The notes beneath the pieces are model-generated. The model saw nothing but the letters and a program-made list of their open reading frames with translations, was not told the DNA's origin and did no database searches. A program made the position numbers and the translations under genes. DNA of 63,804 bases, the filler included, from Candidatus Rokuibacteriota bacterium (GTDB taxonomy: Bacteria > JAUVQV01 > DATDCY01): the NCBI GenBank assembly GCA_031406795.1. It is 5 parts of 5 records of this genome, joined end to end, with 100 filler letters (N's around TTAATTAATTAA, not from the genome) between each part and the next. Parts side by side here need not be neighbours in the genome. Positions count along the whole stretch, not along the records: positions 50,150 to 61,402 come from JANOHV010000204.1; 4 more parts are not named here. One strand, given 5' to 3'. Positions 1 to 63,804 of the stretch are shown piece after piece (position 1 is the first letter of the stretch; every line of letters begins with the position of its first letter).

Positions 1-1
1 C

Positions 2-1234
2 TTCTACATCTCCACGAGGGATGAGTTGGGCGAGGTGCTCAGTTCGCGCGACCACTTCCGCGACAACCTTCAGACGGCGCTGCTGAGCCTCATGGGCTCG
101 GTCCCCGTAGCGCGCGGCGCGCTGCTGCTGCGCGACCGCGCGAGCGGCGACCTGGTGGTGGCGGCCGCGCGCGGCACCGCGGCGCGCCCGGGGTTGCGGA
201 TCCCCCTGCCCGCGGAGCCGGCCCGGGCCCTGCTGCGCCGGCGCCGCCCGCTGAGCGTGAACGCGCACGTCCCCGGCCTGATGGCCTGGTTGCGCCGGAC
301 GACCGTGCTGGGCGAGATGGGGGCCGAACTGCTCGCGCCCCTGCGCTTCAAGGAGGAGCTGGTCGGTATTGTCGTCCTCGGGCTCAAGTACACCGGGGAG
401 ACGTACACCCCGGGCGATCTCGAATTGATCATGGTCATGGCCAACTTCATCGCGCTGGGCGTGCACAACCAGGAATTGTTCCGGAACCTCGAAACCGCGA
501 ACACCGCGCTGCGGCGCAAAGTCACCGAGAACCGGCGGCTCTACCGGAATCTGGAGTCGATCTACGGCGACACGGTGCGCGCCCTGGGAGCCGCCATCGA
601 CGCCAAAGACCCCTATACGCGCGGCCACTCGGACCGCGTCGCGCGGATCGCCGTCGCGATCGGCCGGGCCCTCGGCCTGCCGGAGCGCGAGATCAACGCC
701 CTGCGGATCGCCAGTCACCTCCACGACATCGGCAAGATCGCCGTCGACAACAGCATCCTGCTCAAGATCGGCCGTCTCGACGAGCAGGAGATGACGCAGA
801 TCCACCGCCATCCAATGGTCTCCTACGACATCCTCTCGAACATCGCTTTCCCCTACCCGGACGTGGCTCTGATCGCGCGTCACCACCACGAATGGGTCGA
901 CGGCTCCGGTTATCCCGACCGGCTGGGGGTCAAAGAGCTGCTCCCGGGGATGAAGATCATCTGTCTGGCGGACTCCTTCGACGCGATGACCTCGGACCGG
1001 CCCTACCGCCCCGCCTTGAAGCTGAAAGAGGCCGTGGCCCGGATTCGCGAGGGCGTGCGCGTCCAGTTCGACCCGCGGGTGACGCGCGCCTTCCTCGAGG
1101 TGCTGCGCGGGGAGCTGCGCGAGGAGATGCCGCCGCCACAGATTCTCTGCGGGCTCGACCGGCGCTTCTCCACCAGCGCCATGGTCGGGAGCATCGAGCG
1201 GTTTCTCGGCGAACTCGGACCGGCCCACCGGTGA
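2..1234 (+). CDS. GAF + HD-GYP domain protein (c-di-GMP phosphodiesterase type), 5'-partial
   Basis: GAF-like N-terminal region; DAKDPYTRGHS, HDIGK, HHEWVDGSGYP and DSFDAMTSDRPYR motifs; frame open back to the window start. Confidence 0.9.
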   Translation, partial: FYISTRDELGEVLSSRDHFRDNLQTALLSLMGSVPVARGALLLRDRASGDLVVAAARGTAARPGLRIPLPAEPARALLRRRRPLSVNAHVPGLMAWLRRTTVLGEMGAELLAPLRFKEELVGIVVLGLKYTGETYTPGDLELIMVMANFIALGVHNQELFRNLETANTALRRKVTENRRLYRNLESIYGDTVRALGAAIDAKDPYTRGHSDRVARIAVAIGRALGLPEREINALRIASHLHDIGKIAVDNSILLKIGRLDEQEMTQIHRHPMVSYDILSNIAFPYPDVALIARHHHEWVDGSGYPDRLGVKELLPGMKIICLADSFDAMTSDRPYRPALKLKEAVARIREGVRVQFDPRVTRAFLEVLRGELREEMPPPQILCGLDRRFSTSAMVGSIERFLGELGPAHR

Positions 1235-1253
1235 GCCGCGGATGGTGATCTCC

Positions 1254-1282
1254 TTGACAACCCGGCTCAACTTCTCTAGTCT
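1254..1282 (+). promoter_or_regulatory. sigma70-type promoter of hrcA-grpE-dnaK
   Basis: TTGACA-17 nt-TAGTCT, followed by a GGGAGG SD before ATG 1310. Confidence 0.65.
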
Positions 1283-1309
1283 TTCCAAAGCGTTGGGAGG
1301 CAGATCACG

Positions 1310-2356
1310 ATGACCCGCAGTCACGGCGACCAGCTGACCGCCCGGGAGCGCACCGTGCTCTCTCTGACGGTTCTGCACCACATCCGCACGGGCGAACCGG
1401 TCGGATCCCGCTCGCTCGCGCGGCGGCTCGACCTCGACGTCAGCCCGGCGACCATTCGCAACACGATGGCCGACCTCGAGGAGAAGGGGTATCTGCGCCA
1501 GACGCACGTCTCATCGGGGCGCGTCCCGACCGACCTCGGATACCGTTTCTACGTCGACGAAGTGGTCGGGGTGCAGGCCGTTCAGACGGACGGCCTGGAG
1601 GAGATTCGCGAGCGGCTTGGTCGTCGTCTGCAGATCCCCGAACTCATCCGCGAGGCCTCCCGCACGCTCTCGGCCGCCTCGCGCCAGGTGGGTCTCGTGC
1701 GCGGGCCGCAGTTGCTCAACTCGCGCTTCGAGCACCTCGAGCTGCGCCGGGTCGGCCCCCATCGGGTGCTCGCCATCTTCGTCACCTCCAGCCGGCTCGT
1801 CCAGACCCGCCTGCTCGAATTGAAGGAGGACTGGCCGCAGCAGGAACTCGACGCGATGTCCCGCATCTGGAACGAGCGCTTCTCCAGTCTGACGCTGAGC
1901 GAGGTGCGCGCCCGGCTGCTCGCCGTCATGTCCGAGGAGAAGGCGGTTTTCGACACGCTCGTCGATCGCGCGCTCGAGATGGGCCGGCAGGCGCTCGCCG
2001 GGGAGGACGCCGAGGGGGAACTGCATCTCGACGGGGCGGCGAACATCCTGGACGTCCCGGAGTTCGCCGACCCGGGGAAGATCCGTGCGCTGGTGCGGGC
2101 CATCGAGGAGAAGGGCCGGCTCTGCCGTCTGCTCGACCAGTGCCTGTGCACCGACCGCGTCAGTATCTTCATCGGCGGGGAACTGCCGCTGCCGGAGTTC
2201 AGCGGGCTGAGCCTCGTGACCGCCCCCTACCGCCGCGAGGGGCAGGTTGTCGGTGTCCTCGGGGTCATCGGCCCGACGCGCATGGCCTACGAGCGGATCA
2301 TCCCGATCGTGGCCTGCGCCGCCGACAGTCTGAGTCTGAGCCTGAGCCTGGAGTGA
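1310..2356 (+). CDS. hrcA: heat-inducible transcription repressor HrcA
   Basis: EPVGS, SPATIRNTMADLEEKGYL, SSGRVPTDLGYRFYVD, GVIGPTRMAY motifs. Confidence 0.96.
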   Translation: MTRSHGDQLTARERTVLSLTVLHHIRTGEPVGSRSLARRLDLDVSPATIRNTMADLEEKGYLRQTHVSSGRVPTDLGYRFYVDEVVGVQAVQTDGLEEIRERLGRRLQIPELIREASRTLSAASRQVGLVRGPQLLNSRFEHLELRRVGPHRVLAIFVTSSRLVQTRLLELKEDWPQQELDAMSRIWNERFSSLTLSEVRARLLAVMSEEKAVFDTLVDRALEMGRQALAGEDAEGELHLDGAANILDVPEFADPGKIRALVRAIEEKGRLCRLLDQCLCTDRVSIFIGGELPLPEFSGLSLVTAPYRREGQVVGVLGVIGPTRMAYERIIPIVACAADSLSLSLSLE

Positions 2357-2416
2357 ACCCGCAGCGGCCGGGCGGGCGGTTGGTGACACCGCCACCCGGT
2401 CGGGGAGAAGCCGACC

Positions 2417-3009
2417 ATGACCCGCAAGCATGACAAACCGGTGCCGACCAGCAGTCTTCCCGAGCCGGAACCGACCGGCGACAACAGCGGTGCGTCTCCG
2501 GACGCGTCGACCGACGGTGATCCCATCCAGAGCGAGGCCGACCGCTTGCGGGCGGAGATCGCCGCGATGCAGGAGCGGTACCTCCGGCTGCAGGCGGAGT
2601 TCGAGAACTTCCGCAAGCGTCAGCAGCGTGAGCGCGAGGAGCTCAACCGCCAGGCCAAGGAGCGCGTGCTGGGGGAACTGCCGGGCATCGTCGACAACCT
2701 CGAACGCGCGCTTCAGCACGCGGGCGCGGCCGGCGCGGCCCCGGAGACTCTCGCCCAGGGGGTCGAACTCGTCTGCAAACAGCTGCAGGAGGTTCTGACC
2801 CGCTTCGGTGCGGAGCCGATCGCCGCGCTCGGCTCGGTGTTCGACCCACGGCTGCATGAGGCCATGGCCCGCGTCGAAACCACCGGAAATCCTCCCGACG
2901 GGACGGTGGTCGAGGAATACCGGCGCGGCTACCTCCTCGACGGCAAGGTGCTCCGACCGGCCCTGGTGGCCGTCGCCAAGCTGGCTGAGGAGCCGGAGGG
3001 GCCGGATTC

Positions 3010-3013
<4 letters not shown>
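2417..3013 (+). CDS. grpE: nucleotide exchange factor GrpE
   Basis: [37 protein letters not shown]; lies between hrcA and dnaK. Confidence 0.96.
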
Positions 3014-4867
<1,854 letters not shown>

Positions 4868-4887
<20 letters not shown>

Positions 4888-5635
4888 GGGGGCGCTCTTC
4901 GCCGCCGGTCTCGGCCTGCTTCTGCTCCTGCCGGCCTGCGGGAAGAAGGCGCCGCTGCGGCTGAGCGACGACCGCGCCGCCGAGCGAGCGCCGGCACTGC
5001 AGGCGCGGGTTCAGGAGGGCCGGGTGACGCTTGGTTTTCGGGTCCCCGCGCACCGCTTCTTCCCCGAGCGCGAGGCGCCCTGGGTTCTCGCGCGCATCCT
5101 GCGCCAGGGGGCCCCGGCGTCGGAGCAGGTCGAAGTCGGGGCCATTCTCCAGAGGGAGGGATTCGCCTTCGACGCGCCCCTGACCTGGAGCGACCAGGCA
5201 CTGCCGTCGAAAAGCTCCTTCATCTACCGCGTGGAGTTTCGGGACGCCTTGCGCCGCCGGCGCGCGCTCTCCGAACCGTTGACGGTTTCCTGGAGCGAGA
5301 TACCCGGGGCCCCGTCGCAACTGACAGCCACCGGCCACCTCCGATCGGTCATTCTGACCTGGACGCCGTCGCCGGGCGCCGGTTCCGGGGTCAAGTACCG
5401 GGTCTATCGGCGGGAGGCGGCGCAGCCGCTGGCCGAGCCGGTCTCGCCCGCCCCGGTCGTTGAGAGCACGTATGTCGATTCGCGGATCGAGTCCGGCCGC
5501 GAGTACTGCTACGTCGTCCGCGCCGTGATCGCCGCCAAGGCCCTCGAGGTCGAAGGCCCGGCCAGCCCCGAGAGTTGCTCGCGTCCGGAGGCCGCGGAGC
5601 TACCGCCCGCGCAACCGCCGGGGGGCAGGCCCTGA
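4868..5635 (+). CDS. lipoprotein with fibronectin type III-like domain
   Basis: Lipobox LPAC after a hydrophobic stretch; FN3-like pattern (VILTW...YRVYRR...YVD...YCYVVRAV); overlaps the dnaK end. Confidence 0.7.
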
Positions 5636-5645
5636 GGCCGTTCGC

Positions 5646-5960
5646 TCAGGCCTCGTTCCCCGTCTTGCTCTTCTCCCGCTGGTAGGCCTCTTTGCCGGCC
5701 TCCACGGCCGACTGGATCAGCGAGCGTTTCTCGTCCAGAAAATCCCGGCCGCGTCCGACGGTCGAGGAAACCGTGTCCTTGGCCTGATCGAGGTAGTCGG
5801 AGGCGCGCTCCTTCATGTCCTGCCCGAACTCGCGGATGCGGTCTGCCGACTCTTTGCGCGCTTGCGGGGCGAGCAGCAGCACGGCGGCGGCCCCGGCGAC
5901 GGTCCCGAGTAAAAAGGAGATGACGACGGTGTGACCGCTGTAGCCTTCTTCGCTCTTCAT
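5646..5960 (-). CDS. YtxH-domain protein
   Basis: FLLGTVAGAAAVLLLAPQ N-terminus followed by an amphipathic helix. Confidence 0.8.
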   Translation of the reverse strand: MKSEEGYSGHTVVISFLLGTVAGAAAVLLLAPQARKESADRIREFGQDMKERASDYLDQAKDTVSSTVGRGRDFLDEKRSLIQSAVEAGKEAYQREKSKTGNEA

Positions 5961-6358
5961 GGGGTTCCTCCCTTTTTCAAGATGTTTCTTGCCAGGTACG
6001 CCACGCTGGCGCCTACCCCGGCACGCAGTCCCGCGATCTTCGCCCCGACACCGCCCCCCAGCACACCGATCAGGCCGCTGAGTTCCCGGACGTCGTTGCC
6101 GACCTGACGGATCGAACCGGAGAACACCCGGACATTGTCGGTGACCGTGCTGATGTCGGTCGTGATGCGGTCGAGGTTTTCCAGAGTCGCCCGCAGTTCG
6201 CTCAGGGTCTGCGGCAACGACTCCTCGGTGATCTTGAGGATGGAGTTCATGGTGCGGACTGCGCGGCGCAACTCCAGGAGCACGGGGATCAGGAAGAGAA
6301 TCCCCGCGATGACGGCGACTGCAAGAACAGTTACGAGTGTAGCGGCTGTCGGTGTCAT
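5957..6358 (-). CDS. DUF948 (YoxC/YtxG-like) membrane protein
   Basis: N-terminal TM plus coiled coil; typical partner gene of YtxH; AGAGGA SD. Confidence 0.75.
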   Translation of the reverse strand: MTPTAATLVTVLAVAVIAGILFLIPVLLELRRAVRTMNSILKITEESLPQTLSELRATLENLDRITTDISTVTDNVRVFSGSIRQVGNDVRELSGLIGVLGGGVGAKIAGLRAGVGASVAYLARNILKKGGTP

Positions 6359-6383
6359 GGTTTATATCCTCTTCTCATGATGA

Positions 6384-6412
6384 TTTGTAGCACCCGGCGC
6401 CGGGGGTGTCAA
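6384..6412 (-). promoter_or_regulatory. sigma70-type promoter of the DUF948-ytxH pair
   Basis: TTGACA-17 nt-TACAAA on the minus strand. Confidence 0.6.
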
Positions 6413-7506
6413 CAGGAAGCGCCGTCCGGCGGTTTGCCGCCGGGTTGTGGCGTCAGGGCGGCGACCACGCAGCGGTTCCGCCCCTCGGCTTTCGCCTGGT
6501 AAAGCGCCCGGTCGGCGGCCGCCACGAGATCGTCGCTGTGCCCGGCGGGGCAGTCCGGCCACACGGCGACGCCGATGCTGACCGTCATGCCGACCTCCCG
6601 CGGAGAGCCGGCGCCGTCGGCGACGTTCACCCGCGCCGCGCCGACGCGTTGCCGGAGTCGCTCCGCGACCAGCAGGGCCTCGGCCGGGGCGGTCTCGGGG
6701 AGAAAGCAGATGAATTCCTCGCCGCCGTAGCGTCCGGCGCAGTCGTAGCTGCGGATGCCGCCGAGCAATGCGGCCCCGACGGCCCGGAGCGCCTCGTCCC
6801 CGACCTGGTGGCCGTAGTTGTCGTTGAAGGTCTTGAAGTGGTCGATGTCGAGCATGAGCAGCGCCAGCGAACTGCCGAAGCGCCGGGAGCGGTGGAACTC
6901 GATCTCCAGGCGCGAGAAGAACGAGCGTCGGTTCGGCAGGCCGGTCAAGCCGTCCTGGTTGGCGAGCCGCTCCAGTTCGAGGTTGGCGCGCTCGAGCGCG
7001 GAAGCCTTGCGCTGCAGTTCCTCCTGGAGTTCCTTCATCTTGAGCATCACCGTGACGCGCGCCAGGAGTTCCGCGCGTTCGAAGGGCTTCGTCACGTAAT
7101 CGTTCGCGCCGAGCGTCAGACCGCGCACTTTGTCGACGGACTCGCCGAGCGCCGAGAGCATGATCACCATGACGTCGCGCAGCCGCGGGTTGTTGCGCAC
7201 CGCGGAGAGGAATTTGAAGCCGTCGAGCCGCGGCATGTTGATGTCGGTGAGGATCAGGTCCACCGGGGTGCGCGCCAACAGCGCCAGGGCGTCGATGCCG
7301 TCCACCGCTTCGACGATCTCCCCGATGGCGGGCAGGTGCAGCAGCGCCTCGCGCAACGCGACGCGCACGGCGTTCGAGTCGTCGACGATGAGGATGCGTC
7401 TCGCCGGCGGCTCGCAGGTCTCCGCGCAACTGAACCCCGCCGGCTGCGCGTCCGGGCAGGGTGGGGCGCCACTTTGCTCCGGCACCGGGTCCGCCGCCTT
7501 CTCCAT
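6409..7506 (-). CDS. response regulator diguanylate cyclase (REC + GGEEF)
   Basis: ILIVDD, TDINMP, DYVTKPF; DGLTGLPNRR, DIDHFK, RSYD I-site, RYGGEEF. Confidence 0.93.
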   Translation of the reverse strand: MEKAADPVPEQSGAPPCPDAQPAGFSCAETCEPPARRILIVDDSNAVRVALREALLHLPAIGEIVEAVDGIDALALLARTPVDLILTDINMPRLDGFKFLSAVRNNPRLRDVMVIMLSALGESVDKVRGLTLGANDYVTKPFERAELLARVTVMLKMKELQEELQRKASALERANLELERLANQDGLTGLPNRRSFFSRLEIEFHRSRRFGSSLALLMLDIDHFKTFNDNYGHQVGDEALRAVGAALLGGIRSYDCAGRYGGEEFICFLPETAPAEALLVAERLRQRVGAARVNVADGAGSPREVGMTVSIGVAVWPDCPAGHSDDLVAAADRALYQAKAEGRNRCVVAALTPQPGGKPPDGASC

Positions 7507-7548
7507 GGGTGCATCATCGTGCCCCGTGCGGCGCAGGTCAAGAAAAAC

Positions 7549-9130
<1,582 letters not shown>

Positions 9131-9134
<4 letters not shown>

Positions 9135-10447
9135 GCGCCGTCGGGCGGTTGCTGATTCGCGGCGGCCGGGTCATCGATCCGGCTGCGGGGCGGGATGGCG
9201 TGGCCGATCTGCTCGTCGTCGACGGCGCCGTTGCGGCAATCGGGCCGGAGGCGGCGGCCCGCGGCGGCGATTGCGCGGTGATCGAGGCGGCCGGGCTCTG
9301 GGTGCTCCCCGGACTGATCGACATGCACGTCCATCTGCGCGAACCGGGCTACGAATACAAGGAGACCGTCCTCACCGGTTCCCGCGCCGCCGCGGCCGGC
9401 GGGTTCACGGCGGTCGCCTGCATGCCGAACACCGACCCGCCCAACGACAGCGCCGCCGTGACGCGGGCGATCCTGCGCAAGGCGGAAGAGGCCGCTCTGG
9501 TGCGCGTCTATCCGATCGGGTGCATCACCGCCGGGCAGCAGGGCCAGCGCATGGCTGAATTCGGCGACCTCGTTGCGGCCGGCTGCCGCGCCGTTTCCGA
9601 CGACGGGCGCCCGGTGATGCACGCCGGCGTGATGCGCCGCGCGCTCGAGTACAGCCGCTACTTCGACATACCGGTCATCTCCCACTGCGAAGATCTGCAC
9701 CTCGCCGGCGACGGGGTGGCCCACGAAGGGGCGGTGGCCACCCGCCTCGGCCTCAAGCCGATCCCGGCGGCCGCCGAAGAGGCCATGGTCGCCCGCGAGG
9801 TGGTGCTCGCCCGCCAGACCGGCGCGCGGGTGCACATCGCGCACGTCTCGACGCGCGGGTCGGTGCTGTTGCTGGCTGCCGCGAAGGCCGAGGGGCTGGC
9901 GGTGACCGCGGAGGCCACGCCGCACCACCTCTCCCTCACGGACGAAGCGATCGGCGGCTTCGACACTTCGACCAAGGTCAACCCGCCGCTGCGCTCGCCG
10001 GAGGATCGCGACGCCCTGCGCCGCGCGCTCGCCGAGGGGATCATCGACGTCGTCGCGACCGACCACGCGCCGCACGGCCTTGCCGATAAGGACCTGGAGT
10101 TCGACCTGGCGGCCAACGGCATCGTCGGCCTCGAAACGGCCCTGCCGCTCGTGCTGCGGCTCGTCGCCGAGGGCGCCTGCTCGCTGCATCGGGCGATCGA
10201 CGCGCTCACCTGGAGACCGGCCCGGATCCTCGGCGTGCCCGGCGGGAGGCTCGCGGTCGGGGACCCTGCGGACATCACGCTCGTCGACCCGGAGGTGACC
10301 TGGACGGTCGAACCGGAAGCCTTCTTCAGCAAGGGACGCAACAGCCCTTTCCGCGGCTGGGCGCTCAAGGGGCGCGTGCGCGCCACGATTGTCGGCGGCC
10401 GGACCATCTTCCGCGATGGGGTCATCGTCGGCGAGGAGCGCCGGTGA
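9131..10447 (+). CDS. pyrC: dihydroorotase
   Basis: [32 protein letters not shown] start overlaps the pyrB stop. Confidence 0.95.
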
Positions 10448-10481
10448 GGCCGCTTCACGGAACCCGCGCCCGGCGAACTCC

Positions 10482-11267
10482 ATGCTGCTGAAGATTCGCG
10501 CCGCGCGTCGGCTGACCGAGGATTTTCAACTCCTCGAAGTCGACTGGCCCGCCGGCCTGCCCGAGCCGCTGCCCGGCCAGTTCGTCATGGTCCGCACCCG
10601 CGAAGGGACCGACCCGCTCTGGCGCCGGCCCCTGGGTGTGCACGACTTCCGGCGCGTCAGGGGCGCCGGGGTGCTCTCGCTGCTCTTCCAGATCGTCGGG
10701 CCGACCACGCACGATCTCGCGGGGCTCGCTCCCGGGGCGCCGCTCGATCTCCTCGGCCCGCACGGACGCGGGTTCAAAATCGACGCCGCAGAGATCTGGC
10801 TGGTTTCCGGAGGCCGTGGAGTCGCCCCGCTCTTCTACGTGGCGCGCCTGCTGCGCCGTACGGGCGTGCCCTGCCGTGCGTTCCTCGGGGGGCGCAGTGC
10901 CGGTCACATCCTGCGGGAGCGCGACTTGGTGCGCTTCGGCTGCCGGGTCGAGGTGGCCACCGACGACGGGAGCCGGGGGCGCCGGGGGCTGGTCACCGAG
11001 CCGCTCGAGCACGCGCTCTCCCGGCTCTCCGCGCGCCGGCGCGCGGCCGTGATGCTTCTGGCCTGTGGACCGCACGGGATGCTCAAAGCCGTGGCGGGAA
11101 TCGTCGCCGTGCACGGTGTTGCGGCGCAGGTCTCGGTCGACCCGTTGATGGCCTGCGGTCGCGGGCTCTGTCTCGGGTGCACCGTGGCCGCGCCGGGCGG
11201 CTACCGGCTGGCCTGCCAGCACGGGCCGGTCTTCAACGTCCGGGACCTGGACTGGGACGCCAGATGA
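10482..11267 (+). CDS. pyrK: dihydroorotate dehydrogenase electron transfer subunit
   Basis: PGQFVM, RRPLGV, ACGP, MACGRGLCLGC...C 2Fe-2S motif. Confidence 0.9.
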   Translation: MLLKIRAARRLTEDFQLLEVDWPAGLPEPLPGQFVMVRTREGTDPLWRRPLGVHDFRRVRGAGVLSLLFQIVGPTTHDLAGLAPGAPLDLLGPHGRGFKIDAAEIWLVSGGRGVAPLFYVARLLRRTGVPCRAFLGGRSAGHILRERDLVRFGCRVEVATDDGSRGRRGLVTEPLEHALSRLSARRRAAVMLLACGPHGMLKAVAGIVAVHGVAAQVSVDPLMACGRGLCLGCTVAAPGGYRLACQHGPVFNVRDLDWDAR

Positions 11268-12178
11268 CGCCGGATCTCAAGGTCAGGATCGGCGCCCTCG
11301 AACTGCCGAATCCGGTGCTGCTCGCCTCCGGAACCTGCGGGTACGGGCTGGAGATGATGCCGCACGGCAACATCGCCGGACTCGGCGCCGTGGTCGTCAA
11401 GGGGCTCTCGCTGCTGCCCTCCAAGGGCAACCCGCCGCCGCGCATCGTCGAGACGCCCTCCGGCATGCTCAACTCCATCGGGCTGGAGAACATCGGGCTG
11501 GAGGCCTTCCTGGCCGACAAACTGCCGAAGCTCAGGCACCTCGGCGCGCGGGTGATCGTCAATTTCTACGGCGGCTGCCGGGACGATTACCGGGAGTTGG
11601 CCGCGCGTCTCGACGGCGTCGAAGGGATCCACGCTCTGGAGATGAACATCTCCTGCCCGAATGTCGAGCGCGGTGGCGTGCTGATCGGCCAGGAACCGGA
11701 GGAGGTGCACAAGGCCGTTGCCGCCGTGCGCGGCGCGACGCGCCTGCCGCTGCTGGTCAAGCTGACGCCGAACGTCACCGACATCCGGCTGACCGCGCGC
11801 GCCGCCGCCGAAGCCGGAGCGGACGGTCTGACGCTGATCAACACGCTGCAGGGGATGGCCGTCGACGTCGAAACCCGTCGGCCGTCGCTCGCGCGCATCG
11901 TCGGCGGCCTCTCGGGGCCGGCCATCCGGCCGGTGGCGGTGCGCATGGTCTGGCAGGTGCGCCAGGCGATCGCGCTGCCGATCATCGGTTGCGGCGGCAT
12001 CTGGACGGCGCGCGACGCCCTGGAGTTCCTGATCGCGGGGGCGACGGCGGTGCAATTGGGGACGGTGAACTTCACGCACCCCGACCGCTGGATCGACGTG
12101 CTCGCGGGCATCGAGGCCTACCTCGATCGCCACAAATTCGAGCACGTCACCGACCTGATCGGCTCGCTGGAGAGTTAG
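11264..12178 (+). CDS. pyrD: dihydroorotate dehydrogenase, class 1B
   Basis: NPVLLASGT, GNPPPRI, NISCPN, KLTPN, GGLSGPAIRP. Confidence 0.95.
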   Translation: MTPDLKVRIGALELPNPVLLASGTCGYGLEMMPHGNIAGLGAVVVKGLSLLPSKGNPPPRIVETPSGMLNSIGLENIGLEAFLADKLPKLRHLGARVIVNFYGGCRDDYRELAARLDGVEGIHALEMNISCPNVERGGVLIGQEPEEVHKAVAAVRGATRLPLLVKLTPNVTDIRLTARAAAEAGADGLTLINTLQGMAVDVETRRPSLARIVGGLSGPAIRPVAVRMVWQVRQAIALPIIGCGGIWTARDALEFLIAGATAVQLGTVNFTHPDRWIDVLAGIEAYLDRHKFEHVTDLIGSLES

Positions 12179-12341
12179 CCCGGGCCGCTCGGGAGGGCTT
12201 CTTTCGCCTTGGCGGCGGTGGTGTCCTTGCCCTCTGCGAGCGAAGCGAGCGCAGGGTATGCGGCGGGCACCAGCCCGCCTCCGCGCACACTTCGCCCCTG
12301 CCTTGCCAGGACGAAAAAATCCGCTCCCGATCGGCACGGGC
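12178..12341 (-). repeat. structured intergenic repeat, copy A (MITE-like)
   Basis: Imperfect ~35 bp terminal IR; core GCAAGGC..GAGGCG..CGCCGCA..CACCGCCGC; 12259-12281 is the exact reverse complement of 59905-59927. Confidence 0.75.
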
Positions 12342-12411
12342 AGCTTGTTTGCGGAAAGACCAGGAGCGTCCCGGAGGCCTTGTCTTCGCTGCGCGGGGCG
12401 GACCGAATCGA

Positions 12412-12541
12412 CCGCAGGCCGCTGAGAAGGGTCCAGATGCCAGGCGGGCGAGTCCTGAGGAATGAGGCGTACGAGCAGTACGCCGCAGTGACGAAGGGCG
12501 AAGCCCAACGCCGCAGGTGGGGCCTTCTCAGCGGCCTGCGG
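12412..12541 (+). repeat. structured intergenic repeat, copy B (MITE-like)
   Basis: Perfect 19 bp IR CCGCAGGCCGCTGAGAAGG; shares GGCGGGCGAGTCCTGAGGAATGAGGCGTACGA with copy C. Confidence 0.85.
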
Positions 12542-13082
12542 CCGGGCGGGTGCCGGCGCGGTTGAGTCCGCGCCAGAGATACTGCAGCCCCGAGGCGATC
12601 GTCAGCGTGGCGGTCAACACGATGACCACCTGCCAGGTGCGCTCCACGGGCGCGTCGAGCAGCAGCAGCAGCGTCAGCACGAGCGTCGCGAACTGGCCGA
12701 GCATCGCCGCTTTTCCCGTGAGCGACGGCGCGATCTCCAGCCGGCCGTCGTGCAGGTAGAGGATGAGCGCCCCAAGTGAGATCAGCACGTCGCGGCTGAT
12801 CACGACGATCACGAACCAGGCCGGAATGGGGCCGATCAGCGCCAGCGTGACGAATCCGCTCACCGAGAGCAGCTTGTCCGCGAGCGGGTCGAGAAAGCTG
12901 CCGATCGCCGTCTTCTGATCGAGCCAGCGCGCCAGCAGGCCGTCGAGTGCGTCCGAGAGTGCGGCGAGCAACAAGACGACGAGCGCGAGGCCCGGCCGGC
13001 GGTACACGAGAAACGTCAGGAACAGCGGCAGCAGCAGCAGCCGCAGCGCTGTCAGCAGATTCGGCAGGTTCACGGCAGTCAC
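12528..13082 (-). CDS. CDP-alcohol phosphatidyltransferase (PgsA-like)
   Basis: NLPNLLT, DALDGLLAR...GSFLDPLADK motif. Confidence 0.9.
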   Translation of the reverse strand: MTAVNLPNLLTALRLLLLPLFLTFLVYRRPGLALVVLLLAALSDALDGLLARWLDQKTAIGSFLDPLADKLLSVSGFVTLALIGPIPAWFVIVVISRDVLISLGALILYLHDGRLEIAPSLTGKAAMLGQFATLVLTLLLLLDAPVERTWQVVIVLTATLTIASGLQYLWRGLNRAGTRPAAGR

Positions 13083-13984
13083 CGCGGCCGCGGCGTCACC
13101 CCGCGCCCCGTCGCGGAGCGGGCCCAGGCCAGACGCGGAGCGCAGACCGCAGCCACCTGGCGGGCGGCCTGCGCGAAGGCTTCGGCGGCCGGGCGGCCGG
13201 GCGGCCGGGCGATCTCGATGAGCGCCGAAGCCAGGGTTGTCTCGGAGGCGGTGGCGATCAGTTGCGCGTCGAGCACCAGTCCCTCGCCGCGGCGGCTCAG
13301 CTGTATGATGAGAACGGCATCGGCATCGAGTTTTCTGCCGGCCGCGGCGGCCAGCGCCACGCGGTTCTCCTCGGAGGTGGGGCCGGTGCCCTTCTCCCAG
13401 GGGGTCGGGTCGGTGCTCGCGACGATGATGGCGCCGCGCCGCGCCAACTCCGCTTCGATGGCGACGCTGGCGGCGCGGCCGTCGTCGAGCTCCTCGTCGG
13501 CGGTGCGGTCGACCAGGGGCAGGGAGGCGGCGAGCAGCATCACCCGCACGGCGGCCGCCGCCGTGGCGACACCGGTCGCGCGCGCGGCGCGGGCCAGCTT
13601 GTCGCGGTAGATCTCGAGCTCCGCCGAGAGGGTCAGAAAGCCGTCCTGCTCCTCTTGCGCGAGGATGCGCCAGGCGCCGACGAAATCGCCGGCCCGCGAC
13701 AGGATGGTCTCCTGCCAGGTCTCCAGGTCTTGGGGACTTTGGCGCTCCGGTTCGATGCTACGAAGGGCTTCGAGCAACCCGCGGCGAAACGCCTCGTCAA
13801 GGGCCTTCTGATAGGCGGTGTCGGCGCGACCACCCCGCACGGGCGCCCGTCCAGTCGTGCGCAACACGATGCCCGAGTGGATCACCGGCGCCGCCTCCGC
13901 CGGCGGGAGTGACGCCGCGAGCGCGATCACGATCCCCGGCAGCAGGGCGAAGCGCCGGAACAGGTGGGGCCGGCCGCTGCTCAA
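13079..13984 (-). CDS. secreted hypothetical protein (FlgT-N/DUF2066-like architecture)
   Basis: Signal-peptide-like N-terminus; tightly coupled to both neighbours; family and start uncertain. Confidence 0.55.
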   Translation of the reverse strand: MSSGRPHLFRRFALLPGIVIALAASLPPAEAAPVIHSGIVLRTTGRAPVRGGRADTAYQKALDEAFRRGLLEALRSIEPERQSPQDLETWQETILSRAGDFVGAWRILAQEEQDGFLTLSAELEIYRDKLARAARATGVATAAAAVRVMLLAASLPLVDRTADEELDDGRAASVAIEAELARRGAIIVASTDPTPWEKGTGPTSEENRVALAAAAGRKLDADAVLIIQLSRRGEGLVLDAQLIATASETTLASALIEIARPPGRPAAEAFAQAARQVAAVCAPRLAWARSATGRGVTPRPR

Positions 13985-14700
13985 TAGTGGTAGTACTGTG
14001 CGGGGGTCTGCTGGGCGATGAAATTCACGGCGGCCTGCAGGCAGACCCGGATGGCTTTCTCCATCGGCGTCTTCGCGAAGGCCCCGAAACCGTGGGCCAG
14101 CGGCCCGACCGCGATTCCCGCGAGCCCGCCGATGTCCTGCGCCTTGCCCTCGACGCTTTGCGCCGCCAGGATGCGCGAGGTCCTGGCGTCGATGACGCGG
14201 ACGTCGATGGCGATGTGGGCGGTCTTGCCCCCGACGCCCACGCCGAAGAAGCCGGTGGTCGTTCCGCCGGCAAAACCGCCGGCGTTCGGCTCGAACTCGG
14301 TGATTGCGCCGACGAGGAGCAATTCGGCGCCCTCGATTTCGCCGATGGCCGCCTCGGTTCCCTTTTTGATGCGGCCGGAAGCGCCGAGATCCTGTTCGCG
14401 CAGCACCTCGCCGAGTTCGCCCCGCTCCAGCACGATGAAACGGTTGGTGTTGAAAAGGGCGGTCGTGATCATGTCCGTCATGCCCGCGCCGATCTCGCCG
14501 TAGCCCTTGGCGGTCTTGTCGACGAAGCGGGAGACGGTGATCCGGGCCTTAGGCCCGTTGTAGGGCACGCGTTGCGCCTCGGCGATCCCCGGACCGCCGC
14601 CGCTCACCGTGGCCGAGGGCTGGATCGGCGCGCAGGAAGCGCCCAGCATCACGCACAGAACGCCCAGTGCCAGAAGTGTCGAACGCCTCTCGTTCTTCAT
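13981..14700 (-). CDS. CsgG/HfaB-family lipoprotein
   Basis: Lipobox GASC; ALFNTNRFIVLER, GAITEFE, IDVRVIDARTSRI; strong GGGGGAG SD. Confidence 0.85.
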   Translation of the reverse strand: MKNERRSTLLALGVLCVMLGASCAPIQPSATVSGGGPGIAEAQRVPYNGPKARITVSRFVDKTAKGYGEIGAGMTDMITTALFNTNRFIVLERGELGEVLREQDLGASGRIKKGTEAAIGEIEGAELLLVGAITEFEPNAGGFAGGTTTGFFGVGVGGKTAHIAIDVRVIDARTSRILAAQSVEGKAQDIGGLAGIAVGPLAHGFGAFAKTPMEKAIRVCLQAAVNFIAQQTPAQYYHY

Positions 14701-14753
14701 GACTCTCCCCCCCTTGCCATGCCGTGCTCGCCGGGTGCACTCCCGTCCGGCCG

Positions 14754-14783
14754 ATGGTAGTTGCGCCTGCGGGTTGCTGTCAA
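14754..14783 (-). promoter_or_regulatory. sigma70-type promoter of the CsgG-like operon
   Basis: TTGACA-18 nt-TACCAT on the minus strand. Confidence 0.6.
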
Positions 14784-14801
14784 TCGGCAGCGCGCGCGCC
14801 G

Positions 14802-14939
14802 CACGGCTACGTCAAAGTCCGTCGGTCTCCCGAGGCGGCTCGGCGAGCAATGGTGGCACCCACGGGCCCAACCGTACGGCTACGGGGCTGATCCGGGTTG
14901 CGAGAGGGGTGCAAGAACGCGGCAGCGGGTGCCTGAGGG
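14802..14939 (-). mobile_element. end of a multicopy element (probable IS110/IS1111 non-coding end), truncated by the contig end
   Basis: 138 bp identical to 61264-61401 with different flanks; both copies end contigs; outward TTGACG near the terminus. Confidence 0.65.
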
Positions 14940-15039
14940 NNNNNNNNNNNNNNNNNNNNNNNNNNNNNNNNNNNNNNNNNNNNTTAATTAATTAANNNNN
15001 NNNNNNNNNNNNNNNNNNNNNNNNNNNNNNNNNNNNNNN
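14940..15039. other. artificial contig linker
   Basis: N-run with TTAATTAATTAA all-frame stop spacer. Confidence 0.98.
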
Positions 15040-15594
15040 CTGGCATCCCGGTGCCAGCCCCTCGACGCGGCCTATCCGGCCGCCCTCTCCCGCATCGCCC
15101 TGCGGGACGGAAAACCCGAGGAGGCGTTGCGTTTCACCAAGAGTGCGTTGCGCCAGCTCCCGCTCGACGCAGCAACGCTAATGCAACTCGGCACGCTGCT
15201 CGCGGCGCGGGGTGACGCGGAGCCCGCCCGCCGGAGTTTCGCGGCGGCGGTGGCCGCCGATCCCGGCTCGGCGCCGAACCGCGAGCGTTTCGGCGCCTGG
15301 CTCCTCTCCAGCGGTGATTCGACGTCCGCTCTCGCTCAGTTGCGCGGAGCCCTGGCACTCGACCCGCAGCGCTCCCGCAGTGTCTTCGGGCTGCTGGTGC
15401 TCGCCGGTCTCGACGACGCTCGAATTGCGACAGTCCTCCCGCCCCTGCCGGCGGTGCTGCTCCAATTCGCCCGCTATGCGGAGGAGACCGGCACCGCCGC
15501 GCTCGCCCGCGAGACCTACCTCCGGGTCCTGACGATCGAACCCGGCAATGCGGCTGCCGCCGCCGAACTGCGCCGCCTGCAACAGCCACGTTGA
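15040..15594 (+). CDS. TPR-repeat protein, 5'-partial
   Basis: Repeated TPR-like helices (A...ALALDP, VLTIEPGNAAA); frame open to the contig start. Confidence 0.7.
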   Translation: MASRCQPLDAAYPAALSRIALRDGKPEEALRFTKSALRQLPLDAATLMQLGTLLAARGDAEPARRSFAAAVAADPGSAPNRERFGAWLLSSGDSTSALAQLRGALALDPQRSRSVFGLLVLAGLDDARIATVLPPLPAVLLQFARYAEETGTAALARETYLRVLTIEPGNAAAAAELRRLQQPR

Positions 15595-15620
15595 CGCGAC
15601 TGAGGAGGGCGGGGTATAAA
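15591..15620 (+). promoter_or_regulatory. sigma70-type promoter, probably leaderless
   Basis: TTGACG-18 nt-TATAAA, with ATG 6 nt downstream. Confidence 0.6.
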
Positions 15621-15626
15621 TCCGGC

Positions 15627-16619
15627 ATGAATTGCCTGCGGCTGATCGCGGCGACGGTGTTCGTCGCTCTGTTTACCGGATGCGCGGCCCAGCCGCGGGG
15701 CGGGCTGCAAGCCGCCGGCGAGCCGGGGATGCTCCTGGTGAGCGCCGGTCGCTTCATCATGGGCAACGACAAAGGCGAACTCAACGAGCGGCCCTCGCAC
15801 AAGGTCGAGATCGGCTCTTTCGCGATGGACCGCACGGAAGTGTCCGCGCGCGAATTCGCCGAATTTCTGAACGCGGCCGGGAGCAGTGGTGATCTTTACT
15901 TCACCGCCGATGAGCACGCGACCGTGATGGCCGCTCCGGCGGACGGCCGCGCAGCGACAGCCCGGTACTCGGCGCGGCCGGGATTGGAGCGCTTCCCGGC
16001 GAACAACGTCTCCTGGGAGGGAGCGAACGCCTATTGCCGCTGGCGGGGAAAGCGCCTGCCGACCGAAGCCGAGTGGGAGAAGGCCGCACGCGGAACGGAC
16101 AAGCGCCGCTTTCCGTGGGGCAGACGCGATCCCGGGGAGGAACTCGCGCGGTTCGAGCAGATCTGGCAGGAGAAGCAGTTCGACGTTTTCGTACCGGTCG
16201 ACGCCCTGCCGGAAGGCGCGTCCCCCTACGGGCTGCTGAACATGGCGGGCAATGTCCTCGAGTGGGTGAACGACTGGTATCGGCAGAATCTCTGCGATTT
16301 CTGCAATCCGGAGGCGGAGGGCAACCTCGATCTGATCCGGCAACTCACGGGCCGGCCTCCCGAGGCCCCGGCCGTCGGACCGACGGCTGCTTCCGGGGGA
16401 GCTGCCCGCGAACGGAGCTCCCGACGGGTGCGGCAAGTCCCGCTGCGCGTCGACCCGGGCGGCCCGACAACCGGGAGTTTCCGCGTCCTCAGAGGCGGAT
16501 CGTGGCAGGATCGTCAGGAGCAGGACTTGGCGACGACGCGCCGCTACTGGCTCGACCCTGCGCAGCGGTTTCCTCACACCGGCTTCCGCTGTTCGAAGGA
16601 TTCACCCCGGACGCCTTGA
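15627..16619 (+). CDS. FGE-sulfatase (SUMF1/EgtB/PvdO-fold) lipoprotein
   Basis: Lipobox FTGC; RLPTEAEWEKAARG, PYGLLNMAGNVLEW, RGGSW, GFRC. Confidence 0.88.
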   Translation: MNCLRLIAATVFVALFTGCAAQPRGGLQAAGEPGMLLVSAGRFIMGNDKGELNERPSHKVEIGSFAMDRTEVSAREFAEFLNAAGSSGDLYFTADEHATVMAAPADGRAATARYSARPGLERFPANNVSWEGANAYCRWRGKRLPTEAEWEKAARGTDKRRFPWGRRDPGEELARFEQIWQEKQFDVFVPVDALPEGASPYGLLNMAGNVLEWVNDWYRQNLCDFCNPEAEGNLDLIRQLTGRPPEAPAVGPTAASGGAARERSSRRVRQVPLRVDPGGPTTGSFRVLRGGSWQDRQEQDLATTRRYWLDPAQRFPHTGFRCSKDSPRTP

Positions 16620-16650
16620 CAGCGCGGGCGATGCTGTTAGATTAAAGAGC

Positions 16651-17211
16651 ATGATAGATCTCAAACGCTCGATGGTCGCGTCCCTGTCCGTCGCTGCGTG
16701 GCTGCTCTGCGGCGCGCAGCGTGCGGCGGCCGAGTCGGCCGCCGATCTGGTGCGCGAATCGCTGCGCCAGCAAAGCGCCGCGGAGCGTGCCGCCTGCGCG
16801 GGCGTGCAGCGCTCGATCGCGGGAGATTTCGACCCCATGCTCGTCGTGAGAACCGCCGTGGAGCTGGGCCACAATCCCTGCCAGACAATCCGGTGCGCTG
16901 TCGAGGGGAAGATTTCAGACCACCAACCGGCGCTTTGCGAAAAAGTCATTCTGGGCGCGGTCGCCGCCGGGGTGCCCTCCGACGTGATCTCCCGCTGCGC
17001 TGCCGACGTCTGCGACCCCGCCGCCGTGGCCGCGATCCTGACCGCCACCCGGTTTGAGCCGAATTACTGCTACCTCTCCCCGCGGGCGCCGCTCGCGCCC
17101 GCAGCGCTGCCGCCTCCGGGACCGGTCTTCGGGCTTGCTCCGCTGTCGCGTTCGGAACTGCTCGTCGACCGCACCTATCTGCGGGCGCAGGCCAGCCCCT
17201 TCACCTTCTAG
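16651..17211 (+). CDS. secreted cysteine-rich hypothetical protein
   Basis: Signal peptide; multiple Cys; Pro-rich tail ending ASPFTF; upstream TTGACA-16-TAGATT promoter. Confidence 0.7.
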   Translation: MIDLKRSMVASLSVAAWLLCGAQRAAAESAADLVRESLRQQSAAERAACAGVQRSIAGDFDPMLVVRTAVELGHNPCQTIRCAVEGKISDHQPALCEKVILGAVAAGVPSDVISRCAADVCDPAAVAAILTATRFEPNYCYLSPRAPLAPAALPPPGPVFGLAPLSRSELLVDRTYLRAQASPFTF

Positions 17212-17222
17212 CGGGCAGGGGC

Positions 17223-19376
17223 CTACGACCGGGTTTCGCCCGCGTCGGTCGGCGCCTCGCGCGCCTCGCCGCTTCTCTTGTCCTTCTCGCCGCCGGCCGC
17301 GGCATAGTAGTGTTGATGGTAGTAGTAGTAGGCGCCGCTGCGCTTCTCGTCGTAGGCGTTGAGCACGAGTCCGAGCGGCTGGACGTTGATGTCGCGCAGC
17401 GCCTTGAGCCCGCGCCGCACGCCGTCGTAGGTCGAGCGTTCGGAGCGGACGACCAGCAGCATCGCAGCCAGCTTGCGGGCGAGGACGAGGCCGTCGGCCA
17501 CCGTCAGGAAGGGAGGCGAGTCGACCACGACGATGTCGTATTCCTCGAGCAGTTTCGTCAGCAATACGTCCATGCGCTTCGAGCCGAGCAGCTCGGAAGG
17601 ATTGTCCGGGGCCGGTCCCGAGACGAGCACCGCGAGGTTCTCGATCCCCACCGGAACGGGCGTCGGGTGCACGCCCTCCTTCAGCGCGGTGCTCAGTCCG
17701 CGATCGTTCGGCAGTTCGAAGATCACGTTGACGCGCGGCTTGCGCATGTCCGCGTCGATCAACAGCACCGAGTAGCCTGACTGGGCGAGGCCCACGGCGA
17801 GGTTGACCGCCGTGGCCGTTTTCCCCTCCTCGGGGGCCGTGCTCGTCACCAGCAGGCTCTTCGGCGGTCCTTCGTCCGACGAGAGGATGATCGAGGTGCG
17901 CAACGCGCGGTAGCTCTCGGCGGCAGGCTGGCGGGGTTCCTTGATCATGGCCATGTCGATGGTGGCGCCGCGGCTTGTGGCGGGGGGAATCACGCCGAGG
18001 ACCGCCACCCCGGTCTTGAGTTCGAGGTCTTCAGCCGAGCGGACCGTGTTGTCGAGATACTCCACGAACAGCGCCATGCCGACAGCGCCGACCAGCCCGA
18101 GCACCAGACCGAGGAGCAGCGTGCGGGCGGTGCGGGGGCCGTCCGGGGCCAGGGGAGGCACGGCCGGCTCGAGTGTGTAGACCTGCACCCCCTGCAGCTG
18201 CTGGTTGAGGCTCTCCTCCTTGGCACGGGACATCAACGTCTCGTAGAATTGCCGGTTGGTGTCGACCGCGCGTTTGAGCTCCTCGTAACGGACCAGCTTC
18301 TCGTTGGCGGCCACCGCGTCGCCGCGACCGCTGCTCAGACGCCTGCGCAAATCCTCCTCGCGCGCGACCGCGAGGTCCAGTTCGCTCTTTGCCGAGAGCA
18401 CGATGCGCCGGATCTCTGCCAGCCGTCGCTGCTGCAGCGCGTCGAGCTCCTGGCGGGCGAGCACCATCGCGGGGTGCTTGACGCCGTATTTCCTGGCGAG
18501 TTCGGCCAGGTTCTGTTCCGCCTTGAGCTGCTGCGACTTCACGGCGGTGAAACCCTCGTCCCTGATGACGGCGGAGCTGGTCTCGGCCGCGGCAGGGTCG
18601 TCCGCGACTGCGGCCAGACGTTCGTACAGGGCCTCGAGCTCGCGTCGGCGGGTTTCGGCCCGGGTCAGCTCCAGACCGAGTTCGGTGATCCGTTCGGGGG
18701 AGACCCCGACCCGGCTCTCCATACCGAGGATGTCCTTGGCCTTCATGAACGCCTGCAGGTTGCGCTCCGCCTGCTCGAGGCGGGCGCCCTCTTCGCGCGC
18801 CTGGCTCGTCATCCACTCGACGGCGTACCGCGAGTAACTCATCTTCATCTCGAAGAGCTGGTCGATGTAGGCCTTGACGACGGCGTTCACGATACTCGCG
18901 GCGAGCGCCGGCTCCGCAGAGACGTAGGAGATCGTGACGATCTTGCTGTCCTTCTCCGGTGTCGCCGAACTGCCGCGCCTGATCATCGCGGCAAGCTCCG
19001 TCGCCAGCGCCGCCGGATCCGTTCCCCGCCCGCGGTCGCCGGCCGCGCTCGCGCGAAAGCGCGCGCGGAAGCTCTCATCGGCAGCGAGCGCCTTCGCGGC
19101 GCGCTCGGCCGTCGGCGCGCTGCGGATGATCTCCACCTGGGTGCTGTAGAAATCCGGGTCCCAGGCGTTGTACATCGGGGCGTTCACCCCGAGACTCTGG
19201 ACCGGGGTTTTCTCGATCAGGATCCGGGTCGTTGCCCGGTAGACCGGCGGCACGAGCAGGGTCCTGATGACGGCCGCGGCGACAGCGACCACGAAGAAGG
19301 CCAGAGCCGGCCACCGGCGCCGGTAGAGGACGCGCAGATAGTCGCGCAGATGCAGATTCAGCGCGGGGGTGCTCAA
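17223..19376 (-). CDS. wzc: polysaccharide co-polymerase / tyrosine autokinase (Wzc/GumC)
   Basis: Two TMs flanking a coiled coil; Walker A PEEGKT, DADMRKP, DSPP; C-terminal Tyr cluster AYYYYHQHYY. Confidence 0.92.
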   Translation of the reverse strand: MSTPALNLHLRDYLRVLYRRRWPALAFFVVAVAAAVIRTLLVPPVYRATTRILIEKTPVQSLGVNAPMYNAWDPDFYSTQVEIIRSAPTAERAAKALAADESFRARFRASAAGDRGRGTDPAALATELAAMIRRGSSATPEKDSKIVTISYVSAEPALAASIVNAVVKAYIDQLFEMKMSYSRYAVEWMTSQAREEGARLEQAERNLQAFMKAKDILGMESRVGVSPERITELGLELTRAETRRRELEALYERLAAVADDPAAAETSSAVIRDEGFTAVKSQQLKAEQNLAELARKYGVKHPAMVLARQELDALQQRRLAEIRRIVLSAKSELDLAVAREEDLRRRLSSGRGDAVAANEKLVRYEELKRAVDTNRQFYETLMSRAKEESLNQQLQGVQVYTLEPAVPPLAPDGPRTARTLLLGLVLGLVGAVGMALFVEYLDNTVRSAEDLELKTGVAVLGVIPPATSRGATIDMAMIKEPRQPAAESYRALRTSIILSSDEGPPKSLLVTSTAPEEGKTATAVNLAVGLAQSGYSVLLIDADMRKPRVNVIFELPNDRGLSTALKEGVHPTPVPVGIENLAVLVSGPAPDNPSELLGSKRMDVLLTKLLEEYDIVVVDSPPFLTVADGLVLARKLAAMLLVVRSERSTYDGVRRGLKALRDINVQPLGLVLNAYDEKRSGAYYYYHQHYYAAAGGEKDKRSGEAREAPTDAGETRS

Positions 19377-20704
19377 AAGAAACTCTTGGGGACGACGAGG
19401 ATGTCGTCGGGAAGGAGCGGATCTTCGAGACCGACTCTTTCCCGAACCTGCTCCTGCCCGTCGATCCGCCGGACGATGCGGATCTTGCCCTTCGCGGCGG
19501 CGTCCGTAAAGCCCCCGGCGAGCGTCACCGCCTTGAGGACATTGGTGTCCCGGTCGCAGCGGTACGCGCCGGCGTTCTTGATTTCACCGGTGACATAGCA
19601 GACCTCGGCGCGCAGCGCGCTGACGACGATGATGTCGCTCCGCCGCAGCGCGAATCCCTCGTCGGCGCCGACCTCGACGACCCGCTCGCGTCCGTTCCCC
19701 GTGCGGATCACCTTGAGGCGGTCGGTCACGGCGCGCTCGGAGAATCCCCCCGCGAGCGTGATGGCGCGCAGCGGGGTCATCCCCTCTTCATGCCGGTATT
19801 CCCCGGGCCGCAGGACCTCGCCGGTGATGAAAAGCCGGCCGGCTGCGGCGACGTAGATGCTGTCGCCGTCGTTGATCGCCACGTCGGGCGTCGCCCCCCC
19901 CGAGGAGGGGAGCGCCGGCAGGTCCACCGTGCGGCTCTCCCCCGAACGGCTGGTGATGACCGCCCGGTTCTCCGCATCCGGCAGCAAACCGCCGGCGAGA
20001 TTCAGGGCACGGCTGGCGGTCAGCCCCTTCTCGTAGCGAAACTCCCCGGGGCGCCGAACCTCCCCCGTGACCGAGAACTTCGGCGCCGCCGCGACGAAGA
20101 CGCTGTCCCCGTCGCGAATCTCGATGTCGAGCGAGACATTCCCCAACGTCAACAGCCCGCGCAGGTCAACCGTCCTGCTCTCCCCCGTCCGACTCGTGAC
20201 GACGGCACCGCTGTCGGCATCCGCGGCCAGGCCGCCGGCGCGCGAGAGCAGCTCCAGCAGCGTGAGCCGGTCGCGAAACTCGTAGACGCCGGTCCGGTTG
20301 ACCATGCCGATGATCGTCGCCTTCAAGGTGCGGTACTCCTGAACGGAGACCGTCACCTGGGGATCGACGAGATAGCCGTTCGCCAGGCGCCCTTCGATGA
20401 CGTCGCCGATGCGGGGAAGCGCAATGCCGGCGACGAACACCTGCCCGATCAGAGGCAGCCTGATCTGCCCCTCGTGCGTGACCCGGGTCGTGGTCGTCAA
20501 GTCGGGGTGTCCCGTGACCGTGACCAGCAGCGCATCACCTTCGCCGACGACATATTCCCCCGCGGCGGGGACGGGGACGGGGACGGAAAGGAAAACGGCC
20601 AGCAGTACCGAGCAAACCAATCCGATCGACTTCAGCGTGCCACTGCCCCCTCTCGGGTCAACGCGTAACGACTCTCCGTGCACCCGCCCTCTCAATGAAA
20701 ACAT
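19373..20704 (-). CDS. polysaccharide export (OPX) protein, Poly_export plus multiple SLBB domains
   Basis: YVVGEGD, IRLPLIG, DPQVTV and repeated TGEV..PG.Y..AGG units; ends VVPKSFF; start uncertain. Confidence 0.88.
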   Translation of the reverse strand: MFSLRGRVHGESLRVDPRGGSGTLKSIGLVCSVLLAVFLSVPVPVPAAGEYVVGEGDALLVTVTGHPDLTTTTRVTHEGQIRLPLIGQVFVAGIALPRIGDVIEGRLANGYLVDPQVTVSVQEYRTLKATIIGMVNRTGVYEFRDRLTLLELLSRAGGLAADADSGAVVTSRTGESRTVDLRGLLTLGNVSLDIEIRDGDSVFVAAAPKFSVTGEVRRPGEFRYEKGLTASRALNLAGGLLPDAENRAVITSRSGESRTVDLPALPSSGGATPDVAINDGDSIYVAAAGRLFITGEVLRPGEYRHEEGMTPLRAITLAGGFSERAVTDRLKVIRTGNGRERVVEVGADEGFALRRSDIIVVSALRAEVCYVTGEIKNAGAYRCDRDTNVLKAVTLAGGFTDAAAKGKIRIVRRIDGQEQVRERVGLEDPLLPDDILVVPKSFF

Positions 20705-20711
20705 TGTCTTT

Positions 20712-20740
20712 ATCATAGGATACCGCCGGATGGGTGTCAA
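20712..20740 (-). promoter_or_regulatory. internal sigma70-type promoter for OPX-wzc
   Basis: TTGACA-17 nt-TATGAT on the minus strand, ATG 7 nt downstream. Confidence 0.7.
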
Positions 20741-20775
20741 TGAACCGGGCGGCGCCTGAGCTGAAAAACCCTCGG

Positions 20776-22263
20776 TCACGAGCCCTGTTCATGGGTTCCC
20801 GGTCGTCCCGCGTCAGCGAGCCGCAGGGGAAGGCGCGCCGCGGACGCCGGTGTCTGCAAGAAACCGCGAACCCCGTCGGCGAGCGCTCCGGCCGCGTCCG
20901 ACAGACTGCTGCGCCCTTCGTTGTCGCGGTCCACGCTCACCTCGAGCAAGTCGAAATTGGACGTTTCCCGCACCACCGTCACGCAAACGCTGACCCGGCT
21001 CCCGGCCACGGGTACGCCGTCGCTGAACAGCGATTCCGCCCCGCCGCCGGCAACTCGCAGAACGATCCTGACGCCGACGAGCCCGGTCTCCCGGATGAAC
21101 GAGTCGATCAGCGCCGTGAGATCCGGGCGGCTGCCGGCTGCGGGGGCGCTGCGCCGGAAGAGGCGCGCCTGGTGCAGGACCCGGCGGCGCTCCCGGTTCA
21201 TGAAGAACGTCAACGCTTCCTCGCGGATGGATCCGCCGGACAGCATGTGGCGCGCGATCCGGTAGGCGATGCCGGCCGGGACGGTGAGCAGGGCCAGGAT
21301 CACCACAACCCCCGGAAGCCGCCGGTTGGCGAGATAAAGCACCAGCGCCAGCAGGACACAGTTGAGCACGACCAGGATGCCGAGCGCGGCCCGGCTCGAG
21401 TATCCGCGCCGCAGAAGCAGGTGGTGCAGGTGCTCCCGGTCCGCGAGCCCGAGCGGTTGGCCGCGATGATAGCGTCTGAGCACCGCATACGCCAGATCGG
21501 TCAGGGGGTGGCCGAAGACAATCAGCGCCAGCACCAGCGCCGCCATCGTCGTGGCCTTCGCGAACGTCAGCAGCGAGAAGGCCCCGAGCAGGAAACCGAC
21601 GCTCTGGCTGCCGCTGTCGCCCATGAAGATCCGGGCCGGCGGGAAGTTGTGGCGCAGAAAGCCCAGCAGCGCGCCGGCAAGCGCGACAATCGCCAGGGGA
21701 CCGAGGGAATCGGTGCCGGTGTACAGCAGCAGCATGCCGACGCAGATCGTGAGCCCGGTCGTGGCCGCGAGCCCGTCGATGCCGTCGATCAGGTTGTAGG
21801 CGTTGGTGATCACGACCAGCCAGAGCACGGTGAGCGGGAGTCCCAGCCACCCGAGCCGGAAGACCTCGCCGGCGGGATTGGTCAGCACCTCGATCCGCAA
21901 CCCGGAGAAGTAGACGACCGCCGCAGCCGCAATCTGCGCCGCGACCTTGACCCTGACGCTCGCCGAGCGCACATCGTCGTACGAGCCGACCACGAACATC
22001 AGCAGCGACCCGAACAGGATGCCGATCACGCGCGGGTTCTGCGCCGGGTCGCTGCCGAGCGCTAGAGCGGCGACGGTGATCGCCGCCCAGACGGGGTAGA
22101 TGCCCAGGCCGCCGAGGCGCGGCACGGCCCCCTGGTGCACGCGCCGGCCGCCGGCGTGGTCGACCGCGCCGACCCGCAGCGAGACGGCCCGCGCGCCGTG
22201 GACCGCGACGACGGTGAGCAGGGCCGCAGCGGCGAGAATCGCACCGAGAACGGGTCCGCTCAT
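20776..22263 (-). CDS. wecA: WecA/TagO-type undecaprenyl-phosphate GlcNAc-1-P transferase
   Basis: PRLGG, GSYDD, NAYNLIDGIDGLA, NFPPARIFMGDSG, DREHLHH. Confidence 0.9.
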   Translation of the reverse strand: MSGPVLGAILAAAALLTVVAVHGARAVSLRVGAVDHAGGRRVHQGAVPRLGGLGIYPVWAAITVAALALGSDPAQNPRVIGILFGSLLMFVVGSYDDVRSASVRVKVAAQIAAAAVVYFSGLRIEVLTNPAGEVFRLGWLGLPLTVLWLVVITNAYNLIDGIDGLAATTGLTICVGMLLLYTGTDSLGPLAIVALAGALLGFLRHNFPPARIFMGDSGSQSVGFLLGAFSLLTFAKATTMAALVLALIVFGHPLTDLAYAVLRRYHRGQPLGLADREHLHHLLLRRGYSSRAALGILVVLNCVLLALVLYLANRRLPGVVVILALLTVPAGIAYRIARHMLSGGSIREEALTFFMNRERRRVLHQARLFRRSAPAAGSRPDLTALIDSFIRETGLVGVRIVLRVAGGGAESLFSDGVPVAGSRVSVCVTVVRETSNFDLLEVSVDRDNEGRSSLSDAAGALADGVRGFLQTPASAARLPLRLADAGRPGTHEQGS

Positions 22264-23435
22264 CGCCCCAAGCCCCCGCCCTCCCCGTCCCCGGAGGCCC
22301 GCCCGCCGAGCCGCCAGCGAAAGTATCGCACATATTCCGCCACTCCCACCCGGTCCCGTCCCGACAGTTCCCGCAGATCCGCCGCGGAGGGCAGGATCGT
22401 CTTCGCGACGGCCGCGACCACCCGGCGCGGCGAGTCCAGGGCCAATCGGTGGACGAGGGCGTGCAGGAACCGGTCGCTCGCGCGTCGCCGACGCCCGGGA
22501 CGCAGGGCACCGGCCGTGGCCCGCGCCAGCAGGGCCGCCCGCAGTGAGCGCCTCGATGCGCACCCGGCGCGCTCCGGGGCCCGCGCTCCCCACAGCGCTC
22601 CAGCCTGCAGACCGACGATTTCCGCGACCAGCCGCAGCCCGACCGAAGCGAGCTGCTGTGTAAGGCGGTCCTGCTGCGTCTCCTGCCCCTGACGCTCGAA
22701 GGCCCAGACCAGATCGACCAGCGTCCGCAGGTCCATGCACCCGTGCAGGTGGTGGTGCATCAGCAGCAGCGTCATGCGCGGTAAGGGCAGCAACCGTCCT
22801 CGCAACCCCTCCAACTCGACGCCGGACCAGATCTGATCGGGTTCGAGGTTGAAGAAACCCGGGATGCTGAAATTCCAGTGGATTTCCACCGGGAGCTGGT
22901 GACCGGCACGCCGGTACACCGCATGGTGCAGGCGCCGCATCCAGAAGGAGAGTGGACGATCGTTGTCCCGCCGATACCCGGCCGCGGTCAGCGTAGCGTC
23001 GGCCGCCGGCACATCCGCCGCGCGCACCAGCAGGTCGACGTCGGCGCTGCTCCGGCAGTGGGGCTCGCCGAAGAGTTCCCGGGAAAGCGCCGAGCCTTTG
23101 AGGACGACCGACGGGAGGCCGGCCGTCTCCAGCACGGCGACGGCATCCCGCTCCTCGCACTCGGAGCAAAGCGCGTGCCGGATGTGTCGCTGTCGCAGCG
23201 GCCGCACGGCATTTTCGTACTCTCCGGTCACCAGCCCCGCGGGGAACAACGCGGTGTGCTCGCGCACCCGGCGATCGAGCAGCAGGAACATCCCGTGCCC
23301 GAAAGCCAGGGCCGCCGTCGCCCGCAGCTCCCCGCTCGTGCAGTCCCCGCACCCGCGCGGGGTTCCCGGCCGGATCAGCTCGAGGAAGAGCCGCTCCGCG
23401 CGCCTGGCATCGCCGCGCGCGCGGCTAGGAGCCAT
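22260..23435 (-). CDS. nucleotidyltransferase family protein (NTP_transf_5-like)
   Basis: VVLKGSAL...RSSADVDLLV...VEIHW. Confidence 0.85.
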   Translation of the reverse strand: MAPSRARGDARRAERLFLELIRPGTPRGCGDCTSGELRATAALAFGHGMFLLLDRRVREHTALFPAGLVTGEYENAVRPLRQRHIRHALCSECEERDAVAVLETAGLPSVVLKGSALSRELFGEPHCRSSADVDLLVRAADVPAADATLTAAGYRRDNDRPLSFWMRRLHHAVYRRAGHQLPVEIHWNFSIPGFFNLEPDQIWSGVELEGLRGRLLPLPRMTLLLMHHHLHGCMDLRTLVDLVWAFERQGQETQQDRLTQQLASVGLRLVAEIVGLQAGALWGARAPERAGCASRRSLRAALLARATAGALRPGRRRRASDRFLHALVHRLALDSPRRVVAAVAKTILPSAADLRELSGRDRVGVAEYVRYFRWRLGGRASGDGEGGGLGR

Positions 23436-24204
23436 CGCGACCTCCGCGCGCACTTGCGGAGAGTCGTCGGCGCAGAACCCGCAACAGAAAGAGCGGGTTG
23501 GACACCAGGTTCCTGCGCCAGAGCCGCCCCGGCTGGCGCAGCAGCCGCGGCAGCCACTCGAGCCCATGCTCCAGGAACCAGGGCGGCGAGCGGGGCACGT
23601 TCCCGGTGAAAAAGTCGAAAACGGCGCCGACCGGCCCGATGAGCTTCGCGTCGAGCTCGCCGCGGTGCGCGAGAATCCACAGCTCCTGCTTGGGCGCGGT
23701 CAGCCCGACCCAGAGGACATCCGGGCGGGCGGCATTGACCGACGCGACCATGTTCCGGCTTTCCTGCTCGCTGAACACCGCCGCGAATGGCGGGGAATAG
23801 CAGCCCGCCACCACGACGTCGGGGTATTCCAGCGCCATTCGCCGCCGGATGCATTGAAGATTTTCCGGGGTCGAACCGAGAAAGAAACACCGCCGCCCTC
23901 CCTCGGCACCAAGGCGCGCGTTGATCGCCCGGAAGAGATCCATCCCGGTGATCCGCTGACCGATTGCGCCCCCGAGCAGGCGCGACGCGACCACGATGCC
24001 GACCCCATCCGGGACGACGAAGTCGGCTTCGCCGATCGCGCGCGCGAACGACGGATCGCGTCGCGCCAGCTCGAGCGAATGCGGGTTGGCGCAGACGAAA
24101 TAGCGGCCGCGCTCACCCGCGGCCATCCAGCCCCGCGCGCGATCGACCAGGGTGTCGAGGGACTCGGTCGAGACGGAAAACCCGAGGATGCTCTCGTTCC
24201 CCAT
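23425..24204 (-). CDS. WecG/TagA/CpsF family glycosyltransferase
   Basis: ANPH, DGVGIV, RITGMDL, VGLTAPKQE, GAVFDF, GLEWLPRL. Confidence 0.92.
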   Translation of the reverse strand: MGNESILGFSVSTESLDTLVDRARGWMAAGERGRYFVCANPHSLELARRDPSFARAIGEADFVVPDGVGIVVASRLLGGAIGQRITGMDLFRAINARLGAEGGRRCFFLGSTPENLQCIRRRMALEYPDVVVAGCYSPPFAAVFSEQESRNMVASVNAARPDVLWVGLTAPKQELWILAHRGELDAKLIGPVGAVFDFFTGNVPRSPPWFLEHGLEWLPRLLRQPGRLWRRNLVSNPLFLLRVLRRRLSASARGGRDGS

Positions 24205-24209
24205 GGATT

Positions 24210-25385
24210 TCACGCGGGGGCGCCCGCGCAGACCTGCCGGTAGATCGTCATCAGCGACTCGAAATTCATCGACGCCGAGTACCGTTCCTCGAACACCGCG
24301 CGAGCGGCGCGGCCCATCTCGGCGCACTGCGCCGGATGGTCCGTCATCCATTCCAGAGCGGCGGCGAGGTCCGCGGGATCCCCGGGCGTGAAGAGCCGGC
24401 CGGTCCGCCCGTCCTCCACCAGTTCGGCCATCGCCCCCAGCCGCGAGGCCAGCACCGGCGTGCCGCACGCAAAGGCCTCGATGATAGCCAGCGGGAAGTT
24501 CTCGTAGCAAACGGAAGGTACGACGACGAACAGCGCGCGCCGCATCGCCTCAAGGCAGTAGGCCCGTTTCCGGGCCCCGGAAACAAGAATCCGCCCACCG
24601 CTTTGCGCGGCTTCCCGTTCGACGGCGCCTCGCATCGACCCGTCGCCGACGATCTCGAGCCTGAAGTCCCGATGACCGACCAGCGCCGCGGCCTCGAGCA
24701 GCACGGCAAGACCCTTCTCCGGCGTCAGTCGCCCCACGAACAGCGCCCCGGCCCCGGTGCCCTGTTTCGCCGGCGGAGGGGCGGCGAGAAAATTCGGTTT
24801 GACGCTGACGCGCTCGCGGGGCAGCCCGGCGGCAATGAAGCGTTCTCGGGCGAACCGCGACAACGCGATGAAGCGCGTCACGTCGCGCTGCCAGGTTCCC
24901 CGGGCGGCGTGCAGCCACTCGGCAGCCGCCACCGGGAGGGTTGCCAGACGCGAGCCGCGGAAGCACCCGTGCCGCACGCCGCGCCAGGGGGCTTTCCCGA
25001 TGCAGTCCTCACAGGGGCACCCGTCGCGCAGCAGCAGCGCGTTCGCGCAGAACATCCGGAAATTGTGCAGTGTCTGCACGACCGGTACGCCGGCATCGCG
25101 GCACGCGGCATAGGCCGCCGGGGATATCCGGTACCAGATGTTGTGCACGTGCGCCACGTCCGGCCGCTCGCGGCGCAGCACCGCGGCAATTTCGCGGCGC
25201 GCCCGCCGGGACCAGACGGTCTCGATCGCCGCTGCGAGCGAGCTGCCGATGTCGTCGTTCGTCCTCTCGTAGCGCACGACCTCGACGCCGTTGCGCGCCA
25301 ACAGATCCGCCTCGGCGTCGCAGACCGCGTCCTCCCCGGACGGGGCCGACGAGCGATAGCGGTTGTGGATGACGAGAACCTTCAC
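24210..25385 (-). CDS. GT4 glycosyltransferase
   Basis: HNRY..SGED, TLHNFR, FVGRLTPEKG, ENFPLAIIEA. Confidence 0.9.
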   Translation of the reverse strand: MKVLVIHNRYRSSAPSGEDAVCDAEADLLARNGVEVVRYERTNDDIGSSLAAAIETVWSRRARREIAAVLRRERPDVAHVHNIWYRISPAAYAACRDAGVPVVQTLHNFRMFCANALLLRDGCPCEDCIGKAPWRGVRHGCFRGSRLATLPVAAAEWLHAARGTWQRDVTRFIALSRFARERFIAAGLPRERVSVKPNFLAAPPPAKQGTGAGALFVGRLTPEKGLAVLLEAAALVGHRDFRLEIVGDGSMRGAVEREAAQSGGRILVSGARKRAYCLEAMRRALFVVVPSVCYENFPLAIIEAFACGTPVLASRLGAMAELVEDGRTGRLFTPGDPADLAAALEWMTDHPAQCAEMGRAARAVFEERYSASMNFESLMTIYRQVCAGAPA

Positions 25386-25407
25386 GCCAGCGCCTCGCGG
25401 CTCGCTG

Positions 25408-26469
25408 CTAACCGGTGATCCATGCCGCTCTCGCACCCAACCACGCTCCGGCTGCCCACCGGAGCGCCAGCGGCACGCCGAGCGCCACGACCAGCAGGGG
25501 AACCTGGGCCAAGAGGGGGTGGTCGGACACCACCGCGCCGAGAAGGTACTTCGACCACTGCAGCCACGGTTCGTGCAGCAGATAGATCGAGTATGAGCGC
25601 ACGCCGAGACCCGCGAGCAGGCCCCACCGCAAGCCGAAGTGCTCCCCGGGAATCGTGTTGACCGCAAGAAACACGAGGACGCCGAGCACCCCCACCGCGT
25701 GCCCCGGCAGGATTCTTCCGTAGCCGACGAACCCCGCGACCGCAATCGCTGCGACGACCCCGACCACGACCGCCGCCGGCACCCAGCCCGGTGTTGCGGT
25801 CGCTGGAGGCCCCGGGCGCGTGCGACGGCGGAAGAAGACACCGAGCAGGAAGAAGACCCCCCACTCGGCGTGGACGGTCCTGCGGAACAGCGCTTCGGCC
25901 AGATAGGTCGTCCGCAACCCGAGCGGGTCGTCGGGCAGACAGCCGTAGAACCAGAGCCCGCCGGCCCCGGCCAGCGTGAGCGCCGCCCGCACCGGCCTGT
26001 CGAGCGTCCAGGCAAGGACGGGGTAGAAGAGATAGAGTTTGATCAGGACCGACACGAAATAGAACGGGTAGGCGAAGCGTCCGTTCACGATCCCGACCAG
26101 GTAATCCGACGCCCGCCACGTCCCTCCGGCCACGCCGATCACGAAGAGTATCGTCGCCCACAGCAGATAGGGCGGAACGATCCTCTCGACGCGCCGGGCG
26201 AGGTAGCTGCGGTAGTCCGCCCAGGAAACGACGTCCTCCCGGCCGAGATAGTAGCCTGAGACGAGGAGGAACCAGGGAATCCAGATGTCGAGCGCCGGAC
26301 GGACCAAGAGGTGCAGCTCCGCGAAGCGGTGCTCCGGGGGGAAGGCGGACCATTCGGCCGTCGTGTGGGTCACCACGACCGCCAGGATGGCGAGCCCCCG
26401 CAGCGCGTCGTTGCCACGATGGCGCCCCGCGCCGGCAGCGTGGCAGTAGGCCGGCGTCGGTCCCCGCAT
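25408..26469 (-). CDS. acyltransferase family 3 (polysaccharide O-acyltransferase)
   Basis: DALRGLAILAVVVTH, FLLVSGY, RRVERIVPPY, SYSIYLLH; multi-TM. Confidence 0.87.
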   Translation of the reverse strand: MRGPTPAYCHAAGAGRHRGNDALRGLAILAVVVTHTTAEWSAFPPEHRFAELHLLVRPALDIWIPWFLLVSGYYLGREDVVSWADYRSYLARRVERIVPPYLLWATILFVIGVAGGTWRASDYLVGIVNGRFAYPFYFVSVLIKLYLFYPVLAWTLDRPVRAALTLAGAGGLWFYGCLPDDPLGLRTTYLAEALFRRTVHAEWGVFFLLGVFFRRRTRPGPPATATPGWVPAAVVVGVVAAIAVAGFVGYGRILPGHAVGVLGVLVFLAVNTIPGEHFGLRWGLLAGLGVRSYSIYLLHEPWLQWSKYLLGAVVSDHPLLAQVPLLVVALGVPLALRWAAGAWLGARAAWITG

Positions 26470-26548
26470 CACACCCACGAGCCGCACGCACCGGCCGCCC
26501 CCAGCAGATCGGCGCGCTCGACGACGAACGCTATATCGATCCTCGCGT

Positions 26549-27637
26549 TCACGTGAAAACCTCCTGCAGCTGCCGCTGCACTATCCGCTCCCAACGAAAG
26601 AGCGGGCGACACTCCCGCGCCCGGCGCGCGATCGCCGGCAGCTCGGCCCGACGCGCGCCGATGGCGCACATCAGATCGACCAGCTCCGATTCGGTGTCGA
26701 AGAAGAAGCCGTTTTCGCCGTGTCTGATGACGTCCTCGGCAACACCGACCCGGCGGCAGAGCACCAGCCTGCCAAGGAGAAGCGGTTCGACGATGCAATG
26801 GCCGAAGGTCTCGACGTTCGTCGCGACCACCGCATACTGGCAACCCCGGTAGCAGGAGAGGACCTCGCGCGGCGCAAGAAAACCGGGGAACTCCACGTGG
26901 TCCCCGAGACCGAGCCGCGCGGCCAGCGCCCGGCAGGCTTCGAGACGCTCGCCGCGGCCCGGCAGGACGAGGCGCGCATCGGTCTCGCCCGAACGCTCGC
27001 GGTAGCTCTTCAACGCCCTGACGAGCAGTTCCTGATTCTTGCCGCTCCGGAACTCTCCGGCGAAGATGATCCGCGGCGGCGCCTGGAAATCCGGTTCGGG
27101 GACATCCTGGTGGATCAGCTCCCCCTCCCCGATCGGGATGACGCTGATCCTGTCCGCCACGAATCCGAATCGCCGGGCCACGAAGGTCGACGGAGCGATC
27201 ACCCGGAACGCGCAGATCCTCAGGAGCGTCGCGATCATCGCCCGCGCCGCCACGGCACGCACCGGGTGGTTGTGCCGGTAGCCATGGATGGTGTAGACGA
27301 TCCGCGGCCGCCGCCCTCGCGCCGCGCCGGCGGCGGCCGTCAGCGCAAGTTGCCAGTTGGTGTGCGTCGAAACGTAGTCGGGCCGGTGCTGCGCGATCAC
27401 CGCCGCCAGGGCGCGCATGAGCCGGGCGCCCCCGCGGTGGTCGTCGAGACCCGGGATGGTCAGGTGGACGGCACCGGCGCGACGCAGGCGTTCGGCAAGC
27501 CCCGGATACTGCTCCTTCTCCCCGGACACGAACACCCACGCGGCGCCGCCGACCGCGAGTGACGCCTCGGCCTGGCTCACGAGCTGCCCGGTGACGCCGA
27601 TGCGATGTGAAGAGACGAACTGGATGATTTTCTTCAT
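26549..27637 (-). CDS. GT4 glycosyltransferase
   Basis: YTIHG, KNQELL, ETFGHCIVEP (Ex7E). Confidence 0.88.
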   Translation of the reverse strand: MKKIIQFVSSHRIGVTGQLVSQAEASLAVGGAAWVFVSGEKEQYPGLAERLRRAGAVHLTIPGLDDHRGGARLMRALAAVIAQHRPDYVSTHTNWQLALTAAAGAARGRRPRIVYTIHGYRHNHPVRAVAARAMIATLLRICAFRVIAPSTFVARRFGFVADRISVIPIGEGELIHQDVPEPDFQAPPRIIFAGEFRSGKNQELLVRALKSYRERSGETDARLVLPGRGERLEACRALAARLGLGDHVEFPGFLAPREVLSCYRGCQYAVVATNVETFGHCIVEPLLLGRLVLCRRVGVAEDVIRHGENGFFFDTESELVDLMCAIGARRAELPAIARRARECRPLFRWERIVQRQLQEVFT

Positions 27638-28803
27638 TGCGCACCGCCCGCGAGCCGGTCGAAGAACGACAGGGTGGCGTCGGCCACTCCTTCCCAGCTC
27701 AGCCTTGCGCTCGCCGTGAGCGCCGCGTCGCGCATCCGGTTGCGCAGCTCTGCCGAACGCACGAGATCGAGCAGCCGGGCGGCGATCGCCGCGCCGTCCC
27801 GCGGGGGAGACCAGAGGACCCCGAAGGCTTCATAGAATGCCCGCGCCTCCGCGACCCCCGCGGTGAGGACGGTGGGCAGACCGTGTCCCAGTGCGGCCAA
27901 TGCGCTCCCGCTGTTCGAACCCACCCCGCCGACGAACGGATAGACCGCGGCATCCGCGCAGTGCAGGCAGCGGGAGACCTCCTCGTGCGGCGGATCGCTG
28001 ACGATGCGCATCCACCCCTCGCGGACGGCGTCGGCGGAGCTCCGCCGGACCTCCCCCTGATACTTCTCGTTCGTGCCGTCGGCGCGGAAACCGCCAAGCG
28101 CCAGCAGGATCAGCGGGGCGCCCGATCGTCGCCGCGCCTCCGCCACGCCGGCAAGCAGGTATTCGAACCCTTTCACGCGACCGATCCCGCCGAAGAACGC
28201 GACGACGAAATCGCCCGGCGCAATCCCCCGCTCGCTCCGCCAGCGCTCCCGCAGTCCGGCATCGCATGGCACCGGGGTCACGTTGGAGCAGATCTGAATG
28301 AACGCCATTCGCCGCTCCCCGAGGCCGCCGTACCGGCGCAGCGGTTCGCGGTTGTGCTCGTCGACGTACACGACGCCCGAAGATGCCCGCAGCATGGGAA
28401 TGGTCCGCAGCCGGTAGAGCAGGGACTGCTCCCAGAACCCGTGCATCGTCGTCACCACGGTGCACCGCGGCACCGCGGCCCGCAGCGCGAGCGGCAGCAG
28501 GTTGACCATCAGGTTGCGTCGATACGCCGTGGGGCAGTTGTACTGGATGTCGACGATCGGCGCGGCCCCGGCGCCGACCCGCCGCACCACCCGGCCGATT
28601 TCCGGAATCGTCCAGCGCCGCAGAGCGCGCGTCACGGCCACACCGTCCCGCGGCGGCGCATCGCCGCCGGCGTGCTGTGTCGTCAGCACCTCGACCGCGA
28701 TCCCCCGTGCCGCCAACGCCGCGGCGAGATGCCAGGAATAATCGCCGACGCCGGTTGGCCGCGGCGGGTACTCGCCGGTGACGATGACGAACCGCCGGCT
28801 CAC
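27634..28803 (-). CDS. GT4 glycosyltransferase
   Basis: GEYPP..GVGDY, FFGGIGRVKG; GTG start overlaps the upstream stop. Confidence 0.85.
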   Translation of the reverse strand: MSRRFVIVTGEYPPRPTGVGDYSWHLAAALAARGIAVEVLTTQHAGGDAPPRDGVAVTRALRRWTIPEIGRVVRRVGAGAAPIVDIQYNCPTAYRRNLMVNLLPLALRAAVPRCTVVTTMHGFWEQSLLYRLRTIPMLRASSGVVYVDEHNREPLRRYGGLGERRMAFIQICSNVTPVPCDAGLRERWRSERGIAPGDFVVAFFGGIGRVKGFEYLLAGVAEARRRSGAPLILLALGGFRADGTNEKYQGEVRRSSADAVREGWMRIVSDPPHEEVSRCLHCADAAVYPFVGGVGSNSGSALAALGHGLPTVLTAGVAEARAFYEAFGVLWSPPRDGAAIAARLLDLVRSAELRNRMRDAALTASARLSWEGVADATLSFFDRLAGGAQ

Positions 28804-30125
28804 GGCCGTCCGCCGGGCCGTCCGGCGCCCCGGGGGCGCGGCGCGGCGGGATCGATGTTTGCGGGAGCGCTTCGCCATGTTGTCCGGGAAGGCCGGCCCG
28901 ATTGCGGAGCCTCGGCCGCCGTCGTGCTCTCCCTCGGCCCGCCGGCGTACGCCAGCCCGAGAATCGCGAAGTGCAGATTCCCGAAGAACGCCGGGTAGAG
29001 AATGATGTTGTCCGTCATCATGAAGATCCCTTGTATGACGAACGCCGAGGCGCCCGCCGTGAGCAGGACCTTGCCCTCGAGCGGGGAATGACGCGCGCGC
29101 CACAGGGCGTGCGCGATCTGCGCCAGACAGGTCATCGCGAAGACGATCGTGCCGAACCAGCCGTAGTCGAAGCGCAGACGCAGCCAATCGTTGTGCGGAT
29201 GCTCCAGGACGCCGCCGGTCAGCTTCCGGACGAACAGTTCAGACGCGTTCGCGCCGTGGCCCAGCAGCGGTCTGCGAGCGATCTCGAGTTCCATGCTTTG
29301 CCAGAGCGCGCTCCGGCCGAACGTCGCCAGGTTGGTATTGTCGAGCCTGAGGTCTTCGTACGTGCCTTTTCCGGAGTAGAACATCTTCCGCTGCACCCGC
29401 CCCGACGAAAAGACCGCGGCGCCGACAGCCGCGACGAGCACGGCCAGGACGACCCTCTTCGCGAACCGCAGCGGCGCCAAAGTCAGCGGAAACGACAATC
29501 CGGTCGCCACGATGCCGGTCCGCGTGACACCGATGATCGGAACCGCGAGCAGGGCGCACCACCACGCCAAAGCCGCTCGGTCGCCATAGACCCAGGCGGC
29601 GACGAAGACGCACGCCAGCAAAGCACCCGTCATGACCGGCGCGGCGAGGTTCGAGGTCGCGGGCAGATCGCCCGTCAGTAGAAGACCGGTCCGCGCGCCG
29701 ACCAGGAGCAGCAGACCGGCCGTCAGCAGTCGACAAAGACGCATGAAGGCCGCGATTTCGGCCTTTCCCGCCGCGTACTTGGAGATTGCGAGTCCCACCA
29801 CCAGCGGGCAGAGCATGATCAGGCAACGTTGGAACGCGTGAGCGAACGGCGCCGCCAGCAGCCAGCCGAGAACCGTGAGCGCCCAGGGAACCCAGAGCAG
29901 GATCGGGAAGCCGACACGGCCGCGTTTCATGAGCAGGGCGAACCCCGCGACGAGCAGGGGGATCACCCAGCCGTACCCGCTCAGGCTGAAGCCGAAGACC
30001 TGCCCGCCGACGCAGGCAACAAGCACCGAGCCGGCTACGACCAGGACGGGCGTCGGCAAGCGCGAAAAACCCCACCCTTCCCCGGAACCCGGTACCGCTG
30101 GCGGATCGAGATTTCGCTCACGCAT
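28800..30125 (-). CDS. Wzy polymerase / O-antigen ligase family membrane protein
   Basis: Multi-TM; TRTG, GRSALW, PLLGHG, HPHNDWLRL. Confidence 0.85.
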   Translation of the reverse strand: MRERNLDPPAVPGSGEGWGFSRLPTPVLVVAGSVLVACVGGQVFGFSLSGYGWVIPLLVAGFALLMKRGRVGFPILLWVPWALTVLGWLLAAPFAHAFQRCLIMLCPLVVGLAISKYAAGKAEIAAFMRLCRLLTAGLLLLVGARTGLLLTGDLPATSNLAAPVMTGALLACVFVAAWVYGDRAALAWWCALLAVPIIGVTRTGIVATGLSFPLTLAPLRFAKRVVLAVLVAAVGAAVFSSGRVQRKMFYSGKGTYEDLRLDNTNLATFGRSALWQSMELEIARRPLLGHGANASELFVRKLTGGVLEHPHNDWLRLRFDYGWFGTIVFAMTCLAQIAHALWRARHSPLEGKVLLTAGASAFVIQGIFMMTDNIILYPAFFGNLHFAILGLAYAGGPRESTTAAEAPQSGRPSRTTWRSAPANIDPAAPRPRGAGRPGGRP

Positions 30126-31257
30126 AGGCCGCCAGCACCGCTTCCCGGTATCGCGCCGGGCTGAACTCCCGCTGAACGCGCTCCCGCCCCGCGCGGCCCA
30201 TGCGCCGCGCCAGATCCCCGTCCCGAAGCAGGCGCACGATCGGCGCGACGTAGCCCTCGGCGGCGGCACCGTCGACCAGGATGCCCGTGACGCCATCCTG
30301 GACGACTTCGACCAGTCCACCTACTGCCGCGGCCACCACCGGCCGGCCCGCGGCCATCGCCTCGGCGCTCACCAGGCCGAATCCCTCGTACTGCGACGGC
30401 ACCATGACCAACTCAGTGGCCGCGTAAAGTTCCACCACCTCGTCGTGCGTCCTGCCGCCAGCCCAACGCACGCGCTGCGTCACGCCTCTTCTCCCGGCCT
30501 CTGCCCTGAGGAAGTCCTCGTCCGTCCCGTCCCCGACGATTAGCAGCAGCGCTTCCGGGACGAGCGCCAGGATAGCGGGAAGCGCGGCGATTGCCAGCGC
30601 CTGACCCTTTTCTTCGCGCAGCCGCCCGACAACCCCGATCACGCGATCGTCGCGGTCGATATCCAGCGACGCTCGGATTTTCTCACGCTCGGCGCGCTCC
30701 ACGCGCCGCGCGATCTCCTCGCCGGCGACGGCATTGTAGATCGTCGCGTGCCGCCCCGCAGCGCCGGGGTTTGCGGGATCGAACACCCTGCTCGAGCCGA
30801 ACCACGATGCCTCCACCGCGCGCGAGACGCAGAAGAACCGGGTGGTGAGCCCGCACGCCGCGCGGAGCAGCGCCTTCTGCCGCCAGCCGAATCTGCCGCC
30901 GGGCTGATGGACCGTCGCGAACACCCGCCGCACCCCCGCCGCGCGCGCGGCGAGCACCGGCACGAACCCCGGCGCGACGTACTGCACGTGCACCGCCCCG
31001 GGTCGCCATTCCCGCAGCAGTGACCGGAGTCGGGCGAACAGGGCGCGCAGTCCCGCCTCGCGCCGCAGACCGAGCAGGGTCACGGCGCAGCCGCCCCGGC
31101 GGAAGTTCTCGGCCATGGCCTCGTCGTATTCGTGATAGCAGCAGAGCCGCACCTGCCGCCCCGATTCGACCAGAACCCGCGCGAGCGCGAGGGTCTGCTG
31201 CTCGGTTCCCCAGTGCAGCAGGGTCGGCATCATGACGACAACGAGTTCGTCCGTCAT
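30118..31257 (-). CDS. GT4 glycosyltransferase
   Basis: VGRLREEKG, EGFGLVSAEAMAAG. Confidence 0.9.
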   Translation of the reverse strand: MTDELVVVMMPTLLHWGTEQQTLALARVLVESGRQVRLCCYHEYDEAMAENFRRGGCAVTLLGLRREAGLRALFARLRSLLREWRPGAVHVQYVAPGFVPVLAARAAGVRRVFATVHQPGGRFGWRQKALLRAACGLTTRFFCVSRAVEASWFGSSRVFDPANPGAAGRHATIYNAVAGEEIARRVERAEREKIRASLDIDRDDRVIGVVGRLREEKGQALAIAALPAILALVPEALLLIVGDGTDEDFLRAEAGRRGVTQRVRWAGGRTHDEVVELYAATELVMVPSQYEGFGLVSAEAMAAGRPVVAAAVGGLVEVVQDGVTGILVDGAAAEGYVAPIVRLLRDGDLARRMGRAGRERVQREFSPARYREAVLAAYA

Positions 31258-32513
31258 GCACCCTCCGGCAGGCGGCGCTCGTCGAAGATCCGGCGCCAGG
31301 CATCGACCACCGCCGCGGGGGAGAAGACCGGCGCCAGGACGTTTGAACCGTACCGCTGCTCGAGCGCACCCTCGTTCCGGCTGTTAAACAGCTCGGCGAT
31401 CGCCCGGGCGATCGCCTCCGGTTCGTCGCAGGCCGCGTGGATGCCGCCGCCGCGCTCCCCGATCAGGTCCACCAGCGTGCCGCGCCGCGGCGAGACCGCG
31501 AGGAGCGGCCGGCCCGCCTGCACGCAGTCGACCACCTTCGACGGCAGGAAGATCCCTTCCGCGCAGGGAGCTTCGATCACGACGTTGACGTCGCTCGCCG
31601 CGAGGGCGTCGAGCGTCGCCAGATACCCGAGAGAACCGCGGACCTCGACGAGTCCAGCGAGGTCCGCGGCCTGGATTCGGCCCTGAAGTTCCCCAGGCGG
31701 CGCGCCGATCAAGACCAGCCGCGCCCGGTCCCGGGCACGCTCCTGCCGGACGAAGCGGGCAAATCCCTCGAGAAAGGGCCCCGCGTCGCGCCCGTAGCCG
31801 AGGTTGCCGGCGTGGCAGAGCACGAATCGCGAGGGATCCCGCACCCCTGTTACCGCGGCCCCCGGCAGCGCAACGTGGGGGATCACGCTGCTGCGCGCCG
31901 CCGCCACCGGGCCGAGATAGCGCGTCATGTGCGCCCGCAGTCGCTCGCACGGGAACGTGTGCCAGGAGGCCGCCGCGGCGACCCGAGAGCGCAGCCGATC
32001 CTCCCGCGGACGCCGCTTCCGCTCCTCTCCGCGGCCGCACGGCGGCGGCATTTTCTCGGCGGAGGGATCATTCCAGTTCGCGACCCACGGCAGACGCGCC
32101 TGCTGCACAAAAGCGAGCGCAGCCAGGTGGGCGGCCTCGGGGCCGGAACGTGAGAGCACCGCGTCATAACGCCGGTCCCGGGCAAGTTCCCGGGCGAGCG
32201 CGACCGCGTGCGCGGCCCACCGGCACCCGGGAGCCAGCGAGCGCATCTTCAGCCCGCCGCACAGCGTGTCCAATATCCGGCCGGGCCGGCCGCCGGCCGT
32301 CGGGTAACGCACTTCGTGGGTCACCGCCCGCAGCGGCAGCCACGGTTCCACCCAGCCGGAGCCGTAGTTGTACTCGGACTCCTGCTGCAGGTTCCGCGAG
32401 ATCACGTCCACTTCCCACCCCGCGGCGAGAAACGCGAGCGCCAGCTTGCTGTTGACGATCGCCTCGGGATTGGCGAACGGCGCGAAGGCCGGTGCGAACA
32501 TCAGGATCTTCAT
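31254..32513 (-). CDS. GT-B (GT4-like) glycosyltransferase
   Basis: MKILMFAP, HAGNL...R, LPSKVVD. Confidence 0.8.
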   Translation of the reverse strand: MKILMFAPAFAPFANPEAIVNSKLALAFLAAGWEVDVISRNLQQESEYNYGSGWVEPWLPLRAVTHEVRYPTAGGRPGRILDTLCGGLKMRSLAPGCRWAAHAVALARELARDRRYDAVLSRSGPEAAHLAALAFVQQARLPWVANWNDPSAEKMPPPCGRGEERKRRPREDRLRSRVAAAASWHTFPCERLRAHMTRYLGPVAAARSSVIPHVALPGAAVTGVRDPSRFVLCHAGNLGYGRDAGPFLEGFARFVRQERARDRARLVLIGAPPGELQGRIQAADLAGLVEVRGSLGYLATLDALAASDVNVVIEAPCAEGIFLPSKVVDCVQAGRPLLAVSPRRGTLVDLIGERGGGIHAACDEPEAIARAIAELFNSRNEGALEQRYGSNVLAPVFSPAAVVDAWRRIFDERRLPEGA

Positions 32514-33694
32514 GGTGTCCCGAGCATCCGCGCCACCTTCCTCACCGGCCGGACCAGGGCGAGCGGCAGGCCCGGCCAGTCGCCGAGCAGCGAACGGTCG
32601 ACCTCGCCGGAGCGGCGGCGCTGCGGCCGGGAGCCGATGATGCCGTCGAGCAACTCCGCGTAGGCCTGTCCGTTCGCCCGGGAGGTGAATCTGTCCCGCG
32701 CCGTCTCCCAGGCCCGTAGCGACAGCGCGCGGAGGCATGCGCGGTCGGCATCCATCTCGGCGATCGCCCGAGCGAATCCTGCCGCATCCCCCGGCGCCGC
32801 AAGATAGCCGTTCACGCCGTTGTCGACCACGAAGTCCGTGCTCCCGGGGATCCGGGTGGCCACCGGAACGACGCCGCACGCCACCGCCTCGAGAAGAACG
32901 AGCGGCAGCCCCTCGAAGCGCGACGGCATCAGGAGAACATCGGCTTGAGCCAGGAGCGCCTGCGTGCGCTCGTGCGGCACAGCGCCGTGAAGAGTCACGG
33001 AAGCGCCCAGCTTCTCCCGCTCGAACGCCGCGGCAAGGGCGGCCCGGTCGGGTCCGTCGCCGACGACGTCGACGTGAAGCGTCCGGCCGGCGTCCCGGAG
33101 TTGTCCGAAGATGGCAGGAAGCAGCAGCACGCCCTTCTGCGCATCGTCGAGGGATCCGACGTAGATCGCCCGCAATGCGGAAGCAGCGCGCTCCCTCCCC
33201 TTGGGCCAGACCGCCGGAACCGGCACGCCATTCGGAATGCAGCGCACGCGCTCCGCCGGGACACCGGCATCCAGCGCCGCCGCGCGCGTCGCCGGGCTGA
33301 CCGCCGCCATCACGTCCCATTCCCCGCCGTTGCCGGCCGCATTCCTGACCATGCTGAGAAGCGCGAGGTGCAGGATCGGTATCGTCGCCGTCCGCGGCGG
33401 CAGCAGCCCCAGCCCCGCTTGCGCCCACGGCGCATCGTTCAAAACGATCGCGTCGAAGCCGCCAAGCGCCGCAGCAATCCTCCGCACGTGGTGCAGCCGC
33501 GAACGAGATCGCCGCGGGAGCACCTGCCGCACTGTGTACCCCGCCGTGGAGAACGATCGCGACCAGACCCCCGCCGCGTGCGTCTCCACGAACTCCACCA
33601 CGTCCCCGCGGTTCGTGAAGAAATCCGCGAGGTGCCGCAGAAACGTCTCCACGCCGCCGACATTCAGCGCATAGGTTACGAGCGCCAGGCGCAT
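32510..33694 (-). CDS. GT4 glycosyltransferase
   Basis: GGVET, IPNGV, QKG, EGLPLVLLEA. Confidence 0.9.
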   Translation of the reverse strand: MRLALVTYALNVGGVETFLRHLADFFTNRGDVVEFVETHAAGVWSRSFSTAGYTVRQVLPRRSRSRLHHVRRIAAALGGFDAIVLNDAPWAQAGLGLLPPRTATIPILHLALLSMVRNAAGNGGEWDVMAAVSPATRAAALDAGVPAERVRCIPNGVPVPAVWPKGRERAASALRAIYVGSLDDAQKGVLLLPAIFGQLRDAGRTLHVDVVGDGPDRAALAAAFEREKLGASVTLHGAVPHERTQALLAQADVLLMPSRFEGLPLVLLEAVACGVVPVATRIPGSTDFVVDNGVNGYLAAPGDAAGFARAIAEMDADRACLRALSLRAWETARDRFTSRANGQAYAELLDGIIGSRPQRRRSGEVDRSLLGDWPGLPLALVRPVRKVARMLGTP

Positions 33695-33716
33695 GCCGCC
33701 ACCCCCGCGAGCGTGT

Positions 33717-34892
33717 TCACAGCCGACCGTAGAGGTCTTGATGCCGTTGAAACCATGCGGACGCCGAGAATTCCCGCTCGACGCGCGCCCGGGCAGCCGC
33801 CCCGAGCCGCGCTGCGAGTGCCCTGTCAAGAAGCACGCGCCCGAGCGCTGCCGCGAGCGCTGCCGGGTCGCCCGGCGGCACGAGCCGTCCATCCACGCCG
33901 TCCGCGATGATCTCCCGCAGACCGCCAAGCCGGGACGCGACCACCGGCACGCCGAGCGCCATCGCCTCGAGCGCCGCGATCGAGGTCGCCTCCTCGATAC
34001 CATGCACGGGCACAGACGGAATCAGCACGGCGGTCGCGTGCTTCACCAGCGGCAACAACGCCGCGTGGTCCAACTCGCCAGGAAAGGCCACGTCGTCCGT
34101 CAACCCCAGTTCCGCTACGAGCGCCGCCAGCCGCGGGTGCTCCGGACCGCTGCCGGCGAGCAACAGTCGCGGGCGCGCCGCCGGTTCGAGGAGCGCGAGC
34201 GCCCGGACCGCGAATTCAACGCCGTTCTTCGGCGCGAGCCGCCGCGGCACAACGACCCAGGTCCGCCCCCCGGCCGCAATCTCCGGCAGCCGACCGGCCG
34301 CCAGTGCGTCCACCGTCGCCAGGTCCACTGCGTTGGGGATGACGACGACCTTCGCGGGGGACGCCCCCTGCCCGATGACTATCGCGCGCTGCCCCTCGTC
34401 GACTGCGACGATCGCGTCCGCGCCGGCCCAGGCCTCCCGCTCGCAACGCTCGACCGTCAACACGTCCGGAGAATCGGGGGCGGCGCCGGCCTCGATCATG
34501 TGCCGCGACACCGGCCCGTGGACGGTGCTGACTACCCGAAACCGGCGTCCGTCGCGCCGCAAGCGCCCGCGCGCGCCGAGCGCCGCCCACGTCGCCATCG
34601 CATCGTGACCGTGCACGATGTCGATCCCGCGCTCCGGCAGGAGACCCCGCAGCGTCCGCGCCCAGAGCGAGACCGTCTCGCGCCCGGACGCCGCGCGCAC
34701 CCGGCGCCGCACCCCGAAGCGCACCCGGGCCCAGCCCCGCGCCTGCGCCGCGCAGATCTGCCGGAAGCCAACGACCTCGCTCTCGGGAATCCCCAGCCGG
34801 TCGGCGAGCAGCCGCAGGTGTGAACTCACCCCGCCCGCCGCGGGGAAGACCCACGAGGTGACGAGCAGCACCCGGGGTTCAGCGTCCGCCAT
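33717..34892 (-). CDS. GT4 glycosyltransferase
   Basis: GGVSSH, TVHG, RRLAPKNG, EATSIAALEAMA. Confidence 0.9.
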   Translation of the reverse strand: MADAEPRVLLVTSWVFPAAGGVSSHLRLLADRLGIPESEVVGFRQICAAQARGWARVRFGVRRRVRAASGRETVSLWARTLRGLLPERGIDIVHGHDAMATWAALGARGRLRRDGRRFRVVSTVHGPVSRHMIEAGAAPDSPDVLTVERCEREAWAGADAIVAVDEGQRAIVIGQGASPAKVVVIPNAVDLATVDALAAGRLPEIAAGGRTWVVVPRRLAPKNGVEFAVRALALLEPAARPRLLLAGSGPEHPRLAALVAELGLTDDVAFPGELDHAALLPLVKHATAVLIPSVPVHGIEEATSIAALEAMALGVPVVASRLGGLREIIADGVDGRLVPPGDPAALAAALGRVLLDRALAARLGAAARARVEREFSASAWFQRHQDLYGRL

Positions 34893-35832
34893 CGTCCCGT
34901 TCCTTTTCGTCGCGACGGGCGAGCAGGGTGAGCTGGAAGCCTCCCGAGGCCATCGGGTCGACCGGCGCGAATGCCGCCCTCCCCAACCGCGCCCGCACCG
35001 CCGCGAAAAAGGCCCGCCGATCGGCAAGCGCCTGGTACTCCGGCAAGAACGGCTGCGACGATTCCCAGAAGCATTCCGTGAGGAACCCCGCCTCGCCCAG
35101 AAGCCTGCTGAGCGTCCGCGTGTCGAAGTAGTTGAGGTGTTCCAGATCCACGCGGAAGCCGACCCACGCCGGGCCGATCGTCGTCGCCTGACCCGCGATC
35201 GGGACCCCCACCACCACTCGCGCGCCGGGGCGGGTCAGCCGACTGACCTCGTCGAGCAGTCCCCGCGGGTCCGCGACGTGCTCGAGGACCATCGAAGCCA
35301 CGACCACGTCTGCCTGCCCGGCGATCTCCGCCACCCGCGCATGGACTGCGAAGCCCGCTTCCCTCAGCCGCGCCGCAGCGACGGGGTCGACCTCGACGGC
35401 CATCGCCTGCGCTCCCAGGCGTCGAACCTCGTGGAGCACTCCCCCCGCGCCGCCGGGACCGAGTTCGACGACGATCTTGCCCGACACGCCGCTGGTTCGC
35501 ACCAGGACCTCCGTGTAGGGCGATATCGGCGTCCGCCCCGTCACCCGCCGCAGCAACCGCCCGAGACCAAAGCCTCGACGTCCGCCCGGCGGCTGCAGAT
35601 AGCGCTTGCGCTCCGCGTACCCGGCATAGAACCGTTCCAGCTGCGCCGCTGAAGGCACGCGCGGGAGGTACACCGCGCCGCACTCCCCGCACCGCGCGAC
35701 CTCCAGCCCGTCCGGGCGCTCGCAAAGCGTCTCCCGCGTCGCCGACCCGCAGGCGAAGCACTCCCGCTCCGCGAGATCGCGCGTATCCCACGCCGGCACC
35801 GGCTCGCCGGACAGCGGCGGCAGCCGGGTCAC
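34879..35832 (-). CDS. class I SAM-dependent methyltransferase with N-terminal Zn-ribbon
   Basis: CFACG...CGECG, VELGPG, VLEHVADP, EHLNYF. Confidence 0.85.
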   Translation of the reverse strand: MTRLPPLSGEPVPAWDTRDLAERECFACGSATRETLCERPDGLEVARCGECGAVYLPRVPSAAQLERFYAGYAERKRYLQPPGGRRGFGLGRLLRRVTGRTPISPYTEVLVRTSGVSGKIVVELGPGGAGGVLHEVRRLGAQAMAVEVDPVAAARLREAGFAVHARVAEIAGQADVVVASMVLEHVADPRGLLDEVSRLTRPGARVVVGVPIAGQATTIGPAWVGFRVDLEHLNYFDTRTLSRLLGEAGFLTECFWESSQPFLPEYQALADRRAFFAAVRARLGRAAFAPVDPMASGGFQLTLLARRDEKERDDGGR

Positions 35833-37319
35833 GCGCGCACCGCCTTCCGCACCATCCCCAGCAGCGGCACAGACGCCAGCACCGTGAGCGCGACGCCGGC
35901 GAGCACCGGGAAGCGCTCCCGCACGCCGCCGCCGAGACAGGCGGCGAAAACCGCCGCAGTGAATGCGAACAGCCGCCACAGACCGCTGATCGCCGCGGGC
36001 GCGATTCGCAGTTCCACGTACGCCATCTGCCAGAGCGTGTGCAGCAGGTACGCCGCCAGGTAGGCGATGCCCAGCCCCGTCGCCCCGCGGCGCGGCACGA
36101 GAAAGGCCGCCGCACCGACGAGCGCGAACGCCCACGCGAGGTTCATCAGGGTCCCGGTCCACAGCCGCCCCGCGCCCACCAGCGCCGCTCCGACCGTCGC
36201 GTTCACGATCGAGAGGAAGGCCGCCACCATGAGCGCAGGCAGCACGAGCTCCATCCCCGCGAACTGGCGCCCGAAGATCGCGGCGACCGGTCCCGCGAGC
36301 ACCACGGTCACGACGGTCAGCGGGAGGGCGACTACCCAGGTCACACGCAGATTGAGAGTGAACGCCTCCCGGAACCCGGCGCGGTCGTCGCTTCCGTGGG
36401 TTTGCGCGAGCACCGGCAGCACCGCCGCAGCGAGCATTCCCGGGAGAAAGACGATCACCATCCGCCACTGGTTGGCGGCGTTGAAGATCCCCAGCTCGCC
36501 GTAGCCGCCCGGACCGCGCACGAGCATCAGGTTGGTGACCCACATGACGGGAATCAGCAGCAGGCTCGAGAGCAGCGACGGGAGCGCGACGCGGGTCAGG
36601 ACGCCGGCTTCGCGCCAGATCTGCCGATCGTAGCGCAGCGGGACGGCGTGCGACGCGGTCGTGCGCCCGAGCACGACCGCCCCCCAGGCCAGCCCGAGCG
36701 CCGCATTGACCGTCACGGCCGCCACGGCGCCATCGACGCCGTAGAGCCAGACCAGGGGCACCGTGATGAACGGCGCCGCGGCCCCGAGCCAGAGCTGTAT
36801 TCGCGCGATGCGGCGGAACTCCTCGAACCCGGCGAGTGCCGCCGAGACGACGCCCCCGAGCGTCGTGACGACCAGCTGGAGCGCGGCGGCCATGACAAGC
36901 CGTTCGAGCGACGCGCGCCCGAGCGTACCGCCCGCGAGCCAGCCCGCCCCCGCAACGCAGGCGACGCCCAGCACCCCGGCGGTCAGCACGGCAACAGCGA
37001 GCGTCAGGCCCGCGATCCTGCCGGCACGAGCCGGGTCGGTTCGCCGGTGCTCCGCGATGCACTTGGTGGCCGTGGTCCCGAGACCGAAACCGGCGAAAAC
37101 CCCGAGCATGCCCACCGTGGACTGCACCATGCCCATCTCGCCGTAGCCGACCTTGCCGAGCAGTCTCGCCGTGATCACGGCGCTGCCCACCGCAAGCACC
37201 TTTGATCCCACGCCGCCGACGAGCGACCACCAGGCGCCCCGCGCGACGCGCGCCCCGGCCGGCGAACGTTCGACATTCACCCGCAACCGACCCAGCACCC
37301 GCGACGCCGGCCCGATCAC
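35829..37319 (-). CDS. wzx: oligosaccharide flippase Wzx
   Basis: Many TMs; ARLLGKVGYG, ELGIFNAA; position in the cluster. Confidence 0.88.
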   Translation of the reverse strand: MIGPASRVLGRLRVNVERSPAGARVARGAWWSLVGGVGSKVLAVGSAVITARLLGKVGYGEMGMVQSTVGMLGVFAGFGLGTTATKCIAEHRRTDPARAGRIAGLTLAVAVLTAGVLGVACVAGAGWLAGGTLGRASLERLVMAAALQLVVTTLGGVVSAALAGFEEFRRIARIQLWLGAAAPFITVPLVWLYGVDGAVAAVTVNAALGLAWGAVVLGRTTASHAVPLRYDRQIWREAGVLTRVALPSLLSSLLLIPVMWVTNLMLVRGPGGYGELGIFNAANQWRMVIVFLPGMLAAAVLPVLAQTHGSDDRAGFREAFTLNLRVTWVVALPLTVVTVVLAGPVAAIFGRQFAGMELVLPALMVAAFLSIVNATVGAALVGAGRLWTGTLMNLAWAFALVGAAAFLVPRRGATGLGIAYLAAYLLHTLWQMAYVELRIAPAAISGLWRLFAFTAAVFAACLGGGVRERFPVLAGVALTVLASVPLLGMVRKAVRA

Positions 37320-38440
37320 AACGCCGCCACGATCCGCCCGGCCGCCCGCCCGTCGCCGTAGGGGTTGTGCGCCCGCGTCATCGCCTCCCGGGCGCCGCGG
37401 TCATCGAGCAGCCGGCGCGCCTCGCGCAGGATCGCGTCGCGGCCGGTCCCGACCAGTCGCGCGGTTCCCGCCACCACCGCCTCCGGCCGCTCGGTGGTCT
37501 CCCGCATCACGAGCACCGGCTTGCCGAGCGACGGGGCCTCCTCCTGGACGCCTCCGGAGTCCGTGAGAATGAACTCGGCCCGCTGCATCAGAGAGACGAA
37601 GGGGAGGTAGTCGAGCGGGTCGAGCAGGTGGACCGCGGAAAGCCCGCCCAGGATCGAGCGCACCGGTTGCTGGACGTTCGGGTTGAGGTGCACGGGGTAG
37701 ACGATCTGGAGATCCTCGCGCGTGACGGCGAGTTCGCGCAACGCCTCGCAGATGCCGCGGAAGCCCTCCCCGAAACTCTCCCGACGGTGGCCGGTAACCA
37801 GGACGAGCCGCTTGCCGGGGTCGAGGAAATTCAGCTGCTCTTCGACCTGCCGACGCAGCCCCTCGTCGTCGCGCAGCCGCTCGGTCACGAATTTCAGCGC
37901 ATCGATGACCGTGTTGCCGGTGACGAAGATGCGCGCCGCCGGCACACCCTCGCTCCGCAGGTTCTCCGCGGCCTGCTGCGTGGGCGCGAAATGCAGATCC
38001 GCCATCACGCCGACGACCCGGCGGTTCAGCTCCTCGGGATAGGGCGCCCCCAGGCTGCCGGTGCGCAGGCCGGCTTCGATGTGCCCGACGGGGACCCGGG
38101 CATAGAATGCCGCCAGCGCCGCGGCCATGGCGGTGGTTGTGTCTCCCTGCACAAGAACCAGGTCGGGACGCTCGGCGGCCAGGATACCGCGCAGGCCCTG
38201 AAGTGCGCCGCAGGTGATATCCGTGAGGTCCTGCCCGGGTCTCATCAGGTCGAGATCGTGACGCACCCCGATCTCGAAGAGTTCGAGGACCTGGTCGAGC
38301 ATCCGGCGGTGCTGCGCGGTGACACAGACAACCGTCTCGAACCGCCCCGGATGCCGACGCAGCTCACGAATGACCGGCGCGAGCTTGATGGCCTCGGGGC
38401 GGGTCCCGAGAACTACCACGATGCGCTTGGCGCGTTGAAT
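37316..38440 (-). CDS. wecB: UDP-GlcNAc 2-epimerase (non-hydrolysing)
   Basis: GTRPEAIK, QGDTTT, HIEAGLRT, HRRESFG, TDSGGVQEEAP, NPYGDG; start uncertain (ATT 38440 or 38536). Confidence 0.94.
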   Translation of the reverse strand: MQRAKRIVVVLGTRPEAIKLAPVIRELRRHPGRFETVVCVTAQHRRMLDQVLELFEIGVRHDLDLMRPGQDLTDITCGALQGLRGILAAERPDLVLVQGDTTTAMAAALAAFYARVPVGHIEAGLRTGSLGAPYPEELNRRVVGVMADLHFAPTQQAAENLRSEGVPAARIFVTGNTVIDALKFVTERLRDDEGLRRQVEEQLNFLDPGKRLVLVTGHRRESFGEGFRGICEALRELAVTREDLQIVYPVHLNPNVQQPVRSILGGLSAVHLLDPLDYLPFVSLMQRAEFILTDSGGVQEEAPSLGKPVLVMRETTERPEAVVAGTARLVGTGRDAILREARRLLDDRGAREAMTRAHNPYGDGRAAGRIVAAL

Positions 38441-38683
38441 ATCGTCCCCCTCCCCGAAGACTCCGCGGTTGTCCCCGGCAGCTCTCTCCGGAAGAAACCG
38501 TTCCGAATTGTACTCGAAAACGACTCCGCGGAGCACAACGGCTCGAAATTCCTCACGATTCCGCTTCTTCGGCGCCCCTTTCGGTAACGTGCTGCCCCAT
38601 AATCAGTAGCAATATAGAGGGAATGACGTAAAATGGTAGGGTCCCGCGAGGGGCGAAGAGGTTTTGGCTGCCGAGGAGGGGTA

Positions 38684-41600
38684 ATGCACGGCGATCGCAC
38701 GATAAGAGCAACTGGTTTGAAAGCCTTCCTCGGAAGGGTTCTGGCGTTGAAATCAGCATTCGCCGGCTTCGCCGCCGTGCTGACGCTGGCGGCGCCCGTC
38801 CAGGCCATCCAGACCGTGCAGACGTTCTATGTGCCGATTCCGGAAGAGCATTTCCGTCTCTACGCCAACGCCCAGACGGCCGACGCCACGGTGCCCTGGG
38901 AGGAGGACCTCATCCGGTCGGTGGTCTCCATCACCGGCACCTTCAACGGGACCGTCATCTACTACGACCAGTGGGAAGATGGTTACGAATACGACATCAC
39001 CGCCCCGACCCAGAGCACCACGCAGGTCTGGGGCGACAACAACCCCGCGAACGGCATGCCTCCCGGGTTCGCCACGGATGTCATCAACGCCGGGGATGTC
39101 ATCACGCTGACAAACGACGTCCCCTGCTATCCGGCGCGGGACCAGGGCAATCAGTACTACGACGGCCGGGACAAGATCGCCTGCACCGAGCAGTTGGTGG
39201 TCACGCACGCCATGTGGCCCGTCGGCACGCCGTTCGCCATCGGGGCGATGCTGGCGGGAGCCGTGGAGGCCTTCGACACCAACAAGTGGGGGACCTCCTA
39301 CACGGTTCCGGTCGGCCAGGCCGCCTTCGGCGCGGGAACCGGGTTCGAGTGGGTTTCGCTCTCCATCATCGCCCAGAAGGACGGTACGGTCGTCGCCGTC
39401 GATGCGGATGGGCCCGGCGCGGGGGCCGCGGTCAACTATGCGCTGAACCAGGGGGAGATCGCCTACGTCACCACCATCCAGCGCGGGGCCACCGTGACTT
39501 CCACCGGCGGACCGGTTCAGGTGAACATGCTCACCTGCGACGCGAACACGACCTACAACGGGCGCCTCTTTCCGCTTCTCCCGACGGCCATGTGGGGAAA
39601 CACCTATTACTGTCCGGTGCCCACGACCCTCGAGGGAGGCGGCGCGACGGTCACGAACTCCGTCATCCTCTACAACCCCGGAGCGGGAAACATCACCGTG
39701 GTCCGTACCGTCGCCGGCGGCGGGACAACGAACATCATCGTCCCCGCGGGTACGCACATGATCAATGCCATGCCGCAGAACACCGGTGCGCGCTACCAGA
39801 GCCTCGGCGGCCAGCCCTTCTATGCGCTGGCGGCGATCGACATGAACGGCGTGGTGCACAACTGGGGCTTCACGATGATCGACAGCACCCAGCTGACCAC
39901 GTCGGCGGTGGTCGGGTGGGCCCCCGGCACCACCGATCTGGCGCGGGACGCCAGCCCGGTCTGGGTCACCGCGGATCAAGCCACCACGGTCTATGTCGAT
40001 TACGACGGCGACCCCGCGACCGGACTCCTCGGCCCGGATGCCAACGGCCTCAGGTATGACGTTTCCTACGCTCTGGCCGCTTTCGGCTCCCAGAGAGTAT
40101 TCTCCCCGGGTCCGGCAGGTTCCTACGACCACACCGGCTACCGGATCTACACGACCGACAACGCCAAGATCGCCGTCGCCTGGGGCCAGGACGGAAACAG
40201 TTCCTCCAGCGGCCAGCTCACCGAGTTCGACCTTGGCACCACCGTAATCCCCTACCCCTCGATCACCGCCTACAAGTCGGCGAGCATCGTCGGCGACTTC
40301 AACGGAAACGGCTCTCTGGACGCCGGCGAGGTGCTGGAGTACACGATCCGGGTCTACAACAGCGGCGTCCTGCCGATCTCCGGCATCACGCTGAACGACA
40401 CGCTGGACGCCAGCGTCACCTACGTCGCCGACACCACGACGCTGGACGGGAGCGCGATCCCGGATGACGGTGCGGGCAGCCGCTTCCCGCTGGACGCGCC
40501 CGGCTACAACCTGACGACCCCAGCCACGCTGAACCCCGGTCAGTCGGTCTATTTCGTTTTCCAGGTCACCGCGGCCACGCCGCTCGTCGTGACCAGCATC
40601 AACAACAACGCCCGGGTCAACTCGGTCGCCGAGATCTTCGCGAACCTCCTGGTCACCGCCGCCGCCCAGGGCGGCCTGCAGACCACGAAGACCTCCACTC
40701 TGCCGAACAACCCGCTGCTCCCGGACGACATCATCAGCTACCGGGTGGATGTGACCAACACCTCCAACGCGCCGCTGACCGGTATCACCCTCACCGATCC
40801 GCTGCCCGCGGGGACCGATTACGTCGCCGGCAGCACGGTTGCGGTCGGCCCATCGCAGAAGCACGTTCTCGACCTCTTCGACACGCTGGCCTATGCCAAC
40901 CAGGACGGCCCCGGGCAGTGGGCGGGCGACTGGCTGGAGGTTGACGCCGCCGGCGGCCCCCAGTCCCCCACTGCGGGTAACGTACAGGTGATCAACGGCG
41001 AACTGCGCCTGGATGACCCGGCGGGGGCCGCAGGGTCGTCGGCGGCCAGGCGGGTCGACCTGTCCGTCTACGCGGGAGGCCTGGCCTCTCTGCGCTTCAA
41101 CTACCGCACCAACCCGTACGTGGTGGCCGGCGACGCCGTGGTCGTCGAGATCTCCGCCACCGGAGGCGCCCCATACACCGCGTTGGCGACCTTGAACGGC
41201 TTCGCCGGCGCCGTCAAGGGATCGCGCTCGTTCGACATCTCCGCCTACATTTCGGCCAACACCACGGTGCGCTTCCGGGTCAGCGCCGGTTACAACAACG
41301 TCCCGCCCCAGAAGTATTTCTACGTCGACCAGGTGCAGATCCGGGCGACGGGCGGCACCAAGACCGCGCTGGACCAATTCACCACGCTCACCTACGCCGG
41401 AGGCGCCAATTTCTCCGGCCCCTGGAGCGAAACCGACAACGCCGGCAACCCGCAGGACCCGGCAACCGGCAGCGTCATGGTCATCGCGAACGCCGGGAAT
41501 CCGGGTCTGCGTTTTCAGACGCGCAGCGGCGCGCCCAGCGCGGCAGTCGGCAATGCCGCGACGCGGGCGATCTTCGCCGACGGGGTCGTCGGCGCCACCC

Positions 41601-42340
41601 TGACTTTCGACGTCGCCGTCGTCAGCGCCCCCGCCGGCACGCTCGCCGCGGAGATCTCGGCGGACGGGACGAACTTTGCCATTCTCGGGATCTACAACGC
41701 CGCTGCCGCCGCAAGCTTCGACATCACCCCCTACCTCTCCGCAGCCACCACGCTGCGGTTCAGGGTGGCCAGCATCAGCGGGAACCAAAACCGCTACTAC
41801 TTCGTCGACAACGTCCAGGTCGTCGCCGGCAAGCAGCAAGTCCGGACCTTGGACAACGTCAGCGGCGGGGCCAATCCCGATCTCTTCGACGGCGTTCCCG
41901 CGGTGCTGACCGCGCCCGGGGACAACATCGCACTGGCTCCCGGCGAGACGCTCCGCGTCGATTACCAGGTGAAGGTCCGGACCCCCCCGGACGTCAATCG
42001 CGTCGTGAATCTCGTGACCGTGACGTGTTTCGAGAAGACGCCCCCGGTCACCGCCCGGACCGTCGACGCCGTCATCGAGGGCGGCGCCATCGGCGATCTG
42101 GTCTGGATCGACGCGAACGGCGACGGGACCTTCGACGTCGGCGAGCAGGGTCTGGTGAACGTCCTGGTCTGGCTCGATCTGGACAACGATGGCACGATCG
42201 ACGCTGCGGAACCTCAGGCCCTGACCGGCTCCCGCGGCACCTATCTCGTCTCCGGCCTCGTGCCGGGAACCTATCGGGTGCGGGTGGACACCGGCACGCT
42301 CCCGACGGGGCTGGTCATGTCGGGCGGCGCCAACCCGAGC
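38684..42340 (+). CDS. large secreted surface protein/adhesin (DUF11-like and SdrD-B-like domains), 3'-partial
   Basis: GAGGAGGG SD; signal peptide; LEYTIRVYN..LNDTL and ISYRVDVTN..LTDPLP repeats; IGDLVWIDANGDG. Confidence 0.8.
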
Positions 42341-42440
42341 NNNNNNNNNNNNNNNNNNNNNNNNNNNNNNNNNNNNNNNNNNNNTTAATTAATTAANNNN
42401 NNNNNNNNNNNNNNNNNNNNNNNNNNNNNNNNNNNNNNNN
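42341..42440. other. artificial contig linker
   Basis: N-run with TTAATTAATTAA. Confidence 0.98.
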
Positions 42441-42441
42441 C

Positions 42442-42816
42442 TGGATCTACAACGGCGACAACTTCTATTACAAGGAAGCGGGCGAAGGCTTCCTCTACAT
42501 CCCCTACCAGTACGCCTACAACAACTACTACTGCAATTTCGGCAAGGTGAAGGGCCGCAGCGACAATCCCGGCGGCTGGCCGCTTGAGGCGTGCTACATG
42601 AGCCAGGACGAGCCCTGGAGCTCCTCGAAGTGGTACACCTTCGACATCACGTGGGACGGTTCGACCATCACGCTGAGCGTCGACGGCAGGGTCAGGCACT
42701 CCGGACAGCTCGACCCCGCCAGCAGGAATCTCGTCGCCGGCCTCGGCTGGCCGCCGGCTGAGCACGAAGGCGTCATCGGCATGGAGTTCCGCAACTGGAG
42801 CTTCAAGAAACTGTAG
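42442..42816 (+). CDS. C-terminal fragment of an unknown beta-rich protein
   Basis: Open frame from the contig start with host-like codon usage; WYTFDITWDG..LSVDG suggests a lectin-like sandwich. Confidence 0.6.
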   Translation, partial: WIYNGDNFYYKEAGEGFLYIPYQYAYNNYYCNFGKVKGRSDNPGGWPLEACYMSQDEPWSSSKWYTFDITWDGSTITLSVDGRVRHSGQLDPASRNLVAGLGWPPAEHEGVIGMEFRNWSFKKL

Positions 42817-42841
42817 CTATTTTCATCCGAACTGTTTCCGT

Positions 42842-42874
42842 CGAACGCCGAACCGGGCCCCGGTTCGGCGTTCG
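42842..42874 (+). terminator. hairpin, probable intrinsic terminator
   Basis: 15 bp perfect stem CGAACGCCGAACCGG/CCGGTTCGGCGTTCG after the stop. Confidence 0.6.
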
Positions 42875-42987
42875 TTCGTTCAGCCCGCCCCCTTCCGCCT
42901 TGTCTAGTATCGAAACGGGATGCTATAAGGACCCAGGCGGGCGGTTCTGTCAAAGGCGGGAATCTCCGACAGGGGAAATGCGTGGCG

Positions 42988-43929
42988 ATGCATCGGATCA
43001 AAATGGTGTGCGCGGTGGCGGCGGCCATCGTCGCCGGCGCCTACCTCTACGCCCGCATCCTTGACTTCACCGCCGCCTCCGCAAGCGTGATTGACCCGCC
43101 GGTACACCGGATCGCGACCGCCGATGTCCGATTCCCGAGCGGGGACCTCCTGATCGCCGGCACCCTGTACACCCCCTCCCCGCTCGCCGGGACCCACCCG
43201 GCCGTAGTCATCAGCCATGGCGGAACCCGCCGCGGTCGCCGGCTCGCCCTCTTCACCGTAGCCGCCCGCAAGCTCGCCGAGCGCGGCTACATCGTGTTGA
43301 CCGTCGATTTTCGCGGCTTCGGCGACTCGGAGCGGCCGCGCAATTTCGAGGCCGCCGCGGATCTGGATTTCGTCCAGGACGTCGTCGCGGCCGTAGACTA
43401 TCTGGCCACCCTCAAGGGCGTCGACGCCGGCAGAATCAGCGCCGTCGGCCACTCCTTCGGGGCCGGGGTCGCGGTCGCGGCCGCCCTGCGCGACCGGCGC
43501 ATCGACCGGGCGGTTTCCATTTCGCCGGGGCGCAATACGGCCAAGCGCTTTTTCGGGCCGGGCGCCCCCGACCCCGGCTACCCGAGCCGGCGGATGTCCC
43601 GGGACATGGGCGTCGATCCCCCGATCTCCCGCGCGCTCTTCGACCCGCACCTGAAGGCCTATGTCGCCGAGGCGATACTCGACCATCCCGTCCACCCGCC
43701 GATCCTGCTCGTCGACGGCGATAAGGAGGCCCCCGACGACCTGGCGTTCCTCGCGGATGTCGCCGCGCGGATGACCGGGCCGAAGGGCTATGTCACGATT
43801 CCCGGAGCCGACCACTACTTCGGCACCCGCCAGGACCAGGACGGGTCCGCGGCAGCGCCGCCCTACGACGCGCCGGTGATGGACGCCCTCGTGAGCGCGA
43901 TCGACACCTGGCTGAAGAAGAACTTCTAG
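42988..43929 (+). CDS. alpha/beta hydrolase with N-terminal anchor
   Basis: SHGG, DFRGFGDS, GHSFG nucleophile, GADHYF. Confidence 0.85.
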   Translation: MHRIKMVCAVAAAIVAGAYLYARILDFTAASASVIDPPVHRIATADVRFPSGDLLIAGTLYTPSPLAGTHPAVVISHGGTRRGRRLALFTVAARKLAERGYIVLTVDFRGFGDSERPRNFEAAADLDFVQDVVAAVDYLATLKGVDAGRISAVGHSFGAGVAVAAALRDRRIDRAVSISPGRNTAKRFFGPGAPDPGYPSRRMSRDMGVDPPISRALFDPHLKAYVAEAILDHPVHPPILLVDGDKEAPDDLAFLADVAARMTGPKGYVTIPGADHYFGTRQDQDGSAAAPPYDAPVMDALVSAIDTWLKKNF

Positions 43930-43967
43930 TGATTCTTTGACCGTCCACTGAAATACTCGGTGAACGG

Positions 43968-44115
43968 GCAGGCAGCTCAAAAAGGTCCAGGTGCAAGGCG
44001 GGCGAGTCCTGAGGAATGAGGCGTACGACTGTACGCCGCAGTTCTCCCCCCACTCGCTGCGCTCGCAGGGGGCAAGGTGCCCACCGCCGCAGATGGGCCT
44101 TTTTCAGCCGCCTGC
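43968..44115 (+). repeat. structured intergenic repeat, copy C
   Basis: 22 bp imperfect IR; core shared with copy B; internal insert shared with copy A. Confidence 0.85.
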
Positions 44116-45156
44116 GAACAGCCTCGGGAGGTTGCCGAGGATGCTCTGGTACGCCTCGCACGGGGTCCAGCAGTGCGGGCAGCGCCCCTCGCGGATCTCC
44201 CGCCGCACCGCGAGCGTCTCCGGCGCGTTCCAGATGCGCCCGAGATCGTAGCCCTGCTCCCGGATGTTGCCGAGCGGACGGTCCCACATGCTGCAGGGGT
44301 AGACATTGCCCGTCGGGTCCAGATAGCAGGAGTCGTGCAGCGCGTGGCAGGGAAGCGGCGTCTTGCCGGTCCGCACGTAGTCCCCCACGCGCCGCAGGTA
44401 GGCCCACTCCAGCAGCGCGGCCGGATTGAGGTGGAAACCGCGCAGCAGCCGGTAGCGTTCGACTTCTTCGCGCATCGCGTCGCGGTCGAGATCCGTGAGG
44501 CCCTCGTCCTGGTTGCCGTAGAACGACGAGACGTGGACGATGTTCACGTGAAAATCCTCGTAACGCAGCCCGGGCAGCTCGGTCTGCGCGGCGGCGAAGG
44601 CGGCCGGGAACTCCCTCATGTTGAACTGCGAGATTGTCATGCCCAGGGCGGCCTGCACCCCGGGGATCGAGCGCAGCTGTCGGAAGGTCTCGATCTGGCG
44701 CCGCCACCCGCCCTTGACGCCGCGGATGTCGTCGTTGACCCTCTCGTCGCCGTCGGTGCTCACCGTGATGAAGAGCCGCTCGGGGCCGAGCGCCGCGATC
44801 CGCCGCACCCCCGCCACGATCCGGTCCGTGAGGTACCCGTTGGTCGGGAAGTTCAGCAGCAGCAGTCGCGGCGAGGAACGGATGATCGCCTCGGCGATCT
44901 CGACGAAGTCCCTGCGAAGGAAGACCTCGCCCCCGGTGAGGTGGGCCCAGGAGAGGCCGCGGTTTTTCGCGAAGAACTCCCGGATCTCCTCGAGCGAGAG
45001 TTCGTCCGCGGGCTTGAGCCGCCAGATGCCGCAGGTGCGGCAGCGATAGTTGCAGCGGTGCGTGACGGAAAAGAGCAGCTTGTAGGGAAAGCGGGGCCGC
45101 CGCAGGTTCGAAGCGGCGATCGTCCCGGCAAACCGCAGGTAGCGCAGGGGATTCAT
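44104..45156 (-). CDS. radical SAM / SPASM domain protein
   Basis: CNYRCRTC, TGGE; C-terminal C..DPTGNVYPC..CPHCWTPC. Confidence 0.92.
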   Translation of the reverse strand: MNPLRYLRFAGTIAASNLRRPRFPYKLLFSVTHRCNYRCRTCGIWRLKPADELSLEEIREFFAKNRGLSWAHLTGGEVFLRRDFVEIAEAIIRSSPRLLLLNFPTNGYLTDRIVAGVRRIAALGPERLFITVSTDGDERVNDDIRGVKGGWRRQIETFRQLRSIPGVQAALGMTISQFNMREFPAAFAAAQTELPGLRYEDFHVNIVHVSSFYGNQDEGLTDLDRDAMREEVERYRLLRGFHLNPAALLEWAYLRRVGDYVRTGKTPLPCHALHDSCYLDPTGNVYPCSMWDRPLGNIREQGYDLGRIWNAPETLAVRREIREGRCPHCWTPCEAYQSILGNLPRLFAGG

Positions 45157-45196
45157 GGTGCGCGAGATTCGCACAGAAGCGGCGGCGGATCAAGCG

Positions 45197-47779
45197 TCAG
45201 GAGGGGCCGCGCTCCCCGAACGCCTGCCGCAGCTCCTCCAGCCACCACAGCAGCTGCCGCTCCGGGTCGTTCTCGACGCGGACTCCCTCCAGTCGCACCG
45301 GCGCGCTTCCCCGGTTGACAAGGGGGAACTCCAGATCCCACCCCGGCGACGAGGCGGTGACGCGCAGCGGCAGCGAAACCAGCTTCCGGCCCTCGGGCAG
45401 CGGGGCGGACACCGCGGCGAACTCCCGCCGCCCCGAGCCGCCGGTGACCCGGAAATCCAGCTCCCCGGCGCCTCCCGTCCCGCTCACCTCCCAGGTGACG
45501 CGGTAGAACCCGGGGACCAGCTGCTCGAAGGGTCCCGCGATCCGGCTGCCCGGCGGGAGATCCGGCGGCGGCTGATCGGCCGCAGCGCCCTTGACGACAA
45601 AGCGCTCGAGCGCCACCTGCGGCCGAGGGTCGGCGTAGATCCCGAGATCGACGCCTCCCGTCCAGGCCGCGTAACGCTCCGCCGGATCGCCCGTGCGCAG
45701 TCCCGGGAGCGCCGCCTCGACTGCGGCGGCGCCTTCCAGGCCGGCAGGCGCGCCCCCGAGGTGCTTATTGGCAACCGCAAGCCGCGCCGCGGACTTCCAG
45801 CCCGGCTTGTCGCGCTCCCAGGCCTCCAGCTCCCGCCAGCGCTCCATCATCAGCAGGAACCAGCCGCGCTCCTGCGGCGAAACGAGCCAGACGACCACCG
45901 GCACGTCGCTGCGCAGCCGAAGCGTGGAGAAGAGGCCGTTGTACAGGATGTCCGTCCGCCGCAGATCCAGGTCGACGAGGTAATCGCCGCCCTTCTCCAC
46001 CCACAGTGTCCGCCACCGGCCGCGGTGCTGCAATCGCAAGCGGGCCTTGTCCCGGCCCGTCGGACGCGCGGGATAGTGTGCATAGAGCAGCCACGAAGAC
46101 GCACCCGGCTCCTGGCGGATGTGCCGCGCGAGCGGTTCTCCCGGGACGAGGACCATCAGCGCGGACGACCGGCTCAGGGTCAGGTTGCCCGGGAAGAGCA
46201 GTTCTTTGCGCCCTGCTGCAACCCGCCGCGGCGGCGGAAAGAGCTCCACGTCCCGCTCCACCCCGTCGCTCCAGCGGATGCGCTGGGGGCGGTTCCGGAT
46301 GTGGTTCAAGCTCGGGTTGCGCCGCTCGAGGTCGAAATTCGCCACGAGCGTCTTCATCCCCGCGGCCTCCTGCGCCCGCTCCGCCCGGGCCGCCGCGGAG
46401 AAATCCTCGAAGTCGATGCCGAACAGCCGCGGGTATATCTCCTTCCGGGCGTCATGCCGGGAACCGGGCATGAATCTCCCCGGCGCGGCGCTGTCGGCAA
46501 GCCAGCCTTTCGCAAGCCCGTACGTGCTCGGCAGCGTGAAGACGGCGGTGTCGGAGACCGCGGCGAGCAGCGCCCAGCCACCCAGCAGCCCGACCACCGC
46601 GACCCGGAGCCAGGGCTTGCCGAGCGCGCGGATCGCCGCGACGAATGCGAAGCCGATGACCCACGCCAGCGGCGAGAGGACGCAGAGGTAGTGGTAGGGG
46701 ACCGCGTTGGGGTGGCCAAGGGCGGCGACGGGGATGAGGACGAGCGGGTAGAGCCAGAGGAAGCTCTCGCGCAAGCGCAGGCGGGAGACGAACACCCCGA
46801 GCGAGACGAGCGTGAGCCAGCCGGGCAGCGGCTCGAAGAACCGCAGGAGATTGTTGAAGTGGCTGTACCAGAGGCTCAGGGCGAACGCGGTGCGCCGCCC
46901 CGTGTACTCCTCGGGAATCCTGAACGTCTCGAAGACGCCCATCATCTCCTTGAGCGCCGTCACCGCGGCCTTCGGCGCGAGGATCAGCGTGGGGGTCGCC
47001 AGAACGAAGGCCGTCGCGAACGCCGCGAAGACGGCGAGCGGGCCGGCGAGCCGCCGGGGAGCGAGGGCGCTGCGCCACCCCTGCTGATCGCGCAGCCGCA
47101 GCTCGAGGAAGACCAGGCCGGGGGCGAGCAGCGTCAGCAGTCCGTTGTACTTCGTCGCGGCCGCCAGCCCGGCGCAGGCGCCGGCGGCGAGCCAGTCGCG
47201 CAGCCGCTCGCCATCGCGCAGCCGGGCACAGAAGTAGAACACCCCGAACATGAAGAGGCTGCTCGGCAGGTCCGCGCCGATGATGTGGCTCGTCTGGATG
47301 CGCAGCGACGAGACCGCGAGCACGCCGGCGGCGGCGAGCCCGACCCAGGGGTCGAAGATCCTCCGACCGATGACGAAGGCGAGGCCGAGGACGACGAGCT
47401 CGTAGACGCAGTTGAGCATCAGGCCGAACCGCCGCAGGTAGCTGCTGCGCGAGGGCCAGTCGTCGAGCGCCACCAGCGGCGGCGGGGTGTCCGGGGCGAC
47501 GTGCTTCAGGACCTGTTCGTAACCCTTGTAGGCCCACTCGAGAAGGTGCATCGCGAAGTAGGGGTAGCCCGCGTCGTCCACGCCCGAGCGGCTGAGGATC
47601 TGGAGGTAGTCCCCCTGGATGAATTCGAGGGCTGCCCGGACCTGCTTGCGATCGTCCGGGTGTACGGTGTCGTAGTCGAGCTGCCATGAGCGCAGGTAGA
47701 GCGCCGCCCCAACGACGACCGCGAGCAGAACGAATACCAGAAGGGGAGTCCCGCGGGATCCTTTGCCGGATGAACGCAT
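45197..47779 (-). CDS. GT-C (ArnT/PMT-like) membrane glycosyltransferase with large periplasmic C-terminus
   Basis: HPDD motif after the first TM, GLAAATKY, multiple TMs. Confidence 0.8.
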   Translation of the reverse strand: MRSSGKGSRGTPLLVFVLLAVVVGAALYLRSWQLDYDTVHPDDRKQVRAALEFIQGDYLQILSRSGVDDAGYPYFAMHLLEWAYKGYEQVLKHVAPDTPPPLVALDDWPSRSSYLRRFGLMLNCVYELVVLGLAFVIGRRIFDPWVGLAAAGVLAVSSLRIQTSHIIGADLPSSLFMFGVFYFCARLRDGERLRDWLAAGACAGLAAATKYNGLLTLLAPGLVFLELRLRDQQGWRSALAPRRLAGPLAVFAAFATAFVLATPTLILAPKAAVTALKEMMGVFETFRIPEEYTGRRTAFALSLWYSHFNNLLRFFEPLPGWLTLVSLGVFVSRLRLRESFLWLYPLVLIPVAALGHPNAVPYHYLCVLSPLAWVIGFAFVAAIRALGKPWLRVAVVGLLGGWALLAAVSDTAVFTLPSTYGLAKGWLADSAAPGRFMPGSRHDARKEIYPRLFGIDFEDFSAAARAERAQEAAGMKTLVANFDLERRNPSLNHIRNRPQRIRWSDGVERDVELFPPPRRVAAGRKELLFPGNLTLSRSSALMVLVPGEPLARHIRQEPGASSWLLYAHYPARPTGRDKARLRLQHRGRWRTLWVEKGGDYLVDLDLRRTDILYNGLFSTLRLRSDVPVVVWLVSPQERGWFLLMMERWRELEAWERDKPGWKSAARLAVANKHLGGAPAGLEGAAAVEAALPGLRTGDPAERYAAWTGGVDLGIYADPRPQVALERFVVKGAAADQPPPDLPPGSRIAGPFEQLVPGFYRVTWEVSGTGGAGELDFRVTGGSGRREFAAVSAPLPEGRKLVSLPLRVTASSPGWDLEFPLVNRGSAPVRLEGVRVENDPERQLLWWLEELRQAFGERGPS

Positions 47780-47903
47780 TGTCGGGATTCTATAGCAGAT
47801 CACCCTTCGACAGTTCAAGCCGCCCGCGGACCCGGGCCTTGTGCCCTGCACACGCATCCCCCATAATCCCCGTTCGAATCAACCCGGGGAGTCAGCTGCA
47901 GCG

Positions 47904-48644
47904 ATGAAGCTCTCGATCGTGATGCCGGCCTACAACGAGGCGAACACGTTGCGGGAGATTGTCTCGCGCGTCCTCGCCGTCGACTTGCCGGGCATCGAGA
48001 AGGAACTGCTGATCATCGACGACGGCTCGACGGACGGGACGCGCGAGGTGCTGCTCGAACTTGACGGCAAGAATGGCGTGCGCGCGCTCTTCCACCCCCG
48101 CAACATCGGCAAGGGCGCCGCCGTCTGGACCGGCATGCGCGCCTCGACGGGGGACATCGTGCTGATTCAGGACGCGGACCTCGAGTACGACCCGCGCGAA
48201 TACCCGGTCCTGCTGCGGCCGATCCTCGAGGGGGAGGCGGACGTCGTGTACGGCTCGCGCTTTCTCGGCACGAGTGCGGGACACCGGGTGCTCTACTACT
48301 GGCACTCGGTCGGCAACTGGCTGCTGACGTTGATGTCGAACGTTCTCACGAACATCAACCTGACGGACATGGAGACCTGCTACAAGGCGATGACTCGCGA
48401 GGTCGTCGACCGCCTCGACATCAGGTCCAGGAGGTTCGGGATCGAACCGGAAATCACCTGCAAGGTGGCGCGGATGCACGCGCGGATCTTCGAGGTGCCG
48501 ATCAGCTACCACGGCCGCACCTACGAGGAAGGAAAGAAGATCGGCTTGAAGGACGCCTTCCAGGCCGCCTGGACGATCCTGCGCTTCTGCCGCTGGAAAG
48601 GCCCGCGCGGGGACCTCGGAGCGATCACCCTGCGCCGGGATTAG
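47904..48644 (+). CDS. GT2 polyprenol-phosphate glycosyltransferase (DPM1-like)
   Basis: SIVMPAYNE, DDGSTDGT, GKGAA, QDADLEYDP, TDMETCYK. Confidence 0.9.
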   Translation: MKLSIVMPAYNEANTLREIVSRVLAVDLPGIEKELLIIDDGSTDGTREVLLELDGKNGVRALFHPRNIGKGAAVWTGMRASTGDIVLIQDADLEYDPREYPVLLRPILEGEADVVYGSRFLGTSAGHRVLYYWHSVGNWLLTLMSNVLTNINLTDMETCYKAMTREVVDRLDIRSRRFGIEPEITCKVARMHARIFEVPISYHGRTYEEGKKIGLKDAFQAAWTILRFCRWKGPRGDLGAITLRRD

Positions 48645-48665
48645 CGGGCCGCGGGCCGGGCCGCA

Positions 48666-50048
48666 CTACCGGAGCGGTTCACCCGCCCAGACGCCCGGCC
48701 GATAAGATACCAGCACCCGGTCGAAGGAAACCTTCGCGCCGCCGATCGTCTCCGCCGTGAACTCGAGAAACTGCTCCTGTTCCAGCGCGATCTCGGGCAG
48801 CGCGATGTCGGCAAACGCGCCGGTCGCGCCCAGCTCGAAGGCATCCGCGCGCTTCTCCGCCAGCACCGTGCGCCCGCGGTCCGCCGTGACCCGCAGGATG
48901 GCGACCGTCCCGGCGGCCGGCGGCGCGGCCCCCAGCCTGAAGGAGACCCGCAGCGCCCCCGGCTGATAGCGCAGATTGGGGCCCATGATCGCGATGCCGG
49001 GCGCCGCGGCCTCCCAGACCTCGCCGTTCGAAGCGCCCTCCTCGCGCACCAGCCGCCCGGTGCGGTGTCCGAGATATTCCGCCTCGAAGCGGTGCTCGAG
49101 CGCCGGGGGCACGAAGCCGAGCAGGCGCCAGGAGCCGGGGGGCAGCGGCCCCGGCACGGCGAGTTCCACGCTCCGGCCGGCGGGCACGGAGCGCGCGGTC
49201 GCCGCCGGGAGGACTACGTCGCTGCCGCCGCCGACGGGATGGAGCAGCAGCGCCCCGTCGATGTCCCTCGCGCGCCTGGGGTCGTTGTTCCTAACGGTGA
49301 TGGTGGCGGCCGCCTCGCCCGCGGCCGGCCCCGCCCGCGGGTGCGCCCCGGCGACGGCGTCGACCGACGGCTCGACCAGGCTGTAGAGGTAGTAGTGGTC
49401 CTTCTTGACGGCGATCGCGCGCACGACCCGCGCGCTGTTCATTTCGGCGGGGTAGCGGCGATACCAGAAGTCGACTTCCCGGTTTCGCCCGCCCATGAAC
49501 AGGTGCGTGAGCGGGAACCGGGCGAAGGTGTCGTTGCCGTTGAAGAACCGCTCGTGCGCGTGCAGCGCGCGGTTGCGGTTCTCGAGAGAGATCGTCGTGG
49601 CGCCGAGTCCGGCGACGTAGGCGTCCGGGATGGCGGCGCCGAACTCCCGCGACGTGTCGCGGATCACGTGGCGCCGGGTCGCCGCCCATTGCTGCCAGTT
49701 CCGGGCGTCGATGCCGAGGCTCAGCGCGGCCGGCAGGACGATACAGGCGATAAGGGCGGCCCCGGGGGGGATCGGGATCGTGCGCCCGCGAAGATGCCTC
49801 GCCAGTGCGGCGGCAAGCCCGAGCAGCACGAGGGAGCCCAGGACGGCGCCGATTGCCAGGGGGCCGGGGGAGAGCCGCGGAGGGGTGCGGCCGATCCAGG
49901 AACCCGCGAGAGCCAGCTTCTGCGGCAACCCGTAGTAGATGCTCACCGCGAGCCAGGGGAAGAGCAGCGCGAGGGCCGGCAGGCCGAGCCGCTCGGGGAG
50001 CCGCAGGCCGGTGCGGCGCCCGAGCAGCACCATCGCCCGTGCCGCCAT
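48666..50048 (-). CDS. membrane protein with periplasmic beta-sandwich C-terminus (probable GT-C), 5'-partial
   Basis: TMs then a soluble domain; organisation resembles 45197-47779; cut by the linker. Confidence 0.55.
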   Translation of the reverse strand: MAARAMVLLGRRTGLRLPERLGLPALALLFPWLAVSIYYGLPQKLALAGSWIGRTPPRLSPGPLAIGAVLGSLVLLGLAAALARHLRGRTIPIPPGAALIACIVLPAALSLGIDARNWQQWAATRRHVIRDTSREFGAAIPDAYVAGLGATTISLENRNRALHAHERFFNGNDTFARFPLTHLFMGGRNREVDFWYRRYPAEMNSARVVRAIAVKKDHYYLYSLVEPSVDAVAGAHPRAGPAAGEAAATITVRNNDPRRARDIDGALLLHPVGGGSDVVLPAATARSVPAGRSVELAVPGPLPPGSWRLLGFVPPALEHRFEAEYLGHRTGRLVREEGASNGEVWEAAAPGIAIMGPNLRYQPGALRVSFRLGAAPPAAGTVAILRVTADRGRTVLAEKRADAFELGATGAFADIALPEIALEQEQFLEFTAETIGGAKVSFDRVLVSYRPGVWAGEPLR

Positions 50049-50049
50049 G

Positions 50050-50149
50050 NNNNNNNNNNNNNNNNNNNNNNNNNNNNNNNNNNNNNNNNNNNNTTAATTA
50101 ATTAANNNNNNNNNNNNNNNNNNNNNNNNNNNNNNNNNNNNNNNNNNNN
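50050..50149. other. artificial contig linker
   Basis: N-run with TTAATTAATTAA. Confidence 0.98.
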
Positions 50150-50150
50150 G

Positions 50151-51863
50151 CTCTACGAGAACGGGCTCATCACCTACATGCGCACCGACAGCGTGAAACT
50201 CTCGACGCAGGCCGTGGCGGCCGCGCGCGCGCTGGTGGCCGAGCGCTACGGCGCGGAGTACCTGCCGAAGACCGCCCGCGTCTGGGAGGGCAAGTCGCGC
50301 AACGCCCAGGAAGCGCACGAGGCGATCCGGCCGGCCGGGGAGGTCTTCCGCACCCCGGAGGAGATCGAGGGCGAGGTCGGCGGCGCCGACGCGCGGCTCT
50401 ACGACCTGATCTGGAAGCGGACGGTCGCCTCGCAGATGCTCGACGCGCGCCACAAGAGCATGACGGCGACGTTCGACTGCGCCCTGGCGGGCGGCGGCCA
50501 GGCCGAACTGGTGGCGCGCGGCCGCGTGGTGCTCTTCGACGGCTTCCTGCGGGCGTATGTCGAAGGCGCGGACGAGCCCGAGGCAAACGGCGAGAGCGCC
50601 TCCCGGGAGCAGCGCGACGAGAAAGACGTGGTCCTCCCGCCGCTGCGCGCCGGCCTGGAGGCTCTGGTCGCCGAGGCCCGGCCGAGCGCGCACCAGACCA
50701 AGCCGCCGGCGCGCTACACCGAGGCGGGCATCGTGCAGAAGCTCGAGGAACTCGGCATCGGCCGCCCGTCGACCTACGCCAGCATCATCGGGACGATCGT
50801 CGACCGCGAGTACGCGGTGAAGCGCGGCAGCGCGCTCGTGCCGACCCCGCTCGCCTTCGCCGTCGTGCAGCTGATGCTCGAGCTCGAGCCGACCCTGGTC
50901 GATTACTCGTTCACGGCCGAGATGGAAGCCAAGCTCGACGCGATCGCGCTCGGCGAGCTCGAGCGCACGGCCTTTCTGGACAATTTCTACCGCGGCACCC
51001 AGCCGGGCCTGCACGCGATCGTCACCGGCCGCGCGACGCAAATCGACCCGAAGCGCGTCGGCACGATCCCGATCGGCGAGAGCGACGGCCAGCAGATCTC
51101 GCTGCGCGTGGGACGCTTCGGCCCGTACATCGAACGCGGCGAGGCGCGCGCCAGCGTGCCCGAAGGGCTTGCGCCCGATGAGATTACCGTCGAAAAGGCG
51201 CTCGAACTGCTGGCCGCGGCGAGCCAGGCCGAGGAGCCGATCGGCCACGCCGCCGACGGCACGCCGGTCTTCATGCGCACGGGCCGGTTCGGACCCTATG
51301 TGCAGCTCGGCGTGGACTCGGAGGACAAGAAGGTCAAACCGAAGCGCGCGTCGATCTTCAAGTCGATGGACCCGCGGCGCCTGACCGTGGAGCAGGCGCT
51401 GCTCCTGCTCTCGCTGCCGCGCACGCTGGGTGCTGCGGACGACGGCGGCACGGTGGTCGCGCGACCCGGCCGGTTCGGGCCCTACCTCGAGAAGACGACC
51501 GCCGGCAGCGAGAAGCCCGAGACCCGCAGCCTGAAGAGCGAAGAGCAACTGCTGACGATCACGCTCGCGGAGGCGCTGGCGCTATTCGCGATCCCCAAGC
51601 GCGGCCGGGGACGGGGGGCTGCCGCCGCGCCGCTCCGGGAGATGGGCGTCGATCCGGTGAGCGCGGCGCCTATCGTGCTCAAGGACGGCAACTACGGCCC
51701 CTACGTCACCGACGGCACGACCAACGCCTCGCTGCCCAAGGGCGCGAAGATCGAGGACTTGACGCTGGTCGAGGCGGCGCGCCTGCTCGCCAATCGGCGG
51801 GAGGCGGGGCCGGTCAAGAAAAGGAAGAGCGTCCGCAAGCCCGCCGCGCGTAAAAAGAAGTAG
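50151..51863 (+). CDS. topA: DNA topoisomerase I, 5'-partial
   Basis: LYENGLITYMRTD, AQEAHEAIRP, GIGRPSTYA; C-terminal GRFGPY repeats; basic tail. Confidence 0.95.
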   Translation, partial: LYENGLITYMRTDSVKLSTQAVAAARALVAERYGAEYLPKTARVWEGKSRNAQEAHEAIRPAGEVFRTPEEIEGEVGGADARLYDLIWKRTVASQMLDARHKSMTATFDCALAGGGQAELVARGRVVLFDGFLRAYVEGADEPEANGESASREQRDEKDVVLPPLRAGLEALVAEARPSAHQTKPPARYTEAGIVQKLEELGIGRPSTYASIIGTIVDREYAVKRGSALVPTPLAFAVVQLMLELEPTLVDYSFTAEMEAKLDAIALGELERTAFLDNFYRGTQPGLHAIVTGRATQIDPKRVGTIPIGESDGQQISLRVGRFGPYIERGEARASVPEGLAPDEITVEKALELLAAASQAEEPIGHAADGTPVFMRTGRFGPYVQLGVDSEDKKVKPKRASIFKSMDPRRLTVEQALLLLSLPRTLGAADDGGTVVARPGRFGPYLEKTTAGSEKPETRSLKSEEQLLTITLAEALALFAIPKRGRGRGAAAAPLREMGVDPVSAAPIVLKDGNYGPYVTDGTTNASLPKGAKIEDLTLVEAARLLANRREAGPVKKRKSVRKPAARKKK

Positions 51864-52027
51864 GGCGCAGCAGGAGGAGCGGGGCGAAGCGTTCCCGTGC
51901 GGACTGCGGGGTCCTGACGGTGCGGACGTCCGCCGTGTTTATGCCCCCCGAGCGGGCACTCGCTACGCTGCGCCGACGGAGACCTCCCCTCCGCGCCACC
52001 CCTTCGTCCAGCAGAGGTTGATTCGAC

Positions 52028-52350
52028 CTACAATGTCACCAGTTCCAGTCTCTCTTTCCATTTCCGGTAGTCCGGGACGAACCGCGCCAACAGACCGTAG
52101 AACTCCATGCCGTGGTGGGGAAACTTGAGATGGCAGAGTTCGTGGAACAGCACATAGTCGATGCACGGAACGGAAGCCTTGGCGAGTTCGGTGTTCAGGA
52201 CAATCGTCCCCTTCCTGCTGCAACTGCCCCAGCGCTTTTCCATCTTCTGAAAACGCACGACCGGGCTTGGAGTGCCGGTCCTTTGCATTTGTGCGAGACA
52301 TTTCTCCAAACGTCCCGCGATCACCTTTCGCCCGTGCACTTTGAACCAGA
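52028..52350 (-). pseudogene. C-terminal fragment of a YgjP/M48-like metallopeptidase (DUF45)
   Basis: KRWGSCS...IDYVLFHELCHL...H...FY; N-terminus missing. Confidence 0.75.
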
Positions 52351-52659
52351 TTCAGCCCTTCCAATGTTCTCGCGCCGAGGAGAACGAGATCACCCTTTTC
52401 CGCGAAAGCAACCTCATCAATCGTGAAATATTTATCCACGTGAACGATCGCGAAGCCGATGTTACGGGTCACTATCATATCGTTTGCCATCATGAACAAA
52501 CTATCCTTCTTCTCACGCTTCACCCCGATCTTCTCCCAGGATATTTTCCGGAAGCCAGGTATGTTCACTGCCGGTATCGACGAGAAGCTTGGCGATACGA
52601 ACCGACTACTTCCTGTCCGTATGGTTCTCAATCATGACCCCGACGTGAAACGTGCCCAT
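52340..52659 (-). pseudogene. clan AA aspartyl protease pseudogene
   Basis: AGGAG SD then MGTFHV..RK*SVRIAKLLVDTGSEHTW; in-frame TAG, +1 frameshift near 52535, LLGARTLEGLNL, truncated end. Confidence 0.8.
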
Positions 52660-52874
52660 GCCCGTCTCCTTTCGCTAACAGCAATTTCGCTGATCCTTCG
52701 ATCGCGAGCCTCTCCGATCTTCCTGGCAGTATCCAACGGGAAGAGATACCCCCCGCATGCGTCGCACTCATAGTACTCGACATCATGGACCACAAGGATA
52801 CCGAATGGCTCTTCCTCCAACCGCAGCGTGCCCTTCCGAGCCCGGTACGTTTCCTTGCAGACATGGCACCTCAT
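52632..52874 (-). CDS. YgiT/MqsA-type zinc-finger protein
   Basis: MRCHVC...YYECDACG; possibly a truncated antitoxin. Confidence 0.7.
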   Translation of the reverse strand: MRCHVCKETYRARKGTLRLEEEPFGILVVHDVEYYECDACGGYLFPLDTARKIGEARDRRISEIAVSERRRAWARFTSGS

Positions 52875-52883
52875 CGCGGCGCC

Positions 52884-53447
52884 CTACTTTCCCTTGCGGA
52901 AGCCGATCTGCATCTTTGACTTGGGCGGAGGGGTCAGGAGTTCTCGGATCGCCTTGAACAGGACTACCAACTGCTGATCATGCGTTGAAAGCTTCCGCTC
53001 CAGCTCTTCGAGCTTACGCCCGAGCTCGCGGTGCGTTGCGAGGATGCTTCGAAGCTTGACGAAGGCGCGTACGACAAGGACGCTCATTTCGATGGCTCTT
53101 GGTGAGTTCAGTACCGAAGCGACCATGATCGCGCCGTGCTCCGTAAACGCAAATGGCGGCTTGCGCTTGCCACCCCATCCGGAACTTGATGTCGCAAATT
53201 GCGACTTCAAGGTTTCGTAGTCCTCTTCAGTGAGTTTGACCAGGAAGTCGGCCGGGAATCGGCCAAAATTTCGACGGACCTGTTCGTTCAGCCGGCGGGT
53301 CTCGACTCCATAGAGGGCCGCAAGGTCAGAATCAAGAAGGACACGATGCCCACGAACCACGATGATCACACCCGCGATCTGCTCCACGGGAACTCGTGTT
53401 CGGAGAGCACCCACTGCGACCCGCTTCGGCTCAGGTTCAATTGGCAT
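52884..53447 (-). CDS. ORF6N (KilA-N-like) DNA-binding protein
   Basis: VLLDSDLAALYGVETRRLNEQVRRN..RFP, AFTEHG..VLNS..A, IGF tail; upstream TTGACA-17-CATATT (53546-53518). Confidence 0.88.
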   Translation of the reverse strand: MPIEPEPKRVAVGALRTRVPVEQIAGVIIVVRGHRVLLDSDLAALYGVETRRLNEQVRRNFGRFPADFLVKLTEEDYETLKSQFATSSSGWGGKRKPPFAFTEHGAIMVASVLNSPRAIEMSVLVVRAFVKLRSILATHRELGRKLEELERKLSTHDQQLVVLFKAIRELLTPPPKSKMQIGFRKGK

Positions 53448-53670
53448 GGAAGACCTCGGAGAAAGATAACCCCGCCCGGGCCTTTCGGCGAGTCGAGCGG
53501 GGAGCAAGAGCGGGTAAAATATGGTGCACTCCGCAACTTCTGTCAATACGAGAAATGGTAATCTTTCTACTGCTTCAGTTACATAGAAGTCTTTCAGACC
53601 TCCCACCTCTCATGACCGCGACTTCGACACGACAACGAGTACTCCAAACGCAACTGGAATACGACCGCAG

Positions 53671-53832
53671 CGGTAACCCTTCAGTGAAGTGATGCAGCTT
53701 TTTCCGTTCGTGGTGAGCCGTGAGCTTGACGAACGGTCGAACCACGAACGGGAAAGAGCCTTCATACAAACGCCCTTCGACGGGCTCAGGGCGAACGGTA
53801 TTGATCTGGCCACCGTTCACTGAAGGGTTACC
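53671..53832. mobile_element. MITE-like element with an internal palindromic repeat
   Basis: 17 bp perfect IR GGTAACCCTTCAGTGAA; CGCAG on both flanks; internal CCGTTCGTGGTGAGC..TCGAACCACGAACGG and CCCTTCGACGGGCTCAGGGCGAACGG. Confidence 0.7.
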
Positions 53833-53892
53833 CGCAGTGAAGCCTCCCCCCGCAGCGCCACCCCCCGTCCAGACGAGTGATCGGTGCCAGCG

Positions 53893-53983
53893 ACGGGAGG
53901 GGGTCAACCCCTCCCCTACGGGTTATCGTTCAGGTCCGCGGAGCGTCGTTCATGTCGTAGGGGCGGGGTTGACCCCCGTCCGT
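53893..53983. repeat. inverted pair of GTAG-type REP sequences (REPIN)
   Basis: CGGGAGGGGGTCAACCCCTCCCCTAC and GTAGGGGCGGGGTTGACCCCCGTCCG. Confidence 0.8.
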
Positions 53984-53984
53984 T

Positions 53985-54848
53985 TCATCGAGAATTCGGG
54001 ACGCCGACTTTCACGAACGTGCCTTCACGGTACTCGCGGAAGGCCGTCTCCAACTCCTCGTCGGTGTTCATGACGATCGGGCCGTACCACGCCACCGGCT
54101 CGCCGAGCGGCCGGCCCGAGAGCAGCAGGTAGCGGCACCCGCGCGGCCCGGCCTCGACGGCTGCGACGCCCCGCCCCTCGAAGAGAACCAGGTGGCCCGC
54201 GGCCACACGGGCGCCGGCGAAGCTGCCCTCCCCTTCGACGACGTAGGCGAGGCAGCGGTGATCAGCCGCGACCGGGTGATCGCAGCCGGCCGCCGGGGCC
54301 GCCGTCACATCGAGGTAACTGACTTCCACCGTGAGGTCCTTGACCGGTCCCCGGACGCCCCCGGCCTCGCCGGCGATCACCTTGGCGCTCACGCCCTTCG
54401 CGAGAGACGCCGCGGGGATACCGGCGGCCTCGATGCCGCGATAGCGCGGGGCGGACATCTTGCTCGCGGCCGGCAGGTTCACCCAGAGCTGGAAGCCCCG
54501 CAGGATGCGGTCGGCGGGCGCCTGCGGCATCTCCTGGTGGATGATCCCGCTGCCGGCGGTCATCCACTGCACGTCCCCGGAGCCGATGGCCCCCGCGTTG
54601 CCGATGCTGTCGCCGTGCTCGACGCTCCCGCGGTCAAGATACGTCACGGTCTCGATGCCGCGGTGGGGGTGCCACGGAAAGCCCTTGACGTAGTCCGCCG
54701 GGTTGTCGCTCCCAAAGTCGTCGAGCAGCAGGAACGGGTCCAGCCGCGGCACCTGCTCGTTCGCGAACACGCGATGCAGCCGGACCCCCGCGCCCTCCAT
54801 GGTCGCCCGGTTCTTCCAGACATCGAGAACCGATCTCTTCGCAGTCAT
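53985..54848 (-). CDS. pirin family protein
   Basis: DPFLLLD, HPHRGIETVTY, QWMTAGSGIIHQE, QLWVNLP, GPIVMNT. Confidence 0.94.
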   Translation of the reverse strand: MTAKRSVLDVWKNRATMEGAGVRLHRVFANEQVPRLDPFLLLDDFGSDNPADYVKGFPWHPHRGIETVTYLDRGSVEHGDSIGNAGAIGSGDVQWMTAGSGIIHQEMPQAPADRILRGFQLWVNLPAASKMSAPRYRGIEAAGIPAASLAKGVSAKVIAGEAGGVRGPVKDLTVEVSYLDVTAAPAAGCDHPVAADHRCLAYVVEGEGSFAGARVAAGHLVLFEGRGVAAVEAGPRGCRYLLLSGRPLGEPVAWYGPIVMNTDEELETAFREYREGTFVKVGVPNSR

Positions 54849-54916
54849 CACACCACCCCCTTGCCCGCTCCGATGCGCGGGCGGCCGCCGACGATTCCGA
54901 CGCGACGGGCGCGGAA

Positions 54917-55729
54917 CTACTTGAAGACCGCCGTCAGGAACCCCTTGAGTTCCTCCCACGAGAGACGGTCGGCCTCGGCGTTGTAGGCGATGGGCATCTG
55001 GAACTTCTTCGCGAACTCGTCGGCCTCGGGATTGGTGAAGCTGTGCTTCGCCCCGGGGTAGTTGATGAAGCGGAAGTCGGCGCCGGCGTCGGCCATCTCC
55101 TTCTTCAGCGCCGCAATCTGCTCGGCGGTGATGAAGGTGTCGTCGGCGCCGTTCATGACCAGCAGCTTCGCCTTGACGCCCCCCGGCTTCGCCGTGAACG
55201 CGGCCCCGAGGCTCCCGTGGAAGCTCGCCACCCCGCGCAAGTCGAGGCCGGCTCGCGCCATGTTCAGCACGACGGCGCCGCCCATGCAGTAGCCGATCGC
55301 CGCGATCCGGGCGGGGTCGGTCTGCGGCTGCGCCTTCAGGTAGTCGAGCGCGGCGAGAAAGCGGCCCTTCATGACCTCGGCGTTCTTCATGACCTCCCCG
55401 GAAAACTTCCCGGCGTCCTCCGGGTGCGCCGCTGTCTTGCCGTCACCGTACATGTCCAGGGCCAGCGCGACGTAGCCGAGTTCGGCGAGCATCCGCGCAC
55501 GCCGGCGGGCGTATTCGGTGTGCCCCCACCACTCGTGCACGACCAGAACGCCGGGACGCTTACCCGCCGCCGCGGCATCCCACGCGAGATACCCCTTGAG
55601 CGTCACCCCGGCCGCGGTGTACTGAACCTCCCGCCCCTCAACCGCCGCCCCCGCCGGTCCGGCGCCGGCACCGATCGTTGCCCACAGCATAACCACAACC
55701 GCACCCACAATCGTCCCTCTGGATCCCAT
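54917..55729 (-). CDS. secreted dienelactone hydrolase family protein
   Basis: HEWWG, GYCMGG, SFHG, HSFT; signal peptide. Confidence 0.92.
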   Translation of the reverse strand: MGSRGTIVGAVVVMLWATIGAGAGPAGAAVEGREVQYTAAGVTLKGYLAWDAAAAGKRPGVLVVHEWWGHTEYARRRARMLAELGYVALALDMYGDGKTAAHPEDAGKFSGEVMKNAEVMKGRFLAALDYLKAQPQTDPARIAAIGYCMGGAVVLNMARAGLDLRGVASFHGSLGAAFTAKPGGVKAKLLVMNGADDTFITAEQIAALKKEMADAGADFRFINYPGAKHSFTNPEADEFAKKFQMPIAYNAEADRLSWEELKGFLTAVFK

Positions 55730-55868
55730 GGCGCACCTCCCGCGCAGTGATTTGACGACGATTCTACGGCGATACCGCTGAAGACGAAAGCCCCGAATTC
55801 GCTGGGATCGCGTCTACCCGCCGCGCGTGATGTTCCCCTTCGGCGCGACTGTCGGTATCATCCCGGCC

Positions 55869-56801
55869 ATGGGCTACACGCGAAGCGCCTCGAGCGGCGA
55901 CGCCGCGCGCATCCGCGCCATCCGCCGGGTGCTCGGGGTCATCCTCGCGCTGAACCTCGCCGTTGCCGCGGCAAAGTACTTCTATGGCGTGGCCAGCGGC
56001 TCGATCGCGATGCAGGCCGACGGCTTCCACTCGCTCTTCGACGGCGCCTCGAACGTGATCGGCCTGATCGGCCTCGCCGTGGCGATCCGCCCGCCGGACC
56101 GCGACCACCCGTACGGGCACGCGAAGTACGAAACCTACGCCGCCGCGGTGATCGGCGCGATGCTGCTGCTCGCGGCCTGGAAGGTCGGTTCCGTGGCGCT
56201 GGGGCGCCTGACCGGCGGCGGGGAGCCCCCCCGCGTCGATGCCGGTTCGTTCGCGGTGATGGTCGCGACGCTGGTCGTGAACATCGGCGTTGCCGCCTGG
56301 GAGCGGCGGATCGGGAAGAAACTGCGCAGTGAGCTGCTCATCGCGGACGCCAGCCACACCGGCAGCGACATCCTCGTCAGCTTCGGGGTGCTCGCCGGGC
56401 TGCTCGCGGTGCGGCTCGGCTTTCCGGCGGCGGACCCGCTGCTGGCGCTGCTCGTCGCGGGAGCGATCGTCTGGACGGCCATCCAGGTGTTGCGGCAGGC
56501 CGACCTGAGCCTCTCGGACACCGCCCGCCTGGCGATCCCGGACGTCTGCGTGGCGGCGCTCGCCGTCCCCGGGGTGCTCGGCTGCCACTCGATCCGCACG
56601 CGCGGGACGGCCGCGGACATCCTCGTCGACCTGCACATCCAGGTGGATCCGGCCAGCAGCGTGGCCGAGGGGCATCGCATCGCCGAGGAGGTGGAGCGGG
56701 CGGTCTGTGCGCGCTTCCCCGAGGTCGCCGACGTCCTCGCGCATCTCGAACCGTACGACGAATACCAGGCGCGCAAGACCGCCGCCGAAAACGGCCACTA
56801 G
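55869..56801 (+). CDS. cation diffusion facilitator transporter
   Basis: ADGFHSLFD, HPYGH.KYE, ADASHTGSD, AHLEP. Confidence 0.92.
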   Translation: MGYTRSASSGDAARIRAIRRVLGVILALNLAVAAAKYFYGVASGSIAMQADGFHSLFDGASNVIGLIGLAVAIRPPDRDHPYGHAKYETYAAAVIGAMLLLAAWKVGSVALGRLTGGGEPPRVDAGSFAVMVATLVVNIGVAAWERRIGKKLRSELLIADASHTGSDILVSFGVLAGLLAVRLGFPAADPLLALLVAGAIVWTAIQVLRQADLSLSDTARLAIPDVCVAALAVPGVLGCHSIRTRGTAADILVDLHIQVDPASSVAEGHRIAEEVERAVCARFPEVADVLAHLEPYDEYQARKTAAENGH

Positions 56802-56847
56802 GACTTCCCGCGCTTCAGCAGCTCGAGCGCCCGGCGGCAAGCCCCGG

Positions 56848-57465
56848 CTACTTCTCTTTCTGCAGGGACGCGATCTTGTCTTCGAGCAGCTTCAAGAGCT
56901 GTTCGAAGGTCCTCTTTTCCAGGTGCTTCCGGAACTGCTTGCGGTAGTTCTTCACCGTGTCGATCTCGTCCACGACGTAGTTCACGATGACCCAGGTGTC
57001 GCCGCGGCGCGCCAGTTCGTAGTCGAGCGAAACCTTCTCCTCGTCGAAGAAGGCGAAGCTCCTGATCACGGCGCTCTCGCCCGTGATCTTCTCGCCGTCG
57101 TACTCGAAGCGGCCCGCTCGGGCGCGCCCCATCTTCTTGACCGAGGAGACGCGCAGCAGCCGCGTGAACACCTCCTTGAAGGTCGTGCACTGGCCGACAG
57201 CGAGCTTCGGGCACAGCGGATCGATCGCCGCGCCGGCCAGCGCCTGGTAGTCGGTGATGGGGTCGATCACCGCGAAGACCTCCCGCTCGACCGCGGCGTC
57301 GACCACGCGGTGCTTCCGATAGATCGCGAGCACCTTCTCGTTCGTGCCCTTCACGACCTCGAGCGGCGTCGCGGCCGCCGCCGGCGTGACATAACAGAAG
57401 AGCACGGCGGCGCCGAACAACCGCCGGGCCGTCTTCAGCCTGCTAAAGCGAGACTTTGCCATCAT
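56848..57465 (-). CDS. MlaC/Ttg2D-like periplasmic lipid-binding protein
   Basis: Signal peptide; LDYEL..WVIVNYVVDEIDTVKNYRKQF pattern. Confidence 0.8.
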   Translation of the reverse strand: MMAKSRFSRLKTARRLFGAAVLFCYVTPAAAATPLEVVKGTNEKVLAIYRKHRVVDAAVEREVFAVIDPITDYQALAGAAIDPLCPKLAVGQCTTFKEVFTRLLRVSSVKKMGRARAGRFEYDGEKITGESAVIRSFAFFDEEKVSLDYELARRGDTWVIVNYVVDEIDTVKNYRKQFRKHLEKRTFEQLLKLLEDKIASLQKEK

Positions 57466-58840
57466 GAACCCACCCGAGATAGAGGTTGACATCGCCGAGG
57501 ACGAAACCCAGCCGCGCCAGCGCGACGTTGAGATCGTACTCCCGCTGAGGCTCCTCGATCCGGAGCCGATAATATTTCTCGTAGGCGTCGATCGCGTCGC
57601 CGACTTCCCCGACGCCGGTCTCCCAGTTGTCGAGGACCAGACGCATCCGGCTCTTGGCGGCCTTCAGTGCGGTTCGGGCGGATGCCAGAAGCAGGTGCGT
57701 GCGCTGGGCCTCGCGCAGCGCTTTGCGCACGTCGATGCCGACCTTGGCGCGCAGCACCTGGAGTTGCTCGAGCAGCGCCCCCTGCTCGGCCCGGGCCTCG
57801 CTGACATCGAGGCCCGTGCGGTACCAGTTGGCGTCCCACTTCAGGCCGATTTCGGCGCCGACGCGCGCGTAGTTGAAATCGTCCTTCACCCACGGATTGT
57901 CCTGCTCGTCGCGGTTCCCCGCGTGCGCGATCCCGACGCCCCCGGCGATGAAAAGCAGCGGATTGCGCGACCGCCGCTGCACTTCGACCTTTGCGGCCAG
58001 CGCCCGCGACGCGGCGGTCATCACCCGCACTTCGGGATGAGCCTCGACCGCCCGGGCGACCACCTCCGCGGTGCGGGTCTCCTCCACCGCGACCGCCGGC
58101 GACGGCTCGTGCACGAGCGCGGGCTCCTCTTCGCCGGGTAGGTTCAGCAGCACGCGCAGGGCATCCGCGGTGGCGCGCCGGGCCTCCTGCGCGTCGAGGA
58201 CCAGGCGATCGATGCTGTAGCTGTTCGTCCTGACCTCGAACAGGTCGGCATCATCGACGCCGGAGTTCTCGTCGGCCACGCGCTTTTCCACCTCGCGCTG
58301 CAGCTCGTCGAAGTCCCGGCGCATGTTGCGGGCGATCGCCTCGCTCACCGCAGCGGCGGCGAACGCCCAGTAGGCTCGCGTCGCGTCGAAGGCGACGCTC
58401 GCCCCGGTCAGGGTGCTCCGCGCGCGCTGGGTGGCGAGACCCTCGCGCGCCAGCGCCGAGGTGGCGTCGAGCCGGCCGAAGGTCCACAGCGGCTGCACCA
58501 GCTTGAGTTCGAGTCGGTAGAACGGGCCGAGGCTGTCCAGATCGCTACTGGAGTCCGCCGAGGAGACGACCGTGCCGCGGGCTTCAGGGACCAGGCCGCC
58601 CGCGAGTTCGAGTTTGACTTCCGGCAGGATCCGCAGAGCCGCCGCCTTGCGCACCCCTTCGCCGGCCTTCGCCACCTCGAAGCCGCCGGCCTTGACCAGG
58701 TGGCTCTCGGCGACCGCCCGCTCCACGACTTCGCGGAGACTGAGCCGGGTCGTCCCGGCGGCGGCCGACGAGGCCGCGAGGGCGCCGCCGAGCAGCGCAA
58801 CGCCCGCGAGCGCCGATATGCGTCCGATCATCACAACCAT
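57443..58840 (-). CDS. TolC-family outer membrane protein
   Basis: Signal peptide; LSLREVVERA, LPEV, QPLWTFGR, two OEP-like repeats. Confidence 0.85.
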   Translation of the reverse strand: MVVMIGRISALAGVALLGGALAASSAAAGTTRLSLREVVERAVAESHLVKAGGFEVAKAGEGVRKAAALRILPEVKLELAGGLVPEARGTVVSSADSSSDLDSLGPFYRLELKLVQPLWTFGRLDATSALAREGLATQRARSTLTGASVAFDATRAYWAFAAAAVSEAIARNMRRDFDELQREVEKRVADENSGVDDADLFEVRTNSYSIDRLVLDAQEARRATADALRVLLNLPGEEEPALVHEPSPAVAVEETRTAEVVARAVEAHPEVRVMTAASRALAAKVEVQRRSRNPLLFIAGGVGIAHAGNRDEQDNPWVKDDFNYARVGAEIGLKWDANWYRTGLDVSEARAEQGALLEQLQVLRAKVGIDVRKALREAQRTHLLLASARTALKAAKSRMRLVLDNWETGVGEVGDAIDAYEKYYRLRIEEPQREYDLNVALARLGFVLGDVNLYLGWVHDGKVSL

Positions 58841-59805
58841 CCCTGGTTACGATACCACGCCAGGGTAGCGGCGACACCACTGGCGAGGTCGATCCGGGAG
58901 CAGTAACCCAGCTCGGCGCGGATGCGTCTATCGTCGCAGACCCACCCCGGCTCCAGGCCTTCGCAGGCCTTGTCCCGCCCGAGCAGGGGCGGCCGCCGGC
59001 CGACCCACGCGGCAGCCTCGCCCGCCAGCCCCAGGAGACGAAAGACGAACCCGGGCACGTGCAGGGCTCGCCCCCCGCCGCACGACGCAAGCAGGGCCCG
59101 GCCGAGATCGGCGACGGTGTGCACCGCCCCGTCCGCGGCGTAGTAGATCCGCCCGTCCGCCGCCGGACCCCCGGCGAGCACCAGCGCCTCGACCAGATCG
59201 TGCACGTGCACCAGTGAAATCTGCATGCACCCCCCCCGGACGCTCGGAAAGAAGCCGCGCGACGCCAGCCTGAACAGCGCCAGGGTCGCCCGATCGCCCG
59301 GACCGTAGACCCAGGGCGGACGGACGATGGTCCACCTCGCCCCCGCGGCGGCTCGCCGCAGCAGCTCCTCGCCGCGCAGCTTGCTCTCTGCGTAGCCGTT
59401 CATCGGCGCGGGCGGGTCATCCTCGCGCGCCGGCCGCGCTGCCGTGCGGGGGCCGGCCACGGCGAGGCTGCTGACCAGAACCAGCTTCGGGGGCGATGGG
59501 GAACCCGCAGCAGCAGCCGCAAGCGCGCCCGTGAGCTCGCCGTTGACGGCCATGAACTCGCCGCGGCTGCGAGCGCTGGTCAGGCCGGCGAGATGGTAGA
59601 CGATGTCGGCCCGGCCGGTGATCGCGCGCAGAACCGCAGGGTCGCGCAGATCGCCGTGCACCAGTTCGACGCCGGGCGTCGAGGCCAGCAAGCCGGCTTT
59701 CGCGGCGCCGCGCACCAGGGCGAGCACCCGCGTGCCGTCGGAAGCGAGCCGAAGCGCGAGCGCCCGTCCAATAAACCCGGACGCGCCAGTCACCGCCGCA
59801 ATCAA
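58831..59805 (-). CDS. extended SDR (NAD-dependent epimerase/reductase); candidate 3-keto-sphingolipid reductase
   Basis: TGASGFIG, HLAG, VSSLAV, YAESK, RPPWVYGPGD. Confidence 0.85.
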   Translation of the reverse strand: MIAAVTGASGFIGRALALRLASDGTRVLALVRGAAKAGLLASTPGVELVHGDLRDPAVLRAITGRADIVYHLAGLTSARSRGEFMAVNGELTGALAAAAAGSPSPPKLVLVSSLAVAGPRTAARPAREDDPPAPMNGYAESKLRGEELLRRAAAGARWTIVRPPWVYGPGDRATLALFRLASRGFFPSVRGGCMQISLVHVHDLVEALVLAGGPAADGRIYYAADGAVHTVADLGRALLASCGGGRALHVPGFVFRLLGLAGEAAAWVGRRPPLLGRDKACEGLEPGWVCDDRRIRAELGYCSRIDLASGVAATLAWYRNQGWL

Positions 59806-59852
59806 AACGCACCCATGAGGACAGACTTGATCATTTTCTCTCGGTCAATGCG

Positions 59853-59979
59853 AGCCGGACGCTCAAAAGGGTTCATATGCAAGGCGCGAGACGATCCGGC
59901 GACTGAGGCGGGCTGGTGCCCGCCGCAGGGAGCCGGGAGGAACGCAACGCCGCAGATGGGCCCTTTTCAGCGCACGGCT
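59853..59979 (+). repeat. structured intergenic repeat, copy D
   Basis: Imperfect terminal IR; same core as copies A-C; abuts the TAG of the SPT gene. Confidence 0.8.
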
Positions 59980-61207
59980 AGACGACGTGGAGCGAGCGGC
60001 CGACGCGTTCGATCTTGTCGAGGGCGATGTCGATCTGCTCGGAGGTGTGCGTGGCCATGAGGCTCAACCGGATGATGCAGTCGCCCTCGGGCACGGCCGG
60101 CGCCACGACGGGGTTGACGAAGATCCCCTCCTTGTCGAGCTCGGCGCACATCTTGAACGCGGTCAGGGTTTCGCCGACCCGCACCGGGATGATCGGCGTC
60201 TCCGAAAGGCCCGTGTCGTAGCCGATGGAACGCAGCCCGTCCCGCATCCGCGTGGTGTTCTCCCAGAGTCGGGCAACGCGCTCGGGTTCGCGCTTCATGA
60301 TCCGCAGCGCGGCCCGGACTGCCTCGACGTTCGAGGGCGGCATGCTGGCGCTGAAGATGAGCGATCGCGCCCGGTGCTTGAGATATTCGATGGTGTCCTC
60401 GTCGGCGGCGAGGAACCCCCCGAGCGAGGCCAGGGACTTGCTGAACGTCCCCATGATGAGGTGGACCTTCTTCTCGAGGCCGAAATGATTGACCGTGCCG
60501 GCGCCACACCGGCCCATGACGCCGATGCCGTGGGCGTCGTCGACCATCAGCGAGGCCCGGTAGCGTTCGCAGAGCTTGATGATCTGGGGCAGCGGGGCGA
60601 TGTCGCCCTCCATGCTGTAGACGCCGTCGACGACGACCAGCTTGCCGATCTCCGGGTCCAGCCCGCGCAGCACGCGCTCGAGGTCTTCCATGTCGTTGTG
60701 GATGAACTTGAGCTTTCTGCCGAAACTGAGCCGGCAGGCATCGATGATGCTCGCGTGGTCCATGCGGTCGGTGATGACATACTCGCCGCGGTCGACCATC
60801 GCGGAGATCGCGCCGAGATTGGCCTGGTACCCCGTCGAAAAGAGGATGGCGCGCGGGGACCCCACCAGTTCGGCGAGTTCTTCCTCGAGCATCCGATGGA
60901 TGTCGAGGCTGCCGTTGAGAAAGCGCGACCCCGAACACCCGGTGCCGTACCGCTCCACGGCTTCGATCGCCGCCTTTTTGACCTCGGGGTGGTTCGTCAG
61001 CCCGAGATAGCAGTTCGAGCCGAACATCAGCAGCCGGCGCCCGTCGATGGTGACGGCGGTGTCCTGGTCGGAGGAGATCTCGCGGAAATACAGGTACATC
61101 CCGACGGACTTGAGCATCCGCGACTCGTGGAAGCGGCTGGCCTTGGCTTTGAGGGGCAGAATTTCGGCTGACCCCGCGTGCGACTTCTTGAATTTCGTCT
61201 CGGACAT
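59978..61207 (-). CDS. spt: serine palmitoyltransferase (alpha-oxoamine synthase), Bacteroidota-like type
   Basis: YFREISSDQDT, MFGSNCYLGLTNHP, GSRFLNG, DHASI, VDDAH, MGTFSKSLAS, FVNPVV.PA, SLMATH. Confidence 0.8.
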   Translation of the reverse strand: MSETKFKKSHAGSAEILPLKAKASRFHESRMLKSVGMYLYFREISSDQDTAVTIDGRRLLMFGSNCYLGLTNHPEVKKAAIEAVERYGTGCSGSRFLNGSLDIHRMLEEELAELVGSPRAILFSTGYQANLGAISAMVDRGEYVITDRMDHASIIDACRLSFGRKLKFIHNDMEDLERVLRGLDPEIGKLVVVDGVYSMEGDIAPLPQIIKLCERYRASLMVDDAHGIGVMGRCGAGTVNHFGLEKKVHLIMGTFSKSLASLGGFLAADEDTIEYLKHRARSLIFSASMPPSNVEAVRAALRIMKREPERVARLWENTTRMRDGLRSIGYDTGLSETPIIPVRVGETLTAFKMCAELDKEGIFVNPVVAPAVPEGDCIIRLSLMATHTSEQIDIALDKIERVGRSLHVV

Positions 61208-61216
61208 GGTTTGGGG

Positions 61217-61244
61217 ATTATACTGATTTCAATCGCTAATGCAA
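61217..61244 (-). promoter_or_regulatory. sigma70-type promoter of spt
   Basis: TTGCAT-16 nt-TATAAT, ATG 9 nt downstream, no SD. Confidence 0.65.
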
Positions 61245-61263
61245 GCGCGCCCCGGGCCAAACC

Positions 61264-61402
61264 CACGGCTACGTCAAAGTCCGTCGGTCTCCCGAGGCGG
61301 CTCGGCGAGCAATGGTGGCACCCACGGGCCCAACCGTACGGCTACGGGGCTGATCCGGGTTGCGAGAGGGGTGCAAGAACGCGGCAGCGGGTGCCTGAGG
61401 GC
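61264..61402 (-). mobile_element. second copy of the multicopy element end (probable IS110/IS1111)
   Basis: Identical to 14802-14939; ends the contig. Confidence 0.65.
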
Positions 61403-61502
61403 NNNNNNNNNNNNNNNNNNNNNNNNNNNNNNNNNNNNNNNNNNNNTTAATTAATTAANNNNNNNNNNNNNNNNNNNNNNNNNNNNNNNNNNNNNNNNNN
61501 NN
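61403..61502. other. artificial contig linker
   Basis: N-run with TTAATTAATTAA. Confidence 0.98.
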
Positions 61503-63185
61503 CTTGCCGGCGCGATCGGGCGCTCGGGCCCCGGCGACGTCGAGATCCGCGAAGACCGGGAGTTCACCGATCTGCCCCCCGATCGGGCGATCTTTCTGCT
61601 CGGGTGGGAGAACCGGTTCCTGCCCGCCCTGCGCGGCGCGATCGCCGGGTACGACGCCGTGATCGGCGAACGCGAGGTGCGCCTGGAGGGCTCCTCCGTT
61701 GCGCGCGACGGCCACGCCTTCGTGATCGCCGCGCGCCACCCGGCAAACGCACAGCTCACGCTCTCGTGGGCCGCGCTCGACGACCCGGCGGCCGCGGCGG
61801 GTCTCGGCCGCAAGCTGCCGCACTACCACAAGTACAGTTACCTCGCCTTCGAGGGCGCCGAGCCCGCCAATGTCGCCAAGGGGCGCTGGCCGGCGACCGG
61901 ATCGCCGCTGACGCTCCCGATCGGGACGGGGGACACCGCCCCCCCCGCCGGGGCGATGGCGCGGCTTCCGAAGCGCCAGGCTCTCGCCACCCTGCCCCCG
62001 CGCTTCTCGCGCGAGCGCATGCTTGCGGATGTCGGCACGCTCGCCGGACCAACACTCGGCGGCCGCGGGTTCGGCACCGCGGGGCTCGAGCAGGCCGCGG
62101 AGCACATCGTGGCGGCGTTCGCCGCGGCCGGCCTGACACCGGCGGGCGACAAGCCGGGCAGCTGGTTCCAGGCGTTTGGCGCGCGCGGCGGCAACCCGCC
62201 GCGCGAGGCGGTCGTGAGGAATGTCGTCGGGGTGATCCCGGGGACCGACCGCGATCTCCAGAAGGACCTGCTAGTGATCGGCGCGCACTACGACCACCTC
62301 GGCGAAGGCGACCCCGGCAGTCTGCCCGCGAACCGGGGACGCGTCCACCCCGGCGCCGACGACAACGCCAGCGGGGTCGCCGTGCTGCTCGAACTGGCGC
62401 GCACGCTGGCCAGGGGTGAGCGGCCGGCGCGGACGGTCGTCTTCGTCGCCTTTGCTGGAGAGGAGGCGGGCCGGCTCGGATCGCTGCACTTTGTCGCGCA
62501 GAACAGCTTCGCACCCGCCCGCACGCTGGCCATGGTCAATTTCGACACCATCGGGCGGCTCGAGGGCCGCAGGATTCTCGCGCTCGGAGGCGCGTCCGCG
62601 CCGGAGTGGGTGCACATCCTGCTCGGCGCCGGGTATCTCGCCGGCGCGGAGACCGCGATGGCGGCCGAGGAGCTCGACGCGAGCGACGACGCGACCTTCC
62701 GGCGCGCCGGCATCCCCGCGGTCCAGCTCTTCGGCGGTCCGAGCACCGACTACCACCGCCCGACCGACACCGTGGAGAAGATCGACGGCGCCGGCCTCGA
62801 GAAAGTGGCCGCGCTCGCCGCAGAGGTCGTCGGTTACCTGGCCGGTCGGGAGGCCCGGCTCAGCGCGGCTGCCGCGGGGCCGTCGACAGCGCCAGGCCCG
62901 GGGGCCGGTGGCGGCGCCGGGGAGCGCAAGGTCAGCCTCGGCGTCGTCCCCGACTTCGCGTTCGCCGGGCCCGGAGTCCGCCTCGAAGGGGTGGTGCCCG
63001 GCTCACCCGCGGAAACCGCGGGTCTGCGCGCGGGGGATCTCCTGCTCGCCATCGACGGCAGAACCCTGACGGGACTGAGGGAACTCTCCGCGCTGCTGAA
63101 ATCCCTTCCGCCGGGCAAGGTCGGCCTGAAGTACCTGCGCGACGGGCGTGAGGCGACCGTCGAGGCGCTGCTCACTTCGCGTTAG
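61503..63185 (+). CDS. M28 peptidase with C-terminal PDZ domain, 5'-partial
   Basis: GAHYDHLG, GADDNASG, AGEEAG, NFDTIGR, YHRPTD; LGVVPD..GSPA..AGL PDZ. Confidence 0.9.
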   Translation, partial: LAGAIGRSGPGDVEIREDREFTDLPPDRAIFLLGWENRFLPALRGAIAGYDAVIGEREVRLEGSSVARDGHAFVIAARHPANAQLTLSWAALDDPAAAAGLGRKLPHYHKYSYLAFEGAEPANVAKGRWPATGSPLTLPIGTGDTAPPAGAMARLPKRQALATLPPRFSRERMLADVGTLAGPTLGGRGFGTAGLEQAAEHIVAAFAAAGLTPAGDKPGSWFQAFGARGGNPPREAVVRNVVGVIPGTDRDLQKDLLVIGAHYDHLGEGDPGSLPANRGRVHPGADDNASGVAVLLELARTLARGERPARTVVFVAFAGEEAGRLGSLHFVAQNSFAPARTLAMVNFDTIGRLEGRRILALGGASAPEWVHILLGAGYLAGAETAMAAEELDASDDATFRRAGIPAVQLFGGPSTDYHRPTDTVEKIDGAGLEKVAALAAEVVGYLAGREARLSAAAAGPSTAPGPGAGGGAGERKVSLGVVPDFAFAGPGVRLEGVVPGSPAETAGLRAGDLLLAIDGRTLTGLRELSALLKSLPPGKVGLKYLRDGREATVEALLTSR

Positions 63186-63804
63186 CGGCGAGGAACCGGT
63201 AGAACGTCGCCCGCGAGACTCCGAGCAGGCGCGCCGCCTGGACGCGGTTGCCGCCGGCCTGGCGCAGCATTTCATCGACCGCGGCTCGCGTGAGCCGTGG
63301 GGCCAGGCGCGGTGCCGGCGGGGCGGGCGCAGCCCCGGACGAGGTCGCGGCCGTGAGCGCCGGGGGGAGGTGTTGCGGGCCGATGACCGGCCCGTGACAC
63401 TTGATGATCGCGTACTGGATGGCGTTCTGCAACTCCCGCACGTTGCCGGGCCAGGAATACCTTTCGATGATGCGCCGGGCGTCCAGCCCGAGCGTATACC
63501 CGGTCTGCCCGGGTCGGTTCTGGTAGTTCTTGAGGAATTCCGTGGCGAGGAGCAGGATGTCGTCCCCGCGCTCCCGCAACGGGGGCAGTGTGATCGGGAC
63601 CACGCACAGCCGGTAATACAGATCGTCCCGGAAGCGACCGGCGGCCACTTCGCCCCGCAGATCCTTGTGGGTCGCGCTGATCACGCGGACGTCGACCCGG
63701 AGGGTCTTCTCGCCGCCGACCTTCTCGAGGGTCCCCTCCTGCAGGACCCGGAGGAGTTTGACCTGCATCAACTGCGTGAGGTCACCGATCTCGTCGAGGA
63801 AGAT
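63172..63804 (-). CDS. sigma-54-dependent transcriptional activator, 5'-partial
   Basis: [32 protein letters not shown], Fis-type HTH. Confidence 0.93.

Follow-up and report, generated by a model that had tools for sequence, protein, structure and literature searches.

A candidate sphingolipid synthesis and trafficking locus with a conserved TolC-like/MlaC-like gene pair in Candidatus Rokuibacteriota

HAE3 RND lipid exporters serve in HpnN/HpnM hopanoid and BstA-type sterol transport, and cyanobacterial DevBCA–HgdD, with HgdD as the TolC protein, exports heterocyst glycolipids via an ABC transporter and a membrane-fusion protein (MFP). In the accessible text of two reports on bacterial sphingolipid synthesis, the Spt–bCerS–CerR genes are 'often found clustered' and CerR of Caulobacter crescentus is located in the periplasm (Uchendu et al. 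2024, PMC11087976; Ding et al. 2024, PMC11334938). On transport, the accessible part of a 2026 preprint assigns LptF2/LptG2/LptC2 of Caulobacter to sphingolipid transport, describes the periplasmic and outer-membrane parts of this transport as unknown, notes that sphingolipid loci yielded no duplicates, anticipates other routes where a taxon has just one lptFG and places an MmpL gene of Myxococcus xanthus just downstream of spt (Uchendu, Isom & Klein, bioRxiv 10.64898/2026.04.12.717747).

The locus described here was found in a window of 63,804 nt, the whole stretch of DNA analysed, which consists of five contigs of one Candidatus Rokuibacteriota genome (GCA_031406795.1) joined by N...TTAATTAATTAA...N linkers. 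Its features, in the direction of transcription, are as follows.

61217..61244, minus strand: AT-rich promoter-like stretch (direct reading of the sequence)
59978..61207, minus strand: spt, serine palmitoyltransferase (SPT; PLP-dependent alpha-oxoamine synthase), 409 aa (NF047600, PDB matches, GTFSKS Lys motif)
59861..59972, no strand: dispersed-repeat copy of about 110 nt in the spt/SDR spacer (further matches across the genome)
58831..59805, minus strand: extended SDR (NAD(P)-dependent epimerase/dehydratase family), 324 aa, TTG start (PF01370, motifs)
57443..58840, minus strand: divergent TolC/OEP-family outer-membrane protein, 465 aa (PF02321, AF2, Foldseek)
56848..57492, minus strand: divergent MlaC-family periplasmic lipid-binding protein, 214 aa (PF05494, AF2, Foldseek, tree)

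As the sequence-only reading had claimed, the four ORFs are co-directional, with SDR, TolC-like and MlaC-like genes overlapping in series, by 10 nt and by 50 nt (23 nt if the shorter MlaC-like start is used) respectively, and SPT separated from SDR by a spacer of 172 nt (59806-59977), about 110 nt of which are repeat; Pfam and NCBIfam confirm all four families. The operon-bearing contig (G000:C246) comprises 11,253 nt and leaves only about 190 nt upstream of the SPT start, which makes the lack of further genes seen near the operon partly an assembly limit. On the 419-kb contig of a congener, the genes upstream of spt encode fructose-bisphosphate aldolase, transketolase and pyruvate kinase. The spacer repeat, which matched no Rfam family, recurs elsewhere in the genome, with another 93 matches ≥60 nt long spread over 68 contigs besides this one (median identity 80%), and carries imperfect inverted-repeat arms (59853-59880 / 59952-59979, 79% complementary). 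Upstream of spt, TTGCAT and TATAAT are spaced by 16 nt in a stretch that stops 9 nt short of the spt ATG, which may act as a promoter and was missed by a consensus scan because its -35 hexamer matches at only 3/6 positions.

Both proteins encoded at the downstream end have the features of envelope components. The TolC-like protein (PF02321, 68.9 bits) begins with a hydrophobic signal-like segment without a lipobox Cys, and its AF2 model (pLDDT 85.8) combines four beta-strands with long helical hairpins, matching TolC/OprM/CusC in Foldseek at a TM of about 0.7. Among the 26 OEP-family matches of the genome, on 12 contigs, those of this protein are some of the weakest. The MlaC-like protein (PF05494, 69.5 bits) combines a signal-like N-terminus with a conserved Cys pair, C85 and C93, invariant in 20 sequences; as database homologues begin 9 codons later, it is probably 205 aa long with its start at 57465. 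The top 12 Foldseek matches of its AF2 model (pLDDT 89) are all MlaC/Ttg2D lipid carriers; matches to MlaC/Ttg2D have a TM of 0.6-0.8, and the OmpC–MlaA–MlaC complex 8i8x is among the structures found. It belongs to a clade set apart from canonical MlaC with a support of 100/99, and the only other MlaC-family gene of the genome is part of a separate canonical Mla system, an mlaE/F/D/C gene row with mlaA on another contig.

TolC-like and MlaC-like genes together form a conserved unit of their own. Among 52 metagenome loci of the subfamily, many of them closely related to one another and the counts therefore not independent, upstream sequence of at least 400 nt is available in 34, and in 31 of these 34 the TolC-like gene lies immediately upstream of the MlaC-like gene on the same strand (exceptions L042, L052 and L062), an adjacency which persists down to about 30-35% TolC-like identity. 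The four-gene linkage that the sequence-only reading had put forward is kept across the genus, with the same order in all four genomes, where in G002 the contig breaks inside SDR and spt is on another contig. A neighbourhood survey located the pair beside spt–GNAT–SDR genes also in diverged metagenome lineages and in other orders, namely TolC, MlaC, SPT, GNAT, SDR in L066 and L067, TolC, MlaC, SPT in L068, and MMPL, two CDP-alcohol phosphatidyltransferases, fatty acid hydroxylase, TolC, MlaC, SPT and GNAT in L065. NCBI names place the L067 lineage in Acidobacteriota, and its oxoamine synthase again matches SPT best. Further arrangements are SPT, TolC, MlaC in L048, MlaC followed by SDR in L070 and a GNAT at 7 kb distance from the pair in L056. 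Counting only loci of 7 kb or more, 7 of 10 contain at least one of SPT, GNAT or SDR, and 8 contain one of those or MMPL; GC content ranges from 37% to 65%.

Within the phylum sample, orthologs of SPT, TolC-like and MlaC-like proteins co-occur in G002-G005, and none of the three was found in G001 (77% complete). In G005, of the sister family, the TolC-like ortholog and the SDR gene in the spt cluster converge, and the MlaC-like gene lies apart from the TolC-like one. The module is not general among sphingolipid producers: the MlaC-like subfamily was found in 0/4 genomes with spt clusters from other phyla (G006-G009), the single match of G007 being a canonical MlaC, tblastn placed TolC-like/MlaC-like genes near spt in 0/4 other-phylum loci, and Pfam scans of the ORFs called there detected no OEP, MlaC or MMPL domain.

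Regarding the inner membrane, the earlier observation that the locus holds no transporter stands, with the addition that the pair has a linked MMPL/RND gene in other lineages and that one is encoded elsewhere in this genome. MMPL adjoins the MlaC-like gene in G005 (L014), L052, L053, L059 and L064 and is located elsewhere in the locus in L062, L065 and L067, the best models of these linked MMPLs being the HpnN and BstA lipid transporters, with scores far below the cut-offs. The pair-neighbouring type is absent from this genome and G003, where the best match (24-26% identical) is a second MMPL type beside inositol-phosphate synthase. Only one lptF-lptG pair is encoded in the genome, which consequently has no LptF2G2.

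Coupling of sphingolipid synthesis to a dedicated RND–MlaC-like–TolC-like trafficking module is the reading favoured here, with moderate confidence. In support of the earlier claim of synthesis plus trafficking, the families, the folds, the overlaps, the conserved pairing and the recurrent linkage to spt/GNAT/SDR and MMPL genes are observed, while cargo and direction are proposed: the cargo would be a sphingolipid (ceramide or phosphosphingolipid), the MlaC-like and TolC-like proteins may contact each other, and export is assumed, with Mla-like retrieval as a possibility.

The most serious competitor, which nonetheless appears rather unlikely, is that the pair, with or without MMPL, moves another envelope lipid and is found near spt only because genes for outer-membrane lipids cluster. 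Around the MMPLs and some of the pairs lie genes for CDP-alcohol phosphatidyltransferase, inositol-phosphate synthase, NTP-transferase and glycosyltransferase, the solved MlaC-fold proteins among the Foldseek matches all bind phospholipid, and the pair stands without nearby spt in L064 (no sphingolipid genes within 10 kb on each side) and in L061 and L057, where a radical-SAM/SPASM gene follows it. Inositol or other CDP-alcohol-derived phospholipids, glycolipids and bulk phospholipid would be candidate cargoes. However, at least three diverged lineages, whose gene orders differ, show the pair linked to spt–GNAT–SDR, the TolC-like gene overlaps the reductase gene at this locus, phospholipids are already served by the canonical Mla system, and CDP-alcohol transferases and fatty acid hydroxylases could plausibly provide sphingolipid head groups and hydroxylation.

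An ordinary efflux or type I secretion duct accompanied by a spare Mla component, with the linkage to spt as neutral synteny, is improbable. Although OEP-family matches are spread over 12 contigs of the genome, although the linkage seen within the genus may reflect inherited gene order, and although the operon has no gene for a periplasmic adaptor (MFP), neither the adjacency of the pair across so wide a range of identity nor the sharp distinction of its MlaC-like clade from canonical MlaC fits such a duct, and the lack of any MFP or ABC/RND drug-pump gene next to the pair speaks against an efflux set of the classical kind.

Less probable still is that the oxoamine synthase is a related enzyme (BioF, KBL or a sulfonolipid cysteate acyltransferase) and the lipid not a sphingolipid. 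Its best NCBIfam model is NF047600 SerpalmtaseCFB (Bacteroidota-type SPT) at 580.8 bits, below the curated cut-off of 640, and sequence alone cannot reveal substrate specificity. The runner-up family reaches 412.7 bits, and the closest PDB structures are SPT (3a2b/8guh, 447.8 bits) versus about 250 bits for KBL, about 240 for BioF and 239 for cysteate acyltransferase 28eh, so that SPT models and structures are ahead by more than 130 bits. The motifs GTFSKS, YFREISSDQDT and FVNPVVAPA named beforehand are all present in the translation, and relatives have the gene in clusters with GNAT and SDR. As a separate bioF is located beside bioC/bioD/bioA in a biotin operon on another contig, the enzyme is, by its sequence, SPT and not BioF, in agreement with the sequence-only reading.

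The SDR (PF01370, 108 bits) shows GASGFIG and YAESK motifs. Its proposed role as the reductase of the pathway gained support from homologues (35-45% identity) that adjoin spt and a GNAT of about 375 aa in 4/4 more distant true-SPT loci across several other phyla (L003, L004, L005 and L007), followed in L004 by genes for a PAP2_3 protein and a lipid kinase, and that lie beside spt also in G005 (order spt, GNAT, SDR), L066 and L067. It is thus a putative 3-keto (ceramide/long-chain-base) reductase, CerR-like by position. As noted before, no ceramide synthase gene is seen at the locus: congeners have an spt-type bCerS ortholog of which this assembly yielded no copy, its sole GNAT candidate being a divergent bCerS-like protein on contig C218 (27-29% identity). 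A hopanoid module, suggested by the top NCBIfam names HpnA for the SDR, HpnM (its only match) for the MlaC-like protein and HpnN for the linked MMPLs, is close to refuted, with scores far under the cut-offs (74.8 vs 367.65, 46.1 vs 160.1 and ~215 vs 751.85) and no squalene-hopene cyclase domain found in this 99.9%-complete genome.

In the favoured synthesis-and-trafficking reading, Spt would form 3-ketosphinganine from serine and an acyl thioester, the bCerS-like GNAT, unlinked in the genus, would add the N-acyl chain and the SDR would reduce the 3-keto group with NAD(P)H. The two downstream genes, presumably translationally coupled, would encode a dedicated lipid-trafficking pair, in which a secreted MlaC-fold carrier holds the lipid in the periplasm, the divergent TolC-family protein provides the carrier's outer-membrane station and an HpnN/BstA-like HAE3 RND (MMPL) pump is the most likely inner-membrane partner. 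The pairing of these genes with sphingolipid synthesis genes, which recurs in distant bacteria, makes their products candidates for the route which carries bacterial sphingolipids to the outer membrane.

Compared by description, the locus resembles Caulobacter crescentus Spt–bCerS–CerR in combining SPT with an NAD(P)-type reductase and, in the relatives L003-L007, G005, L066 and L067, in a clustered GNAT-type acyltransferase. Here, however, the acyltransferase is unlinked, with only a divergent copy in the assembly, and no N-terminal signal sequence was seen in the SDR, unlike CerR, periplasmic in the accessible text. As with LptF2/LptG2/LptC2 in the accessible part of the preprint, transport genes are embedded within the sphingolipid locus, but the Lpt-type ABC transporter is replaced by an MlaC-fold protein, a member of the TolC family and an RND pump, in a genome with a single lptFG pair. 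A soluble MlaC-fold carrier between an inner-membrane machine and an outer-membrane protein is shared with Mla (MlaFEDB–MlaC–MlaA/OmpC), from which the locus differs by a carrier of a separate clade, a TolC-family partner instead of MlaA/porin and an RND pump where Mla has the MlaFEDB ABC complex. With HpnN/HpnM and BstA it has in common that the gene of an HAE3/MMPL-type RND pump adjoins that of a periplasmic lipid-binding protein, whereas a TolC-family gene fixed in the module, sphingolipid genes as neighbours, no hopanoid cyclase and scores far under the family cut-offs set it apart. Finally, as in DevBCA–HgdD, a TolC-family protein is proposed to bring lipid to the cell surface, but with a soluble MlaC-fold protein in the place of the MFP.

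The cluster comprises four minus-strand open reading frames, the last three of them overlapping, which is the SPT–SDR–TolC–MlaC-like layout that the sequence-only reading had described:

59978-61207, minus strand: oxoamine synthase (spt), ORF of 409 aa
58831-59805, minus strand: SDR, ORF of 324 aa with a TTG start
57443-58840, minus strand: OEP/TolC family, ORF of 465 aa
56848-57492, minus strand: MlaC family, ORF of 214 aa

In database homologues the MlaC-like protein starts at the second methionine cluster, giving 205 aa. The SDR and TolC-like genes overlap by 10 nt and the TolC-like and MlaC-like genes by 50 nt, or by 23 nt with the shorter MlaC-like start, which suggests translational coupling, and a consensus scan found neither a promoter-like site nor a convincing terminator-like site within the operon. 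The contig that carries it (C246, 11,253 nt, in an assembly of 4.1 Mb and 278 contigs, 99.9% complete with 3% contamination) continues downstream with a CDF transporter gene in convergent orientation and, beyond it, with genes for dienelactone hydrolase and pirin and a topA gene of which it holds the 3' part. The five contigs of the window are separated by linkers of the form N...TTAATTAATTAA...N at 14984-14995, 42385-42396, 50094-50105 and 61447-61458, and genes facing each other across them are not true neighbours.

Two repeats border or interrupt the cluster. The contig ends about 190 nt upstream of spt within a 139-nt sequence (61262-61400) which has identical copies at the extreme ends of contigs C87, C86, C243 and C101 and within C31, and one of 99% identity at the end of C205; this multi-copy repeat is what interrupted the assembly close to the upstream side of spt. 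The 172-nt spacer between spt and the SDR gene holds a copy of a dispersed intergenic element of about 110 nt (59861-59972) with imperfect inverted arms, MITE/REP-like. Another 93 copies or fragments, each 60 nt or longer, are spread over 68 other contigs of the genome, and the repeat previously noticed at this position is thus confirmed as a dispersed element. As the corresponding gap in the congener G004 measures only 85 nt, the insertion may be recent. No Rfam family matched within 56600-61400 of the window. In a public metatranscriptome run, 11% of the sampled words were present and a 616-nt contig with 3 differences maps inside spt (60556-61171), indicating presence in an RNA library, which is not proof of transcription; no contig of this one run spans the junctions of the operon genes, the remaining pieces being short, of low identity or on the repeat.

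The product of spt scores 580.8 bits against NF047600, the NCBIfam model of Bacteroidota-type serine palmitoyltransferase (SPT), versus 412.7 for TIGR01825, 410.5 for bioF and 383.6 for KBL, and this score exceeds that of every other NCBIfam family by more than 165 bits. Among solved structures, SPT (3a2b/8guh) is matched best with 447.8 bits, followed by a BioF/KBL-type enzyme (312 bits) and other SPTs (270-289 bits), and at a lower level by KBL (about 250), BioF (about 240) and cysteate acyltransferase (239). These model and structure bit scores, used in place of a tree with characterised SPT, BioF and KBL references, favour SPT over BioF, KBL or HemA, in agreement with the original assignment, and the motifs on which that assignment had been based, among them the PLP-lysine motif GTFSKS, are all present in the translation. 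Since 580.8 bits falls short of the curated equivalog cut-off of 640, the enzyme is a sister lineage of the seed group of the model and not a trusted equivalog; its orthologs in G005, a genome of the sister family, and at locus L048 score 583.8 and 593.8 bits, respectively. Apart from it, a single oxoamine synthase was found in the genome; this one is 37% identical, has bioF as its best model and adjoins BioC-, BioD- and BioA-type genes, so the enzyme studied here is not the biotin enzyme. A paralogous cluster on contig C201, where a second oxoamine synthase and a second MlaC lie, was considered and dismissed, as these belong to the biotin operon and a canonical Mla operon. In the congener G003, the spt ortholog (L006 10001-11229, G003:C1) is spread over three reading frames, interrupted near codons 134 and 323, and the topA and GNAT genes of that genome are broken in the same manner; sequencing frameshifts are likely, rather than a pseudogene.

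The SDR gene encodes a Rossmann protein of the extended, epimerase type (PF01370, 108 bits) with the sequences GASGFIG and YAESK, which conform to GxxGxxG and YxxxK, and no NCBIfam model naming CerR is among its matches. Homologues with 35-45% identity are situated beside spt in G005, in reference-genome loci L003, L004, L005 and L007 and in metagenome loci L066 and L067. In all four of the more distant true-SPT loci of reference genomes, namely L003 (Zixibacteria), L004, L005 and L007 (Euphemobacter), spt is flanked by the SDR homologue, here with 35-43% identity, and a GNAT acyltransferase of about 375 aa; in L004 the cluster continues with genes for a PAP2_3 protein and for a lipid kinase of the YegS type. 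In G005, the order spt, GNAT, SDR emerges once two contigs are joined through their GNAT gene; genes for an Opp-type permease and ATPase lie divergent from spt there. A bCerS-type acyltransferase and a CerR-type reductase as company of spt mark 'clade B' (PMC11334938); in the window the SDR gene adjoins spt, and GNAT and SDR genes both do so in G005, L003, L004, L005 and L007. This company matches the Spt–bCerS–CerR cluster described in earlier work (PMC11087976, PMC11334938), and it is from the gene company that a function of the SDR as 3-keto reductase is argued. The designations 'CerR-like' and 'bCerS-like' refer to family type and position rather than to a comparison with the Caulobacter proteins. 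While CerR of Caulobacter, which is NDUFA9-like, is described as periplasmic (PMC11087976), the SDR of the window has no visible N-terminal signal.

Ceramide synthase had not been visible in the window itself. Within the genus the GNAT gene is not linked to spt; one match each occurs in the three congeners G002, G003 and G004, those of G003 and G004 being 42-48% identical to spt-linked GNATs of other phyla. The genome of the window does encode a bCerS-like GNAT, on contig C218 (L010 6770-7987, minus strand) beside a DUF4388 protein, but this sole copy is divergent, with 27-30% identity to the spt-linked type, and a copy of the spt-linked type was not found. The C218 protein is without a close ortholog in the three congeners, each of which carries the spt-linked type instead; an assembly gap, gene replacement or a foreign contig are possible explanations. 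A PAP2_3 protein on C277, 32% identical to that of the L004 cluster, adjoins a CDP-alcohol phosphatidyltransferase and a glycosyltransferase, and a fatty acid hydroxylase gene is located on C68; these might provide head-group and hydroxylation enzymes.

The MlaC-like protein, which carries a signal-like N-terminus and two invariant cysteines, matches PF05494 with 69.5 bits (cut-off 26). Its AF2 model has a pLDDT of 89, and the first 12 matches in Foldseek are without exception lipid carriers of the MlaC/Ttg2D type. It comes in addition to a canonical MlaC (154 bits), the only other gene of the family in the genome, which is encoded apart from it on C201 in an mlaE/F/D/C row together with mlaA. 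In a tree, it forms with 20 relatives a clade of 100/99 support on a long branch away from canonical MlaC, with three canonical rows and one row of 25% identity as outgroup and about 30 further near-identical metagenome rows left out. The gene of this additional copy thus lies apart from mlaFED(B) and mlaA, and it is paired with the TolC-like gene. The ATPase of the canonical operon (L015 14389-15618, G000:C201; 409 aa) is an unusual fusion of ABC_tran with a C-terminal GGDEF domain, which hints at c-di-GMP signalling tied to lipid transport. The TolC-like protein matches PF02321 with 68.9 bits over two stretches, corresponding to two OEP repeats, and its AF2 model (pLDDT 85.8) has the architecture of a TolC protomer with 4 beta-strands and long alpha-hairpins and Foldseek TM values of 0.67-0.75 to TolC, OprM and CusC. 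In sequence it is distant: the profile comparison with PDB TolC gives an E-value no better than 3e-7, and its OEP matches are among the weakest of the genome. Tripartite efflux systems combine such a protein with an inner-membrane pump and a membrane-fusion (MFP) adaptor; here the MlaC-like gene follows instead, and in the window and related loci, the subset of neighbouring ORFs that was scanned gave no MFP/HlyD-family match. A complex prediction with alignments for one TolC-like protomer (residues 29-465) and the MlaC-like protein (30-205), run without controls, reached 0.30 versus a mark of 0.32, a value that speaks neither for nor against contact.

The linkage of the pair was followed through related genomes and metagenomes. 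In the phylum sample of 6 genomes, the order spt–SDR–TolC–MlaC–CDF is kept in all four genomes of the genus, although in G002 the contig breaks within the SDR gene and spt is on another contig. The TolC-like ortholog of G005 (43% identity) stands behind a gene of the SBP_bac_5 family and is convergent to the SDR gene in the spt cluster, and the MlaC-like ortholog (45% identity) adjoins a 797-aa MMPL pump and is divergent from a fatty acid hydroxylase; the TolC-like gene directly adjoins that of the SBP_bac_5 protein, an importer-type binding protein, with stop next to start (L019 2171-5461, L018 1891-5707). G001, a further genome of the phylum (77% complete), yielded none of SPT, the TolC-like protein, the MlaC-like protein or the pair-type MMPL. 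A metagenome scan with the alignment of the MlaC-like clade retrieved 53 loci, 52 of them in the clade, and a TolC-like gene lies immediately upstream in 31 of the 34 loci having at least 400 nt of upstream sequence. About three quarters of the loci are close relatives of the window, often just 1-3 kb long, and as near kin on short pieces they add little; the informative ones are 13 loci of less than 55% identity, with GC contents from 37% to 65%, which include the following:

L066, L067: TolC, MlaC, SPT, GNAT, SDR in this order; L067 also a divergent MMPL
L065: MMPL, two CDP-alcohol transferases, fatty acid hydroxylase, TolC, MlaC, SPT, GNAT
L068: TolC, MlaC, SPT in this order
L070: MlaC, then SDR
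L064, L053: TolC, MlaC, MMPL in this order
L056, L057, L061: TolC, MlaC, radical-SAM/SPASM in this order

Ten of the loci reach 7 kb or more, and 7 of these ten contain at least one of SPT, GNAT and SDR; in L056 a bCerS-like GNAT gene is found 7 kb off, behind bamA; the pair in L064, L061 and L057 is without sphingolipid genes within reach of the locus. The best match of the L067 oxoamine synthase is again SPT, and the MlaC-like protein of this locus and its close homologues bear NCBI names of Acidobacteriota, the relatives of the window being labelled Rokubacteria or Methylomirabilia. The radical-SAM/SPASM-type protein, of about 500 aa, directly follows the pair in the low-GC lineages (L056 2149-3681, L057 5053-6585, L061 9707-11176). 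Gene order varies between lineages, spt preceding the pair in the window and following it in L065-L068, so that the association has survived rearrangements. The four-gene linkage on which the sequence-only reading depended is thus conserved in the genus and, in other gene orders, in diverged lineages. The pair does not belong to bacterial sphingolipid systems in general: the four spt-cluster genomes from other phyla (G006-G009) are all without an MlaC-like protein of this clade.

A candidate inner-membrane partner for the pair, an MMPL pump, is encoded near it in other lineages. The best models of the pair-linked MMPL proteins are the HpnN and BstA lipid transporters, with scores far under the cut-offs. 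This type is present in G004 (44% identity) and G002 (54% identity) and was not found in the genome of the window or in G003; the best MMPL of the former, on C98 beside an inositol-phosphate synthase gene, is only 24% identical and has its 5' end cut by the contig end. Genes for inositol-phosphate synthase, inositol monophosphatase and an NTP-transferase surround the best MMPL (L020, G000:C98; L078, G003:C1 128000-143000), which suggests an inositol-containing envelope lipid, possibly inositol phosphoceramide.

The comparative evidence supports the view that sphingolipid synthesis is joined to a periplasmic shuttle and a TolC-like protein, the cargo and direction of which we infer. The synthesis half is a further member of a known pathway. 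By homology, Spt would make 3-ketosphinganine, the GNAT would N-acylate it and the SDR would reduce the 3-keto group, the order of acylation and reduction being disputed even in Caulobacter (PMC11087976). The trafficking half brings known families together in a new way, and the role proposed for it is well motivated: the HAE3 RND pump may, as its linkage indicates, pass the lipid to the MlaC-like carrier, which could, more speculatively, dock at the TolC-like outer-membrane protein. Tentatively, and with rather more doubt than confidence, we propose an Lpt-independent route that builds the outer membrane, in which an HAE3-type RND pump extracts the sphingolipid and hands it to a dedicated MlaC-fold chaperone and on to a TolC-family receptor or insertase, not an efflux duct. 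Retrograde, Mla-like traffic by the pair is possible as well. Duplication of the Caulobacter LptF2G2 route is contradicted by the presence of just one lptF-lptG pair. A hopanoid function (HpnA/HpnM/HpnN) is rejected, because the genome has no match to the squalene-hopene cyclase family PF13243 and the SDR reaches 74.8 versus the HpnA cut-off of 367.65 and the MlaC-like protein 46.1 versus the HpnM cut-off of 160.1.

To our knowledge, LptF2G2 of Caulobacter is the only published bacterial sphingolipid transport system. An April 2026 preprint on LptF2, LptG2 and LptC2 describes the way in which sphingolipids get to the outer membrane as 'a mystery', assigns LptF2G2(C2) to the inner-membrane step only with periplasmic and outer-membrane components called unknown, anticipates different routes where a taxon has just one lptFG and regards the MmpL gene that lies downstream of spt in Myxococcus as hinting at a second one (Uchendu, Isom & Klein, bioRxiv 10.64898/2026.04.12.717747). 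Among open-access papers and bioRxiv preprints, a search brought up none that connects MlaC or TolC with spt or with the transport of sphingolipids; the one 'MlaC' paper listed is, by its title and the start of its abstract, an unrelated Klebsiella vesicle study, and a TolC mention in another paper was likewise unrelated. The operon and its relatives point to the RND pump, the MlaC-like carrier and the TolC-like outer-membrane protein as three candidates for a sphingolipid route, and culturable carriers for genetic tests may be among the Acidobacteriota-type loci. If the proposed route is true, it would supply periplasmic and outer-membrane components for a second class of sphingolipid producers, including Acidobacteriota and the lineage of the window, and in two very well studied families it would extend the role of MlaC to partners other than MlaFEDB and MlaA, and that of TolC to lipid trafficking without a membrane-fusion protein.
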